DNA of 64,000 nt from an uncultured delta proteobacterium (GCA_963716775.1 CAVQUI010000004.1:416360-480359); one strand, 5' to 3'; shown: positions 1 through 64,000, counted from the stretch's first letter. Numbers and translations are program-made. Notes: a model not told the origin generated them from the letters alone.

Positions 1-165
1 GCGCTCTACTACGAAGGCACCCGGCTCTTCATCGAGGGCGACCAGCAGGGTGCGCGCAAGCAGCTCCAGGAAGTCCTCGACACGAACATGGTGAGCTTCT
101 TCGAGTTCGAGATGGCGCGGAAGCTGCTCCTCGAAGAGGAGCTATCCGGAGCTGCGAAGCCGTGA
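1..165 (+). CDS. 3' end of an upstream gene (helical, TPR-like C-terminus); 5' part lies outside the window
   Basis: Frame 1 is open from the window edge to TGA at 163-165 (ALYYEGTRLFIEGDQQGARKQLQEVLDTNMVSFFEFEMARKLL...). The stop overlaps the GTG start of the next gene (GTGA). It is absent from the ORF track because it has no start codon in the window. Confidence 0.45.
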   Translation, partial: ALYYEGTRLFIEGDQQGARKQLQEVLDTNMVSFFEFEMARKLLLEEELSGAAKP

Positions 166-2498
166 TCGACTTCGAGAAGCTCGGAAAGCTCTATCTCGGC
201 AGAGAGCTCGACCCCGGCAGCGGCGAGCCCAACGACATCCCAGTTCTCTACGATTCGAAAGACCTCACCACGCACGCGGTCTGCGTCGGAATGACCGGTA
301 GCGGCAAGACCGGGCTCTGTCTGACGCTGCTCGAAGAAGCGGCGATCGACGGCATTCCGGCCCTGTGCATCGATCCGAAAGGCGACCTCGGAAACCTCTT
401 GCTCACCTTTCCGGAGCTTCGGCCGAGCGACTTCGAGCCCTGGATCGATCCGGCTGAAGCCGAACGAAAAGGGCGGACCGTGAGCGAGCAGGCCGAAGCG
501 GTGTCTGAGCTCTGGCGCAAAGGTCTTGCGAAATGGGGGCAGGACGGTGCGCGAATCGCTCGTTTCCGAGACTCGGTCGAGATCGGCATCTACACGCCGG
601 GGAGCTCCGCCGGCCGGGCGCTTCGCGTCCTGGAGTCCTTCGACCCGCCAGGCGACGATGCTGACGAAGATCAGCGCCGCGACCAGATCATGGGTGCGGT
701 TTCGAGCCTCCTCGCGCTGCTCGGCATCGACCCCGATCCGGTCAACAGCAAGGAGCACATCTTGCTGTCGAATCTGCTGTCACAGGCCTGGTCCAGCGGG
801 GAGTCCCTGCAGCTTGGCGACCTCGTTCGTTTGATTTCCGATCCTCCGTTCGACCGAATTGGCGTGATGGATTTGGAGACCTTCTATCCGGCCTCCGGGC
901 GGCAGAAGCTCGCCATGCAGATCAACGGCCTCCTAGCGTCTCCCGGCTTTTCCGCCTGGTTGGACGGCGAGCCGCTCGACATTCAGCGGCTGCTCTGGAC
1001 CGAAGACGGCAAGCCGCGAATCACGATTCTCTCGATCGCGCACCTGAGCGAGGCCGAGCGCATGTTCTTCGTGAGCACGCTGCTCAACCGGGTCGTGTCC
1101 TGGGTGCGTAGCCAGTCCGGCACCTCCAGTCTTCGCGCGCTCCTCTACATGGATGAGGTCTTCGGGTTTCTTCCGCCGGTCTCCGAACCGCCATCGAAGC
1201 GGCCGCTACTCACCTTGCTCAAGCAGGCGCGCGCATACGGATTCGGCATCGTCCTTGCGACCCAGAATCCGGTCGACCTCGATTACAAGGCTCTTTCGAA
1301 TTGCGGCACCTGGTTTCTGGGGCGTCTCCAAACCGAGCGCGACGTGGCTCGCGTCGTCGACGGGCTCGAGAGCGCATCCTCTGCTGCCGGCAACGCGCTC
1401 GATCGGGGCGCGATCGAACGCTTGCTCGCCGGCCTTCGCAGCCGCGTCTTCTTGTTGCACAACGCGCACGACGAAGGCGACACCCTGTTTCACACGCGCT
1501 GGGCCATGTCGTATCTTCGCGGGCCGCTCACACGCAGCCAGATCAAACGCCTGAGCCCGCCCAGCGACCAAACCCAGCCTCTGGCCCCGCAAAAAACGAA
1601 GCCGAAGCGAGACGGAAGGTCCGTCGAAGGGGCTCGGCCGGTACTGGCAGCCGGTATCGACGAGGCGTTTCTGAGCGACGAGCCGGGGACTTATCGCCCT
1701 CATTTGCTGGCCTCGGTTTCGCTTCACTACAGTCTGGCGTCTCAAGGTCTAGACGAATGGGAGGAGCACCTGATGCTCGCGCCGCTCGACGAAGACTCGC
1801 CATGGGAATCTGCAGAGCTCTTGGCCCCGGACGCCCTCGAGGTGGATCACGACGCGCCTGCCGAAGCCGAGTTCGTCGCCCCACCCTCGGGCTCGGTCAG
1901 CAAGGCTCGCTTCCGGACCTACGGCAAGGAGATCAAGAGCCATCTCTATCAGAGCCGTCTGAAGATCCTCTGGCGAAACAGGGCGCTGAAGCTCCAGTCG
2001 AAACCGGATGAGAGCAAGGCCGAGTTCTCTGCGAGGCTGCAACTTGCACGGCGCGAAAAGCGGGACGCGGCCGCCGAGAAACTTCGCGAGCAGTTCGCCA
2101 AGAAGGTCAAGAGTATGCAGGCTCGTGTCGGCCGGGCAGAGGACAAAGTCGACCGCGAGCAGAGCCAGTACGATCAGCAGAAGCTGCAGACCGGCATTTC
2201 GATGGGCGCCACCGTCTTAGGCGCGATCTTCGGGAGCCGCGGCATGGGACGTGCAACCACTGCAGCGCGAGGCGCGGGCAGAGTCGCTCGCGAGCGCGAA
2301 GACGTTCAGCGTGCCGAAGAGGACCTGCGAGAGCTCCAAGACGCGCTCCGGGCGCTCGAGATCGAGGCCGAAGAAGAGGTCAAGGCCCTCGACGCCGAGA
2401 TGGAACGTGAAGCGCCCGAGCTCGAAGAGGTGATCGTCCGTCCGAAGAAAGCGGACATCCGGGTTTCGGACCTCAGGCTTGCTTGGAAGCCTGACTGA
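162..2498 (+). CDS. HerA/FtsK-like P-loop ATPase (DUF87-type) with a long C-terminal coiled-coil tail
   Basis: 778-aa ORF. Walker A is GMTGSGKTG (nt 288-311) and Walker B-like is [10 protein letters not shown]. Followed by [29 protein letters not shown], typical of HerA/TraD-like NTPases. The C-terminal ~250 aa are charged heptad-like sequence plus a Gly-rich hydrophobic patch ([19 protein letters not shown]). Confidence 0.8.
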
Positions 2499-2964
2499 TC
2501 TTCTCGAACGCCTCTCGCACCGCGGCGGGAGCCTCGACGAGCTCGATCAGCACCCCTTCACCGCCAATGGGCGCTGCCTCGTTGCCCTTGGGGTGGATGA
2601 AACAGACGCGATGACCCGCGGCTCCGGGACGAATGCCGCCGGGCGTGAATCGCACGCCCTGATCGCCCAGCCATTGCACCGCCACCTCGATGTCGTCGAC
2701 CCAGAGACCGATGTGGTTGAGGGCAGGGGTGTCCACCCGCGGCTTCTTCTCGGGGTCGATCGGCTGCATCAGGTCGACTTCGACCGTGAAAGGGCCCGCG
2801 CCCATCGTCACGATGTCTTCGTCGACGTTTTCCTTCTCGCTCCGGTAGTTCCCGTGCGGAGTCAGCCCAAGGGTGTCGACCCAGAGCCGGCTCAGAGCGC
2901 TCTTGTCGGCGGCGCCGATAGCGACCTGTTGCATTCCCAAAACTTTGAACGGACGACTTGTCAT
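2473..2964 (-). CDS. VOC (glyoxalase/bleomycin-resistance/dioxygenase) family protein
   Basis: The ORF contains the paired beta-alpha-beta-beta-beta VOC pattern ([13 protein letters not shown]...[18 protein letters not shown]...VCFIHPKG). Start is set at ATG 2964 ([10 protein letters not shown]); the longer ORF-track start would run into trpS. Confidence 0.8.
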
Positions 2965-3035
2965 GCTTCCTCTTTTCGAGCGCCCGAACATACCCCGGTT
3001 GCCGCCCATGTCCACTTGGGACAGTCTCTCGCCCC

Positions 3036-3998
3036 GTGAAGACCTCACTGACCGGCATCAAGCCCACGCACCATCCGCACCTGGGAAATTACCTGGGCGC
3101 GATTCGGCCTGCGCTCTCCTTGGTCGACCAGTACCGGACGCTCTACTTCATCGCCGACTATCACGCGCTCACCACGGTTCGGGAAGCGGACGCGCTTCGC
3201 GGATACATTCGTGATGTCGCGGCGACTTGGCTGGCCTGTGGGCTCGACCCCGAACGCACCTTGCTCTACCGGCAGTCCGACGTCCCTGAAGTGTTCGAGC
3301 TCACCTGGGTGCTGAGTTGTCTTCTGGCGACCGGCCAGCTCGAGCGCGGTCATGCGTACAAAGACGCCTTGGCTCGCGGAGAGTCCCCGAACGCGGGCAT
3401 TTTCAACTATCCGGTGCTCATGGCGGCCGACATCCTCCTCTACGACACGGACGTGGTTCCGATCGGCAAGGACCAGAAGCAGCACCTCGAGCTGACGCGC
3501 GATGTCGCTGCGCGGCTCAATCACGCGTACGGCGAAGACACGCTGGTCGTTCCTGAGGCCTTGATCAGCGAGGCCCCGCTCGTCCCCGGCACCGATGGCG
3601 AGAAGATGAGCAAGAGCAAGGGCAACGGCATCCCACTGTTCGAGTCTCCGAAGAAGCTCCGCAAAGTGATCATGGGCATCAAGACCAGCTCGGAGTCGCT
3701 CGAGGATCCAAAGGTTGCCGAGGGCTCGACCGTCTACGAGCTCTACTCTCTGCTTGCCCCGGGCCAGGCTCCCGAGATGAAGCGGAAGCTCGAAGCGGGC
3801 GGCTACGGCTGGGGCCACGCCAAAGAAGAGCTCTTCCAGGCCGTCGAGGCGGAGATCGGTCCCAAGCGGGACGCGTACCTATCGATTCGCGCCGACGAAG
3901 CGCAGCTCGACGCGATCCTTCATGCTGGGGCTGACAAGGCGCGTGAGATCGCGCATGCGACGATTCAGCGAGTACGGAGCGCAGTCGGCATCGACTGA
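3036..3998 (+). CDS. trpS: tryptophan--tRNA ligase
   Basis: Class I aaRS signatures are present: [16 protein letters not shown] (HIGH-like) and KMSKSKGN (KMSKS). Length is ~320 aa from GTG 3036, and the overall sequence is TrpRS-like ([21 protein letters not shown]). Confidence 0.9.
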
Positions 3999-3999
3999 G

Positions 4000-4509
4000 T
4001 CAGTAGACGCTGCTCCACTGCGAGTCGTCCTCGAAGTTCTCGTATTCGTCGGGCCTGTTTTGAGGTTGCGTTTGCCGCGGGCCCTCGGGGATCTCCAGCA
4101 GGCCGGGATGGCCGCTTTCGACCGACTCGTTCGTGAGAATGAAGGTCTGCTTGTGCTTCTGCCAGGTCTGTCGAATCACCGTGTTCGCCAGGACCATCGT
4201 GCTCTGGTCGTACCAGCGAACGGCCACGCGTGAGAAAGCGCCCTCGCCTTCCTCGTCGGTTTCGGGGTTCATGCCGAGTATCTCGGAATCCGCGATCTGA
4301 ACATCGCGGCCCCAGCGCATGTGCGAGAGCTTGTACTGATTGCGAAACGGCGCAGCGACGTGTCCGCTCGCGACGTCCATACGGCCCCAGCGTGCGCCTT
4401 CGTTGAGCTCGATCACCGCATCGCGCATTCGCGTTTCAGGGCTCAGATTCTGGATCAGGCAACCGCTCATCCCAATAAGGACAGCGGCCAAGCAAATTCG
4501 TCTCGCCAT
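4000..4509 (-). CDS. hypothetical lipoprotein
   Basis: 169-aa ORF with a signal peptide and lipobox (MARRICLAAVLIGMSGC). Coding-like composition. I recognise no family. Confidence 0.65.
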   Translation of the reverse strand: MARRICLAAVLIGMSGCLIQNLSPETRMRDAVIELNEGARWGRMDVASGHVAAPFRNQYKLSHMRWGRDVQIADSEILGMNPETDEEGEGAFSRVAVRWYDQSTMVLANTVIRQTWQKHKQTFILTNESVESGHPGLLEIPEGPRQTQPQNRPDEYENFEDDSQWSSVY

Positions 4510-4545
4510 GGCCTGACGCTAGGCCCGAGGCCGCGTGCGGGGCAA

Positions 4546-7290
4546 CTAATTGGTGACGCGGTCGGCGACCCCGGCCAGACGAGCCTTGGCGGTCCGGTTC
4601 TCCGGTTCGAGCGATAGGGCTTTACGCCAGGCTTTGCGGGCGGCGTCGGTGTCGCCCTGGAGCTGGAGCGCATCGCCATAGAGCACCTGATACTCTGCCC
4701 GACGTGAGCGCTTTCGAACCGCTTTCTTGGCCCATTTGGTCGCCCGCTCCGGGTCTTTCTTGGCGATGAACAGGGCCGCGTAGCCGGCCATGGCCTGCGG
4801 GTTCTTCGGGTCGAGCTCCCAGGCTCGATCGAGGGTGGCTTCGCCCAGACGAAGCCGACCGCTTCGGATCAGCGGCAGGGCGCGATGGACGAGCACGTCC
4901 GAGGCCTTCGCCGGATCGCGTGGCAAGTTCTGAGTCGGGATCGCGAGGGCGGCCGATTCCGGAGCGCGCGGCTTCGTATCCGTCTCGGGCTTCGCTGCGG
5001 CCTTCGGCTCGGGTTTCGGCTCAGGCTTCGGCTCGGCTTTCGCCTCGGCTTTGGGTTCAGTCCGGGCCTTCTCGACCTTGGTTTCGGCCGGCTCTTCTTC
5101 CTCGAGCTCGCCTTCATCGAACGCCATGGCCGCTTCTTCGCTATCGGCTTCGTGGACTCCATTGAGCGGTCCCGTGATCGGGCCCTTCCTGCCTTCGGTT
5201 TCGGCCTCGTTGTCGGACTTGGCTTCTGTGGACTCGGGCGCGGCCGAGTCGCTGTTCACCCAGAGCTGCCAGCCGAGCACGCCGACGCCTGCGAGCAAGG
5301 CCGTCAGCAACAAGGCTTGAATCCAAGCCGGTGAGCCGCCGGAGGTCTGGGCCGGCGCGACGATCGTGGTGCCTTCCAGCTTTCGAGCCAGCTCCGGCTC
5401 GAAGAGGGTATCCGGCCCAAACATGGGTTTGACGTCCGGCTTTCTGCTCTCGATCGGCGGCGGCGGCGGAGTCGGTTTCCGAGGGACGGGAACCGTCATC
5501 TGCGCATCGAGCTCTTCCTGCGGCAGCATCTCGAACGCCGGCGCCAGTCCCAGGGCGGTCGCTTTTGGTTTGCGAGGGCTCTCGTGCGCATGATCGACGT
5601 GATTGCTGGCGTCGTGGTGCTCCTGCACCTCGCGCGTGACGGGAACGGTGCGTTGCTGCGTCTCTACACGTCCGAGCAGCCGCCCAAGCTTGTTCGTAGG
5701 GCTCTCCTCCTCCGCAAACGGCTGGGGGGGTGGTCCGCCGACCGCGGCTTGCAGGTGAGCGAAGCGCGCGGGCGCCATCGTGTGGGAGTCCTCGAGCGAG
5801 TAGGGAGTCTGCGCCTGGGGCGGATCGGTCGCGTGCTCTTCGGCTTCGGGCGTTTCCGGCGGGATCGTCGGAGCGTTGACCTCGATACCGATATCTCCGT
5901 CAGCGAATCCGAGCTGGTGTGACACCACGCCGAGCGCCTCGTCCACCGGCATCATGATGTTCGCGACCGAAGGCAGGTCCTGCTCGCGAACCGACACACG
6001 GCCAGCGTTCATGCCCCACAGAGACAGGAGCGCCGGGATGCCTTGCAGGGTCTGCTTGGTGCCTTCGTGCAGCGTGGCGTAGGCGCCGACAATCGAGTTG
6101 TCGGCGACATCGACGTCGACGTTCCGTTTGGCTCCGCTGACCGACACGCGTCGGACACCGGGCACGGAGCCGAGCGCGCGTAGCAGGCGCCCTGGGCCGA
6201 TGAGCTCCAGCCTGGTGTCGAAATCGACTTCGTCCTCGGCTCGGCGCGCCTGCTCGGCGTCTTGGTCGATCATCGGAAGCAGCCGGCTAGCGAGTTGGGG
6301 TAGGTCCGGCTCCGCATCGGTTTCAGAGGTCGGCCAGAAGTCTTCCCAGCGGACGACCAGCATCGAGGCCCAGCGAAGTTGTGGGTCCTTTCGCATCGCG
6401 CGCACGAAGTCGACGCCCTCGCCGCCGACTGCGCTCGAGTCCAAAACGACCACCTGCGGATCGACTTCGCGAATTCGCGGGATCACCGCGGTCGAGAAGT
6501 CCGCTGCTGCGATCCGGACGCCACGCGACAGAAGGACGTTCGCGAGCTTTTCCGCGCGAAGTTGGTCGGAATCGAGGACGACAACCCGTGCACCTCGTAG
6601 GCGGCTCAGGTCTACGCTCTCTGAAGGCGCCGCAACCGGCAGCGTGGATAGCCGTCCCCCGGTGGTTTCGTGAAACTCGTACTCGAGTGGAGTTTCGCCG
6701 GCGACCGCCCTACGCAGCAGGTCGAGAATCTGCTCCGTGCGGTGTGCTGAGCTCCGTTCGGTTTCGACGACGACCGGCATGCCGTCGAGCACACCTTTCG
6801 GAGAGCGAACACTCAGGATGCCCGTCTTCGACTCGTCTGAGACCAGGTCGAGCAGCTCTTGAAGGTTGCCCTGGTTCAAGGCACCGACCACGACCCCCGG
6901 TCGTCTCGGGACCTCATCGGCGAGCTCCGCCAGCCTGCGCGCGATGTTGTCCGCACCTGCGCCGCGAGGAACGACCGCGACGGCACCCGATCGGAAGTCT
7001 CGTGCTTCGTCTTTGAGGACCGCGTCGTTCGAGACTACGGCAATGGGCAGCACATCGGTCGCCCGATTGTCTGCCATGCGTCGCACGACACTCTCGCCCC
7101 CGCGGATGGCCGCGTCCCCGATGAGGACGACCATATCGGGTGCATAAACGCGAACTGCTTGTTCGAGCTCCGCAGTTGCAGACGCGGCGACGGAAATCCC
7201 ATGGCGCCGAAGCGCTTCCCCCAACGCTGTCTGCATCGGCTCGCCCTGGCCCACCATCAGGATAGTAGGCCGGTGCTCCTGATCCGACAT
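4546..7290 (-). CDS. multidomain signalling/scaffold protein: two pseudo-receiver + PATAN(DUF4388)-like modules, Pro-rich linker, one TM helix, Lys/Glu/Pro-rich repeat, C-terminal TPR
   Basis: 914-aa ORF. The N-terminal CheY-like fold lacks the canonical acidic pocket (ILMVGQGE..., PDMVVLIGD). GNLQELLDLVSDESKTGILSV is the DUF4388/PATAN hallmark, and a second receiver-like block follows (ARVVVLDSD...VVVLDSS). TM segment is AWIQALLLTALLAGVGVLGWQLWV. A PEPK-type low-complexity run precedes TPR-like repeats at the C-terminus (AMAGYAALFIAKKDPERA..., YGDALQLQGDTDAARKAWRKAL). Confidence 0.8.
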   Translation of the reverse strand: MSDQEHRPTILMVGQGEPMQTALGEALRRHGISVAASATAELEQAVRVYAPDMVVLIGDAAIRGGESVVRRMADNRATDVLPIAVVSNDAVLKDEARDFRSGAVAVVPRGAGADNIARRLAELADEVPRRPGVVVGALNQGNLQELLDLVSDESKTGILSVRSPKGVLDGMPVVVETERSSAHRTEQILDLLRRAVAGETPLEYEFHETTGGRLSTLPVAAPSESVDLSRLRGARVVVLDSDQLRAEKLANVLLSRGVRIAAADFSTAVIPRIREVDPQVVVLDSSAVGGEGVDFVRAMRKDPQLRWASMLVVRWEDFWPTSETDAEPDLPQLASRLLPMIDQDAEQARRAEDEVDFDTRLELIGPGRLLRALGSVPGVRRVSVSGAKRNVDVDVADNSIVGAYATLHEGTKQTLQGIPALLSLWGMNAGRVSVREQDLPSVANIMMPVDEALGVVSHQLGFADGDIGIEVNAPTIPPETPEAEEHATDPPQAQTPYSLEDSHTMAPARFAHLQAAVGGPPPQPFAEEESPTNKLGRLLGRVETQQRTVPVTREVQEHHDASNHVDHAHESPRKPKATALGLAPAFEMLPQEELDAQMTVPVPRKPTPPPPPIESRKPDVKPMFGPDTLFEPELARKLEGTTIVAPAQTSGGSPAWIQALLLTALLAGVGVLGWQLWVNSDSAAPESTEAKSDNEAETEGRKGPITGPLNGVHEADSEEAAMAFDEGELEEEEPAETKVEKARTEPKAEAKAEPKPEPKPEPKAAAKPETDTKPRAPESAALAIPTQNLPRDPAKASDVLVHRALPLIRSGRLRLGEATLDRAWELDPKNPQAMAGYAALFIAKKDPERATKWAKKAVRKRSRRAEYQVLYGDALQLQGDTDAARKAWRKALSLEPENRTAKARLAGVADRVTN

Positions 7291-7365
7291 CGTTGTAATC
7301 TTGTCTGATCCTGAGGGATTTAGCCAGCTTGAGGTGAGGCATTCCTTCGCTATGCTCCGCGCCGA

Positions 7366-8001
7366 ATGAGCACTTCAGCAATCGAGTTCCTTCGGGAGAG
7401 CTTTCCCAAGCTCTTCGACCGAGGGGTGACAGTCCTTCAGAGCCGAGCGGCCGGTGGCGATGAGCGTGCCCAGCGCATCCTCGATGACGTGAGAGGGGTC
7501 ACCGGCGCGGCGAGCCTTCAGATCGACGATGAGCCGCCCGTCGTGCTTTCGGCCAAGGAGGGGACGCTGAGCTCCGGCGGCGCTCCAGCCGAAGGGGTTC
7601 CCATCAAGATCGCGGCAGCACTTCCGGGTGACGGCGCGACCCTGTTGTTAGGAGAAGCCGCTAAATCCGGTGCTCTCGACAATGACGAGGTGGCCATCGG
7701 AGCCGCCCAGACCGCGTCCAAGCGATTCGAGGACGTGCTCGCGGGCCGGCCCCTGACCTGTCATGTCACGCTGCGTGGGGTGCCGGAGCTGGGTGACGTC
7801 AAGGTTCGCCTAGGCTTCAACGTGGAAGAGCCCCCTCAGGACCCCGGTTTCACCACCGAGCTCCAGTTTTCGGATCTGGAGCTGGTGCAGCGAGGTGAGC
7901 TCACGGCTCAGGATCTGTTCTTGGGCGGCAAGCTCAAGATGGAGGGGGATTACTCCCTCGCGCTGCAGATCGCGATGCAGTTGCTGACCAACCCTCTCTG
8001 A
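7366..8001 (+). CDS. SCP2 sterol-binding domain protein
   Basis: 211-aa ORF. The C-terminal sequence [22 protein letters not shown] is the characteristic SCP2 C-terminal motif. Confidence 0.7.
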
Positions 8002-8093
8002 ACGGACGATCCCTAGTCGATCAGCCGCAACGACGGTGGAACTTGCCGGTCACTGCCCGGGTTGGATACCCTGAACCTCAGCTACGGGGGGTT

Positions 8094-9623
8094 ATGTTTC
8101 GGGCAATCGCCAAGAGTCGCTATCTAGTGCCGGGCTTCATGTGCTTCGCGCTCGCGTTCGTCGTCGGACCGATTGGTGTCGCGTCGGGCGCGCTGGTGGG
8201 AGCGCAGGCAGCATCGATTGCAGGCGTCGTTTCTGCAGCTCTTGGATTGCTCGGGCTCGCGATCATCGCGTCGGGGCTGCCGGCCTCGATCGAGGTCGAA
8301 GTCGTCGACGCACAACTACGCACGATTTATCGGGAAATCGAAGAGGTCGAAGGCGTCATTGGCGACAACGTCAAGGAGCTTTCTAGCGGTCTCGGTGAGC
8401 AAATGGTGGCCGTCGAGGAAACGGCGCGCTCGATCAAGTCGATGGCGATCTCCCTGCAGGCGATCAGCGATCGGGTCGAAGCCCTGTCGTCGAGCACCGA
8501 AGAGAGCGCCTCGAGCATCCTGCAAATGACGGCGACGAATCACGAGGTCGCCGAGAACATGGGCAACCTCGGATCGAGCGTTCGAGAGACGGCCTCGTCG
8601 ATCGAGGAGATGACCTACAGCATCAAGGAAGTCGCGCGGAACGTGGACGCTCTGGCCCAGACCGCCGACGAGACATCTTCCTCGATGAACGAGATGGACG
8701 TGTCGATCGACCAGGTTCAGTCGAACGCCAACGAGACGGCGCGGCTATCCGCCGAGGTTGCTAGCGACGCGGAAACCGGCGCCGAATCGCTGCTCAAGAT
8801 CAGCGAGGAGATCAACCGAATCAAGTCTTCTTCGCTCGAGGCGGTGAGCACGATTTCCAACCTGGGCGACCGTATCGAGGCGATCGGCGACATCCTGAAC
8901 GTCATCGACGAGGTGGCCGAGCAGACCAACCTGCTGGCCTTGAACGCTGCGATTATCGCGGCGCAGGCCGGAGAGCATGGCAAGGGCTTTGCGGTGGTCG
9001 CCGATGAAATCAAAGATCTCGCCGAGCGCGCGGGCGCGTCCACCAAGGAAATAGCCGAGCTGATCAAGACGATTCAGGCGGAGACCAAGAACGCGATCGA
9101 AGCCGTCGAGCGGGGCGCCAGCACAGTCGACCGGGGCGTGACCGTGAGCGTGGAGGCCGAGCGCGCGCTCAAGAAGATTCTCGAGTCGTCCAAGCAGTCG
9201 ACCGCCATGGTTCGTGGAATCGCACAGGCGACGGTCGAGCAGGCCCGAGGCTCCAGGCAGGTGACCGACGCGATTGGCCGCATCGCAGAGACGGTCCAGC
9301 AGATCGCTGCGGCAACGGCGGAGCAGGCGCGAGGCTCCGAGCTCATCATGAAGAGCGCGGACAACATGCGCTTGATTACCCAGCAGATGGAGCGAAGCAG
9401 TCAGGAGCAGGCCGAAGGCGGCCGTCAGATGAGCGGGTCCATCGAGAATATCTCCGAAATGGTCCTACAGCTCCACCAGTCTCATCGGAAACACACGGAC
9501 AGCTCCGAGCAGACCCTGGCAGCGGCCAACCGAATCCAGGAACTGACGCGCGACTACGAGAATCGGGTTCGCGCGATGCACCGGGCGGTCGATCGCCTCC
9601 GCCAAATACGATTCCAGTCGTGA
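8094..9623 (+). CDS. methyl-accepting chemotaxis protein
   Basis: Highly conserved MCP signalling hairpin: [38 protein letters not shown]. Two N-terminal TM segments with almost no periplasmic loop. Start is set at ATG 8094; TTG 8043 is also possible. Confidence 0.85.
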
Positions 9624-9714
9624 TGCCCGCCAATACGGGGCGCTTGTTCTGCCGACTGCACGCGAACCGCATCTGGTTGCCTTCCGGGGGTGCAAGGATT
9701 CATCTTAGGGGCCC

Positions 9715-10113
9715 ATGTTTGGCATCGGACCAACAGAGTTAGCTTTCTTCCTGGTGATCGTCTTGCTGGCCGTAGGCCCGGAGAAGTTGCCTACGTTCAT
9801 GCGCACCGTGGGCAAAGGCGTTCGCCAGGTTCGAAACGCCAGCCGTGAGTTCAAGGAGGCGATTGGGCTCGAAGAGCTGATGCGTGAAGGAGATCCGTTT
9901 CGCGCTCCGCCGATTCGCCCGCCAAGAGCGCGCCCCGTGCCCGTGACGGAGGAAACAGCGGAGGCGTCGCAGCCGGACGCAAGTGGGGCAGAGGATCCAG
10001 CAAGTCCAGCGAGTCCCCAACCGCCCGCTCCGCCGCCGATCCCAGCCGCGGCAGCCGATGCACCCGAGCCTGCCGCAGAGGCGGAGGACCCGTCCGAGGT
10101 GAAGCGTCCATGA
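9715..10113 (+). CDS. twin-arginine translocase TatA/TatB family protein
   Basis: MFGIGPTELAFFLVIVLLAVGPEKLPTFMRTVGKGVRQVR is the TatA/B N-terminal TM helix plus amphipathic helix. Ala/Pro-rich tail. The stop overlaps the tatC start (ATGA). Confidence 0.85.
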   Translation: MFGIGPTELAFFLVIVLLAVGPEKLPTFMRTVGKGVRQVRNASREFKEAIGLEELMREGDPFRAPPIRPPRARPVPVTEETAEASQPDASGAEDPASPASPQPPAPPPIPAAAADAPEPAAEAEDPSEVKRP

Positions 10114-10910
10114 CCTCGACCGAGATTCAAGTCCCCGAGCCCGAGCCGGCGAGGTTTGCTGAACAAGATCAGGAGATGACCTTCTTTCAGCATCTCGGCG
10201 AGCTCCGGAGCCGTTTGCTGCGCGCCATTCTCGGACTGATTCCAGCCGTCGCGGTGGGCTGGATCTTCAAAAAGGAGATCAAGGACTTCCTCGTCGCGCC
10301 GCTTCAACCGGCCTGGGAGAAGCTCAATCTACCGGGTCAGGCTGTGCTGCGATTCTCCGGGCCGGCGGACGCCTTCATGATGTACATGAAGAACGCGCTG
10401 ATCGCTGGCGTGCTCCTCGCCTCGCCGTGGATCTTCTGGCAGCTCTGGATGTTCATCGCGCCGGGGCTGTACAAGAAGGAAAAGGCGATGGCGGTTCCGT
10501 TCATCTTCTTTTCGACGCTCTGCTTCGCTGGCGGAGCGGTTTTCGGGTACAAGTTCGTCTTTCCCGAAGCGTTCACCGTCCTACTCGGCTTCAGCGACGA
10601 AACCCTGGTCGCGACGATGTTCGTCAAGGACTACATGCCGTTCTTCCGCCGGATGCTCCTCGCCTTCGGCATCGTCTTCGAGGTGCCCGTCATCGTGACC
10701 TTCTTGGCTGGCGCCGGCATCGTCACCTGGCAGCAGCTCCTGAAGTTCTCGCGCTGGTGGATCGTCTGCGCGGCGTTCATCTCGATGCTGCTCACGCCGC
10801 AGGACGTCTACACGATGGTGATGATGCTGATCCCGCTCGTCGTGCTTTATTTCGTCGGTGTCGGCTGCGCGTACCTAATCACCGTCTTCCGGAAGACGCC
10901 CAGCGCCTAG
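10110..10910 (+). CDS. tatC: twin-arginine translocase subunit TatC
   Basis: 266-aa polytopic protein with the TatC N-terminal motif (FFQHLGELRSRLLRAI) and six predicted TM segments. Translationally coupled to the preceding Tat gene. Confidence 0.9.
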   Translation: MTSTEIQVPEPEPARFAEQDQEMTFFQHLGELRSRLLRAILGLIPAVAVGWIFKKEIKDFLVAPLQPAWEKLNLPGQAVLRFSGPADAFMMYMKNALIAGVLLASPWIFWQLWMFIAPGLYKKEKAMAVPFIFFSTLCFAGGAVFGYKFVFPEAFTVLLGFSDETLVATMFVKDYMPFFRRMLLAFGIVFEVPVIVTFLAGAGIVTWQQLLKFSRWWIVCAAFISMLLTPQDVYTMVMMLIPLVVLYFVGVGCAYLITVFRKTPSA

Positions 10911-11737
10911 CCACGCGCGGGCACCGGGTAGGGAGGGTACTTCGGTACATCTTCGGGGAGGAACCACTGCTCGCCCCAGATGCTCGCGCCGCCGTCGATG
11001 TAGAAAGTCTGCCCCGCCACGAAATCCGCGTAGCGTGACGCGAGATAGGTGATCAGATGAGACACTTCCTCCGCCGTGCCTAGCCGTTTCAAGGGGTTGG
11101 CCTTCTCCGCGTTCTGCAGGAGCTCCGGTGGGTACTGCTTGGTGCCGCTGGTGACGATCACCCCGGGCGCGATCGCGTTGACTCGAATGCCGTGAAGCGC
11201 CCACTCGACCGCAAGCGTCTTGGTCATGTTGTCCACGCCTGCGCGCGCCGCCCCAGTGTGCACCATGCCCGGAAAGCCGCGAATGATCTGAGCGATGACG
11301 TTGACGATTCGTCCCCGCTTCTGAGGGATCATCGCCTTGGTGGCCACGGCGTGCGTCATGGTCCAGGTGCCGATCAGATTGTTGCGCACGACCGCGGCGA
11401 AGCCTCTTGGAGATAGCGCTTCTGCGGTCGTTGGAAACTGTCCGCCCGCATTGTTGATCAGCACGTCGATGTGGCCGAAGCGCTCGAGCACCGAGTCGAC
11501 GAAAGCCGCAATCGCCTCGGGCTCACGGATGTCGCAGGGAGCGCCGAATGCTTCGATGCCTTTTGCCTCGAGCTGGGCCACCGCGTTCTTCAAAGGTTCC
11601 GGGCGCCGCCCGCAGATTGCCACCTTGGCTCCCAAGAGACCCATTTCCGTGGCCGCGACCAGTCCGATTCCCGTACCGCCACCTGTGATGAGCACGACTT
11701 CGCCAGTGAACAATCCATCCGCGTACAGCTGATCCAT
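10907..11737 (-). CDS. SDR family oxidoreductase (enoyl/dienoyl-CoA reductase-like)
   Basis: Rossmann motif VVLITGGGTGIGLVAA, NNAG motif (LINNAGGQF), and an SDR-like remainder. Start is set at ATG 11737 (MDQLYADG). The 436-aa ORF-track version extends upstream over the response-regulator gene and is not credible. Confidence 0.85.
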   Translation of the reverse strand: MDQLYADGLFTGEVVLITGGGTGIGLVAATEMGLLGAKVAICGRRPEPLKNAVAQLEAKGIEAFGAPCDIREPEAIAAFVDSVLERFGHIDVLINNAGGQFPTTAEALSPRGFAAVVRNNLIGTWTMTHAVATKAMIPQKRGRIVNVIAQIIRGFPGMVHTGAARAGVDNMTKTLAVEWALHGIRVNAIAPGVIVTSGTKQYPPELLQNAEKANPLKRLGTAEEVSHLITYLASRYADFVAGQTFYIDGGASIWGEQWFLPEDVPKYPPYPVPARG

Positions 11738-11781
11738 GTCGCGCCTCATACCACGCGAGGCGCGATCGGACGATTCGAGTT

Positions 11782-12171
11782 TCAGCTCGCGAAGACCGTT
11801 TCGCGGTTCCTGGTCAGCGAAGTCACCAGCTCCCGCAAGTCCTCGGCGAAAAAGGGCTTTGCTAGGGATGCCTCGACGTCCAGGCGGCGCGCGATCTCGT
11901 TTCGCGCGGTGCTGGCGCTCAGAAGGATCACCGGCACTTCGTCCTGTCTCCAGCGGCGGCGAAATTCGAGCAAGAACATCTCGCCATCCTGGATGGGCAG
12001 CATCAGGTCGACGATCATCAAGTCGGGCAGTTGCACCGCACATTGTGCCAACGCCGAACGAACATCTGCAGACACGACGACCTTGTGCCCGTCCTGCTCC
12101 AGCACTACTTGAAGCATGCGCCGCACAGAAGGGTCGTCGTCGAGAACGAGAATCATCTTCGGCGCAGCCAC
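11782..12171 (-). CDS. single-domain response regulator (CheY-like receiver)
   Basis: 129 aa. Acidic pocket at ILVLDDDP, phospho-acceptor at DLMIVDLMLP, conserved LSAS and KPF. Confidence 0.85.
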   Translation of the reverse strand: MAAPKMILVLDDDPSVRRMLQVVLEQDGHKVVVSADVRSALAQCAVQLPDLMIVDLMLPIQDGEMFLLEFRRRWRQDEVPVILLSASTARNEIARRLDVEASLAKPFFAEDLRELVTSLTRNRETVFAS

Positions 12172-12248
12172 CGAAGCATCCTATCAGGAGCCTGGCCCAT
12201 CGCGAATATGCGCTCACTGCCTACATCGGAGCTGCTAGGCTCACTTGT

Positions 12249-12833
12249 ATGACTTCGACCGTCCGTTTCACAGCGGCAGCCCTCGTACTGGCGGCTGCTT
12301 GCGCTTCGAGAACGCCCCCCGTGTCACCGATTCGCATCGAACCGACAGACCTCTTTCCGCTAGAAACCGGCAATGCATGGTCGTACGACGTCGATACCGG
12401 TGAGCCTTCGACCACCTTGGCCGTCTCGCGTGTCGAAACATTCGACGGGCGCTTTGCTGAAGTGCGCACCGCGCGCACCGTGTTCCGTTACGAAGTGCTC
12501 GAGGAGGGCATTCGACTGCCGCCGGGAGACGAGTGGGTCCTTCGCGCGCCGCTCGAACGAGGCGCGACCTGGCTCGGCCGCGGCGGCCGCATCGCTCTTC
12601 TGGTCTCGATGGGAATGCGCGTCGAGACGCGCGCGGGCATCTTCGAAGATTGCATCTTGGTTTCGGAAACCGGCGGCAAGCTCGAGTTGGAAGTGCGCAC
12701 GGTGTACTGCCCGGGTGTCGGTCCGGTCTCGGTCGACTCGACCATGCGCTCGAACCTGGGTGACCGTACGCTGACGGTGTCCGCGAGGCTGCGCGGCTAC
12801 GAAGTCAGTCCGTCTTCTTCTTCGCGCCCCTAG
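12249..12833 (+). CDS. hypothetical lipoprotein
   Basis: In-frame ATG 12249 gives MTSTVRFTAAALVLAAACAS (signal peptide plus lipobox). The upstream part of the 365-aa ORF is antisense to the RR and SDR genes and is rejected. Confidence 0.6.
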   Translation: MTSTVRFTAAALVLAAACASRTPPVSPIRIEPTDLFPLETGNAWSYDVDTGEPSTTLAVSRVETFDGRFAEVRTARTVFRYEVLEEGIRLPPGDEWVLRAPLERGATWLGRGGRIALLVSMGMRVETRAGIFEDCILVSETGGKLELEVRTVYCPGVGPVSVDSTMRSNLGDRTLTVSARLRGYEVSPSSSSRP

Positions 12834-13230
12834 GCGAGACTTCCACTTCGACGAACTGGGTTCGAAGCTCTACGACCAACGAGAGCGACCCTTCGCCGAG
12901 GAACACCTGGCGCCAAATCCGGCCTTCGGCGTCGGTTACCTCCAGAGCGTGTCTGGTGCCCGGCGCGACCCCGAAGACCGTGTTGTCGATCTTTTTGCCG
13001 TCGAGGAGGACCTCAGCGTTGGGCGGCACGCCGAGCAGCTCGATGGTTGCCATGGGCGGCGCGACTCCGGGCGCGGTGTCCGGCCGGGCACGCGGGTCGC
13101 TATCCAACAAGGCCCAGGCGATCGCCACCAAAACGGCTAGGACGGCAAACGCCATCATCCAGCGGCTGTCCAGCACGCGTCCGACGCTGTGCAAGGGAGT
13201 TGGGTTCTCGTGCTCGTTGGGATTCACCAT
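12805..13230 (-). CDS. membrane-anchored protein with a PEGA-like beta-domain
   Basis: ATG 13230 (MVNPNEHE...). One TM helix (WMMAFAVLAVLVAIAWALL), then a PEGA-like block (LLGVPPNAEVLLDGKKIDNTVFGVAPGTRHALEV). The 3' end overlaps the convergent lipoprotein gene by 29 nt. Confidence 0.5.
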   Translation of the reverse strand: MVNPNEHENPTPLHSVGRVLDSRWMMAFAVLAVLVAIAWALLDSDPRARPDTAPGVAPPMATIELLGVPPNAEVLLDGKKIDNTVFGVAPGTRHALEVTDAEGRIWRQVFLGEGSLSLVVELRTQFVEVEVSPRGAKKKTD

Positions 13231-13327
13231 TGCTGCTTTGGATTGCCACGGTTTTGTGCCGTGCGCGATCTGGCTGCCATTGTAGGATGCCCACCCGGGC
13301 CCCGTCACGTTCCGGGATGGATTCAGC

Positions 13328-13925
13328 ATGACGACAGCAATTCTCGAAACGCGCAGCCTGACGAAGAGTTACGGCGGGCGCCTGGTCGTCGATCATCATC
13401 TCGACCTGAGCTGCCGCCAGGGCACGGTCCTCGGCCTTCTGGGCCCCAATGGCGCTGGAAAGACGACCACGCTCCGAATGCTCTACGGCTTCGTACCGCC
13501 CGATGAAGGCACAATTCAGTATGCGGGCGCGCGGTTCTCGGAGAATCGCGCCGCAGCCAAGCGCATGATCGGCGTGTGCGCTCAGGACGATTCGCTCGAC
13601 TACGATTCCACCGTTGCCCAGAATCTGCGGATCTACACGAGCTACTTCCGCCCGAGAGTCGAAGATCTCCAAGACCGAGCTCGCTGAGCTGCTCGATCGC
13701 TTCGAGCTCACCTCGTTCGCGGATGCCTCCCCTCACGTGCTCTCCGGCGGCTTCGTCCAGCGGCTTCTGATCGCCCGTTCGATCGTGCACCGGCCGAGTG
13801 TCTTGTTCCTAGACGAACCGACGACAGGCCTCGACCCCAGCGCGCGGCTCGACGTCTGGGAGCTGATCGACGAGCTGCTGGTCATTCACGAGGGTCGCAA
13901 GGTCGCGCACGGCGAACCGCCGTGA
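13328..13925 (+). pseudogene. ABC transporter ATP-binding protein remnant (NodI/ABC-2 type): frameshifted and internally deleted
   Basis: Walker A LLGPNGAGKTT is in one frame (13328-13687). The ABC signature LSGG and Walker B LFLDEPTTGLD are in another frame (13614-13925), with the shift near 13650-13660. After DVWELIDELL the sequence jumps to VIHEGRKVAHGEPP*, so the H-loop region and the C-terminal ~70 aa expected in this family are missing. Confidence 0.75.
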
Positions 13926-14381
13926 TTCCGCCTGCCATGGAGCCGGTGATCTTCTTCATCGCTTTCGGTATCGGTTTCGGTGGCTACATCGAGGACCTCA
14001 GCTACCGGGGAACCGCGATCAACTACGCGACCTACGTTGCGCCGGGCCTGATCGCCTATACCGGTTTCGGCACGTACCGGTTTCGGCACGCCCTACTACG
14101 AAGCGCTCTACTCGGCGTACGTTCGCATGTTCTACCAAAAGACTTGGGACGGGATTCTCGTAACCCAAGTCGAGGTGCCCTGCGTCGTCTGGGGGGAAAT
14201 CCTCTGGGCGCTGATGCAGATCAATCCGGTCTACCAACTCGCCGAGTGCGCGCGCGGTCTGCTCCTTCTCGGAGACCCTGGTCCGCACCTGCTTGGCTTG
14301 CTCGGATCGACCGCACTTTTTCTCGTTCCTTGCACCCTTCTTTCGGTCCGATTGACCCGCCGAAGAGTGCTGGGAGACTGA
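13922..14381 (+). pseudogene. ABC-2 type permease remnant (NodJ-like): truncated, frameshifted by a 16-bp tandem duplication
   Basis: Family-like fragments EPVIFFIAFGIGFGGYI...YVAPGLIAYTGFGT (frame of 13922) and YSAYVRMFYQKTWDGILVTQVEVP..WGEILWA...NPVYQLAECARGLLL (frame of 14127). Removing one copy of the duplicated 16-mer at 14059-14090 joins the two frames. Only ~150 of the ~260 expected aa remain. Confidence 0.65.
14059..14090 (+). repeat. perfect 16-bp tandem duplication (TACCGGTTTCGGCACG x2) inside the permease remnant
   Basis: Read directly: 14059-14074 is identical to 14075-14090. 16 nt is not a multiple of 3, so the duplication shifts the frame. Confidence 0.95.
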
Positions 14382-14424
14382 GCTTCCGCGACCTAGAAAT
14401 TCATTTGTCAGATCAATGGGTTAG

Positions 14425-16938
<2,514 letters not shown>

Positions 16939-16945
16939 TCGGGAC

Positions 16946-19129
16946 TCAGCTGGCGCGGCGCGGACGACTCAATAGCCCTTGCACTGCTGCCGCAACGCGC
17001 GGCACTTCCTGCTCGGCGATCTCAAGGAGACTCCTGGCACCGTCGACGCTGGCTTCAGCCTCGATGGCGCCTAGAAGCTCGCCGATTCGCGTTGCGCCGA
17101 TTTGCTTGCTCGCCCCCTTGACCGTGTGGGCGCTGAGGCGAGCGGTTTCCAGGTCGCCGGCGTCCAGCGCTGCCGAGATTTCCTTCATGCTGTCCCGAAG
17201 CTGATCGACATAGCCCAGCAAGACATCCTGGATGAAGTCGTCGTCTTCACCGTCGAGCGAGACGAGCTGGCGCACCATACCGAGGTCGAGCGCTGGCGGC
17301 GGTGGCAGAGTGGACACGGACTTGCTCGGCCGATCCCCGTTCAGGGGGACCCAGCGCTCCAAGGCCTTCGCGAGCATCGAGGTCCGAACCGGCTTGCACA
17401 CCACATCGTTCATGCCGGCATCGAGACAGCGGAGTCGGTCTTCCTCGGCAACACTTGCCGTGAGCGCGACGATCGGCAGATCCGCTTCGCCCTTGGACTG
17501 CCGTAGGCGAGCGGTGGCCTGAAAGCCATCGATAAGCGGCATGTGACAGTCCATGAACACGATGTCGTAGTCGTTGGCTTTCGCCTTCTGCAGGGCCTCC
17601 CGGCCGTCGGTCGCGATGTCGACGGTGCAGGAGAGCTTCTTCAAGAGCGCTTCGGTCACCATCCGGCTGGTGGGGTCGTCCTCCGCGACTAGCACCAGCG
17701 CGCCCTCACGTATCAGAACCTGGCTCCCGCCTTCGGCGTTGACGACGCGCAAGGTGGTTTCCGGCCCGAGCCCGAGGTCGATTTCGGCCCAGAAGCAGGT
17801 GCCTTCGTCGAGCGTGCTGCTGACTCCCAACTCGCCATTCATCAGATCAACCAACTGCTTGCTGATCGCCAAACCCAAGCCGTTGCCCGCGGCGCTTCGG
17901 TTCGAGCCGGGGTTGCTCCGTTGGTAGCGCGTGAAGATTTCCTCGAGCGACTCCCGAGGAATGCCGATTCCGGTGTCGCGCACCGACAGGCGAATTCGAG
18001 CCTTTTCGGAGCGCTGGATGACTTCGGCCCGGATATGGACCGAGCCCGAATCGGTGAATTTGATCGCGTTGTTGACCAGGTTGAGGAGCACTTGTCGAAT
18101 GCGCCCGCTGTCTCCCATGAACCGCTGGCTGGTAACCCCGGTGGTCTCCGACTCGAGGAGAAGGCCCTTGGCTTCCGCGCGCGGCTGCATGAGGGCGACG
18201 ACTCCGTCGATGAGCGCGCGCAGGTCGAACGGCGCGCTGACGAGCTCTATTTGTCCCTTCTGAAGCCGTGAAAAATCGAGGATCTCGTCGACGACTCCGA
18301 CCAGCGCTTCAGCAGACTCCCGGATCGCGGTGATCATCTTCTCTTGCTTCTCGTCGAGATCGGTATCGAGGAGCAGCGCGCTGAGGCCGAGGACGCCGTT
18401 CATCGGTGTGCGGACCTCGTGGCTGACGTTGGCGAGTAGCTCGGTCTTTGCTTGCGACGCACGCTCGGCGGCGAGCCGGAGCTCTTCGAGTTTGACCAGA
18501 ACGCGGCCCCGCGCGGAGTTGAGCCCCAGGGCAAGGGCCGAAAACCCCAGCAGGTATCCGATGCTGCGCGTCCAGTTCACGCCATCGACCCAGAGCGAAG
18601 TGATCCCCCAGCTGAGGTCTCCCACGATCAAGATCGCAAGGAGCCACCTGCGATCTTGAGCTACTGCGCCGGCTATGATCTGAACCAGGATGAAGAGATA
18701 GAAGTCCGAGGGATCGCCACCTAGGACGTAGGCCAGAGCAACCGTCGCGGTGACGACCAGGAACGCGGAACCGCCAATGTGAGGCGACCAGAGCAGCGGC
18801 AGGGGATGGTGCTTGGCGCGCCAGCCGAACGCGAGCATCGCGAACCCCGCAAGCCCGTAGATCGTCATCAACTTCAGGTCGGTTTGGTTCGCGCCGGCAG
18901 ACCAGTGTCCGAGCGAGAGCCCGAGATAGGCCACGCCGGCGCACATGAACATCGTCGGCACGTACTGCCGGGAGACCGAGCTCACCATCCGCCAGTGCTC
19001 TTCGGCGCTCAACGGCACGCGCGCAGCCAGCGTCTCCGCCGAGCACGCAGATCCGGGTTCCCAGACCTGCTCCCCCTCCGCTTCGATCCCCATCCCATTC
19101 AGTCTACCGGTCCCGCCGGCCGGTTTCAC
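16946..19129 (-). CDS. hybrid sensor histidine kinase / response regulator with C-terminal HPt domain
   Basis: Polytopic N-terminal sensor region. HisKA H-box [17 protein letters not shown]. HATPase motifs ([24 protein letters not shown]). Receiver (VLVAEDDP...[10 protein letters not shown]...KP). HPt ([14 protein letters not shown]). The exact start is uncertain. Confidence 0.9.
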
Positions 19130-19131
19130 GA

Positions 19132-19941
19132 CTAGTCGGAAGGGAGTTTGTGACGTGCCTCACGAATCGTGCGAACGGCCGCTTCGTGAAGCAAGCCATT
19201 GGAGGCCACCAGTCTTCCACTGCGAGGGTCGGCTGTGGCGCCTTCGTAGGTGGAGAGTCGGCCGCCCGCTTCTTGGACGAGCAAGGCGCCCGCGCACATG
19301 TCCCATGCGTTCAGCCCCTGCTCCCAGTAGACGTCGTAGGTGCCGTCGGCGACTAGACAAAGATCGATCGATGCCGCGCCGCAACGCCGGATACCCCTCG
19401 CGCGTTTCAAGAAGAGCGCTAGCTCCGCGTGATTGTCGTCGGCGGTCGACCAGCGGTCGTAGGGAAAGCCCGTCGCGCAGACGGCTTCGTCGAGTTGTTC
19501 GCGGGGCGATACGGAGCAGGGTTTTCCATTGCGAAACGCACCCATGCCCTTGGCCGCTTTCCAGGTGACCCCGAGCGCCGGTGCGTGCACCAGGCCGGCC
19601 AGACCCTCCGAGCCGCGGTACAGAGCAATCGAGACGCCAAAGAAGAAGTGCCCGTGCGCGAAGTTGGTGGTGCCGTCGATCGGATCGACGTACCAGACCA
19701 AATCGCCCGCGCCGGTTTCCGCGCCTTCCTCGCCGACGATCCGGTGATCCGGGAACTCGCGCGAGAGCTCCGCTCGGATCAGCCGCTCGCTTTGCAGGTC
19801 GTACTTGGTCAGCAGGTCGAAGCGCCCCTTGCGTGAGACCTCCGCGCCGGCACGCCAGCCCTTCATCACGAGCTCGCCAGCTTGCAGAGCTATGCGCTCA
19901 GCGGCCTCGAGGGCGCGCTGATTGTCTTCTTCGATAGGCAT
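19132..19941 (-). CDS. inositol monophosphatase family protein (SuhB-like)
   Basis: IMPase motifs [20 protein letters not shown] and [15 protein letters not shown]. Start is set at ATG 19941, which is preceded by GGGGGA. The ORF track allows up to 19992. The gene lies 2 nt upstream of the histidine-kinase gene on the same strand. Confidence 0.85.
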
Positions 19942-20094
19942 GAATTCCCCCATTTTCGCGGATCTCGGGGTCTGCGCCATCGGCATCTGCACATCTGGGG
20001 GGTGTTCGCTGGCATTTCGACCCTAAAACCCGTACAAGGCCGTGCGCTGCGAAGCCCGTTTCCTGGGCGCCGCCCGATGTAGGCAAATGTAGTT

Positions 20095-21798
20095 ATGCCC
20101 GACAAGGACACTGTGACGCCAAGCATTCGGAATCCGTTTGAAACGGATGCCGAAGATAGTTCTTCCGACGCTGTGACAACGGGAGGTGGGCCCTACGACG
20201 AAGCAGTTCGCGAGGGCGAGCTTCTTCGTGCGCGCCCGCGCTTGGCTGCTGGCCCCGTTCCGATCGGAAGGCAGCACGCCAAGCGGCGAATGACGGTCTG
20301 GGAGCGCATGGACGTGCTCCGCGATCCGGGAACCGAGCCGACGATTCTCTATCAGAACTGGGGTCCGAATCTCGATGGCGCTTCGATCGTGACGGCGGTC
20401 GTTCAGATCGGTGGTCGCGAGGTCGCGGTCTATGGTCACGACTTCACGGTTCGCGCCGGGTCGATGGACGCCACCAACGGCACCAAGCTCGCGAACGTCA
20501 TTCGCTTGGCCGGTCGGCAGGGGATGCCTCTGGTCGGCATGAACGACAGCGCCGGCGCGTTCGTGCCCGCGGGCATCGGTGGTTTGGACGGCTACGCAGA
20601 GGCGTTCACTGCGCTTCGCAAGATCAGCGGCGTGGTGCCGAGCATCATGTGCATGTTCGGCTACAACGCGGGCGGCGGATCGTACTTGCCGCGGCAGGGT
20701 AGCTTCATGATTCAGCCTGCCAACACCTTCTTCGGGCTAACCGGGCCAGGCGTGGTGAAGTCGGTGCTCGGTGAAGACGTAACTGCGGACGAGCTCGGCG
20801 GCCCGGGCGTACACGGACAGAGCGGCGTGACGGACCTCACCGTGCGCGACGAGGTTGGCGCCCTGCGAACCGCTCAGCGCTTGCTGAGCTACCTGCCCGG
20901 AAACAACCACGAATTCGCTCCTTACCAAGAGACTTCGGACCCGATCGACCGGCCGACCGGTGAAATCGACACTTTGCTTCGCAAGGCGTTCAACTCGCCG
21001 ACCGGCTTCAATACGCCGATCGACGTCAGCATCATCCTTCAGCAGATCTGCGACCACGGCGATTACTTCGAGCTTCAGCCGCAGCGTGCGCGAAACACGA
21101 TCACGGCGTTCGGGCGTCTCGGCGGGCACGTCGTCGGTTTCGTTTGCAACAACAGCGCGGTGGCGTCGGGGCAAATCGACGTCGACGCGGCGTTCAAGAA
21201 CTCGCGCTTCATTCGCTTCTGCAACCTCTACAACATCCCGGTGATCTTCATGGAGGACACCACCGGCTTTCTGCCCGGTCGCGACCAGGAAAGCCGCGGT
21301 ATCGTGCAGGCGGGGAGGGCGATGCTCGATTCGATCATCGATCTGCGGACGCCGCGTCTTCTGCTCATCATTCGCAACGCGTTCGGCGGCGCGTACGCGG
21401 CGTTCAACTGCTACGCCACCGGCGCGGACCACGTCATGGCGCTTCCAACGACGCGCGTCGCTGTCATGGGCCCGGCCGGCAAGGAGTTCGTGTACAAGAA
21501 CGAGATGCGCGAAATGCGCAGCCAGGCCAAGGCGCGCATGGAAGAAGCGCTCGCCGCTGGGGCTTCCAAAGAGGACGCCGAAGCAGAGGTGGCCGCCTGG
21601 ATCAAGGCGCAGGACGCCGCGTTCGGCGCCCGCTACGAGAAAGAGCTCATGAACCCGAAGGAGGCACTGAGCCTCGGTTCGATCTCCGAGATCGTTCCGC
21701 CAACCGCCGTGAGAGCGTCGCTGGCCAAGAACCTGGACTTTTACCTGTCCCACTACAGCCCAGAACCGCTCCAAGCGGTTCAGCGTGAGTTTCACTGA
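20095..21798 (+). CDS. acyl-CoA carboxylase carboxyltransferase (beta) subunit
   Basis: 567 aa with both carboxyltransferase halves ([19 protein letters not shown]..., [12 protein letters not shown]..., [48 protein letters not shown]). Confidence 0.9.
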
Positions 21799-24604
21799 TG
21801 GCTTCCACCGGATACATGCACAACCCACTCATTCACCGGGACCGCCGCCTCGGACAGTCCGAGTCTGAATGGGTGCGGTCGTTCGGCTGTGAGGACATGA
21901 CCGTCCTCATCGTTTGCCGTGGCCCGATTCGGCGAGAGGCACTCGATATTTTCGAGGAAATGGGGATGACGAGGGTTGGGATCCTTCTTTCGGAGAAGGA
22001 CTCGATCGTCTACCCGCGCGCGCTAGCTCCGGAGCTTCGGCGCTTGGATCCATCCCGGGTTCACTCGGTGTCCGACTACACGGGCGCGAGCAAGGAGGAG
22101 CGCGCCGAGCGAATCCAGCAGATCATCGGCATCGCCAAGGACCAGGGCTACGATTACATCTTCGCCGGCTACGGCTTCATGGCGGAGGACGAGGAGTTCG
22201 TTCGCAGCATCGAAGAGGCTGGACTTCGCTTCATCGGCCCCTGCTCGCACACCGTGCAAGCCGCCGGTTTCAAGGACGAGGCCAAGCGCACGGCTGAGCG
22301 CGTTGATGTCAGTGTCACACCGGGCATCAACAACGCGACGGCGCGGCTCAGTTCTCAAGAACCACCCCGACCGCAAGGCCCTCGCCAAGCTCGCCAAGAA
22401 GCACGACCTCGAGGTTCCTGAGCTCGGCGACGACGAAGATCGAGCTCGAAACGCTGGCGGATGCGGTCCTCGGCGCCTCCTACGACGCGCACATCGATCT
22501 CTACACGGTGGATGAGCTCGCCGAGCAGATTCAAATCGAGGTCGCCAACATCCTCGAGAAGTACGAGGGCAGCCGCATTCGTCTCAAGGCGATCGGTGGT
22601 GGTGGTGGCAAGGGGCAACGCATCGTTGGCAGCGCCAAGCAGGCGCCCGCCATGGTTCGTGAAATTCTGAGCGAGGTGAAGGCGCTCGGCGTAGGCGACA
22701 ACAAGAACATTCTCGTCGAGCTCAACATCGAGACGACCCGCCACAACGAAATCCAGCTGCTTGGCAATGGCGAGTGGACTGTCTCACTCGGCGGTCGCGA
22801 TTGCTCTCTGCAGATGCACGAGCAGAAGCTCCTCGAGGTTTCAATCACGCAGGAGACGCTTGCCGCTGCGGTCGAGCGTGAGCGCGCCGCCGGCAACGAA
22901 ATCCACGCCTCGGCCATCGAGCAGGACCTGAACATCCTCAGGCGCATGGAAGAAGAAGCCGAGCGCTTCGGCGAGGCCGTGAAGCTCGACTCCGCGTCGA
23001 CCTTCGAGTGCATCGTCGATGGACCTCGCCACTACTTCATGGAAGTCAACACGCGCATCCAGGTAGAGCATCGGGTCTCCGAGCTGTGCTACGCGCTCCG
23101 CTTCCGCAACCCCGGCGACGTGGAGGATTTCTTCGACGTGCACTCGCTCGTCGAAGCCATGGCCTTGCTCGCCAAGCACAAGGCCAGACTACCCCGGCCC
23201 GAGCGAGTTCAACGCGACGCGGCCGCGGTCGAAGCACGTCTCAATGCCACCGACCAGTCGCTTTCGCCCCACGCTGGAGGCGAGATCATGAGCTGGTCGG
23301 ACCCGATCGAAGGCGAGGTTCGCGACGATCAGGGCATCTGCTTCAAGAACCCCGATACCAATCTTTTCATGCGCTACAAGCTGGCCGGCGCGTACGATAG
23401 CAACATCGCGCTTCTGGTGACCACCGGTGACGATCGCCGCCACAGCTACGAGCGTTTGCGTGAGGTGCTCCGCTGCACCGTCCTTCGAGGCCCCGATCTT
23501 CAGACGAACCTGCAGTTCCACTACGGGCTCGTTCACTGGTTCCTCGCGAACGGCGTTGACGCGAAGCCGACCACTCGCTTCGTCGTTCCCTACCTCACGC
23601 TGCTCGGCGAGCTGCTGAACGAGGCGAACGAGATTGACGCGGACTACGCGTACGAACGCCTGTGCGCTCAGTACTTGAAGGCCGCTTCGGGCGACCCGGG
23701 TGCCGCAAAAGCCACCAACGACCTTTGCATCCTGAAAAAGACCATTCTCGGCCGTCCGCTCGGGCGCATCTTGCGACAGCCGCATCTTCTTTCGGCCTGG
23801 CTCAGCTCGAACAAGAGCAACTTCGAGGTGAAACACGGCCGCGTCACCTGGCTGCGCAATCCCCTGCTCGTCCTGTCCGATACCTACCATCTGCTTCACA
23901 TGGATGCCGAGGTGAATCTGCCGGCCGCCCATCGCATTTGGGAACAGGACCAGGCCGTGCTCCGAGACGGCGCCGCTTTCTACGCGGCGGTGCAGGAGCG
24001 ACTGGGTGAGCTCACTTGGCCGGAGCTCGACGAGGCGCTGAAGGCCAACAAGGCCCCCAAGGGCTTCGCGGGTGCGAAATGGGAAGATGTGCGTGAAGCG
24101 CATCTCGGCTTCCAGCTCGGTATGGAGCTCTACAGCTTGCTGCCTTTGATCGGGCACAAGGTCGGCTTCTTCGACCTCCGCGTGAACGAGGACCTGACGA
24201 TCAGCATTCCCGAGCGGCTTTTTGATGCCGATCACCAGCTCAAGATGAAGAAGGTGCTCGTCCCGCCGCCGGTCAACAAGGCCGACGAAATCGTCTCCGT
24301 GAGCGGCGGGATGTACTACGCGCAGGAAGCGCCGGGAATGCCCTGCTTCATCGAAGAGGGGCAGCACTTCGATATAGGCGATCCCCTGTACATCATCGAA
24401 GTCATGAAGATGTTCAACAAGGTGTACGCGCCATTTGCGGGCACCGTCGACAAGATCCTGGTCGATACGAACGGAATGATCGTGTCGAAGGGCCAGCCGC
24501 TCTTCAAGGTCACGCCTGACGAGAAGTTCGTCGAACTGGACCCGGTCGAGGTTCGGGCTCGCATCCAGTCGAACACCGAGAAGTATCTGTCGGTGGTCGC
24601 CTGA
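21798..24604 (+). pseudogene. long biotin carboxylase-BCCP (alpha) subunit of the acyl-CoA carboxylase, reading frame broken twice
   Basis: Biotin carboxylase N-domain in frame of 21798 (TVLIVCRGPIRREAL..., YDYIFAGYGFMAEDEEFV). The ATP-grasp region continues in frame of 22303 for ~30 codons (VLKNHPDRKALAKLAKKHDLEVPELGDDE). It then continues in frame of 22508 (IELETLADAV...LKAIGGGGGKGQRIV..., FMEVNTRIQVEH) to a biotinyl domain (IIEVMKMFNKV). Shifts are near 22347-22353 and 22435-22443. Joined length is ~935 aa. Confidence 0.8.
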
Positions 24605-24613
24605 GCGATTCCC

Positions 24614-25675
24614 TCAGAGCCGGTCGTCGCGGCCGGTGGCCAGCACGACCCGATTGCGGCCCGCAGCCTTGGCGCGAAAGAGCGCACGGTCTGCGGTCGT
24701 CATGAGGCGTGCCTTGACGTCGTTCGATGGCTGGCCGTTGAGCTTGCGCAGGCCGTTGAGCATGGCTACGCCGACCGAAACGGTGATCGTTGGTAGCGTT
24801 CCGCCCGGGCGCATCGGCCCTGCGGTGCTCGCCGCGACGTGGCTTCGCAAGTGATTCGCGAGCGACCGGGCGCTTTCTTTCGAGGCGCGCTTCTGGACTA
24901 CGATGAACTCGTCGCCGCCGAAACGAAACACCTCGCCAACGCCGGCGGCGGCCTCGTGTAGCGCCTTGCCCGTGCGCTTCAATGCTTCGCTGCCGGCCGC
25001 GTGGCCGAATTTGCTGTTCACGCGCTTCAGATGGTCGACGTCTACGAACATGATCGCCATGTCGCGCTCACCTCTTCGCGCGGAAGTCACGGCCTTGGTC
25101 AGCTCACTATTGAGCTTCCTGACGTTCCGCAGCCCCGTCAGCGGATCATGCGCGGCCAATCCCTCCTGCCGCCGAAGCGACGAGGTTTGGATCAGTGATG
25201 TCGTGATGTAGCTGGACAGTCCTGCGACTACCTTCCTGTCGCGACTCGTGAACTGCGCGGGCGCCTTCGGGTTGACCAGTTGCAGAATTCCAAGGGGCCG
25301 GGTTCCGTCGTGCAAAGGCGCGACTAAAGCCACTCGAGTTTGCTGCGACGAGCGCGCCGAGAACTGTGAATCCACCGAAGGTGATGACGCAATGAAAGGT
25401 GTTTGCCTTTCGAGCACGCGCTTGGCCCAGTCGGAGTGAAGAACCGTCCCTCGCTCGAGGAGGTGCTTGCTGTCCGGACCGCAAGCGGCGACACAGAAAA
25501 GCGACTCTGGCGTTTGTCCGAGGTAGAGCGCGCCGCCGGTCGCACGAACCGCGAGCGCAGCTGCCCCGAGCCCTTCTTCGAGCACCCGCATGACAGGCCG
25601 CGCCCGGGAGCTAGATGCCCCGAGCACGGATTCCTCGAGTTTTACCCCCCTCAAGGTGTGAATCCGCACGATCAA
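24614..25675 (-). CDS. GAF domain-containing diguanylate cyclase (GGDEF)
   Basis: N-terminal GAF-like region, then DPLTGLRNVRKL...MFVDVDHLKRVNSKFGHAAGSEAL...FRFGGDEFIV with an intact GGDEF motif. The start may be the internal ATG near 25591. Confidence 0.85.
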   Translation of the reverse strand: MIVRIHTLRGVKLEESVLGASSSRARPVMRVLEEGLGAAALAVRATGGALYLGQTPESLFCVAACGPDSKHLLERGTVLHSDWAKRVLERQTPFIASSPSVDSQFSARSSQQTRVALVAPLHDGTRPLGILQLVNPKAPAQFTSRDRKVVAGLSSYITTSLIQTSSLRRQEGLAAHDPLTGLRNVRKLNSELTKAVTSARRGERDMAIMFVDVDHLKRVNSKFGHAAGSEALKRTGKALHEAAAGVGEVFRFGGDEFIVVQKRASKESARSLANHLRSHVAASTAGPMRPGGTLPTITVSVGVAMLNGLRKLNGQPSNDVKARLMTTADRALFRAKAAGRNRVVLATGRDDRL

Positions 25676-25749
25676 ATCGTAGGCAGTTCAGACACGATAC
25701 GCCAATCGGGTGCTCCTCTGTGCGGCCTTGTAGGTATGTGCCGAGGTCG

Positions 25750-28700
25750 ATGCAACGCACAATGCGCGACGCTCGGCTCCGGAGGGCCTCGGTGGCAAGC
25801 GCGGGCTCGATAGCCTTAGTTCTGCTTACGATCCTCGCTTCCGCTGGCTTCTCCGGAGGCTGCGGAAAGGAGCAGCCGTCGGTCAATCGGGTGGGCATGA
25901 ACGGGGTCGCAAAGGATCTCTTCCGGGATTCTTCCTGGTACTTCGGCCGCACCGTCATCGACGACAGGCGGACGCAGACGCACGAGGAGTTTGACCGCTT
26001 TGGCGTCTATCGGACGCTGCAGCGCACCTATCTGCGAGCCGACCAGGACGAGGTCACACGCCGCTGCGATCGAAACATCGACTGCGGCATCGGCGGCTAT
26101 TGTGACCTCGACAAACACGTCTGCGCCGGAGGCCTCGGCGAAGACTACGGAGAGACCGACGCGCTTGCGTTTCTGCGTCCGCGGCACAATCTGTTCGAGC
26201 GGTCTTTGACCGATCAGGCCTGCCGCGTGGACTGGGACTGCGACGGCCGCTTCGAGGATACGCCGGGGGTTGGCGGCTCGGTCTGCGATCGCGCCGCAAA
26301 GAAGTGTACGATTCCCATGCGGGACCGCGTTCCGCGACGGCTCGAAGGCGGGCCGGGCGCCGTGGTCTATCATCTCAATGAGGGTTTCCCAAAGCACCTG
26401 GTTCATCCCGCGATGGAGGTCATGGGGCACTGGAACGAAGTCTTCATGCGTGGCTGGCGCGCTTCCCGTGACCTTGCGCTTCCAAGCTACGAGCAAGTTC
26501 GAGTCGACTGCCAGCACGTCGATCCCACTCGCTATTGTTTCTGCGGCTCACCGGATGAACGCGGGGGAACCTGCCGTGGCAAGTACGACTCCTTCGTCAG
26601 CGCTGACGAATGGGCTGCGCTCGGCGTCAGCGACCCGTATCGATGCCAGATCGAGAACAGGGAGTTCGCCGAGCCCGAAGCGCCGAGCTCCTACGACGAG
26701 TACCCGCTTCCCCAAGCCTATCGATATAGCTACAGAGGCGACGAGTGTCTTTTCGTCCTTCGCGCAAATAGCTGCGACTGGGAGCGGACGGACGCTTCGC
26801 AGAGCTGTGACGAGGTTACGGACGAAAAAGGCGAGCCGATTGTCTGGGAGCAGCTCGGCGACATCCGCTATCAGTTCGTCAACTACATCGACCAGGTGAA
26901 CACGGGCTTCAATGGCGTGGCCTATCCGATGCTGGACCCGACCACCGGAGAGCTGGTCGTGTCCAACTCGAACATCACCGCCGGTGGAATCGAGGCGATG
27001 GCGACCCAGGCGCTCGAGTTCTTTCCTGTCTTGCGTTGCGCCGATCCGAAGCTCGGATGCGAAGCCGGGGACGAGACCGCTGCCGAGCAGTACTTCAGCG
27101 GAGAGAACCTCCGGGGATATTTCTCGCGCCTCGGCCGAACCGAGCACCCGCAAGGACTCGCCGCCTCGGGCTCAGACGGGTTCAGCGTCGACGACTCGAG
27201 CCGGCCGGCCCTTCCGGTAAATGTGAACGGGACGCTGCACGCCGCGATGGAGCGCGCGCAGGGTCGCGTCGAGCGACTGCACGGGCAAGAGGGGCGAGCC
27301 CAGATCCTGAGCGATCGGATGCGACGCTTGGCGGGCACGTCGATCGAGAGGAAGCTCATGGGCTCGCTGGGCGTGGGCGGCGCGGATGCGCTCAATCGCC
27401 ACTTCGACCACGGGCAGGATTTCGTCTTTGGTCTGACGCCGCAGGCCAGCATCTACGACGAGGACATCCTCGATCAGGTTTCGCCATTCCGAGGCTCGGG
27501 ATTCATGCGCACACTCGCATCGAGCGTGACTGCAGAGCAGGAGCTCTCTGCGCGAAGCATCTGCGTATTGGACCAGTCCATCTTTCAGTCGCGCTATCTC
27601 GAGTACTGGGCCGAGGCGTTTCGAGGCCGAGAGCCTGCCGAGACGTCGATCCGAATGCAGCAGTTGCACATGCGCATCGTGCAGCAGCATGAGATCGGTC
27701 ATTCGGTGGGCCTTCGGCACAACTTTGCCGCGAGCCTCGACCGGGACAACTACGGGAACGGTTACTTCAACGTCGTGCTCGGCGATTCGGAGGATGTGGG
27801 CGACGACCTGCCGCTGCCCTCGATCCAAGACTACGACCTCGACAGTGACGGCTTCGTCGCCGGCACGGAGCTCGACCAGTATCTGGACACCCTTCGCGGG
27901 CGTCGGAACGTGCGGGCTCGCCAGGGGGCGCACAACTACACGAACAGCTCGGCGATGGACTACAGCGGTGACATGGCCGACGCCCAGGCCTCGGGCGCTA
28001 CGACGTGGCCACGACCGTCTGGAACTAGTTCGACCTCCGAGAGGCCTATGACCTACGCGGCCTGAGCGATGGGCTGCGAACCAGGTTCGACGGTCCGTTC
28101 CAAGGCCTGGCGCGTTCGCACGAAGTCGAGCGTGTCTGGTGGCGCTCCTACCGCGGCGGTGAGAGCTGCTTGCTCGACGCAGACTGCCCCGCTTCGTCAG
28201 AGTCCGAAGTGCTTCGGGGCGGGCAAGCCGTCTACCAGCGCTGCGTCCAGAATCCGCGGAAGGTATTCCCTCAGGAGCAATGCAGTGGCCAGTCGGACTG
28301 CGTCTGTTCGAGCTTCGATTCGGATCTCCAAGACTACGCCGACTTCGCCGCCTATTTCGAAGGCGCCAGCACCGATCGGAACTACGCTCCGGTGAGCTAC
28401 TTGTTCTGCCCTGATGATCGCACGAACGACATCAGCTGGTGCAATCGATTCGACGCTGGTGAGAGCTTCCGCGAGGTGATCGACCATTACCGGCGCCTCT
28501 GGGAGGAGCGGTACCCGGAAACCTACTACCGGCGATTCCGACGCGATGGCGCCCGATCGGGTGGCACGATTTGGATGGTTCAGGATGCCGCCAAGATCTA
28601 CCAGCACTTGTTCTTCCGCTTCAACTTCGAGCCAGGGTTCTCGCTGAACACGGGCCCTTTGGGCTTCGACGATCAGTTCTTCGCCTCCATCGACGCGATG

Positions 28701-29702
28701 AACTGGTTCATCGAGATCGTGAACCTTCCCGACGAGGGCTCGTACCAACACGACGCCGGACAAAACGCGTACCGCTGGCTCGGCGAGTCCGTCGACATAC
28801 CGGGCGCGGACCTCAGGCTCTTGCCAGGCCAGGGCTTCGGGATGTGGACGAAGTACCAGGACGGGTACTTCGGCTTCTTCCGACCCGAGCGCGCGGGGGT
28901 CTTCTATGACAAGTTCTTCGCGCTGCGAGCGCTTGCGATTCGGGACTGGGGCCTGAGCTTCACGCTCGACGAGCGGTACTTCATCAACTTCTACGACCTC
29001 TTCCCAACCGAGATGACCGAGCTCTTCGGCGGCATCATTTTGCAGGACGAGACTTGGTTCGCTCCGCGCTTGCGAATGGAGGACGGCGAACCGGTCGTGG
29101 AGCACATGAGCTGGTACCGAGGTTTGGCGCTCGGGGAGTGCAGTCAGGATGGCAGGAGCGTGCCGTGTCGCGGAAGCCAGCCGGAGGTGTACCCCGGCCC
29201 AGTGCTCGAAGGCACCAGCAACGAAGTGCTCCGAAGCTGGGCGGCGATTCTCGCGCTCGCGCAGTTTCCCGTCTACTACGACACTAGCTTCGAGCAGCGG
29301 CTGCTCGTCTTCAAGGCTGGCAGCGGAGCAGGGTTCAACATCCCGGACATCCAGGCTGATGGCAGCCCGAGCTGCGTGTACGGGACCGATGGCCTCGGGG
29401 CCGGCCACATCGTCGTGAACCCCGATGTTCCGAACGATTGCGACAGCCCTGAAGACGCTGACTATGTCGTCTTTGAATCGAAACGCCTTCGAACTCCTTA
29501 CGTGGCAGTCAAGGTTCGACCGAGCCTGGAATTGAACCTCGAGGAAGAGCAGCTGGGCTTTCAGCTGCTCAGGCGCTTGGTCGACCTGCAAAACGAGGTG
29601 AATACACTCGTTCCGGGCGACTCTGCACGTGCGGGCAAGCTTCGGGACCTACAGCAGGGTGAGTCGTTTCTCGAATACCTGATCGAGCTTCAAACTGCAT
29701 AG
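25750..29702 (+). pseudogene. very large secreted zinc metalloprotease lipoprotein (HEIGHSVGLRHNF, DUF4953-like met-zincin) with Cys-rich modules; interrupted by a frameshift and an in-frame TAG
   Basis: Signal peptide and lipobox (ALVLLTILASAGFSGGCG) from ATG 25750. HExxH...SSAMDYSG lies in the frame of 25615. The expected continuation GLGRYDVATTVWN is in the frame of the downstream ORF (shift near 27975-27990). That frame then hits TAG at 28026-28028 (WN*FDLREAYDL) before continuing to 29702. Confidence 0.75.
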
Positions 29703-29768
29703 GGCATCAGCAACTTCTTCTGGTGGCGGCTCGCTGCGGGTACACTAGGGTTTCTACAGGGGGTGTAG

Positions 29769-30737
29769 TTGCCGAACCAAGAGGATCTTCTTCGACAGTA
29801 TCGAACGATGATGGTGATCCGGCGCTTCGAAGAAGAAGCGGCGCGCAACTATGCCAAGGGCAAGATCGGCGGCTTCCTTCATCTGTACATCGGGCAGGAG
29901 GCGATCGCCGTCGCCGCCGCCGAAGTCCTCGAAGAGCGCGACTACATCTTTCAGACCTATCGAGATCACGGCATCGCCCTCGCGCGAGGAATGTCCGCCG
30001 ACGCGGGCATGGCGGAGCTCTTCGGTAAAGACACCGGCTGCTCTCGAGGCCTCGGGGGATCGATGCACTTCTTCGACGTCGAGCGGGGCTTTCTCGGCGG
30101 CTGGGCGATCGTAGGCGGTCACTTGGCGCTGGCTGCAGGCACGGCATTCAAGTCCAAGTACGCAGGGGAAGACAGCGTCACCATGTGCTTCTTTGGTGAC
30201 GGCTCGACCAACATCGGTGGCTTTCACGAGGCCATGAGCCTGGCGGGCCTCTGGAAGCTGCCAGTCGTCTTCGTTTGTGAGAACAACCAGTACGCCATGG
30301 GCACTCCGCTCGAGCGCACCAGCCCACTCAAAGACTTGTCGATCAAGGCCAAGGGCTACGGCATGATAGGCGACCGCTTCGATGGTCACGATGTCGAAGT
30401 CGTGCAGGAGCGACTCGGCGAAGCCGTAGAACGCGCGCGCACGGGGGATGGCCCGACCTTCATCGAGATTCTGACGTATCGATTTCGTGGTCACTCGATG
30501 AGCGACCCGGCAAAGTACCGAACCAGGACCGAGCTCGAGCAGCGCAAACAGCAGGACCCGATCACCGTGGTCCGCGACAGGCTGATGGGGCTCGGGGTCG
30601 AAGAGAGCAAGCTCGACGACATCGATCTGGAAGTCGACCAAGAGATCGATGCGGCCGTGCGTTTCGCCGAAGAGTCGCCTCCTGCGCGCGAGGACCTGAT
30701 GATGAGCACCGTGCTAGCCGCGGAGGGTGAGTCATGA
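29769..30737 (+). CDS. pdhA: pyruvate dehydrogenase (acetyl-transferring) E1 component, alpha subunit
   Basis: TPP-binding E1-alpha pattern (FLHLYIGQEA..., GGSMHFFD, FFGDGSTNIGGFHEAMSLAGLWKLPVVFVCENNQYAMGT, YRFRGHSMSDP). The stop overlaps the pdhB start (ATGA). Confidence 0.9.
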   Translation: MPNQEDLLRQYRTMMVIRRFEEEAARNYAKGKIGGFLHLYIGQEAIAVAAAEVLEERDYIFQTYRDHGIALARGMSADAGMAELFGKDTGCSRGLGGSMHFFDVERGFLGGWAIVGGHLALAAGTAFKSKYAGEDSVTMCFFGDGSTNIGGFHEAMSLAGLWKLPVVFVCENNQYAMGTPLERTSPLKDLSIKAKGYGMIGDRFDGHDVEVVQERLGEAVERARTGDGPTFIEILTYRFRGHSMSDPAKYRTRTELEQRKQQDPITVVRDRLMGLGVEESKLDDIDLEVDQEIDAAVRFAEESPPAREDLMMSTVLAAEGES

Positions 30738-31720
30738 GGGAGCTACGCTATCGAGAAGCGCTTCGAGAAGCGATGCTCGAGGAGATGGAGCGCGACGAGC
30801 GCATTTTCCTGATGGGCGAAGAAGTGGGTCACTATCAGGGCGCGTACAAGGTCTCCGAAGGGCTTCTCGAGAAGTTTGGGGAGCGGCGCGTCATCGACAC
30901 GCCCATCGCGGAAGCTGGCTTTGCGGGCGTCGGTATCGGAGCGGCGATGGCGGGCCTTCGGCCGATCATCGAGTTCATGACCTGGAATTTTTCGTTCGTC
31001 GCCTTCGATCAGATCATCAGCAACGCGGCAAAGGTGCACCAGATGAGCGCCGGCGCGATTCAGGTGCCGATCGTGTTTCGCGGACCCAACGGCGCGGCCA
31101 AGCAAGTCGCGTCGCAGCACAGCCACAGCTGCGCGCCGTTCTACACCAACATCCCGGGCCTCTACGTCATTCAGCCCAGCACTCCGCGGGATGCGAAAGG
31201 GCTCCTCAAGAGCGCGATTCGCAGCAACAATCCGGTCGTCTTTCTCGAAGGCGAAACACTGTATGGCGTGAAAGGCGAAGTGCCGGACGAGGGCGCGGAG
31301 GAGCTCATCCCGATCGGGCAGAGTAGCCTCGCTCGCCCCGGGACGGACTGTACCATCGTTACCTGGGGGCGTCCGTACTACACGGTCCTTGCTGCCGCCG
31401 AGAAGCTCGAGGCGGAAGGCATCAGCTGCGAGGTCATCGACCCGCGCACCCTTCGTCCGCTCGACACCAGCTTGATGGTGCAAAGCGTAAAGAAGACCAA
31501 TCGCTGCGTCGTGGTGCACGAACACTGGCCGTACGGCGGACCCGGGGCTGAAATCGTCGACCGAGTCCAGCGTGAGGCTTTCGACTACCTCGACGCGCCG
31601 ATCGAGCGGGTGACTGGGCTCGACGTGCCGATGCCCTATGCGTTGAATCTAGAGGACAAGGTCCTTCCAACCGAGGAGCGGGTGATCGACGCGGTGAAGC
31701 GCGTCGCTTACGCGAGCTGA
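30734..31720 (+). CDS. pdhB: pyruvate dehydrogenase E1 component, beta subunit
   Basis: 328 aa with the E1-beta pattern (REALREAMLEEMERDERIFLMGEEV..YQGAYKVS.GL...RVIDTPI.E.GF.G). Confidence 0.9.
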   Translation: MRELRYREALREAMLEEMERDERIFLMGEEVGHYQGAYKVSEGLLEKFGERRVIDTPIAEAGFAGVGIGAAMAGLRPIIEFMTWNFSFVAFDQIISNAAKVHQMSAGAIQVPIVFRGPNGAAKQVASQHSHSCAPFYTNIPGLYVIQPSTPRDAKGLLKSAIRSNNPVVFLEGETLYGVKGEVPDEGAEELIPIGQSSLARPGTDCTIVTWGRPYYTVLAAAEKLEAEGISCEVIDPRTLRPLDTSLMVQSVKKTNRCVVVHEHWPYGGPGAEIVDRVQREAFDYLDAPIERVTGLDVPMPYALNLEDKVLPTEERVIDAVKRVAYAS

Positions 31721-31723
31721 GCA

Positions 31724-33030
31724 ATGGCCAAGATCATCGGACTCCCCAAGCTTTCGCCCACGATGGAAGAGGGTACCCTCGTCGCCTGGATCAAGAAGGA
31801 AGGTGAGCCGGTCGAGGTCGATGATGTTCTGGCCGAGGTTGAAACGGACAAGGCCACGATGGAGTTTCGGTCCTTCGACCGCGGCGTCTTGTTGAAGATA
31901 CTGGTGCCGGAGGGTGAAACGTTGGAGCCGGATGTGCCGGTGGCGATCATCGGGAAGGCCGGGGAAGATATCGCGGACTTGATTGCGGAGGCTGAGGCGG
32001 GGAGGGGCTCGGGGGCAGCGGCAGCGGCAGCGGCAGCAGGCAGTGTCAGGGCCAGTGCCAGCGGCGAGTGCCAGCGGCAGCGCCAGTGCCAGCGTCAGTG
32101 CCGGTGCCAGCGTCAGTGCCAGCGGGAGCGACGGTGCCGGCGCCTGGGGTCGAGACCCGGGATCTGGGCGCGACTTCCGAGCGTGTTCTGTCCTCTCCCC
32201 TAGTCCGCCGGATGGCTCGTGAGCGGAGTATCGACCTGCGCGACGTTCAGGGGAGCGGGCCTCGTGGGCGCATCGTCAAGCGCGATATCGATTCGTACGA
32301 GGTCGGGGTGGCGCCCTCCCTTGCTTCCCCGGGTGAACGCCTGCCGCCTCGTGTCGCGAAGGCCAGCAGCATGCGGAGGACGATTGCGCGTCGACTCACG
32401 GAGTCGATGCAAACGATTCCACACTACTATCTGACGATCGATGTCGACATCGCGCCGCTCGCCGATGCGCGCGAAACGATGAACGCAGAGCTCGAAGCGG
32501 CGGGCAAGAAGGTCTCGCTCAACGACTTGATCATCAAGGCCGCAGCGGCGGCCCTTCGCAGAGTCCCCGAAGTCAATGCTTCCTGGATGGACAAAGAGAT
32601 TCACTACCATCAGGTCGTCGACATCTCGATTGCCGTCGCCGTCGACGACGGCTTGATGACGCCGGTCCTTCGGGACGCAGACCGAAAGGGCGTTGCCCAG
32701 ATCGCCGACGAAGTTCGCAACCTCGCCGAGCGCGCCAGAGCACGAAAGCTCCAGCCTGAAGACATGAGCAATGGAACGTTCTCGATCTCGAACCTCGGCA
32801 TGTTTGGTATCGAAGAGTTCACCGCGGTGATCAACCCGCCGGAGGGCGCGATCCTCGCCGTCGGTACCATCCGCAGCGAGCCCGTCGTCCAAGGTGGCGC
32901 GATCGTTCCCGGCCGCCGTATGCGCTTCACCATGAGCTGCGACCACCGCATCATCGATGGGGCCACTGGGGCGAAGTTCATGGCAGCGCTTAAGCGCATC
33001 GTGGAATCGCCGGTGAGCATGCTGCTCTAG
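31724..33030 (+). pseudogene. pdhC: dihydrolipoamide acetyltransferase (E2) of the PDH complex; frame lost inside the Ala/Pro-rich linker
   Basis: Lipoyl domain with ETDKATMEF in the frame of 31724. The peripheral-subunit-binding domain (SSPLVRRMARERSIDLRDVQGSGPRGRIVKRDI) and catalytic domain (DHRIIDGA) are in the frame of 32068. The most natural Ala/Pro linker path needs shifts near 32040 and 32065, within repetitive GCAGCG/GCCAGY sequence. Confidence 0.85.
32014..32126 (+). repeat. short-period coding repeats in the E2 linker ((GCAGCG)n, then GCCAGTGCCAGCG-like units)
   Basis: Read directly: gcagcggcagcggcagcggcagc followed by several gccagtgccagcg / gtcagtgccagcg units. All three forward frames stay open across it. 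Confidence 0.8.
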
Positions 33031-33048
33031 CCTCTGAGTTTGGTCGCC

Positions 33049-33246
33049 AACCGGGGCGCGGACCGAGGCGCGAGATGGGGCTGCGCCGAACGGCTCGGCT
33101 TGCAGATCTGGTCGGATGCACTGGCGGGCTTGGACCAGGCAAGCCGAGCCTCGGAGCTCGCGCCCAATCGGTGGTGGTTGCTGTCTTGCCGATTGTCACT
33201 CGCTACGTCGACTCCGCCCCATCTCGCGCCTCGGTCCGCGCCCCGG

Positions 33247-33248
<2 letters not shown>
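33049..33248. repeat. 200-bp palindromic element: perfect 33-bp inverted repeat enclosing 134 bp with two internal hairpins
   Basis: 33049-33081 (AACCGGGGCGCGGACCGAGGCGCGAGATGGGGC) is the exact reverse complement of 33216-33248. Inner stems are 33092-33103/33139-33150 (12 bp) and 33165-33171/33189-33195 (7 bp). It lies between convergent E2 and GlcD-like genes. The right arm abuts or overlaps the GlcD-like stop codon (33247-33249). Confidence 0.9.
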
Positions 33249-34717
<1,469 letters not shown>

Positions 34718-34785
34718 AGGGTCGGACGCGCTAAGCTTCGCCGCGAACGGCCGCTCGTTTCGACGACCGCGCCCAACCTTAGACC

Positions 34786-35799
34786 ATGCGACTCCTTGCT
34801 TACTTCGTGCTGACCGCTGCGGTCGCGGCCGGTTGCGGTGACTCGGCCGCCCCCACGGGTCCCCAAGATGCCTCCGTCGATCCGGACTGCGGCCTTTTGC
34901 TTCCGGACTGCGGCGTCGATGCCGGTGCCGACGGCGGTGTCGACGGCGGTGTCGACGGTGGTGCCGACGGCGGCGTCGACGGTGGCGTCGATGGAGGTGT
35001 CGACGGTGGTGTCGATGGCGGTGGCTCCTGGTGCGAGACCAGCGCGCTCTGCCCCAGCTGTCCGGATATGGACGCCCTGTGTGACTCCGAGAACCCGTGT
35101 CCGGCCGGTGAAGTTTGCCTTCTTACCGGCTGCGAAGACCTCTCCCGTTGTTTCGTCACAGGCGGTGGCGCCTGTCAGGACGACGAAGACTGCGGAAACC
35201 CTGCCTACACATGCGACCTGAGCATCCACCGCTGTCTCCGCATCGACTCCGGCTGCGATGATTCCAACGATTGCGTCGCCGGGTTTGCTTGCGAAGGTGG
35301 CGCATGTGCCGACCGCCGCGTTCCCTGCGGGACCGGGGCCGACTGCCCGCATGGGTACACCTGTTTCTTTGCCGCGCCCGACCAACGATTCTGCCGTCGC
35401 ATCACGCGCCCTTGCGACAACGATGTCGATTGCCTCACGCTGGGCGTCCCATGCGGTGACGCCGATGGGGACGGGGCCCAGGAATGCATGCCGTCGCTCA
35501 TGCCGAACGTCGCCGATCCCGTGTCTTGCAACACGCTGCAATGCACCGAGGACGACCCGCCGGTCTGTGAGACGAGCGTCGAAGGGACGGTCGCGTTCTG
35601 CGGCGAGTTCGGGTTGTGCGCGTCGGCGGACGATTGCGCGCTCGGTTTCGACTGCCGGGACCTTTGGGGTGATGGACGCAAGGAGTGCGTACTGCCGACA
35701 GGATCCTGTGTAGATTCAAGCGTGTGCGCAGCTCGTGAGGTTTGCGGGTCCCCCCGAACGGATGCCCCACCGCAGTGTATCGCAGGTGCTGCGAACTAG
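34786..35799 (+). CDS. Cys-rich secreted lipoprotein with an N-terminal (GGVD)n repeat
   Basis: Signal peptide and lipobox (LLAYFVLTAAVAAGCG). About 40 Cys residues arranged in recurring C-x2-D-x-D-C...C modules (CQDDEDCGNPAYTCDLSIHRC, CDDSNDCVAGFACEGGAC, CASADDCALGFDC). Confidence 0.75.
   Translation: MRLLAYFVLTAAVAAGCGDSAAPTGPQDASVDPDCGLLLPDCGVDAGADGGVDGGVDGGADGGVDGGVDGGVDGGVDGGGSWCETSALCPSCPDMDALCDSENPCPAGEVCLLTGCEDLSRCFVTGGGACQDDEDCGNPAYTCDLSIHRCLRIDSGCDDSNDCVAGFACEGGACADRRVPCGTGADCPHGYTCFFAAPDQRFCRRITRPCDNDVDCLTLGVPCGDADGDGAQECMPSLMPNVADPVSCNTLQCTEDDPPVCETSVEGTVAFCGEFGLCASADDCALGFDCRDLWGDGRKECVLPTGSCVDSSVCAAREVCGSPRTDAPPQCIAGAAN
34912..35025 (+). repeat. 12-bp-period tandem coding repeat encoding (G-G/A-V/A-D) x ~9.5
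   Basis: GVDAGADGGVDGGVDGGADGGVDGGVDGGVDGGVDGGG. The nucleotide units are ggcggtgtcgac variants. The antisense frame gives a spurious PPST repeat ORF. Confidence 0.9.
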
Positions 35800-35860
35800 G
35801 GCTTACGCAAGACCGCGATCTGCGGTAATGTGGTTTTCCCCAAATGTAAGCAATTTCACA

Positions 35861-38284
35861 ATGATATCCCCCCTACAGACCGTTCGACTTTGGATGATTT
35901 GCGCGATGCTGGTTGTGGTCACCGCCTGTGGCGAGACCCAGGCCGTCGTCGATAGCGAGAACGCGATCATCGATCCGCCGACGCAGTGTTCTCCCGATCG
36001 TCCCGACTGTTCGATCAGTCAAGACTTCCCCGTGGGAACTGATCTCACTGCCGAGAACTCGGCGGGCATTCGCTACTCCAATGAGACGGACTCGCTGGTC
36101 ATCGACCGCGTGACCTCATTGCCCGACGCCGATGGCGACGGCGTTCCGGACGACGCGGACGATTGCCCTGGCACACCCGACTGGATCAGTTGCGACGACG
36201 ACCCCACGAACGACGGGCTCTACCAGACCGTGTTCTTCGATTCCAACGGTTCGCAGGAAGTGGTTCGGACGTCGACGGTAGACGTCGTCGCCGACATCCC
36301 GGAAGTCGACGTCTACTTCTTGATCGACGCGACACCCACGCTCGTCGAAGAAATTGCGGTTCTCCAGGCCGAGATACTCAACATCATCAGCGACGTTCGT
36401 ACGAGCTTCCCCAACGCACAGTTTGGTCTCGGCCTCTATCGCGAGTACCCACTCGCTCCGCTCGCTGCAGCGCACAGCCAGGCGCCCTATCATCACATTC
36501 TAGACTTCACCGATGATGAGGTTCTGGTGCAGACCGCGGTCAGCACGCTCAACACGGTGCAGAACGCGACGCTTGCGTCAGCTGCGACCCAGGCGCTGTA
36601 CTCGGTGGCGTCCGGGCTCGGTCTTGGGGACATGGTTCCGAATCGCGGCTCCTGTCCGAACGGTCCGGGCGCTGACATCGGTTACCCCTGCTTTCGTGAT
36701 GGCGCCTTGCACCTGGTCATGAACATCAGTGATTCCGAGGTCTACAACGGACCGATCCCCTCCGGAGCTCAGTACGGCGATCCGCCGTTCGCGCCGGGAG
36801 TTGGCGACGGCGTCATGACAGTGCCGCCAGTGGAGATGTTTCCTGAGCTCTTGGCCGCCGATACGGCCGCCCTGGCGCTCGATCTCGGTGATCTTTCCAG
36901 CCAATCGCTAACCCTGATGGGAATGAGCACGCTTCTGAGCGATCAGGTCAACACGGCTGCTTCACTAGGCTGCGACACGATGTCCGGAATGCCGCCAGGC
37001 GCTGACATGGATGGCAAGGACGTCGTCCTCGTGCTGCGTTTCGACTCCTCGGTGCCGGGAGTGGACGTGTTCGCGAACAACACGCATTGGCCCGGCGCAA
37101 ACGTCGCGCTCTTCGACAACGCGCTGCTCGACCCGGCCATGGCTCTGTCCTGCGACGGCGGCACCGTGGGTGTTGGGCTCTGGGGCTCCATCAACTGGAC
37201 CCCCGTGACATCGCAGCAGTACTACCTCGTGGCCGACGGCATCATTCCGGCTGCTGACCCGGGCCACATGCCCGAAGGGGCCTTCAGCCTTTCGATCGTC
37301 CACAGCGGCGATCCTGCCAATGCCGCCTGGCAAACCACGGATGCGCCCGTGGCTTGGGGCGACGTCGAGGCCGCTTTGCTCGCAGGTCACATTCGCGTGG
37401 CCAGCGTGGTGACCTTGCGAGACGCGATGAGCATGACGAGCGATGGCACAGCCGACGCGCAGGCGATCGCCTTGGCAACCGACGCGCGCACGAGATTTGG
37501 CGGTCCATGGCTCACCGAGCTGTCCTCGTCGATCGGCGAGGGCCTCGACGCGGCGATCAGCAACACCATCGCCCTTGCCAAGACGGCGTCGGTCTACGAT
37601 TTCTCGACGATCGACGTGGACAACGCTGCGACCAGCGTCGACGAAACAGAGTTCATCGCGTCGATTCGTCAAGAGAGCTGCGCCGAGGGTCAGCCGCTTG
37701 GCTGCGAGTCCGGGACGTTCGATGAGTGCGTCCGTTGCGAGCTAGGTGCTGCGCTGCAGTACGAGGTAGTCTTCGCGAACCGAACGGTGTCGCCGACCGG
37801 CAGTTCTCAGGTCTTCGACTTCGAGCTCGTCGTCTGGTCCGATGATGTCTTGGAGGTCGAGAGGATTCCGGTTCGCGTCATGGTGCCAGACGCCGCGTCC
37901 CATGTGTTTGATGACGCCCCCGCCGCTGCCTTCTATCGCAACGTCTACGACAGCACCGAGCGCTGCGTGACTCCGCCGGAGCATCCGAAGTGGGGCGAGC
38001 TTTCTTGGGAGGGCAGCACACCAGGGGATTCCAGCATCGACTTCCAGATTCGCACCGCGAACAGCCTCGACGACCTGGCGACCGCGATTCCGGTCACCGT
38101 CTCCATCACGGGCAGCGCGGAAAGCGGCACCTTCGACATCCGAGAGGAGCTCATCGCGGGCGGTCAGACCGTCGGCCTGCCCTACATTCAGATCACCGCG
38201 CTCCTGACCCCCTCGAACAGCCCTCCGACGACACCAGCGCTGCTGGGCTGGTCCTTCGAGTTCTTCTGCGAAGCTGCGCAATGA
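35861..38284 (+). CDS. large secreted lipoprotein with an Asp-rich TSP3-like Ca-binding motif and a possible vWA-like domain
   Basis: ATG 35861 gives MISPLQTVRLWMICAMLVVVTACG (lipobox). DADGDGVPDDADDCPG matches the thrombospondin type-3-like motif. VDVYFLIDATPTLVEEIAVLQAEI resembles the first strand and MIDAS region of vWA domains (weak). An AT-rich leader lies upstream. Confidence 0.7.
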   Translation: MISPLQTVRLWMICAMLVVVTACGETQAVVDSENAIIDPPTQCSPDRPDCSISQDFPVGTDLTAENSAGIRYSNETDSLVIDRVTSLPDADGDGVPDDADDCPGTPDWISCDDDPTNDGLYQTVFFDSNGSQEVVRTSTVDVVADIPEVDVYFLIDATPTLVEEIAVLQAEILNIISDVRTSFPNAQFGLGLYREYPLAPLAAAHSQAPYHHILDFTDDEVLVQTAVSTLNTVQNATLASAATQALYSVASGLGLGDMVPNRGSCPNGPGADIGYPCFRDGALHLVMNISDSEVYNGPIPSGAQYGDPPFAPGVGDGVMTVPPVEMFPELLAADTAALALDLGDLSSQSLTLMGMSTLLSDQVNTAASLGCDTMSGMPPGADMDGKDVVLVLRFDSSVPGVDVFANNTHWPGANVALFDNALLDPAMALSCDGGTVGVGLWGSINWTPVTSQQYYLVADGIIPAADPGHMPEGAFSLSIVHSGDPANAAWQTTDAPVAWGDVEAALLAGHIRVASVVTLRDAMSMTSDGTADAQAIALATDARTRFGGPWLTELSSSIGEGLDAAISNTIALAKTASVYDFSTIDVDNAATSVDETEFIASIRQESCAEGQPLGCESGTFDECVRCELGAALQYEVVFANRTVSPTGSSQVFDFELVVWSDDVLEVERIPVRVMVPDAASHVFDDAPAAAFYRNVYDSTERCVTPPEHPKWGELSWEGSTPGDSSIDFQIRTANSLDDLATAIPVTVSITGSAESGTFDIREELIAGGQTVGLPYIQITALLTPSNSPPTTPALLGWSFEFFCEAAQ

Positions 38285-38311
38285 TCTGAGCCCTGCTAGC
38301 ATCGGGCCGGC

Positions 38312-39247
38312 GTGGCTGAAGCAGGGAGAAACCCGGGCCTCGCTGCCTGGGTCTGGGTGTTGGTCGCCGCTCTGGCGGTGTTCGAGCTCGTAGCGCATCC
38401 GATGATCCGCGCTGCGATTCCAAGCGACGAGTCCTGGGAGGCGGCGGCAGCGTTCGTTCGCGAGCGCTACCGGGCTTCGGACCGCATCGTCGCCGCGCCG
38501 GCCTGGGCAGACCCAATCGTTCGGAGCCAGCTCGGAGACCTTCTTTCGCTGCGCATGGCCGCGCCGCCCGATCCCGCCGGCATCGAACGCGTCTGGGAGC
38601 TCAGCATTCGCGGGGCAAGCAGCCGTGATGATCCTGCGACGCTCGAACAGGACTTCCATGGACTGCGTGTCCGAATGTGGTCCACGCCGAACGACGAGCT
38701 GATCTACGACTTCGTCGACGAGATCGCGGCGGCGGGGGTGGAGCTCGTCGACTCCAACGGTTCTCGGCCTTGCCCCTGGCGGGCCGCTCCGCAAGCTCGT
38801 GGAGGGCTCGAAACCGGACCGATGACTCCGCGTGAGCGCTTCGTGTGCGATGCGCGGCGCCCCTGGCTCTGGGTGGGGGCGACGGTTCTGTCGGACCTCG
38901 AGCTCCAGGCGCGGCGTTGTATTTGGCAGCATCCTGCCGGTCCCGACCCGGTCCGGGTCACCTTCGCCGACGTGCCGCTCGGCGATCGCATCTTGCTTCG
39001 CGGAGGCATCGACTATCAAGCGGAACGCAGACGCGTACACGCTCCGGTCACCCTGCGGGTCTGGATCAACGAGCGGCTGGCGGCCGAGCTCGTCCACGAA
39101 GACGGCGACGGCTGGGCGGGCCTCGAGATCGACACCCGCGACGCCGGCTCGGAGCGGGCCACTGTCCGCTTCGAAACCACGGCAGACAATCCGGACGCGC
39201 GTCTCTTCTGCTGGTCCGCATCGAGCGTGAGGGTGACCGATGAATGA
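38312..39247 (+). CDS. hypothetical membrane-anchored protein, translationally coupled to the GT39 gene
   Basis: GTG start, one N-terminal TM helix (LAAWVWVLVAALAVFELVA), coding-like composition. The 3' end overlaps the next start by 8 nt (ATG 39240, TGA 39245-39247). Confidence 0.6.
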   Translation: MAEAGRNPGLAAWVWVLVAALAVFELVAHPMIRAAIPSDESWEAAAAFVRERYRASDRIVAAPAWADPIVRSQLGDLLSLRMAAPPDPAGIERVWELSIRGASSRDDPATLEQDFHGLRVRMWSTPNDELIYDFVDEIAAAGVELVDSNGSRPCPWRAAPQARGGLETGPMTPRERFVCDARRPWLWVGATVLSDLELQARRCIWQHPAGPDPVRVTFADVPLGDRILLRGGIDYQAERRRVHAPVTLRVWINERLAAELVHEDGDGWAGLEIDTRDAGSERATVRFETTADNPDARLFCWSASSVRVTDE

Positions 39248-40868
39248 TGCCAGGGCGTTGAGCGCTCGTGATCATCTCATCGGGGCGGCCCTGTGCGTCG
39301 GGTACCTGCTGCTCCTCGTCGGGACGGCATCGGACCTGGCGATGTCACGCGACGAGAGCTTCTACGTCCACGCCGCCAAGAGCTCCGCGAGCTGGATCGG
39401 TCAGGTCTTCACCGATCCCTCATCGGCATTGGAGCGCGAGAGCATCGACAGGGCCTGGCAGTACAACTGGGAGCATCCGGCCTGGATGAAGCTGAGCTTC
39501 GCTTGGAGTTGGATCGGGCACAAGCAGCTCGGTCTGTTTCCGAACGAGTCGCTCGCCTTTCGTTTTCCCGGCATGCTCAGCGCCGGCCTACTGATTTGGC
39601 TGATCTACGCCTGGGGTGCTTCGGTCATGCGTCGAGCGGGGGCGCTCTTTGCAGCCCTGGCATTCGCGTCGATGCCTCGAGTCTTTTATCATAGCCATCT
39701 CGCCTGCTTCGACATCCCGATCGCGTTCTTCGTCACGCTCACCGCGTACGCGTATTGGCGATCGCTGGCCGACTACAGATGGATTCCCTGGCTCGGACTC
39801 TCATTCGGCCTCGCGCTAGCCACGAAACACAACAGTTGGATCTTGCCCGGGATCTTTCTGATCCACTTCGCGTGGATTCGGTTCGATCAGAGGCGCGCCG
39901 GGCGAAGCGATCGCGCCTCGATCGCCTGGCTCCCTTCGATGCTGCTCATCGGCCCGCTGGTGCTCATCGGAACCTGGCCGTGGCTCTGGCACGACACCGG
40001 GCGCCGCTTGCTGGCCTACGTGACCTTCCACCTGCGACACGTCCACTACACCTACCAGTACCTGGGCATCAACTACTTCGAACCGCCGTTGCCCATCTCG
40101 GTGCCGTTCGTGATGACGCTTTTCACCGTGTCACTCACTGTGCTCGCGCTGTCCTTGCTCGGCCTCTACGCCCGTCGGGCGGCGCTCCGTCCTCCACGGC
40201 TGACCGAAGCGAACGCGGCGACGAACCGCAGAACGGAAGTGCTCTGGCTCGGTTGCATGCTAGCGCCTCTCGTCTTGATCGCGCTTCCGAGCTCGCCGAT
40301 CTTCGGCGGTACCAAGCATTGGCTCACGGCCTATCCCTTCTTGGTGCTCTTCGCCGCCTGGGGCTTTTCGGCCGTCGTCGAGAGAGCGGAGCTCTCGTTC
40401 TGGCTCGGGCGACGCTGGCCGACTTGGGCCTTCGCGTTGCTTTGCCTCTTGCCCGGATCGGTGGAAACGGCGCACAGTCATCCCTTCGGCCTGTCGCACT
40501 ACACGCCGCTGGCCGGTGGAGTGCCCGGGGCCGCCGATCTCGGAATGAACCGGCAGTTCTGGGGTTTCACCAGTGGCAGTCTTGCCGACTGGATCGCTCA
40601 GAAGCTTCCGAATGGCGGCTCGGTCTGGACCTGCGACACGACCCACGGAGCCTGGAACATGATGCAGCGGGACGGCCTGATCCCTTCGAATATCCGCGCG
40701 TCCGCATCGATGGCAGCCGCCGACCTGGTTCTCGTGCACCACGAGCCGCATTTCGCCGAAGTCGACTATCAAGCCTGGGTCGCCTTCGGCAGCGTGCAGC
40801 CCGTCTACGTCCTGCGCTACGACGGTGTTCCCATCATCTCGGTGTACGAGAACCCTAGGGGCCGCTAG
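39240..40868 (+). CDS. GT39/GT-C family glycosyltransferase (ArnT/PMT-like)
   Basis: 542-aa polytopic protein with a DE motif in the first loop (MSRDESFYVHAA) and the many TM helices typical of dolichyl/undecaprenyl-phosphate-sugar dependent GT-C enzymes. Confidence 0.8.
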   Translation: MNDARALSARDHLIGAALCVGYLLLLVGTASDLAMSRDESFYVHAAKSSASWIGQVFTDPSSALERESIDRAWQYNWEHPAWMKLSFAWSWIGHKQLGLFPNESLAFRFPGMLSAGLLIWLIYAWGASVMRRAGALFAALAFASMPRVFYHSHLACFDIPIAFFVTLTAYAYWRSLADYRWIPWLGLSFGLALATKHNSWILPGIFLIHFAWIRFDQRRAGRSDRASIAWLPSMLLIGPLVLIGTWPWLWHDTGRRLLAYVTFHLRHVHYTYQYLGINYFEPPLPISVPFVMTLFTVSLTVLALSLLGLYARRAALRPPRLTEANAATNRRTEVLWLGCMLAPLVLIALPSSPIFGGTKHWLTAYPFLVLFAAWGFSAVVERAELSFWLGRRWPTWAFALLCLLPGSVETAHSHPFGLSHYTPLAGGVPGAADLGMNRQFWGFTSGSLADWIAQKLPNGGSVWTCDTTHGAWNMMQRDGLIPSNIRASASMAAADLVLVHHEPHFAEVDYQAWVAFGSVQPVYVLRYDGVPIISVYENPRGR

Positions 40869-41644
40869 GCCGAGCGCTGGCTTGCCTTGTCGATGCCGGC
40901 ACGGGCCTTGTTCATCAGCACGATGAGGCTCTCGACGATGCCGATGATCACGTATGCGGCGAGCAGCCAAACCAGCGCCATCGACGGGTGAATCGTCAAG
41001 GCGATCCAGACTGTGACGCCGAGGGCCACCGAGATGAACAGCACGGTGCGCAAGTTGAGGCGCAGATCTTTGAAGGAGCGGAACGGCATCGCGCTCACCA
41101 TGAAGACCGAGAGCGCGAGCACGAGAAACGAAATCAAGTACGGGGAAAACGGCAGCTTCCCCGTGAGATGGTTGGCGACCACGATCGAGATGAGGATGCC
41201 GGCCGCTGCTGGAATCGGCAGGCCTTGGGTGTACTTGCCGGGACGCTCGGGCTGCCCATCATCTCCGGTCGAAGTTACATTGAAGCGAGCGAGTCGGACT
41301 GCGCCGGCGGCCACGTACAGGAAGCCGATGAACATGCCGGCCGTGCCGAGCTCGAAGAGCGACCAGTGATACACGAGGATCGCGGGCGCGATGCCGAAGG
41401 AGATCACGTCCGCCAAGGAATCGAGCTGAACCCCGATGGCCGACTGCGTTCTCGTCAGGCGTGCGACCCGACCGTCGATGCCGTCGAAAAAGAGCGCGAA
41501 GACGATCAGCAGGGCCGCGCGATAGAAGTCGTCGGAGGTCGGCTGGTCCGAGAGGATCAAGATGGCGTTGTAACCGCAGAGCACACTCGAGAGAGTGAAG
41601 AGGTTCGGAAGGATGAATAGGCTCTTTTTGAGGTCGACTTTCAC
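40865..41644 (-). CDS. pssA: CDP-diacylglycerol--serine O-phosphatidyltransferase
   Basis: CDP-alcohol phosphatidyltransferase motif DGIDGRVARLTRTQSAIGVQLDSLADVISFGIAPA. About 259 aa, polytopic. Confidence 0.85.
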   Translation of the reverse strand: MKVDLKKSLFILPNLFTLSSVLCGYNAILILSDQPTSDDFYRAALLIVFALFFDGIDGRVARLTRTQSAIGVQLDSLADVISFGIAPAILVYHWSLFELGTAGMFIGFLYVAAGAVRLARFNVTSTGDDGQPERPGKYTQGLPIPAAAGILISIVVANHLTGKLPFSPYLISFLVLALSVFMVSAMPFRSFKDLRLNLRTVLFISVALGVTVWIALTIHPSMALVWLLAAYVIIGIVESLIVLMNKARAGIDKASQRSA

Positions 41645-41723
41645 GCCAGTCTCGACTCCATCCGCGGCTGCGGGTTCACCAGGTTACGAGAACGGGAATT
41701 TCGTGTCCACTCCGAGGGTCGTA

Positions 41724-42554
41724 TCATGGTGACCCCGGATGCAAAAGGCTGGCATTCAGCACGCCCAGCGAGAAATTGCGCAAACGCAGCTGCCCGCTCG
41801 CTTCGTAGAGCTCGTTCAAGGACTTCGACGCTCGAGCGGGATGACCATCGAGCACGGCGAAAAGAGCTTCCGCCTCTTGGGTACCAAAGCCTCCTGCGCC
41901 ACGGAACGCGAGCAAGGCTTCCTTTCGTTGAGGGAGCGGCGTGCCCCAGCCGTGCAGCGCGAGCCAGCCCCAGTACGCCTGGCTCTCGATCGGAGAAAAG
42001 CTTTCCCCGAGCGGCCGTCGATGGACTGCGTTCCAGCGTGCCTTGTAGAAGACGCGCAGGGTCAGCGGCGGCGCGATGAACACGCCCTCGCGCAGCGCGC
42101 CATACCGCTTCAGCACTTCCATGAAGCCGCCGACGATGCCTTCCTCGTCTGTGTTCCCTGCCTCGCCTCCGCCATCGTCAAGCAAGCGCATGAAGTCCTC
42201 GACGGCAGCGGCCCTCATGGCCTCGAACGCCGGCGCTCCATGCTTCTCCGTCAGAGCTCGGATCGCACGGTAGATCTCGGCTTGGCGTCGATCGTACTCG
42301 CGTCGCTCGTACGGGGGGTTGGCTTCCGATCGACAGTGATCGGCGAAGAGCGAGCGCAAGTCACGAGCCTCCTCGCTATCAGGCGCTTCCCTTGCGAGGG
42401 TTTCGTCGAGCTCGATGGCGTCCGACACGGCGGCCCGGTCGAGCACGAGGCTCGGCATCTCCCAGGGGTCTACCGGTTGCGGCATCGCGAGCATTGCCCC
42501 CGCCAGGCTCGCGGCAATCAGCCACGAAATCAGCTTGAATCCAGACTCGCTCAC
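41724..42554 (-). CDS. hypothetical exported/membrane-anchored protein
   Basis: 276-aa ORF with an N-terminal hydrophobic segment (LISWLIAASLAGAMLAM). Preferred over the overlapping plus-strand ORF, whose only recognisable part starts at 42624. Confidence 0.5.
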   Translation of the reverse strand: MSESGFKLISWLIAASLAGAMLAMPQPVDPWEMPSLVLDRAAVSDAIELDETLAREAPDSEEARDLRSLFADHCRSEANPPYERREYDRRQAEIYRAIRALTEKHGAPAFEAMRAAAVEDFMRLLDDGGGEAGNTDEEGIVGGFMEVLKRYGALREGVFIAPPLTLRVFYKARWNAVHRRPLGESFSPIESQAYWGWLALHGWGTPLPQRKEALLAFRGAGGFGTQEAEALFAVLDGHPARASKSLNELYEASGQLRLRNFSLGVLNASLLHPGSP

Positions 42555-42623
42555 CTGGATCGAACTCTAACACAGCAGGCCGGACTGCTCGCATTTCGAC
42601 GCCTGCTAGACTTCGCGGGTCTG

Positions 42624-43295
42624 ATGAAGGTCGATGTTCACTTCTACGCTGCGGCGAAGGAGCTCGCCGGATGCGCGAGCTCGACCTTCGAGATCGGATC
42701 GCAAAGCCTGCCGCAGGAAGAGCTACGTCGCCTGGTGGGCGATCGTTTTCCATCCCTGGCAGCGTTCCTCGAGCGCATGCGATTGGCAGTCAATGGTGAT
42801 TTCGTCGACGCCTCCGAGGCGATCGGTGACGGCGATCGGGTGGACGTTCTTCCGCCAGTTGCCGGCGGCTCCCCGATCGCTCTTTGCCAAGTGAGCGCTG
42901 AGGCGATTTCGCTCGACGAAGTTCGGAGAGCCGTCGAGCACTCCGGAGCCGGCGGGATTTGTATCTTCCACGGCGTCGTCCGCGATCACGCCGATGGGAA
43001 GCAAGTGTCCAGGCTCGACTACGAAGCTCACGAGAACTTGGCGCACAGGGAGATGATGCGCGTGCTCGAACGCGTCATCGAGGAACATCCCGGTGTCCGA
43101 ATCGCAGCCGTCCATCGGGTTGGCAAGCTCGGCATCGGCGACGTTGCGGTTTGCGTGGCGGCGAGCGCAGCGCACCGAGACGACGCGTTCACGGCCTGCC
43201 GAAAGGCGATCGATCGAATCAAAGAGACCGTCCCAGTTTGGAAGAAGGAGTGGGGGCCCGACGGGCAGGCTCACTGGGTGAACCTCGACGACTAG
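42624..43295 (+). CDS. fused molybdopterin synthase: MoaD (sulfur carrier) - MoaE (catalytic subunit)
   Basis: ATG 42624. The ThiS/MoaD-like ~82 aa end in DVLPPVAGG and are followed directly by a MoaE-like domain (ISLDEVRRAV...GAGGICIFHGVVRD..., VAVCVAASAAHRDDAFTACRKAIDRIKETVPVWKKE). Confidence 0.85.
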   Translation: MKVDVHFYAAAKELAGCASSTFEIGSQSLPQEELRRLVGDRFPSLAAFLERMRLAVNGDFVDASEAIGDGDRVDVLPPVAGGSPIALCQVSAEAISLDEVRRAVEHSGAGGICIFHGVVRDHADGKQVSRLDYEAHENLAHREMMRVLERVIEEHPGVRIAAVHRVGKLGIGDVAVCVAASAAHRDDAFTACRKAIDRIKETVPVWKKEWGPDGQAHWVNLDD

Positions 43296-44596
43296 AGTCC
43301 GGCCAGGCCGCGAAGGTCGGAGAGGAGATCTTCGTCCAAGACGCCCACGCAAGTCAGATTCGCGTCTTTCGAATTCAGATAGCGTTGCGCGGCCTGCTGG
43401 ATGTCCTCGGCCGTCACGCGCTCGACTCGCTCGGCGACCGTTCCCACTCGCCCGGGAAGACCGAAGAGCGCGCTCGTCCCGACGAAATGAGCCGCGCCCT
43501 CGGTGTCGTCCTGCAGCGTCCGCAGGTTCCAGAGGTAGCGACGTTTCGCCTTGTCGACTTCCTCGTCTGTTGGCGCCTGCTGCTGAAGCTCGGAGATGAG
43601 CTCGAGCACGGCTTCCAGGAGGTAGGGCGCCTTCTTGTGTTCGACCGAGGCTCCGAAGTCGAACACGCCGCAATCCTCGAGTACGTCGTTCCCAGCGAAA
43701 GCCTCATAGGCTAGCCCGCGCTCTTCGCAGATCGTTTGATGGATGCGCGTGCTCAGGCCGTCGTCGAGCAAGCGGTCGAGCAAGAGCAGGGTGGGCGCTT
43801 CTGAGCTGGAAATGCCTGGTGTGTGGAAGGAGAGCCGTACGTCGGTCTGGCTGCCATGCTCGTTCACATAGGAGAAGCGCTCCGCCGCGGCTTGGCTGGG
43901 GGATGAGCTGGGAGCAATCGCCTCACCGGCTGGCATTCGCTCGAACTCAGAGCGAATCGCTTTCTCGATTTCTCGAGGGTCGAATGCGCCCGTGACGCAG
44001 AGGACCGAGTTCAGAGCGCTGTAGTGACTGCGGTGATGCCACCGAAGATCCGCCGTTTCAAAGCGATCCAGGTTGTCGAGAGGGCCCAGGATCGAAAAGC
44101 CTAGGGGGTGGTCGGGGTAGAGCAGTCGCCGCGAGACGTTGTCCACGTCGATCTGCTCGCCTTCTTCGTTGAGATCTTCGAGGATCTCTTCACGAATGAT
44201 CTGCTTTTCCGTGCGGAGCTCGGTCAACAGCGGCTGTTGCAGCACTTCGGCGAGTAGCTCGATGCCTTGCGAGATGGTCTCGGGCGGCAGGCTGAGATCG
44301 TAGCTCGTGAAGTCCACGTGTGTGGCCGCGTCGAGGGTCCCACCAAGGCGCTCGATCGCGAGATTGAGCTCATGTGCCGCCGGGTGCGCCGCCGTGCCCC
44401 GATACAACATGTGCTCGAGGAAGTGGCTCAAGCCGTTGGTGTTGACGGTTTCGTACCGGGAGCCGACCCGAACGAAGAACGAGGCGGTCGCCGACTGCAG
44501 GTGAGGAAGTGGAACGAGGCGTACCCGAAGGCCATTACCGAGCGTCAGCGACTCGGTTGGGAGCTCGGGAAGACTCGAAGTCTTAGCTACGGCCAT
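43292..44596 (-). CDS. M16 family (pitrilysin-like) zinc peptidase
   Basis: Inverted zinc motif HxxEH (GLSHFLEHMLYRGT). 434 aa, two-lobe M16 organisation. Confidence 0.85.
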   Translation of the reverse strand: MAVAKTSSLPELPTESLTLGNGLRVRLVPLPHLQSATASFFVRVGSRYETVNTNGLSHFLEHMLYRGTAAHPAAHELNLAIERLGGTLDAATHVDFTSYDLSLPPETISQGIELLAEVLQQPLLTELRTEKQIIREEILEDLNEEGEQIDVDNVSRRLLYPDHPLGFSILGPLDNLDRFETADLRWHHRSHYSALNSVLCVTGAFDPREIEKAIRSEFERMPAGEAIAPSSSPSQAAAERFSYVNEHGSQTDVRLSFHTPGISSSEAPTLLLLDRLLDDGLSTRIHQTICEERGLAYEAFAGNDVLEDCGVFDFGASVEHKKAPYLLEAVLELISELQQQAPTDEEVDKAKRRYLWNLRTLQDDTEGAAHFVGTSALFGLPGRVGTVAERVERVTAEDIQQAAQRYLNSKDANLTCVGVLDEDLLSDLRGLAGL

Positions 44597-46196
44597 CCGG
44601 GGCTTGGAGCTGGTTGACGCGCAGGGCCTTGTCGGCCGTCGCCTTCGCGCGGAGCTGCTGAATGTAGAGGTCGACGGTCTCTCGCTTCTTGAGCGTCTGA
44701 AGAACTTCGCGGCCCGACTCGCGGACGGCGTCGGTGAACGCTGCTTCGTCCGGGCGCTGCCGATCGATGAGACGGAAGATCAGCCACTCGCGGCCGAGCT
44801 TCACCGGCTCGCTCGGAAATGCCTCGCCTTCGGGCAGGGAGAACACCGCATCGAGCAGCGCCGCAGTCGAAACGCCCGGCACGGGAGTGTCCGAACGACC
44901 GAAGTCGACCGTTTCGTCGAGCGTCGGTGTGAGGGCAGACTCGCCACTTTGTGAGGCCGCAGCCTCGAGCTTTCGCGCAACCGCGTCGTCATCCTGGTTC
45001 GCTCGCCACGACGCGAGGGTGCTTGCCGCCGCGTCGCGGGCCCGCGCTTCGAGCCAGTCTGCTCGGTAGAGGCCTTCGGCGAGCTCCTGCTTGGCCTCGT
45101 CCACCGGCACGTCGCCTTCCCGGACGGCGACCGCCTTGATCACGTGAAAGCCATACGGGGTTTCCACGACTTCGGAAATCTGGTCGACCTCCATCGAGAA
45201 GAGAACGTCGTCGAACGACTCTGGCATCGTTCCCTTACGAAGAAAGCCGATGTCGCCGCCCTTTTTGGCCGTTACCTGGTCGTCGCTGTTCTCGCTGGCG
45301 AGCTTCGCGAAATCCTCGCCCTTGGCGGCGCGCTTCTGTAGCGCCTCGGCTCGTTTCCGTGCCTCGGCCTTTTGCTCGTCGCTCGCGTACGACCCTGCCT
45401 TGATCAGGACGTGGCGGGCGCGAACCTGCTTCTCGAGGTTCGTGTACCGGTGCTTGTTGACCTCGTACTCGGCGCTCAGGCGGTCTTCGTTGTCTGCAAT
45501 CCAGGCTGCGAGCGCCGCATCGGAAGTCGGCGGCTTCTGTTGGAGGTAGTACGCCGGGGAGAAGCGGACGTACTTGATCTTCGCGCTGTCGTTCTCGCGG
45601 ACGTAGTCGTCCCAGACTTCAGCTTCGCTGACGCTGACCGTCGAAGCAACGAGCTCACGCATCCGCGCGGCCAGGTATTCGTCCACCTGTGCATCCGCGA
45701 ACTCGCCCACACTTCGGCGAAGCCCGTTCTGGATGTAGCGCTCGGCGAGGTCCTTGTTGAAGGCGCCGTCCTTGTCGGTAAACGAAACCGGAATCTCGCC
45801 CTGGGGAAGCATCGGCGGGGCTCCGACCCCGAGTGACAGCAAGATGATGCCTTCGTTGACGAAGCGCGCCATGACTTCATCTTGGCTAACCTCGAAACCG
45901 ACCTTGCGTGCCTCGCGCGCGAGCAGGGTGCGGTCGATGAGCCCATCGAGGACAAGCTGGGGCAGGCGCATCGAGCGTTGCGTCTCCTCGGGGAGTCTCC
46001 CGAAGTTCGCGACCGAGTACGCGGCCTCGAAGTCACCCCTGCTCAGCGTCTGGTCATAGACCCGCGCTAGATATGTGCTGCCGCCCGCTGCACAGCCTTC
46101 GGCCTGACCACCCCCAAATTGAAGGGCGAACACCGCCGAAAGCAGCACCACGAGAAGAACTAGAAAGAAGCCTTTGAACTTATCAACCATCGCCAA
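44583..46196 (-). CDS. membrane-anchored peptidyl-prolyl isomerase (PpiD/SurA-like, parvulin domain)
   Basis: N-terminal TM helix (FFLVLLVVLLSAVFALQ), SurA-N-like chaperone region, parvulin core (VRARHVLIKAG...FGFHVIKA). Confidence 0.85.
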   Translation of the reverse strand: MAMVDKFKGFFLVLLVVLLSAVFALQFGGGQAEGCAAGGSTYLARVYDQTLSRGDFEAAYSVANFGRLPEETQRSMRLPQLVLDGLIDRTLLAREARKVGFEVSQDEVMARFVNEGIILLSLGVGAPPMLPQGEIPVSFTDKDGAFNKDLAERYIQNGLRRSVGEFADAQVDEYLAARMRELVASTVSVSEAEVWDDYVRENDSAKIKYVRFSPAYYLQQKPPTSDAALAAWIADNEDRLSAEYEVNKHRYTNLEKQVRARHVLIKAGSYASDEQKAEARKRAEALQKRAAKGEDFAKLASENSDDQVTAKKGGDIGFLRKGTMPESFDDVLFSMEVDQISEVVETPYGFHVIKAVAVREGDVPVDEAKQELAEGLYRADWLEARARDAAASTLASWRANQDDDAVARKLEAAASQSGESALTPTLDETVDFGRSDTPVPGVSTAALLDAVFSLPEGEAFPSEPVKLGREWLIFRLIDRQRPDEAAFTDAVRESGREVLQTLKKRETVDLYIQQLRAKATADKALRVNQLQAPDGRS

Positions 46197-46317
46197 TTGC
46201 CGTTAAAGAGGCCGAACCATAGAGGAGAGGTCGCCTCGCGGCAAACAGTGGTTTTTCGGACCCTACTTGGCTCGGGAGTTGGCGTGATCGTTCAAGGAAT
46301 CTACACTCCGGTCTCGG

Positions 46318-46943
46318 GTGCGCGGAGCGCCTTCTGCTGGGGAAAGTGAGGGGCATGTGACCCAGGGCTCGAGCCTACCGCCACTGAAGAAGAACGATAG
46401 CAAGTACGGCATCATCGCCTTGGCCCTTCTGCTGATTGCCGGAGCCATCTGGTTCTTCGTCAGGGGCTGTGAATCCCCCCCGAGGCGGAGCCCGTCGAAG
46501 CCGTGCCGGAAGCCCCCGCTCGAGAGCAGTTCGCCGCCGAGATCGAAATCCCGGAGGAGGATGCCGGAGTCGATGCTGGCGAAGAAGAGCCGGCAGGCGA
46601 AAAGCCCAAGCAGGCCACGCAGAGCCGCCCGTCGGATTGGGTCTGCGACGGCACGCTTCAGCCGGCCCAACTCAGCTCAGTCATCCGGGGACAGCCGAGC
46701 AAGCAAGTGCAGACCTGCTATGAGCGCGCCCTGAAGGACAACAACATGCTTCAGGGGTCGATGAAGGTCCTACTCACCATCGGCGCGACCGGAAGCGTAC
46801 GAGCCGTCTCGGTCTCTGGTTCACTCGATGACCAGCAGGTTTACAACTGTGTCAAGCGCGTCGCGAAGACCTGGAAGTTCCCGAAGCCGGAAAACGGTTG
46901 CGTGCGCACCGAGGTGCCTTTCCAAATGACACCGAAGCTCTGA
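46318..46943 (+). pseudogene. AgmX/PglI-type TonB-C-like domain membrane protein; frame changes at a C7 tract
   Basis: N-terminal part with a TM helix (YGIIALALLLIAGAIWFFV) is in the frame of 46318. The acidic linker and C-terminal domain (QTCYERALKDNNMLQGSMKVLLTIGATGSVRAVSVSG...CVKRVAKTWKFPKP) are in the frame of 46503. The two frames join exactly at CCCCCCC, 46475-46481. Confidence 0.65.
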
Positions 46944-46948
46944 GGAGC

Positions 46949-47980
46949 TCAGGCGTTCGCGAATCGCAGCACGTCCGCGACGTCGTCCGTGCTTCCCATG
47001 AATACGGGCGTTCGCTGATGGAGCTCTTCGGGCTGGATGGTGAGGATCCGCCTCGTGCCATCCGAAGCGGCGCCGCCAGCGGCTTCGACGAGAAACGCCA
47101 TCGGTGAGGCTTCGTAGAGGAGTCGAAGCTTGCCCTTCTCGTTCTTCACGTCCGGCGGATAGACGAAGACACCGCCGCGAAGCAGGGTCCTGTGCAGGTC
47201 GGCAACCATCGCGCCGATGTAGCGCAAGCGGTAGGCCTTCTTGCCGTCGGAGGGGGTCTTGATCCAGTCGACCCAGCGCTGAATGCCCTCGTGCCAGCTG
47301 TGGTAGTTGCCCTCGTTGATCGAGTAGATGCCGCCGCGCTGGGGAACCTTGATGTTCGGGTGCGACAGGAAGAACTCGCCCACGCCTGGGTCGTATGTGA
47401 AACCGTCGACTTGGTCGCCGGTCGAGTAGACCAGCATGTTGGACGAGCCGTAGATCACGTAGCCGGCGGCCACGATGTCGCTTCCAGGCTGCAAGAGATC
47501 CTTCAAGGTTCCTGGCCCGCCGTCCGGTGTGAGGCGACGATGAATTGAAAAGATCGTTCCGATCGATGCGTTGATGTCGATGTTGCCCGAGCCGTCCAGA
47601 GGATCGAATTGCAGGACGTACTTGCCTTGCGGGTACTGCGAGGGGATCTGAATGGGCTCTTCGACCTCTTCGCTCCCCATCACGCAGACGTGCCCGCCTG
47701 CCTCGACCGTGCTCACGATCACGCTGTTGGCAAAGTCGTCGAGCTTCTGGACCTGCTCGCCCTGGACATTTGTCGTCCCGGTTCGTCCGAGGATCCCCGA
47801 AAGCCCGGCTTTGCTGACTCGGCTGCCGATGATTTTGGCTGCCAGGCTGATTTGCTGGAAAAGCCCTGTGAAATCACCGGTTGCCTCGGGCATGCGCCGC
47901 TGGCGATCGAGCAGGTGCCGCTCTAGGGTCGTTCCAATGGGGCTGACTTGGGCCGGGCCGATCGACGGTGCACTGTTCAT
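46949..47980 (-). CDS. fbp: class 1 fructose-1,6-bisphosphatase
   Basis: FBPase class 1 pattern (TLERHLL...GDFTGLFQQISLAAKII, GEQVQKLDDFAN, FDPLDGSGNIDIN, GYVIYGSS, YIGAMVADLHRTLLRGGVFVYP). Start at ATG 47980. Confidence 0.9.
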   Translation of the reverse strand: MNSAPSIGPAQVSPIGTTLERHLLDRQRRMPEATGDFTGLFQQISLAAKIIGSRVSKAGLSGILGRTGTTNVQGEQVQKLDDFANSVIVSTVEAGGHVCVMGSEEVEEPIQIPSQYPQGKYVLQFDPLDGSGNIDINASIGTIFSIHRRLTPDGGPGTLKDLLQPGSDIVAAGYVIYGSSNMLVYSTGDQVDGFTYDPGVGEFFLSHPNIKVPQRGGIYSINEGNYHSWHEGIQRWVDWIKTPSDGKKAYRLRYIGAMVADLHRTLLRGGVFVYPPDVKNEKGKLRLLYEASPMAFLVEAAGGAASDGTRRILTIQPEELHQRTPVFMGSTDDVADVLRFANA

Positions 47981-48083
47981 GGGTGCGGGGCATACCAGAG
48001 GCCCTCGGAGCGCGCCAGGAGCCCCAAAACGAGGGTGGCCGTTCATGGTTGCGATGCTGTAAACTTACCGTGGTGGGGCACGA

Positions 48084-48881
48084 GTGACGAACTTTCGCAA
48101 TTGGTTGAAGAACACCCAAGAGCGCCGCGCCGGGACACCCCGGCTCAGAACGATGCAGGGTCTCCCCGACGTGCTCACGCTCGGCAACCTCAGCGTGGTG
48201 TATCAGCCGATCGTTTCGCTCAGCACGATGGAGCCATTCGCCCACGAGGCACTGGTTCGAAGCAACTCGCCGCACTGGGTCAACCCGCCGAAGCTCTTCG
48301 ACGAGGCGATTCAGTCTAGGTGCGTGGGCGCCTTGGGCCGCGCGATTCGCGAGCTCTCCATTGCGCATTGCCCTGGGATGCCGCTGTTTCTCAACGTGCA
48401 CCCCAACGAGTTCGACGAGTCTTGGCTCGTGCAGCCGGACGACCCCATCTTCACTCACGATTCGCCGATCTATCTCGAGGTGACCGAGTCGGTTCCGCTA
48501 ACCCATTTCGCATACTGCCACAGTGTTCTTCGCGAGATTCGGGGCAAGGGGGTTGCGCTTGCGGTCGACGACCTGGGCGCCGGCTACTCGAACTTGAAGT
48601 ACATCGCCGACCTCAGGCCCGAGGTGGTCAAGCTCGATCGGACCTTAGTCGCCGACCTTGCCGACGATCGCCGTGCGCAGGTCTTGGTTCGTCACATCGT
48701 GCAGCTTTGTCACGAGCTCGGGGCGCGCGTCGTCGCCGAGGGCATCGAGCTCGAAAGCGAAATGAAGGTCGTCATCGATTGCGGCGCAGACTACGGTCAA
48801 GGCTACTACTTTGCGCGCCCGGCGTACCCTGCGCCTGGCGTCAGTGAAGCGCCGCTCGAAGTCATCCGGAAGCTCGCCTAG
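48084..48881 (+). CDS. stand-alone EAL domain c-di-GMP phosphodiesterase
   Basis: YQPIVSL...HEALVR, NVHPNE, LEVTE, DDLGAGYSNLKYI, KLDRTLV, AEGIE, GQGYYF. All catalytic positions appear intact. No sensor domain. Confidence 0.85.
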   Translation: MTNFRNWLKNTQERRAGTPRLRTMQGLPDVLTLGNLSVVYQPIVSLSTMEPFAHEALVRSNSPHWVNPPKLFDEAIQSRCVGALGRAIRELSIAHCPGMPLFLNVHPNEFDESWLVQPDDPIFTHDSPIYLEVTESVPLTHFAYCHSVLREIRGKGVALAVDDLGAGYSNLKYIADLRPEVVKLDRTLVADLADDRRAQVLVRHIVQLCHELGARVVAEGIELESEMKVVIDCGADYGQGYYFARPAYPAPGVSEAPLEVIRKLA

Positions 48882-48891
48882 CCAGCGCGTT

Positions 48892-50568
48892 TCAGAATGG
48901 GACGGACTGGTAGCTGACGTCCCCGGCTTCGTGGCCTTGGACTTCGAGGATCGCGCTCACGCGCTGCCCTTCGGGCCCACGCTGCATCGAGACGACGATG
49001 TCGACCGCGCTGGCGAGCAGTTGCGCGACGTAGGTTCGGTCCGCTCCGGCGGAGCCCACGGCTAGCATGAGACCCTCGATGGCGTCTTTGGTGCTCCAGC
49101 AATGCACCCCGAGCAGGTGTCCCGGCTCACGCCCGAGCACCGCGGTCAGTGCGCTCATCGTGTCCGGCCCGCAGAGGTCGTTGATCACGAGATGCTCCGC
49201 GTGCAGTCGCGCTCCGTGCCCGATCGCTTCGCTCAGCGGGATGCCCGAGTCGGCGGCGGTTAGGGAGATCAGCCAGTCTCGATCGATGTCGAGCTCGGGA
49301 ATGGTCTCGATGGCGACCGTATTGTCGCTCGATGGAAGCTCGCGGACCAATGCGGACATGAGCTTGGTCACCCCCGAGCCGCGGGGCCCGGCGACGACGA
49401 TGTTGCGGCACTCCGCGACAGCCTTCGCCAGGTAGGTCGCTGCATCGGTGCTCATCCAGCCCTTCTCGGAGAGTTGCTCGAGCGAGTTCGCGTCGTGCAT
49501 TCGCAACTCGATGACGCAGGCGTTCATGACCAGCGGCGGCTGCAGGATCGTCAGGCTCGGGCCAAACGAGAGCCGTCCGTGAAGTACCGATCGACCTTCG
49601 AGCGCTTGACCGCTTTCCGCCGCGAGGCGCCGCGCGACCCTGTGCAGGGCGCTCTCGGAAGAGAACTTCAACGGTGCGGCTTCGAGCCCTTCGCCCTTGT
49701 CCACGAATATGTTTTCGGGTCCGTTGACGACGATGGTGCGCACCGATTCGTCGGAGAGCAGATCATCGAGAGCGCCCAAACCCACCGCTTCGTGCAGTGC
49801 TGCATGCGCCACATCGCGCATGTCCAATTCGGCGTGAACCAAGCCGTCGGTTTGCATCGCGAGGAACGTCTCGGCGATTGCCGCGCGCGCAGCCGACCAA
49901 CGCTCCTGATTCTTCATTGACGCTGGATCGATGTCGTCCATATCCATGCGCTCGGCGAGACGGCTCAACAAGGTGTTCAGCGGATCGCCGATCGAAATTC
50001 CGGTTTCGGTCTTCGCACGGGCTCGGGGCAGGCTGGTCTCTCTTCGCGGAAGCGGCAGGCTGGTTTCTCTACGTGGAATACGAGGAGGCGCTGCAGTGAC
50101 CGCTACGTCGGGTTTGAGCGCGGTCAAGCTCGAGCCTCCTGGCGTCGCTCGCCGCGCGGCCGTGGAGCGCCTCATCGGTACCGAGCTCGCCGCGGGCATC
50201 ACGGACTTGTCGGGCAAGGGAGGCGGTTCGGACACCCGCGGCATCGAACCCGCCGTCTCCGAGCGTTCGTCCACTGTTTCGAGCGTAATGATGAAGTCGG
50301 CGATGTAGATCTTGTCGCCCTGCTTCAGCGGCTGAGCCGAGGTGATTTTGCGGCCGTTGACCCAGGTGCCATTCGTGCTGTTTAGATCGACGACTACCGG
50401 CTGTTCGTCCTGTAGCGTGAGGCGCGCATGCTGCTTGGACACGTTGCGCTTCGACAAGACGATGTCGTTACCCTGGACGCGACCCAGCGTCAGCTCCGGC
50501 TTTGAAAAATCAAGCCTGCGCCGGACGCCCCCCTCATCGGTGATCACAACCGCGTACATCCCGTTCAT
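48892..50568 (-). CDS. FHA domain protein fused to a divergent T2SS/T4SS (CpaF/TadA-like) ATPase domain
   Basis: N-terminal FHA (LTLGRVQGNDIVLSKRNVSKQHARL...STNGTWVNG). Pro/Arg-rich linker with an RRETSLP duplication. The C-terminal secretion-ATPase fold has atypical motifs (Walker A GPRGSGVT at nt 49366-49389, ETIPEL, LVINDLCG, GHLLGVHC). Confidence 0.85.
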   Translation of the reverse strand: MNGMYAVVITDEGGVRRRLDFSKPELTLGRVQGNDIVLSKRNVSKQHARLTLQDEQPVVVDLNSTNGTWVNGRKITSAQPLKQGDKIYIADFIITLETVDERSETAGSMPRVSEPPPLPDKSVMPAASSVPMRRSTAARRATPGGSSLTALKPDVAVTAAPPRIPRRETSLPLPRRETSLPRARAKTETGISIGDPLNTLLSRLAERMDMDDIDPASMKNQERWSAARAAIAETFLAMQTDGLVHAELDMRDVAHAALHEAVGLGALDDLLSDESVRTIVVNGPENIFVDKGEGLEAAPLKFSSESALHRVARRLAAESGQALEGRSVLHGRLSFGPSLTILQPPLVMNACVIELRMHDANSLEQLSEKGWMSTDAATYLAKAVAECRNIVVAGPRGSGVTKLMSALVRELPSSDNTVAIETIPELDIDRDWLISLTAADSGIPLSEAIGHGARLHAEHLVINDLCGPDTMSALTAVLGREPGHLLGVHCWSTKDAIEGLMLAVGSAGADRTYVAQLLASAVDIVVSMQRGPEGQRVSAILEVQGHEAGDVSYQSVPF

Positions 50569-50794
50569 CCATTCAAGATGGGGAGGAGCCTGGCGTCAAG
50601 TCAGCGCCAATTCTCGCCCCAGCGGATGAGGCCAGACCAGCGCACCCCCTTGCCGCCTCAGGCCGATAAATATCTGAGATCACTGTATTTTAGCGACTGC
50701 GATGCTCCGCTTTCACTGCCTTAGGGTTAAAAAACGGCACCCCCTGGCCGGAATCGGTTCCACCGAAGGGGTCAACTGGGTTAGCTTACGCGGC

Positions 50795-51436
50795 ATGCCG
50801 GGAGGGTTTTTGATTGTCGAGGATGAGCCGACACTGGCTCGGACCCTCGCACGTACGTTTGGGCGTCACGGTCCGGTCGAGGTCGTGCACAGCATGGGCG
50901 CGGCCCGTGAACAGCTGAAGAACCACGAGGAGTGGACCGGCGTCGTGCTGGACCTGATCTTGCCCGATGGATACGGCTTGGACCTGCTTGCCGAGATCCG
51001 GCAGGTACATGGCGCGCTGCCAGTGCTCGTTCTCACGGGTGAGCTCAATCGTGATGTAGTTAACAAAGTTCAGACCATGCGCGGCGAGTATGTGTGTAAG
51101 CCCGCATCGGCGGACAACCTCAATCCGTTCATTCAGCGCGCGCTGGCCCAGGAGCGCGTCGACGACGCAGCCATCGGGCAACGCATCGAGCACTTGGCCC
51201 GCCAACTCAAGCTCACGCGTCGCGAAACCGAGCTTCTCACGCTTTCGGTCGATGGTCTGTCGCGCAAGGAGCTCGCCGACTCGCTCGGGGTCGCGGAGAA
51301 CACCGTCAAGGCCCAGATTCGCTCGCTCTTGAAAAAGAGTGGTGCGCGGAGCCTCGCAACCCTGGCGCAGAAGGTCATCAAAGGGGCGACGCGCGACACC
51401 GTCCCGCCCGGGGCGCCCGCGGACCTCAGCGACTGA
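50795..51436 (+). CDS. LuxR/FixJ-family response regulator
   Basis: Receiver (FLIVEDEP...VVLDLILPDG...KP) plus a C-terminal LuxR HTH (TRRETELLTLSVDGLSRKELADSLGVAENTVKAQIRSLLKK). Start at ATG 50795. Confidence 0.85.
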   Translation: MPGGFLIVEDEPTLARTLARTFGRHGPVEVVHSMGAAREQLKNHEEWTGVVLDLILPDGYGLDLLAEIRQVHGALPVLVLTGELNRDVVNKVQTMRGEYVCKPASADNLNPFIQRALAQERVDDAAIGQRIEHLARQLKLTRRETELLTLSVDGLSRKELADSLGVAENTVKAQIRSLLKKSGARSLATLAQKVIKGATRDTVPPGAPADLSD

Positions 51437-52313
51437 GCTGGACTTCCACCAGGGCTAGGTCTTGCTCAATGTGCGCACGGCTTTCGGGGGGCGCGCTTGC
51501 CGCTCGTCCGCCGATGAGCAACTTGACGCGTTTCGGAATCGCGCTTTCGATCTCAGCGATTTCTCTTTGGGAATCCTTGGGCTTCAAGTTGGTGATCGAC
51601 AACATGAGAAGCTCGGCGTTCGTGTCGGTCACCGCGTAGGCGATCTCTTCGGCCGGTAGGTCAGGGCCGAGGTAGAGCACGCTCCATCCGTGCATCGCCG
51701 CCAACATCGCCACCATGAGCGCACCGAGCTCGTGATTCTCTTTGGCGGGCGTCGCAATGACCGCCCGGCGTCTCGAGTCGTTCACGGGATAGAGGCGCAT
51801 CAGCGAGAAGAGTAGGCCGCGCATGATCGTCGAGCAGGCGTGCTCGTGTGCGATGCGAAGCTCACCGCGTTGCCAGCGGTCACCAATCTCGACGAGGATT
51901 GGTGCGACCAAGGTCTTCAAGAACTCGCTGGGCTCGGTGCTCAAGGCAGCTCGTGAGAGCATCTGTTCGGCCTCTTCGATGTGAAGCTCCTCGATCGCCG
52001 TCATCACGCGCGCTCGAAGCTCTGGTAGATGTTGCAGCGCCGGCGGACTCGATGTCTGCGGGAACGAGGCCGCCATGTGTCGAAGATCGACATTCGGTAA
52101 CTTCGCGATCCCGCCGATCGAATGACCGCTCTCGACGAGCTTCTGCAACAGCCGAAGCCTTTCGACGTCTGCATCGGTGTAGAGGCGTCCGCCAGCCTCG
52201 GTCCGCTTGGGCACGACCGCCGCGTAGCGCTTCTCCCACATGCGCAGGGCGTGGGTGGAGAGCCCCGTCATCTTCGAGACCATGCCCACCCGGTATTTTG
52301 CTTCGTCCGCCAC
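51426..52313 (-). CDS. carH: MerR-family, cobalamin-binding light-responsive transcriptional regulator (CarH/LitR type)
   Basis: N-terminal MerR HTH (YRVGMVSKMTGLSTHALRMWEKRY). W-x9-EH motif (WQRGELRIAHEH). B12-binding motif E-x-H-x2-G-x41-S-x-T-x26-GG (ENHELG...LSIT...LIGG), with spacings counted directly from the translation. Confidence 0.85.
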   Translation of the reverse strand: MADEAKYRVGMVSKMTGLSTHALRMWEKRYAAVVPKRTEAGGRLYTDADVERLRLLQKLVESGHSIGGIAKLPNVDLRHMAASFPQTSSPPALQHLPELRARVMTAIEELHIEEAEQMLSRAALSTEPSEFLKTLVAPILVEIGDRWQRGELRIAHEHACSTIMRGLLFSLMRLYPVNDSRRRAVIATPAKENHELGALMVAMLAAMHGWSVLYLGPDLPAEEIAYAVTDTNAELLMLSITNLKPKDSQREIAEIESAIPKRVKLLIGGRAASAPPESRAHIEQDLALVEVQLSR

Positions 52314-52344
52314 TTCCAGCCTCTGGGCCGGTCGAAAACCGACT

Positions 52345-52377
52345 CCGTTCAGAATTTGTCTAGGGATTGTCTATATC
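52345..52377 (-). promoter_or_regulatory. candidate CarH operator B (three tandem 11-bp repeats, degenerate) upstream of carH
   Basis: On the minus strand: gAtaTagACAa (5/5 consensus positions), tCccTagACAa (4/5), aTtcTgaACGg (3/5) against nAnnTnnACAn. It lies 32-64 nt upstream of the carH GTG. Repeat 1 overlaps a possible -10 (TATAGA) of a TTGATT-N15-TATAGA promoter-like element. Confidence 0.45.
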
Positions 52378-52426
52378 CTGCAATCTCCGAAATCAAGCAG
52401 GAAGCAAAAAAAGTGAAGCTCTACGC

Positions 52427-52454
52427 TTGACTCAGAAATGAATGTCCGTATAAA
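52427..52454 (+). promoter_or_regulatory. sigma70-like promoter for the DUF4397 gene (TTGACT-N16-TATAAA)
   Basis: TTGACT at 52427-52432 and TATAAA at 52449-52454, with a 16-nt spacer. It sits in a locally AT-rich island with an A7 tract at 52406-52412, inside an otherwise GC-rich sequence. A GGAGG RBS lies at 52489-52493, 8 nt before ATG 52502. Confidence 0.5.
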
Positions 52455-52485
52455 ACTCAACAAGACCTAGACATGACTTAGACAG
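52453..52485 (+). promoter_or_regulatory. candidate CarH operator A: three contiguous 11-bp direct repeats perfectly matching nAnnTnnACAn
   Basis: aAacTcaACAa (52453-52463), gAccTagACAt (52464-52474), gActTagACAg (52475-52485). 15 of 15 consensus positions match. It starts at the -10 hexamer and ends 16 nt before the start codon of the DUF4397 gene. Confidence 0.65.
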
Positions 52486-52501
52486 GTCGGAGGAATAGAC
52501 A

Positions 52502-53966
52502 ATGAATCGAAAAAGCATTTGGTTGGGATTTGCAGCGGCGATAGCTTTCGGGCTCGTCGGGTGTGGGGACGACACTGGTAGCTCGGGCGGTACCGCCGGA
52601 TCGGGTGGAAGCGGTGGCTCAGGCAGCGAAATGGCGATGATCCGCGTCGCCCACCTCGCGCCTGAGATTCCCTCAGCCGAGAATACTGGCGTGGACATCC
52701 TGGTTAACGGAGAGGCTTCGGGCATCGAAGACCTACAGTTCGGCAACAGCACAGCATACGTCGAGCTACCCGCAGGCGACTACACGTTCGGAATCGCGCC
52801 CACTGGCTCGACCGACTCCGTTCTCGATGTGCCTGCCACACTTCCGGCAGGTGGCATCTTCACCGTGGTGGCATACCGCGACGCAGCGGCCGCCGTTCCG
52901 GTCAAGGTCTTGCTCTTTGACGACAGCCCCGACGGCCTCGCCTCCGGTACTGGTCGCATTCTGGTTGGCCATGGTGCGGACGACAGCCTTCTCAATCCGG
53001 TCACCGTCGTGAACACCGACACCGACTCGCCGATCGTGGAGGACTTCGTTTTTGGCACGACGGCCGGCCCGCTCGACCTACCTGCGGGCAACGTGAATAT
53101 CGGCTTCGACCTGACGGGGGATGGAGTGTCGGAGACGCCGCCCTTGCAGGCGCCAATCACCTCGGACGTGGTGACTACCCTGGTTGCGGTCGACACCGAC
53201 ACCGCGGACGAGTCGCTCGCTCCAGCCGTGTACGCACTCGTTCCAACGACCAGCGGCGCAATCCCAACGCTGGGCGCGCCTCCCGCGCCGGCCCGGATTC
53301 GCGTTGCGCACTTGGCTCCCGAAGTGCCGAGCGCAGCTGACACGGGCGTTGCGATTCTCGTCAATGGCGAAGCCTCCGGGATCGACAATTTGGAGTTCGG
53401 CAATGTGACCGACTACGTCGAGCTTCCCGCCGGTGAATACGATTTCGGAATCGCGCCTGCCGGCACGACCGATTCGGTCTTCGATGTAGAGAACGTCGCG
53501 CTCGACGCGGGCGGCACCTACACCGTGGCTGCATACCGCGACAGCGCGGCCATGGTCCCGGTCAGCGTCTTACTCTTCGACGAGAACGCAGATGGCCTGG
53601 CTTCAGGTGAAGGGCGTCTGCTAGTCGGCCATGGCGCGGACGCTACGGCTGTGGACCCAGTCGACATCGTGACCGATGGCGATGCAGTGCGTTGTCGATG
53701 AGCTTGCCTTCGGCACCGTGGCCGGTCCGCTCGACCTCGCGGCGGGGCCCGTCAACATTGGCTTCGATGTCGACACTGCGGCTGCTGGCGGAGGGACCGA
53801 CGCCAACGACATGCTGGACGTGGGGCCGCTCGAAGCGCCGGTCACGGCCAATGTCGTCACCCTTCTCATCGCCGTCGACACCGACACGGGTGTTGGTTTG
53901 GCGCCGGCAGTCTACGCGCTTCTACCGACCAGCAGCGGCAGTATATCGACCCTTTCCTCTCCTTAG
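52502..53966 (+). pseudogene. lipoprotein with two tandem DUF4397 modules; one frameshift near the 3' end
   Basis: Signal peptide and lipobox (WLGFAAAIAFGLVGCG), then a Gly/Ser linker. Two ~220-aa repeats (52640-53296 and 53297-53963) each begin IRVAHLAPE.PSA..TGV.ILVNGEASGI..L.FGN.T.YVELPAG.Y.FGIAP.G. Frame change near 53683-53692: by analogy with repeat 1, DIVTDGDA should continue VVDELAFGTVAGPLDL. Confidence 0.75.
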
Positions 53967-54002
53967 GTCTCTTCCCAACACGGACATATGCGGTAGAAGC
54001 GC

Positions 54003-54039
54003 GGGGCCGCTCCTCCATAGGGGGCGGCCCCATTTTATT
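54003..54039 (+). terminator. Rho-independent terminator after the DUF4397 gene
   Basis: GGGGCCGC (54003-54010) pairs with GCGGCCCC (54024-54031), extendable by 3 more pairs. It is followed by ATTTTATT. Confidence 0.6.
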
Positions 54040-54055
54040 GTGTGGTTGACGGGTC

Positions 54056-54656
54056 GTGCTCGCTGCGGCTAGGACGGCCGACACGGTGGTTGAATCGAAT
54101 CAATCAGGCCTGTGCGCCAGGGGGCTCGTCGCTTCGCTGCTGGCGCTCGCCTCCTGCACCGAAGAGGTCGAGACGGCCACGCCCGCGCCGGTCGCACCCG
54201 CCCGGGCACAAGCTACGGCGCGAGACCCCTACCAGCACTCACCCTCGCGCTTCGGCGTCGTGCCCTTGCATGCCGGCTTCAGCCCAGACCCCCGTCTCGT
54301 GGCTGGCAGCGCCGTGGGCGAAGTGCAGGCCAGGTCGATTCACCGCAAGTGCAAGGGGTGGATTTCCGAAACCCCGGACTACCTTCTCGACGCCGATACC
54401 GCGTTCTTCCAACTTCACGTTCTCGGCTCGTTCAAGCTCCGATGTCGTGCTCGTCGTACGCAAGCCCGATGGAGCTGTTCGTTGCAACGACAACCGCAAC
54501 GGCACCAAAGACCCGATGCTCCGTTCCAACTTCCCCATCGGCACGACACAGGTCTGGGTCGGCGTGCAGGAGCAAGGTGCAACGGCTGACTACCGACTCG
54601 GATTCTCCGAGGTGAAGTGGCGCTCGTCTTCGATTCCTCTGCCCGATGCGGACTAA
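54056..54656 (+). pseudogene. lipoprotein with a PPC/pre-peptidase-C-terminal-like beta domain; one frameshift
   Basis: N-terminal part with lipobox (LVASLLALASC) and FGVVPLHAGFSPDPRLVAGSAVGEV...CKGWISETPDYLLDADTAFFQLHVLGS is in the frame of 54056. The continuation SSDVVLVVRKPDGAVRCNDNRNGTKDPMLRSNFPIGTTQVWVGVQEQGATADYRLGFSE is in the frame of 54042. Shift near 54436-54446. The family assignment is tentative. Confidence 0.55.
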
Positions 54657-55249
54657 GATTCGCGGCGTCGCCAAAGCGCCAGGCGCTCGCGGCCTTCGCG
54701 CCCCGGATGCGTCTGCTCCATCTCGGTGGTCTCGAGCTGCTCGAAGGCGTCTTCGATGAAGCTGCGGACCAGACCTGTATTGATGGGCCAAGGGGGCCCT
54801 TGGCGTTCCGAAATCGGGTCTTCGAACGGAAAGAGCAAGGTCGCGAGCAGGCCTGCCGGCTTCACCAGGCGTCGCATGGCGTCGCTCCAGCCGCCTCGCT
54901 GCTCGGGATCGAGCGCGCAGAAGAAGGTGTAGTCCCAGACGAAGTCGAAACCCTCAGCCGGCTGATACGAAAAGAAATCGCCGACCTCGTAGGAGACAGT
55001 GCCGGGTAGGTCTCCGTGCGCCGTCAGGAATGCTGAGCGCGCCTCGTCGGAAAGGTCGAGCCCGACGACTTCGCGATCCGCCTGTGCCAGGGTGGCCAAG
55101 TCGTAACCAGTCCCGCAGCCGGGAACGAACACCCGGCCTGATGGAACCTGGCCGCGCTCGAGCAAGCCACGAAGCGCCGGAGGTGAAGCGCCCGCGTCCC
55201 AAGGGGTCGTCCCAGTCTTCCAAGCCTGTTGCCAATCCACCGGTGCCAT
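54653..55249 (-). CDS. SAM-dependent methyltransferase, thiopurine S-methyltransferase (TPMT)-like
   Basis: WQQAWKTGTTPWDAG...RVFVPGCGTGYDL (SAM motif I), with a TPMT-like N-terminal W..W...TPW pattern. Confidence 0.75.
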   Translation of the reverse strand: MAPVDWQQAWKTGTTPWDAGASPPALRGLLERGQVPSGRVFVPGCGTGYDLATLAQADREVVGLDLSDEARSAFLTAHGDLPGTVSYEVGDFFSYQPAEGFDFVWDYTFFCALDPEQRGGWSDAMRRLVKPAGLLATLLFPFEDPISERQGPPWPINTGLVRSFIEDAFEQLETTEMEQTHPGREGRERLALWRRRES

Positions 55250-55258
55250 CGCGCGTCT

Positions 55259-56083
55259 CTATCGAATCAGTCCTATGGAGCGCGCAGCCTCTTGAGCAAC
55301 CGGGAGCACAGCGTCGTATGCCGCCGCGTTGCAGGCGAGAATGCCCTTTCGATTGCGCATGTCGGTTCCGCCATACAGGTACGGATTGCCTTCGAGGTCG
55401 GTGAAACGCCCACCGGCTGCCTTGAGAATCGCTTCAGGGCCGCAGGCATCCCACATGCTCGAGCGGTCCGAGATGTGCACGTAGAAGTCGGCTTGCCGTT
55501 CGGCGATGAGGCCGGTCTTGAGCCCCACCGAGCCACTGGTCGTCTCTTGTCGGATGCCAAGCCGGGAGACGACTTCGGCGACGGCGCGGTTTCGGTGCGA
55601 CCGAGAAACCACGAGCTTCAACTCAGTCGCCGCGGCCACCTCGCTGACCTTCAGCTGACGGCGCGCGCCTTGCTCCTCGAGGAAGGCACCGTCGCCGACG
55701 ACTCCCGAATAGAGCTTGTCTGTGACTGGCTGGTACACGACCCCCGCCGTCGAATCGCCATCGATCGCCAGGCCGAGCATCACCGAGAACTCACCGTTCC
55801 TCGCGACGAACTCCCGGGTGCCGTCGAGAGGATCGACGTACCAGCAGCGTCCTGGCAGTAGCGCATCGCTGTTGTCTTCGTTCTCTTCAGCGACGATGCC
55901 GTCTTCGGGAAATGCCATTTGGAGCTCGCCGACGATGTAGGCATTGGCCCTGGTGTCGGCTTCGGTCACCGGGTCCGCTTCGGCTTTGTAAGCAACGCTG
56001 AACTCGGTCGCGTAGACCTCCATCAAGATTGCGCCAGCCCGTCGCGCGATGCGTGCGGCCTCTGCGATTTCTCGATCCAGCAT
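55259..56083 (-). CDS. cysQ: 3'(2'),5'-bisphosphate nucleotidase (CysQ-type IMPase family)
   Basis: VAEENE, WYVDPLDGTREFV and WDACGPEAILKAAGG motifs. 274 aa. Confidence 0.8.
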   Translation of the reverse strand: MLDREIAEAARIARRAGAILMEVYATEFSVAYKAEADPVTEADTRANAYIVGELQMAFPEDGIVAEENEDNSDALLPGRCWYVDPLDGTREFVARNGEFSVMLGLAIDGDSTAGVVYQPVTDKLYSGVVGDGAFLEEQGARRQLKVSEVAAATELKLVVSRSHRNRAVAEVVSRLGIRQETTSGSVGLKTGLIAERQADFYVHISDRSSMWDACGPEAILKAAGGRFTDLEGNPYLYGGTDMRNRKGILACNAAAYDAVLPVAQEAARSIGLIR

Positions 56084-56121
56084 GTCGGGCCTCTACCACG
56101 GGACCGTACCGGCGCCACCGC

Positions 56122-56897
56122 TCAGGCAGCGATACGGTCGGCCAATCGCCGGAGGAGCTCGGCCATTTCGTCCACGTTTCGGAGCAGCATAGCCGACGCC
56201 GGCGGAGTGCCCTGCTGCTCGTCCGAACAAACGAACGCACCGACGCCGTGCAGCGCCGCGAAGTCGATGGCGGGGAAGTCGGTGAGATCGTCTCCAGCGA
56301 AGAACACGGACCTGGCGCCCGAGCGCTCGAAGATCTCTCGAAGCGCGCTGCCCTTGTCGTAGGGCTCGACCTCCGCTTCGCGTAGAGCCTTGCCCCGCCG
56401 AACATGAAGGCCGAGGTCTTTGCGCGAGCTCGTCGGCCTCTCGAAGCAGTTGCTCGGCCCGGGCCGGATCATCGGCGGCGATTGCCCGAACGTGCACTGC
56501 GATCGCCTGTGGCTTGTGTTCGATGAACGCGTCTCGGGCGCGGCTGTCGACCCAGTGTCTGGAAGCGATCGAGCGCAGCGCGCTGTTCGGTCGTCAGCTT
56601 GCGCTCTGCTGGAGCTTGCCCCGGTGCGACGACCAGGCCTCCGTGCTCCACCGCGCGCCAGATCCCTTCGAGCCGTTCCATTCGTTCGAGCGAGCCGAGC
56701 GCGCGGCCGGTGACCAGTGCGAGCTCGATGCCGGGCGCCCGGGCAAGCGCCGCCAGTGTGCCGAGCGTCGCCGCGGGGATCTCGGCCAGGTCGGGGTCGC
56801 GGACGATCGGGGAGATCGTTCCGTCGACGTCCAGCGCCAGCAGCAAGGGGCGTTCGAGGTCGAGAAGAGCTTCGAGCAGGGCCTCGACGCGACTCAC
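56122..56897 (-). pseudogene. otsB: trehalose-phosphatase (HAD family), reading frame broken twice
   Basis: HAD motif I LALDVDGTISPIV and the N-terminal half are in ORF 56469-56897. The middle part (WVDSRARDAFIEHKPQAIAVHVRAIAADDP...) is in the frame of 56093-56497. The C-terminal part (KGSALREIFERSGARSVFFAGDDLTDFPA) is in ORF 56122-56472. Shifts near 56554-56560 and 56418-56424. The GTG start overlaps the otsA stop (GTGA). Confidence 0.75.
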
Positions 56898-58285
56898 TTG
56901 CCCTCCAAGGCGTCCAGATAGCGGTCGGCCCAGCGGTGCACGTCGAGACGCATCACCTCGGCGCGCATGGAGCGCATTCGCTTGCGCTTTTCGCTGGGTT
57001 TCATCGTGAGCGCTTGGTGAATCGCGTTGGTGGTAGACTCGACGTCGTAAGGGTTCACCAGGACTGCGCCCTTGAGATGCTTCGCCGCGCCCGCAAACTC
57101 GCTCAAGATCAGCACGCCATCTTCGTCTGTCCTGGCCGCCGCGTACTCGTGCGCCACGAGATTCATGCCGTCACGCAAAGGCGTGACGACGGCCACGTCG
57201 GCGGCTCGGTAGTGCGCGAAGATCGCGCGCTGACTCAGGTTTCGGTAGACGTAGTGAATGGGAACGCAGCCGGTTTCTGCGTAGCGGCCGTTGATGTCGC
57301 CGACCATGCGATCGATCTCTGCTTTGAGGTCGGCATACGCTTGCACGTCGGTGCGGCTCGGCACCATGACCTGGATGAGCGCGCACCGTCGGCGCGCGTT
57401 CTTGTCTCGACGAAGCAGGCGCTCGAAGGCGGCAAGGCGTTCAGGGATACCCTTTGTGTAGTCGAGGCGGTCGACGCCGAGAATCAACTTGCGGTTTGAA
57501 GTCGCTTGCCGAATCCGATCGACCTCACGCCCGAGGTCCGGGTCGATTGCGAGCGCCTGCAGCTCTTCGACCGGGATTCCAATCGGAGCGGCGATCGTCT
57601 TCACCTTTCGGCCGCGATAGTGAATCGTACCGCGCGAGACCTGATGGGAGGTGAAACGCGCGACGCAGTCACGGAAATGCTCGGCGTACTCGGGTAGATG
57701 AAAGCCAAGGACGTTGGCGCCGAGCAAGCCTTCGAGGATCTCCTCGCGCCAGGGCAGGATGCTGAAGGTGTCCGGCGGTGGCCAGGGGATGTGGCAGAAC
57801 CAGCCGATTCTCGCCTTGCTTCGTGCGGCGCGGAGCATGCCGGGGACGAGCATGAGGTGGTAGTCCTGAATCCAGACCAGATCGCTCGGCCCGCTCGTCG
57901 CAACAGTGGTGTCCGCGAAGGCCTGGTTTGCGCCCACGTAGCTCGACCAGGGGGCATCGCCTACGTGAATCGTGGGCTCGAAGCCATGGAGCAAGGGCCA
58001 GAGCACCGCATTGGAAATGCCTTCGTAGAAACCGCGCTGCTCGCCGCGCTTGAGCGCGACGTGCGCGAGGTCGTACTCGAGGTGAGGCGCCGGAACCGTG
58101 ACAGAGTCGAAGTCTTTGGCCGGTTTTGCGCTGACCCAGACGCCGCCGCGCTTCTGCAATACGGGATCGAGCGCTGTCACCAAGCCGCCCGCCGCTCGGA
58201 CCCAGCGCTCGCGTCCCCGGCTGGCTTCGTGCCGATAGGGGCCGCGGTTCGATACGACCACGAGCTTTCGGCTCTTTCTCACCAT
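56894..58285 (-). CDS. otsA: alpha,alpha-trehalose-phosphate synthase (GT20)
   Basis: [19 protein letters not shown]...GGLVTAL...[15 protein letters not shown]...[11 protein letters not shown]...[12 protein letters not shown]...[16 protein letters not shown]. Start at ATG 58285; the longer ORF-track start is not supported. Confidence 0.9.
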
Positions 58286-58313
58286 CGAGCGACATTGTAG
58301 TCTGCCCGAGGAC

Positions 58314-58808
58314 ATGGACCCAGCACAGTTTCTAGACGGACGCAGCCGAGAGACCGAGATCCGTCGCGACGCGCGAGGACGTTGGTTCAACGGCGAGGAC
58401 GAGATCAGCCATCCGATTCTGGTTCGCTCATTCGACGGCTGGGTCGACCGCGCCGAGGACGGGCGCTTCTGTCTGCGCAACTCGATCAACTGGGCATACG
58501 TCGAAATTGAAGGACCGGCGTACTCGGTGAGAGACGTGGAGCCGGGTCCGGACGGCATCGGTCTGCTCCTTTCTGGCGACCTCCGCGAGCCGCTCGACCC
58601 GGCCACGCTTTGCCAAGGGCCCGAGGGGGCGCTCTGGTGTGCCGTGCGAGAAGGCCGCTGCCCGGCTCGCTTCGACAATCATGCGGTCAGCAAGCTGAGC
58701 GATTGGATTGGCGAGGACGATGACGGCGTGTACGTTCGAATTGGCCGGCAAAAGGTGCGCCCTCCGGAGTCGAGCGATCCACTTTCGCTCGGTCTCGAAA
58801 GGCGCTAA
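58314..58808 (+). CDS. DUF1285 domain protein
   Basis: 164 aa. IRRDARGRWFNGEDEISHPILVRSFDGWVDRAEDGRFCLRNSINWAYVEIEG resembles the DUF1285 family as I recall it. Confidence 0.65.
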   Translation: MDPAQFLDGRSRETEIRRDARGRWFNGEDEISHPILVRSFDGWVDRAEDGRFCLRNSINWAYVEIEGPAYSVRDVEPGPDGIGLLLSGDLREPLDPATLCQGPEGALWCAVREGRCPARFDNHAVSKLSDWIGEDDDGVYVRIGRQKVRPPESSDPLSLGLERR

Positions 58809-58817
58809 GGCTCCGGC

Positions 58818-59426
58818 GTGTCTCGACGTGAAGTCCTCGCCACCATCATCGTAGCCGCGATTGCGTTTCCCCTGGTATTCATCTTCACCGGCGCCGTGGT
58901 GGATGCGCAGAACCGCGCGCGCGAGGCTCCGTTCCGGGCGCTCCTCGGCAATGCTCGCTTCGAGCAGTTGATGGATGGCCGCGGCGGCGTTCCCCACTAT
59001 CTGGGCGCCTCGCTGCTCGCTCCGGACTTCAGCCTTCCCCAGCAGGGCGGTGGCGAATGGAAGATGTCCGAGCAGCGCGGGAAGGTCATCGTCATGAACT
59101 TCTGGACGGTCACCTGCCGGCCTTGCATCCAGGAGATGCCGACGATCGAGCTTCTGGCCGAGATGACCGAGGACTGGGGCGACGTCGAAGTGGTGGCGGT
59201 CTCTACCGACCGAACCTGGGCAGAAGTCGAGACGATCATTCCTCGCACCTCGCGCATCACGAGCCTGCTCGACGCAGACCGGAAGGTCGTGACCGAGCAG
59301 TTTGGGACCAAGCTCTTTCCCGAGACCTGGATCATCGACGCCGACGGCCTGGTGCGCTTTCGTTTTGACGGGGCGCTCGACTGGTCGGACCCGGTCGCCT
59401 TGGACCTGATTCGCGCGTATCGCTGA
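58818..59426 (+). CDS. TlpA/ResA/CcmG-like periplasmic thiol:disulfide oxidoreductase
   Basis: N-terminal TM anchor and a thioredoxin fold with the CxxC motif (VIVMNFWTVTCRPCIQEMP). Adjacent to ccmAB. Confidence 0.8.
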   Translation: MSRREVLATIIVAAIAFPLVFIFTGAVVDAQNRAREAPFRALLGNARFEQLMDGRGGVPHYLGASLLAPDFSLPQQGGGEWKMSEQRGKVIVMNFWTVTCRPCIQEMPTIELLAEMTEDWGDVEVVAVSTDRTWAEVETIIPRTSRITSLLDADRKVVTEQFGTKLFPETWIIDADGLVRFRFDGALDWSDPVALDLIRAYR

Positions 59427-59430
59427 GCGC

Positions 59431-60111
59431 TCAGGTTTCCGCGAGAAGATGGCGCGACATCCAGACGCCGAAGCCGACGAACAGGATGTCGAAGGCGGCC
59501 AGGATTCGGATCCAGCCGATGACCTCGGGGATGCTGGCGCCAGCGAAGAGCTCGCGCGTCGCGACTGCGGAGGCGAGAAGGGCGGGGGCGACCAGGGGGA
59601 AGACCAGGACGCTCAGCATCAGGTCACGGGCGCGCGTGCGAATGCCGACCGCAGAAAATAGCGAGGCGGTCGAGACGAACCCCACCGAGCCGAGGAATAC
59701 CAAGGCGAGGAGGGGCAGCAAGATCGCGCTTCCATCGATTTGGAAGAAGACCAGACAAAGCGGGACGAGCAAGAACTCGATCACGAACAGCAAGACCAGA
59801 GCGCTGATGGTTTTGCCGATGTAGATCGACGGCCGGGGAATTGGCGCGAGCAGAAGGGCGAACACAGCGTCGTTCTCGCGCTCCAGCGCCCAGCTTCGGC
59901 CGATGAGAAGAATCCCGCAGAAGAGGATCGAAATCCAAAGCACGCCTGGTGCGACGTTCGGAGAGCTGACCGGATCGGTGTAGAAGGCCAGCGAGCCGAG
60001 CGTGACGACCAGCACGGCAAAGAGCCCCGTCGAGGTGAGGATCTCTTTGGTGCGCATCTCGAGCTGCAGGTCTTTGAGGGCGACCAGCCATGCGGCGCGG
60101 AGGGTGTTCAT
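59431..60111 (-). CDS. ccmB: heme exporter protein CcmB
   Basis: 226-aa six-TM protein with a CcmB-like N-terminus (AAWLVALKDLQLEMRTKEIL). Its start overlaps the ccmA stop. Confidence 0.85.
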   Translation of the reverse strand: MNTLRAAWLVALKDLQLEMRTKEILTSTGLFAVLVVTLGSLAFYTDPVSSPNVAPGVLWISILFCGILLIGRSWALERENDAVFALLLAPIPRPSIYIGKTISALVLLFVIEFLLVPLCLVFFQIDGSAILLPLLALVFLGSVGFVSTASLFSAVGIRTRARDLMLSVLVFPLVAPALLASAVATRELFAGASIPEVIGWIRILAAFDILFVGFGVWMSRHLLAET

Positions 60112-60764
60112 GATTCCTGCTCCACAATCCGGCCGCGGTCCATGTGCAGAACGCGATCGGCCACCGAGGCCGCGAACTTCGCTTCATGGGTCACGATGAG
60201 GACGATCGCGCCTTCACGCTTCTGCTCTTCGATGAGCTCGATGAACGCAGCGGTGGACTTCACGTCGAGGCCGGTTGCAGGCTCGTCCATCAGGAGCAAG
60301 CGCGGCTGGTGAAGCAGGGCGCGGGCGATCGAGACGCGCTGGGCTTGGCCTCGAGAATAGGTGCGGACGGGTCGCTTCCAATACTCGCCGAGCGAGAGCG
60401 ATTCGCAGAGATCGGCGGCGCGCTTCTCCGCGTAGGAGATGCCTTGCAGCTTGGCGGCGAGCACGAGGTTTTCATGGCCGCTGAGTCCGGGGTAGAGCTG
60501 GAGCTGGTGGGCGACGAAGCCGATGCGACCTCGGAGCTCGTCTGCCCGTGAAACGCCATAGCGGCCGTAGCGGATCTCGCCTCGCGTCGGGTAGGCGAGC
60601 ATCGCGAGGAGCCAGAGGAGCGTCGACTTCCCGGAGCCGTTCGAGCCCTGGATGACGGTCACCGTCCCCGCCGCGAAGCTCAGGTCTACGCCGGCCAGCG
60701 CCAGAGTCGGCCCGTAGGACTTGGCCAGGCCAGCGACCGAGACTTCTTCAAAATCGAGCTTCAC
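60108..60764 (-). CDS. ccmA: heme ABC exporter ATP-binding protein CcmA
   Basis: Walker A GSNGSGKSTLL, signature YSRGQAQRVSIARAL, Walker B LLLMDEPATGLD. Short (218 aa) CcmA-type ABC ATPase located upstream of ccmB. Confidence 0.85.
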   Translation of the reverse strand: MKLDFEEVSVAGLAKSYGPTLALAGVDLSFAAGTVTVIQGSNGSGKSTLLWLLAMLAYPTRGEIRYGRYGVSRADELRGRIGFVAHQLQLYPGLSGHENLVLAAKLQGISYAEKRAADLCESLSLGEYWKRPVRTYSRGQAQRVSIARALLHQPRLLLMDEPATGLDVKSTAAFIELIEEQKREGAIVLIVTHEAKFAASVADRVLHMDRGRIVEQES

Positions 60765-60775
60765 CGGTCCGCACT

Positions 60776-61934
60776 CTAGAACAAGTCTCGCACAATGCCG
60801 TCAAGTTTCAGCCAGCGATCGATGGGGACGCGGAGCCAGTCTCCGTCCTGTACGAGATTGCCCCGTTCGATGGCGCGTTCGATTTCGCGTTCCCTGCCTT
60901 CTCTCGGCTCCCGACCAGCGCGCCGTTCGGTTGCGGCGAGATTCATGCCGTCGACCGTGCGCAAGGCCGAGCATCAGGGCTTCGCGAATGATCTCATCGG
61001 GGCCGAGCTGTTCGACCTCGGCTTCGAGGGTTTGCTGGCGCAGGTATCGCTGGGGGTTTGGATCGTTTCGCCATCGCGCGCGCGGCCCGGCCCTTCGATC
61101 GAGGCAGCCGACCGCCGCAGCGCCGAGCCCGACGTACGCGCCGCCGCGCCAGTAGTGAAGATTGTGCCGGGACTCTCTTCGTCGGGCGCCGCATAGTTGG
61201 ACACTTCGTAGTGGGTCCAGCCCAGGTCGCTGAAGCAGCGCTCGGCGTGTTCGAAGAGCTCGGCGTACTGCTCTTCGGGGGCGACTCGAAGCTTCCCGGC
61301 GCGGTGCAGCGAGCCGAACGTCGTCTTTTCTTCGATGGTCAGCGCGTAAGCGGACACGTGCTGGATGCCGGGCTCTGCGATTTGCGCGATGTCTTCGGCG
61401 AGCTCGTCGAGCGTTTGGTCGGGCATCCCGAACATCAGGTCGGCGCTCACGCGCGGCATTTCGCTTGCGGCGTTGCCCAGCGCTTCGAGTGCGCGTTCCG
61501 CGATCGTGCAGGCGGCCGAGAAAGCGTAGGTGCGGGTCGCGCAGGGACTGGACGCCGATCGAGAGGCGATTGACGCCGGCTTCGCGAAGGCGGGCGATCT
61601 GGTCGCGTTCGAGTGAGCTCGGGTTGCACTCGACGGTGATCTCGGCGTCGTCGGCGACTCGGTCGAAGGCGTTGCGGATGTGCTCGAGGGAGCGATCGAG
61701 GGCGGTGGGCTCCCAGAGGGATGGGGTGCCGCCGCCGAAGAAGATCGACTTGAGCGATCGGCCGCGGAGGCTCTCGCGTCGCAGGTCGAGCTCGCGGAGG
61801 AGCGCGTCGGTGTACGCTTCGTGGGGCAGCTCGCTTGCGCGAATCGGCTCGGTGGCGAAGTCGCAGTACGGGCACTTGCGCGCGCACCAGGGGAAGTGGA
61901 CGTAAACGCTGGTTTCTGTGGGTTCGTTTGACAT
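60776..61934 (-). pseudogene. hemW: radical SAM heme chaperone HemW (coproporphyrinogen III oxidase-like), reading frame broken three times
   Basis: VYVHFPWCARKCPYCDF (CxxxCxxC) and GGGTPS are in ORF 60801-61934 up to ~61500. AERALEALGNAASEMPRVSADLMFGMPDQT...YEVSNYAAPDEES is in ORF 60974-61459. RHNLHYWRGGAYVGLGAAAVG...IIREALMLGL returns to the first frame. The C-terminal LRTVDGMNLAATERR...LVQDGDWLRV is in ORF 60776-60964. Shifts near 61495-61503, 61167-61176 and 60955-60968. Confidence 0.8.
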
Positions 61935-61982
61935 GCGGCGTGTTGGTCCGCAGGTATACTCCGCTTTTTGGAGCTGTCGCAG

Positions 61983-63443
61983 ATGACGTTGCCCGTGTTT
62001 CCCTCACTACGTATTACGGCCGACGCGCTCGTTCCCGAGGGCGCGTTCGCCGAGGCTCAGGCGACGTTCTTGAAGCCGGACCCGGAGCTGGTGATGGAGC
62101 TGACGACGCTTCTTCGTCAGAAGAACGTCGGCGTCGTGGCGCACTTCTACATGGACCCGGAGCTTCAGGGCGTGCTCTCGGCGTGCGACTGGCCTCACAT
62201 CCATGTTTCGGATTCGCTTGCGATGGCGGACCGGGCAATCGCGATGGCGGAGCAGGGGGTGAGCACGATCGCCGTGCTCGGCGTCGACTTCATGAGCGAG
62301 AACGTCCGGGCGATGCTCGACGCTTCGGGGTACGCCGACATCCCGGTGTACCGGGTGGCGATGGACCCGATCGGTTGCTCGCTTGCGGAGTCAGCCGAGG
62401 CCGAGGCTTACGGGGCGTACCTCACGACCGCAGCGGAGACGCCGAGCTCGCTGCACGTCGTGTACATCAACACGAGCCTGGTCACGAAGGCCAAGGCGCA
62501 CGCGCTGGTTCCGACGATCACCTGCACTTCTTCAAACGTCGTGCGGACGGTGCTCCAGGCGGCGGCGCAGGTGCCGGACATTCACATCTGGTTCGGGCCG
62601 GACACGTACATGGGCGATAACCTCGCGCACATGTTCGCGAGCCTCGCCGAGATGCCGGACGAGCAGATCCGGCAGCTTCACCCGGCGCACGATCAGGCCT
62701 CGGTTCGCTCGCTTTTACCCCGTTTTCACTTCTTCGAGCAGGGCACGTGCATCGTGCACCACATGTTCGGTCGCGAGGTCGTCGACCTGGTTCGCGAGCA
62801 CTACGCCGATGTGTTCGTCACGGCGCACCTCGAAGTGCCCGGCGAGATGTTCGAGCTCGGCTTGCAGGCACAGCGCGAGGGGAACGGTGTCGTCGGGTCT
62901 ACGTCGAACATCCTCGCGTTCATCTTGGGCAAGGTCGACGAGGCGATCGTACGCGGAGAGCCTGCGAACATGCGCTTCATTCTCGGGACGGAAGCTGGGA
63001 TGATCACGCCTATCGTTCGGCAGGTGCAGGCGATGCTTCGGGACTACGCCTCCGAAGGCGGCGCGGCGATCTCGGTCGAGATCGTTTTTCCGGTCGCGAG
63101 CGAGGCGATTGCGCAGGATACGGAGAGCGGGCTCGGGATCATGCCGGGCGTCGCCGGCGGCGAAGGCTGCTCGACGGCCGGTGGTTGTGCGACCTGCCCG
63201 TACATGAAGATGAACTCGCTCCAGGCCTTGTTGGGGCTGCTCGAGCGAATCGACGTCGGGCCCCGGTCGAGCCTGATCCCCTTCGAACCGCGCAAGTACG
63301 TACAAGAGATCCGGGGGCGGACGGCCTCTGATCTCGGCGGCGAGCCGATCCTGCACATGCGGGCGTTTCAGCGCTCGGGGGAGCTTCCGGAGGCGCTGGT
63401 GAGCGACGTGATCGGGCGCGCCGCGGAGCGGGCAGGGTCGTAG
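61983..63443 (+). CDS. nadA: quinolinate synthase NadA (long form)
   Basis: VVAHFYMDPELQGVL...HVSDSLAMA, CTSSNVV, HLEVPGEMF, and the C-terminal cluster region GGCATCPYMKMN. About 487 aa from ATG 61983, longer than the ~350-aa enterobacterial type. Confidence 0.85.
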   Translation: MTLPVFPSLRITADALVPEGAFAEAQATFLKPDPELVMELTTLLRQKNVGVVAHFYMDPELQGVLSACDWPHIHVSDSLAMADRAIAMAEQGVSTIAVLGVDFMSENVRAMLDASGYADIPVYRVAMDPIGCSLAESAEAEAYGAYLTTAAETPSSLHVVYINTSLVTKAKAHALVPTITCTSSNVVRTVLQAAAQVPDIHIWFGPDTYMGDNLAHMFASLAEMPDEQIRQLHPAHDQASVRSLLPRFHFFEQGTCIVHHMFGREVVDLVREHYADVFVTAHLEVPGEMFELGLQAQREGNGVVGSTSNILAFILGKVDEAIVRGEPANMRFILGTEAGMITPIVRQVQAMLRDYASEGGAAISVEIVFPVASEAIAQDTESGLGIMPGVAGGEGCSTAGGCATCPYMKMNSLQALLGLLERIDVGPRSSLIPFEPRKYVQEIRGRTASDLGGEPILHMRAFQRSGELPEALVSDVIGRAAERAGS

Positions 63444-63540
63444 GGAACCCGAGAGCCCCAGAAAAACGAGGGGAAAGCACCGGCCTTGACCGCTGTGCCA
63501 ACATCCTTATCTTGCGCCTGCCCCTCATTGTCCGGAGCCC

Positions 63541-64000
63541 ATGTCGAAGCCTGATTACTACGAAGTTCTCGAAGTCCACCGTGAAGTCACCACGGTCGAG
63601 CTCAAGAAGGCGTACCGGAAGAAAGCGCTCGAGTTTCACCCGGACCGCAATCCGGATAACCCCGAGGCCGAAGAGGAGTTCAAGATCTGCGCCGAGGCGT
63701 ATTCTGTCTTGAGCGACCCGCAGAAGCGGCAGGTGTACGACCGCTACGGTCATGCGGGCTTGGGCGGAGGCGCGCAGGGCTTTGGTGACATCGGCGACGT
63801 GTTCAGCCAGTTCCAAGACATCTTCGGCGATCTGTTCGGCGGCGGAGGCGGCTTTGGCTTTGGAGGCTTCGGCCGGCGGCAACGAGACCCGAACGGGCCG
63901 GCGCGCGGCGCGGACATCCGCACCGATGTGGTCCTCTCGCTTCGTGAAGCGGCGTTTGGCGCTACGCGAGAGATTGACCTTTCGCATCCTTCCCCTTGCG
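63541..64000 (+). CDS. dnaJ: molecular chaperone DnaJ (5' part; continues beyond the window)
   Basis: ATG 63541. J domain (DYYEVLEV...[27 protein letters not shown]...[18 protein letters not shown]), Gly/Phe-rich region, and the start of the substrate-binding domain. Absent from the ORF track because no stop codon falls in the window. Confidence 0.9.

Follow-up and report, generated by a model that had tools for sequence, protein, structure and literature searches.

CarH, familiar from textbooks as a B12-based photoreceptor, has also found wide use in optogenetics, and accounts of its natural regulons have, to our knowledge, dealt almost exclusively with carotenoid genes. In the stretch of DNA analysed here (64 kb in all, hereafter the window), a carH gene on the minus strand and a DUF4397 lipoprotein gene on the plus strand stand divergent, back to back. 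No crt (carotenoid) genes were found across the 64 kb, as the preliminary description had stated, and the carotenoid control associated with the CarH family is thus not seen there. We consider it quite probable that the locus is a coenzyme-B12-dependent CarH-type light switch, in which two operators share one divergent promoter region. The region between both genes (52314-52501) is the only strongly AT-rich stretch nearby, with a G+C content of 0.42-0.43 compared to at least 0.54 elsewhere in 50-55 kb. Five of the seven TAGACA hexamers of the window fall in 52357-52501, and an A7 tract lying between the two -35 boxes could act as a shared UP-like or bending element. The coordinates of all features are given in Table 1.

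Table 1. Features predicted at the carH-DUF4397 locus, in window coordinates
Feature	Position	Strand	Evidence
carH, predicted 295-aa MerR-type B12-binding photoreceptor-repressor, GTG start	51426..52313	-	Pfam, structure-relative match, motifs
O_carH, predicted operator, three tandem 11-bp direct repeats GATATAGACAA TCCCTAGACAA ATTCTGAACGG (on the carH strand at 52377-52367, 52366-52356, 52355-52345)	52345..52377	-	TnnACA x3, 11/12
Putative carH promoter: -35 TTGATT 52396-52391, 15-nt spacer, -10-like TATAGA 52375-52370	52370..52396	-	
A7 tract between the two -35 boxes	52406..52412		A-run here in most orthologous spacers
DUF4397 promoter (predicted): -35 TTGACT 52427-52432, 16-nt spacer, -10 TATAAA 52449-52454	52427..52454	+	sequence, conservation
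O_DUF, predicted operator, three tandem 11-bp direct repeats AAACTCAACAA / GACCTAGACAT / GACTTAGACAG	52453..52485	+	15/15 to nAnnTnnACAn
Shine-Dalgarno GGAGGA, 7 nt 5' of the ATG	52489..52494	+	sequence; GGTCGGAGGAG conserved at 0.90
DUF4397 lipoprotein gene	52502..53966	+	Pfam PF14344, E 2.6e-39, three stretches
Intrinsic terminator, 12-bp G+C-rich stem then T-run	54003..54041	+	terminator scan

The product of the plus-strand gene matched the DUF4397 model PF14344 far above its cut-off (134.9 bits compared to 30.6), and its orthologues are annotated with the same family. A signal peptide with the lipobox LVGC leads into a Gly/Ser linker, after which come two DUF4397 modules with 64% identity to each other. 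The N-terminus (MNRKSIWLGFAAAIAFGLVGC) holds the predicted L-x-x-C lipobox, which is retained in orthologues as LVGC, ATGC or TLGC. The duplication is limited to the window and two relatives (L001 and L011), most orthologues having one module. The two-module lipoprotein is thus as previously described, but the preliminary description missed that its reading frame is broken, the first part (52502-53701) and the last part (53676-53966) being in different frames. Compared to the 96%-identical relative L001, in which the gene is intact at 487 aa, the break consists of one extra base at about 53689; once this base is removed, the protein of the window is also 487 aa long. The frameshift is probably an assembly error; if it were real, the switch would drive a pseudogene in this genome. 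Downstream of the gene, a strong terminator closes a monocistronic DUF4397 transcription unit.

It is rather unlikely, in our view, that the switch is a relic, with a DUF4397 gene that became a true pseudogene through this +1 frameshift, as a step towards the loss that a sister subclade has undergone, and with the real work of CarH done elsewhere in the genome. The frame broken in the window is indeed intact in L001 and L011, and the sister subclade has the whole DUF4397 cassette deleted, a truncated remnant being present in L036. However, a second 1-nt indel at 54424 splits the next gene, for which an intact orthologue exists; at 51331, within a response-regulator ORF that the window carries intact, L001 in turn differs by a 1-nt indel; and the copy of the DUF4397 gene in L002 is also split. 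Given that these single-base indels are scattered over several related assemblies, they look like sequencing error. Moreover, the promoter, the operator, the Shine-Dalgarno sequence and both modules are otherwise undamaged, and the codon composition is normal.

As for the regulator of the light switch that we favour, its Pfam domains all scored above the cut-offs: MerR_1 (residues 7-72, E 2.4e-19), B12-binding_2 (residues 101-168, E 1.9e-11) and B12-binding (residues 183-278, E 1.1e-12), the last two above the gathering score. The C-terminal module of a four-helix bundle and a Rossmann B12-binding domain is present, and so is the MerR winged helix, in which the recognition-helix motif reads RMWEKRY at residue 24, with K for R compared to the RxWERRY-like pattern defined for the CarH family (PMC9304148). 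The Wx9EH motif is intact (WQRGELRIAHEH, residues 147-158) and aligns with WHRGEIGVAEEH of Thermus CarH, while the His-on B12-binding motif, ENHELG-x41-SIT-x26-GG (residues 192-269), fits ExHxxG-x41-SxT/V-x(22-27)-GG. The length, the MerR family and the exact motif spacings given in the preliminary description were all recovered. The closest solved structure is that of T. thermophilus CarH (LitR; 5C8D/3WHP, with 5C8E and 5C8F), which matched residues 4-278 at E ~1e-28 with the motifs aligned; the three-part architecture, Wx9EH and ExHxxG are shared, whereas sequence identity is modest. The best-matching NCBIfam family is NF052513, 'HTH-type transcriptional repressor CarH' (137.9 bits, E 3.8e-40, residues 1-274). 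This score does not reach the equivalog cut-off of 400 bits, and the protein is therefore a divergent member of the family, not an equivalog of the modelled CarH. An exact-sequence look-up found no record for it. On its sequence, the regulator is of CarH type, with an intact AdoCbl-photoreceptor signature.

The same motifs bear on whether the protein could be a B12-independent repressor resembling CarA or class II LitR, which would bind the same repeats with no light sensing of its own. Its repression would then be lifted by an antirepressor or by a partner photoreceptor, or else it would repress the lipoprotein gene constitutively or under some other gate. CarA and class II LitR proteins do share their domain layout with CarH, and the operator type of CarA is the same as that of CarH (PMC9304148, PMC9758184); an NF052513 score far under the CarH equivalog cut-off would fit as well. 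We nevertheless judge this improbable: an intact Wx9EH is the mark that separates CarH from B12-independent CarA (PMC9304148), and the His-ligand motif is likewise intact, both with canonical spacing and in alignment with Thermus CarH. Moreover, CarA and its helpers have been reported only in Cystobacterineae (PMC9304148), and the genes flanking carH include neither a LOV nor a carS-like gene.

CarH operators are made of tandem 11-bp repeats, nAnnTnnACAn with the core TnnACA, placed over -35 or -10 elements; there are three repeats in the Thermus operator and four in that of B. megaterium, and two operators per divergent region have been described in Sorangiineae and Nannocystineae (PMC8156234, PMC9304148). 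The consensus and the three-repeat Thermus operator given in the preliminary description are thus confirmed. The divergent region holds two predicted three-repeat sites of this kind over promoter elements. The plus-strand site, O_DUF, was reproduced with its full match and its position; it spans from the -10 over the expected transcription start and ends 16 nt upstream of the ATG at 52502. It is the sole match in the 64 kb even with two mismatches allowed, compared to 0.01 expected from shuffles. The sequence and spacing of the near-consensus promoter stand as first noted, but a strict consensus promoter scan made no call, because the final conserved T of the -10 is absent from TATAAA; orthologues mostly carry TAGAAA at this place. 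On the minus strand, the degenerate triplet O_carH matches nAnnTnnACAn at 5/5, 4/5 and 3/5 positions per repeat, in agreement with the earlier count, and matches the published core TnnACA x3 at 11/12 positions in the window compared to 12/12 in many orthologues. The TATAGA that its first repeat overlaps would, by its position, be the -10 of the carH promoter. It should be noted that an RNA element in the DUF4397 leader was also considered and rejected, as its fold was no better than shuffles (z -0.08) and no Rfam match, cobalamin riboswitch included, was obtained.

To assess conservation, we compared the window with 22 orthologous loci from related Polyangiales genomes (CarH 67-96% identical), giving 23 sequences. 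The divergent carH-DUF4397 pair is conserved across this clade, and both triplets were kept while the surrounding DNA diverged. Mean column conservation reached 0.92 for O_DUF, compared to 0.42-0.54 for the neighbouring spacer, and 0.76 for O_carH, compared to 0.42 for its flank and 0.42 for the carH leader. The promoters behaved similarly, with 0.93 for TTGAC, 0.81 for the -10 and only 0.47 for the intervening spacer on the DUF4397 side, and 0.85 for the carH -35 block (gATCAAGc on the plus strand). In the 22 related genomes, O_DUF always sits between the conserved TTGAC box and the ribosome-binding site of the lipoprotein gene. Moreover, 51 of the 52 TnnACA x3 matches of at least 11/12 in 416 kb of related DNA are O_DUF or O_carH, compared to 0-2 in shuffles.

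O_DUF is conserved at every position, not just at T and ACA, which exceeds the known contact needs of CarH and could reflect a second constraint. That the 33-bp block is the site of another factor with a chance likeness to CarH repeats, either the LuxR-type response regulator or an RNA-level leader element, is hardly credible: it could draw on this whole-length conservation, on the response-regulator gene just beyond carH as a constant neighbour in the usual syntenic block and on distant DUF4397 paralogues in operons headed by GerE/LuxR-type proteins, but 11-bp-phased TAGACA repeats precede carH in every locus, also without DUF4397, the block is a perfect and statistically unique match to the experimentally defined CarH repeat, the response-regulator area is a mere syntenic block, absent from L006/L023 where the pair and its operators persist, and the leader has no significant RNA fold or Rfam match.

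Under CarH control of the two operators, as we read them, the question becomes how far the regulon extends. O_carH is kept in all orthologous loci, including the subclade without DUF4397. Since carH and O_carH survived the loss of DUF4397 in this subclade, the lipoprotein gene is not the sole CarH target. A single loss of DUF4397 in one subclade is favoured, its presence being ancestral on the CarH tree. Horizontal acquisition of the cassette was rejected, since the codon-position G+C is normal and the presence ancestral. Within ±4-10 kb of carH in 48 loci and in a light-gene island of L057, no further operator of at least 10/12 was found beyond the two known sites, except for one isolated 11/12 TnnACA x3 match in L008; in the L048 lineage, no 11-bp-phased repeats scored at least 9/12.

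The carH-DUF4397 pair lies outside the usual syntenic block in L023/L057 and L006, and the new flanks of the relocated pair were annotated in L023/L057. There, the pair adjoins genes for a class II photolyase, a CrtD-like desaturase, a CFA-synthase-like protein and a phytoene synthase. No comparable repeat site was found at the crt/phr promoters of the 20.9-kb light-gene island in L057. A regulon scan of metagenome contigs for TAGACA-N5-TAGACA-N5-TAGACA was a dead end, returning 120 stretches that were mostly an 11-bp CTAGACACTTC satellite in marine contigs; one of the 120 was a DUF4397 locus (L148), and two high-G+C candidates (L145 and L166) lacked CarH, crt and DUF4397 in their surroundings. 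Distant DUF4397 proteins (P0146-P0148, 33-37% identical) are encoded in GerE-DUF4397 operons without carH, indicating that the link to carH is specific to this orthologue group and the L048 lineage.

We propose that, in the dark, oligomers of AdoCbl-bound CarH would occupy the triplet of 11-bp direct repeats at each of the two promoters. At O_DUF they would cover the stretch from the edge of the -10 through the transcription start into the early leader of the DUF4397 gene, and at O_carH the -10 region of carH itself. With the operators over both promoters occupied, both genes would be repressed in the dark. Light would photolyse the cofactor, whereupon the oligomer would disassemble and leave the DNA, and carH and the DUF4397 gene would be transcribed. 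The output would be a light-induced, tethered extracytoplasmic lipoprotein of beta-sandwich domains, with negative autoregulation of carH as a second output. We infer the light and B12 dependence of the locus from its motifs, and likewise DNA binding by this CarH, its oligomeric state and the direction of its regulation. All parts of the earlier interpretation that are open to in silico testing held. The regulator and the mechanism look canonical, the adjacent target is non-canonical, and a new regulatory principle is not revealed.

With regard to the target, the model of one DUF4397 module (pLDDT 94.8) shows beta-sandwich domains in tandem, and the best fold matches of this predicted structure are the extracellular domain of PepT1/2 (E 1e-6 and TM about 0.6 for PepT2) and AlgF, of which single domains match. 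A sequence search for a solved structure of the lipoprotein gave only spurious matches, to Gly/Ser linkers. On this model, the matches are to modules that interact with proteins or polymers, and neither a catalytic role nor a ligand follows from them; unlike them, the DUF4397 subfamily here is predicted to be lipidated and, in the window, is duplicated. The lipoprotein may serve for binding, or as a scaffold, in the envelope of illuminated cells.

LitR-family regulons beyond carotenoids comprise photolyase, CFA synthase and folE in Pseudomonas and Burkholderia. No DUF4397 protein was found among the members of the CarH/LitR regulons described in the searchable literature, and a literature search found no paper linking DUF4397 with CarH/LitR. 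We know of no DUF4397 member with known function.

The Thermus operator likewise has three 11-bp nAnnTnnACAn repeats over promoter elements in a divergent intergenic region, but it includes the -35 and controls carotenoid genes, whereas the window has two separate three-repeat operators 108 bp apart, each starting at the -10 and running downstream, and a DUF4397 lipoprotein as the adjacent target. An overlap with the -10 can also occur in B. megaterium, whose operator has four repeats compared to three here (PMC9304148). Sorangium cellulosum and Haliangium ochraceum have single CarH homologues with Wx9EH intact, as in the window (Perez-Castano et al. 2022, PMC9304148). In Sorangiineae and Nannocystineae, 11-bp-repeat operators over -35/-10 elements, often two for divergent promoters, also resemble those of the window; however, carH of Sorangium and Haliangium adjoins crt genes, and it is crtI-carH or crtE-crtD that the operators mapped there control (PMC9304148). 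In Sandaracinus amylolyticus and Labilithrix luteola, carH is unlinked to crt genes and zero or one repeat site was found (PMC9304148). The clade studied here is similar to these exceptions and provides, in addition, a defined alternative target.

The predicted CarH target with the strongest conservation in about twenty related genomes is a lipoprotein of DUF4397, a family without an assigned function, to which a testable condition (light, B12) is thereby assigned. As a natural three-repeat operator, O_DUF is moreover exceptionally clean (ACCTAGACATAACTTAGACA core) and could serve engineering. The finding also offers an explanation for some published Sorangiineae in which carH is unlinked to crt genes and no recognisable operators are present there. 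A further claim, which we regard as possible but doubtful, is that the principal conserved direct CarH output in this uncultured Polyangiales clade is a surface-tethered DUF4397 lipoprotein with a light-related envelope role, not carotenoid synthesis. If true, the lipoprotein might, for example, bind or present a pigment or polymer for photoprotection, or remodel the cell surface on illumination; this would provide a first functional handle on the DUF4397 family and would account for the absent CarH sites at crt promoters in Sandaracinus-like myxobacteria.

As far as computation allows, the carH-DUF4397 locus is supported as a canonical CarH-type switch, in which the divergently transcribed DUF4397 lipoprotein is the best-conserved predicted target of the window CarH. 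Motifs, repeats and conservation lend support to this predicted arrangement, which the preliminary description had proposed.

The product of carH contains MerR_1, B12-binding_2 and B12-binding domains, each above the Pfam cut-offs. Among proteins of solved structure, Thermus thermophilus CarH (3WHP/5C8D, E about 1e-28) is its best relative, with which it aligns from residue 4 to 278. The W-x9-EH motif, beginning at residue 147, reads WQRGELRIAHEH in the window and WHRGEIGVAEEH in Thermus CarH, and the histidine-ligand motif reads ENHELG and ERHEIG, respectively. The spacings reported earlier for Wx9EH and for E-x-H-x2-G-x41-S-x-T-x26-GG (residues 192-269) are exact on residue count. The top NCBIfam family is the CarH equivalog, at 137.9 bits and below the cut-off of 400, indicating that the window CarH is a divergent family member and not an equivalog of the modelled protein. 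Other, insoluble myxobacterial CarHs have been studied as chimeras that join their DNA-binding domain to the B12 domain of Thermus CarH. For DNA binding, cofactor dependence, light response, oligomeric state and regulatory direction, we infer the behaviour of the window CarH from what is known of the family and from where the operators lie. A B12-independent, CarA-like mode is disfavoured, as Wx9EH, the published discriminator (PMC9304148), is intact.

The 188-bp intergenic region is AT-rich, as previously described, with a G+C content of 0.42–0.43 compared to at least 0.54 in the surroundings. It holds two candidate operators of three repeats each, O_DUF and O_carH. The literature confirms the consensus and stoichiometry given in the preliminary description: Thermus CarH, as a tetramer carrying AdoCbl, occupies three direct repeats of 11 bp in tandem with the consensus nAnnTnnACAn, and B. 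megaterium CarH binds four repeats (PMC8156234). Both triplets described earlier were reproduced: O_DUF agrees with the consensus at 15/15 fixed positions and is its sole triplet in 64 kb at ≤2 mismatches (0.01 expected from shuffles), and the more degenerate O_carH agrees at 5/5, 4/5 and 3/5, or at 11/12 positions of the core TnnACA. Five of the seven TAGACA hexamers of the window lie inside 52357-52501. The fifth (52496-52501) directly precedes the ATG, 17 nt past the third repeat and outside the 11-bp phase; it is probably fortuitous, because it is confined to the window and L001, a related locus.

O_DUF starts inside the -10 element of the DUF4397 promoter and stops 16 nt short of the start codon, and the promoter and distance reported before were found again in the sequence. 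A strict promoter scan was silent on TATAAA because the canonical final T is missing from this -10. Judging by position, the first O_carH repeat would lie over the carH -10. CarH operators are known to overlap -35 or -10 elements, and Sorangiineae and Nannocystineae commonly possess two different operators for divergent promoters (PMC9304148). The hairpin and T-run after the DUF4397 gene indicate that it is monocistronic.

Features of the carH-DUF4397 region and related loci
Feature	Position	Strand	Remarks
carH ORF	51426-52313	-	295 aa
O_carH	52377-52345	-	GATATAGACAA TCCCTAGACAA ATTCTGAACGG
Putative carH promoter	TTGATT 52396-91, TATAGA 52375-70	-	15-nt spacer; positional
DUF4397 promoter	TTGACT 52427-32, TATAAA 52449-54	+	16-nt spacer; from sequence
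O_DUF	52453-52485	+	AAACTCAACAA GACCTAGACAT GACTTAGACAG
Shine-Dalgarno GGAGGA	7 nt before DUF4397 start codon	+	from sequence
DUF4397 gene, two frames	52502-53701, 53676-53966	+	
Terminator hairpin	54003-54041	+	12-bp G+C-rich stem and T-run, 3' of lipoprotein gene
Next lipoprotein gene, two frames	54056-54589, 54042-54656		
GAF-GGDEF protein	24614-25675		
EAL protein	48084-48881		
FHA-domain T2SSE-type ATPase	48892-50568		
Receiver-LuxR response regulator	50702-51436		convergent with carH
Distant DUF4397 genes	L050 4001-4756; L052 2483-3283; L054 4001-4807		Myxococcota-like metagenome contigs

Scanning one genome per species yielded 48 loci, 38 of which belong to a Polyangiales/Myxococcales MAG clade with CarH identities of 67–96%. 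O_DUF followed by a lipoprotein start was found upstream of carH in 22 of these 38 loci. For 19 of them the DUF4397 gene was confirmed with a profile made from homologues, and the remaining 3 loci are interrupted by a contig end or scaffold gap. Both the repeat triplets and the carH-DUF4397 synteny first pointed out in the window are conserved. Across 23 aligned intergenic regions, mean column conservation was 0.92 for O_DUF, 0.93 for the TTGAC box, 0.90 for the Shine-Dalgarno region, 0.81 for the DUF4397 -10, 0.85 for the carH -35 and 0.76 for O_carH, versus 0.47 for the promoter spacer, 0.54 for inter-promoter DNA and 0.42 for the carH leader. O_DUF is conserved throughout, at the 'n' positions too, which is more than known CarH contacts require. 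Over 416 kb (the 48 loci and the window), three phased TnnACA at ≥11/12 occurred 52 times, 51 of them at O_DUF or O_carH, compared with 0–2 matches in shuffled sequence.

Binding of another factor at O_DUF, e.g., the neighbouring response regulator, is unlikely: the same phased repeats stand upstream of carH in all loci, and the response regulator is just a member of the syntenic block, absent from L006 and L023, where both operators remain. An RNA element in the DUF4397 leader is also unlikely (fold z-score -0.08, Rfam match absent).

The start-to-start offset from O_carH to O_DUF is 108 bp in the window and 108–113 bp in almost all orthologues. This offset is kept although the DNA between the two operators is unconserved; the exception is L029, whose spacer contains an insertion. 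Also retained is an A7 tract (52406-52412) that lies between both -35 boxes. The constant offset and the A7 tract could stem from an UP-like element common to both promoters, or from a constraint on the relative phasing of two bound oligomers.

The DUF4397 cassette (promoter, O_DUF, gene and terminator) is deleted in nine loci (L003, L004, L005, L007, L009, L010, L012, L031 and L043), a monophyletic subclade sister to the window/L001/L002 group. The deletion corresponds to about 52399-54046 of the window, and carH there abuts the next lipoprotein gene. All nine keep carH and a 12/12 O_carH, which ties the repeats to carH and means that CarH must have functions beyond DUF4397. A remnant, in which the first two operator repeats are fused to a truncated DUF4397 fragment, occurs at L036:3495-3863; L036 and L003 belong to the same MAG, in which L036 could represent a paralogue or a mix introduced by binning.

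Most loci share a common block of inositol phosphatase, TPMT-type methyltransferase, lipoprotein, DUF4397 (where present), carH, LuxR-type response regulator, FHA/T2SSE ATPase and EAL genes. The surroundings are signalling-rich, with a GAF-GGDEF gene in addition to the EAL, FHA/T2SSE and response regulator genes; the latter three are conserved together with carH in most relatives. L006 and L023 lie outside this block. At L057:10895-19719, in the genome shared with L023, the carH-DUF4397 pair has both operators and resides in a light-response island. Annotation of the new flanks in L023/L057 revealed a class II photolyase (TIGR00591, E 8e-108), a CrtD-like desaturase (E 2e-54), DUF2141, a sulfate transporter, a CMAS-type methyltransferase, a DPRP/amine-oxidase fusion and phytoene synthase. 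Neighbours of this kind are the classical company of CarH/LitR, which supports a light-related role of the pair. No further TnnACA triplet at ≥10/12 was found across the 20.9-kb L057 island.

The DUF4397 product has a signal peptide and lipobox (…AFGLVGC), then a Gly/Ser linker, and matches Pfam DUF4397 in three stretches (E 2.6e-39). Without the extra base at 53689, it comprises 487 aa in two modules that are 64% identical (E 1e-84). The internally duplicated lipoprotein of the preliminary description thus holds for lipobox, Pfam match and duplication, but its reading frame is broken at 53689. Compared with L001 (96% identical to the window), extra bases at 53689 and 54424 split the DUF4397 gene and the next lipoprotein gene, respectively; the latter is intact in L034. 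L001 differs by a further 1-nt indel at 51331, inside the response-regulator gene, whose ORF is intact in the window, and the DUF4397 copy of L002 is likewise split. Such single-base indels, scattered over several assemblies of the clade, have the appearance of errors made in sequencing or assembly. The splits at 53689 and 54424 probably stem from the assembly and not from biology, and a real DUF4397 pseudogene in the window is quite improbable.

The window shares the duplication with L001 and L011 alone, other orthologues having one module of about 270–290 aa. A single-module model (28 homologues; pLDDT 94.8, pTM 0.89) displays two beta-sandwich domains. Its best structural matches are the extracellular region of PepT1/PepT2, which has two domains (E 1e-6, TM about 0.6), and AlgF single domains, with starch-binding modules matching weakly; no solved structure was found among sequence relatives. 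The modelled fold suggests a module for binding or scaffolding outside the cytoplasm, but singles out no particular ligand. In the module alignment (window 52628-53287), myxobacterial and haloarchaeal DUF4397 proteins show little or no variation at H9 (RVAHLAP), H115 (GHGADD) and D23, residues that could mark where a metal or ligand binds. Fusions to fasciclin (FAS1) domains occur in some distant homologues.

Distant DUF4397 proteins (33–37% identical) are encoded in GerE-DUF4397-x-x operons without carH, indicating that the CarH link is specific to the window's orthologue group and L048. In L050, L052 and L054 these operons encode a GerE/LuxR-type protein of ~350 aa, DUF4397, and proteins of ~314 and ~211 aa without Pfam domains. 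L048, from a more distant lineage (CarH 46% identical), has a divergent carH-DUF4397 pair, in which no phased repeats were recognisable.

No other nAnnTnnACAn operator triplet was found in the window, and gene annotation bears out the absence of crt genes from these 64 kb noted earlier. A metagenome scan for three phased TAGACA returned mainly an 11-bp tandem satellite, CTAGACACTTC, which abounds in marine metagenome contigs of high G+C content and is unrelated to CarH (among L063-L152, e.g., L071, L075 and L094). The link between DUF4397 and CarH is made by no paper in the searchable literature. The locus leaves the view of how CarH works unchanged; the pairing fits the published puzzle of Sorangiineae with carH unlinked to crt genes, and DUF4397 gains a testable physiological context.
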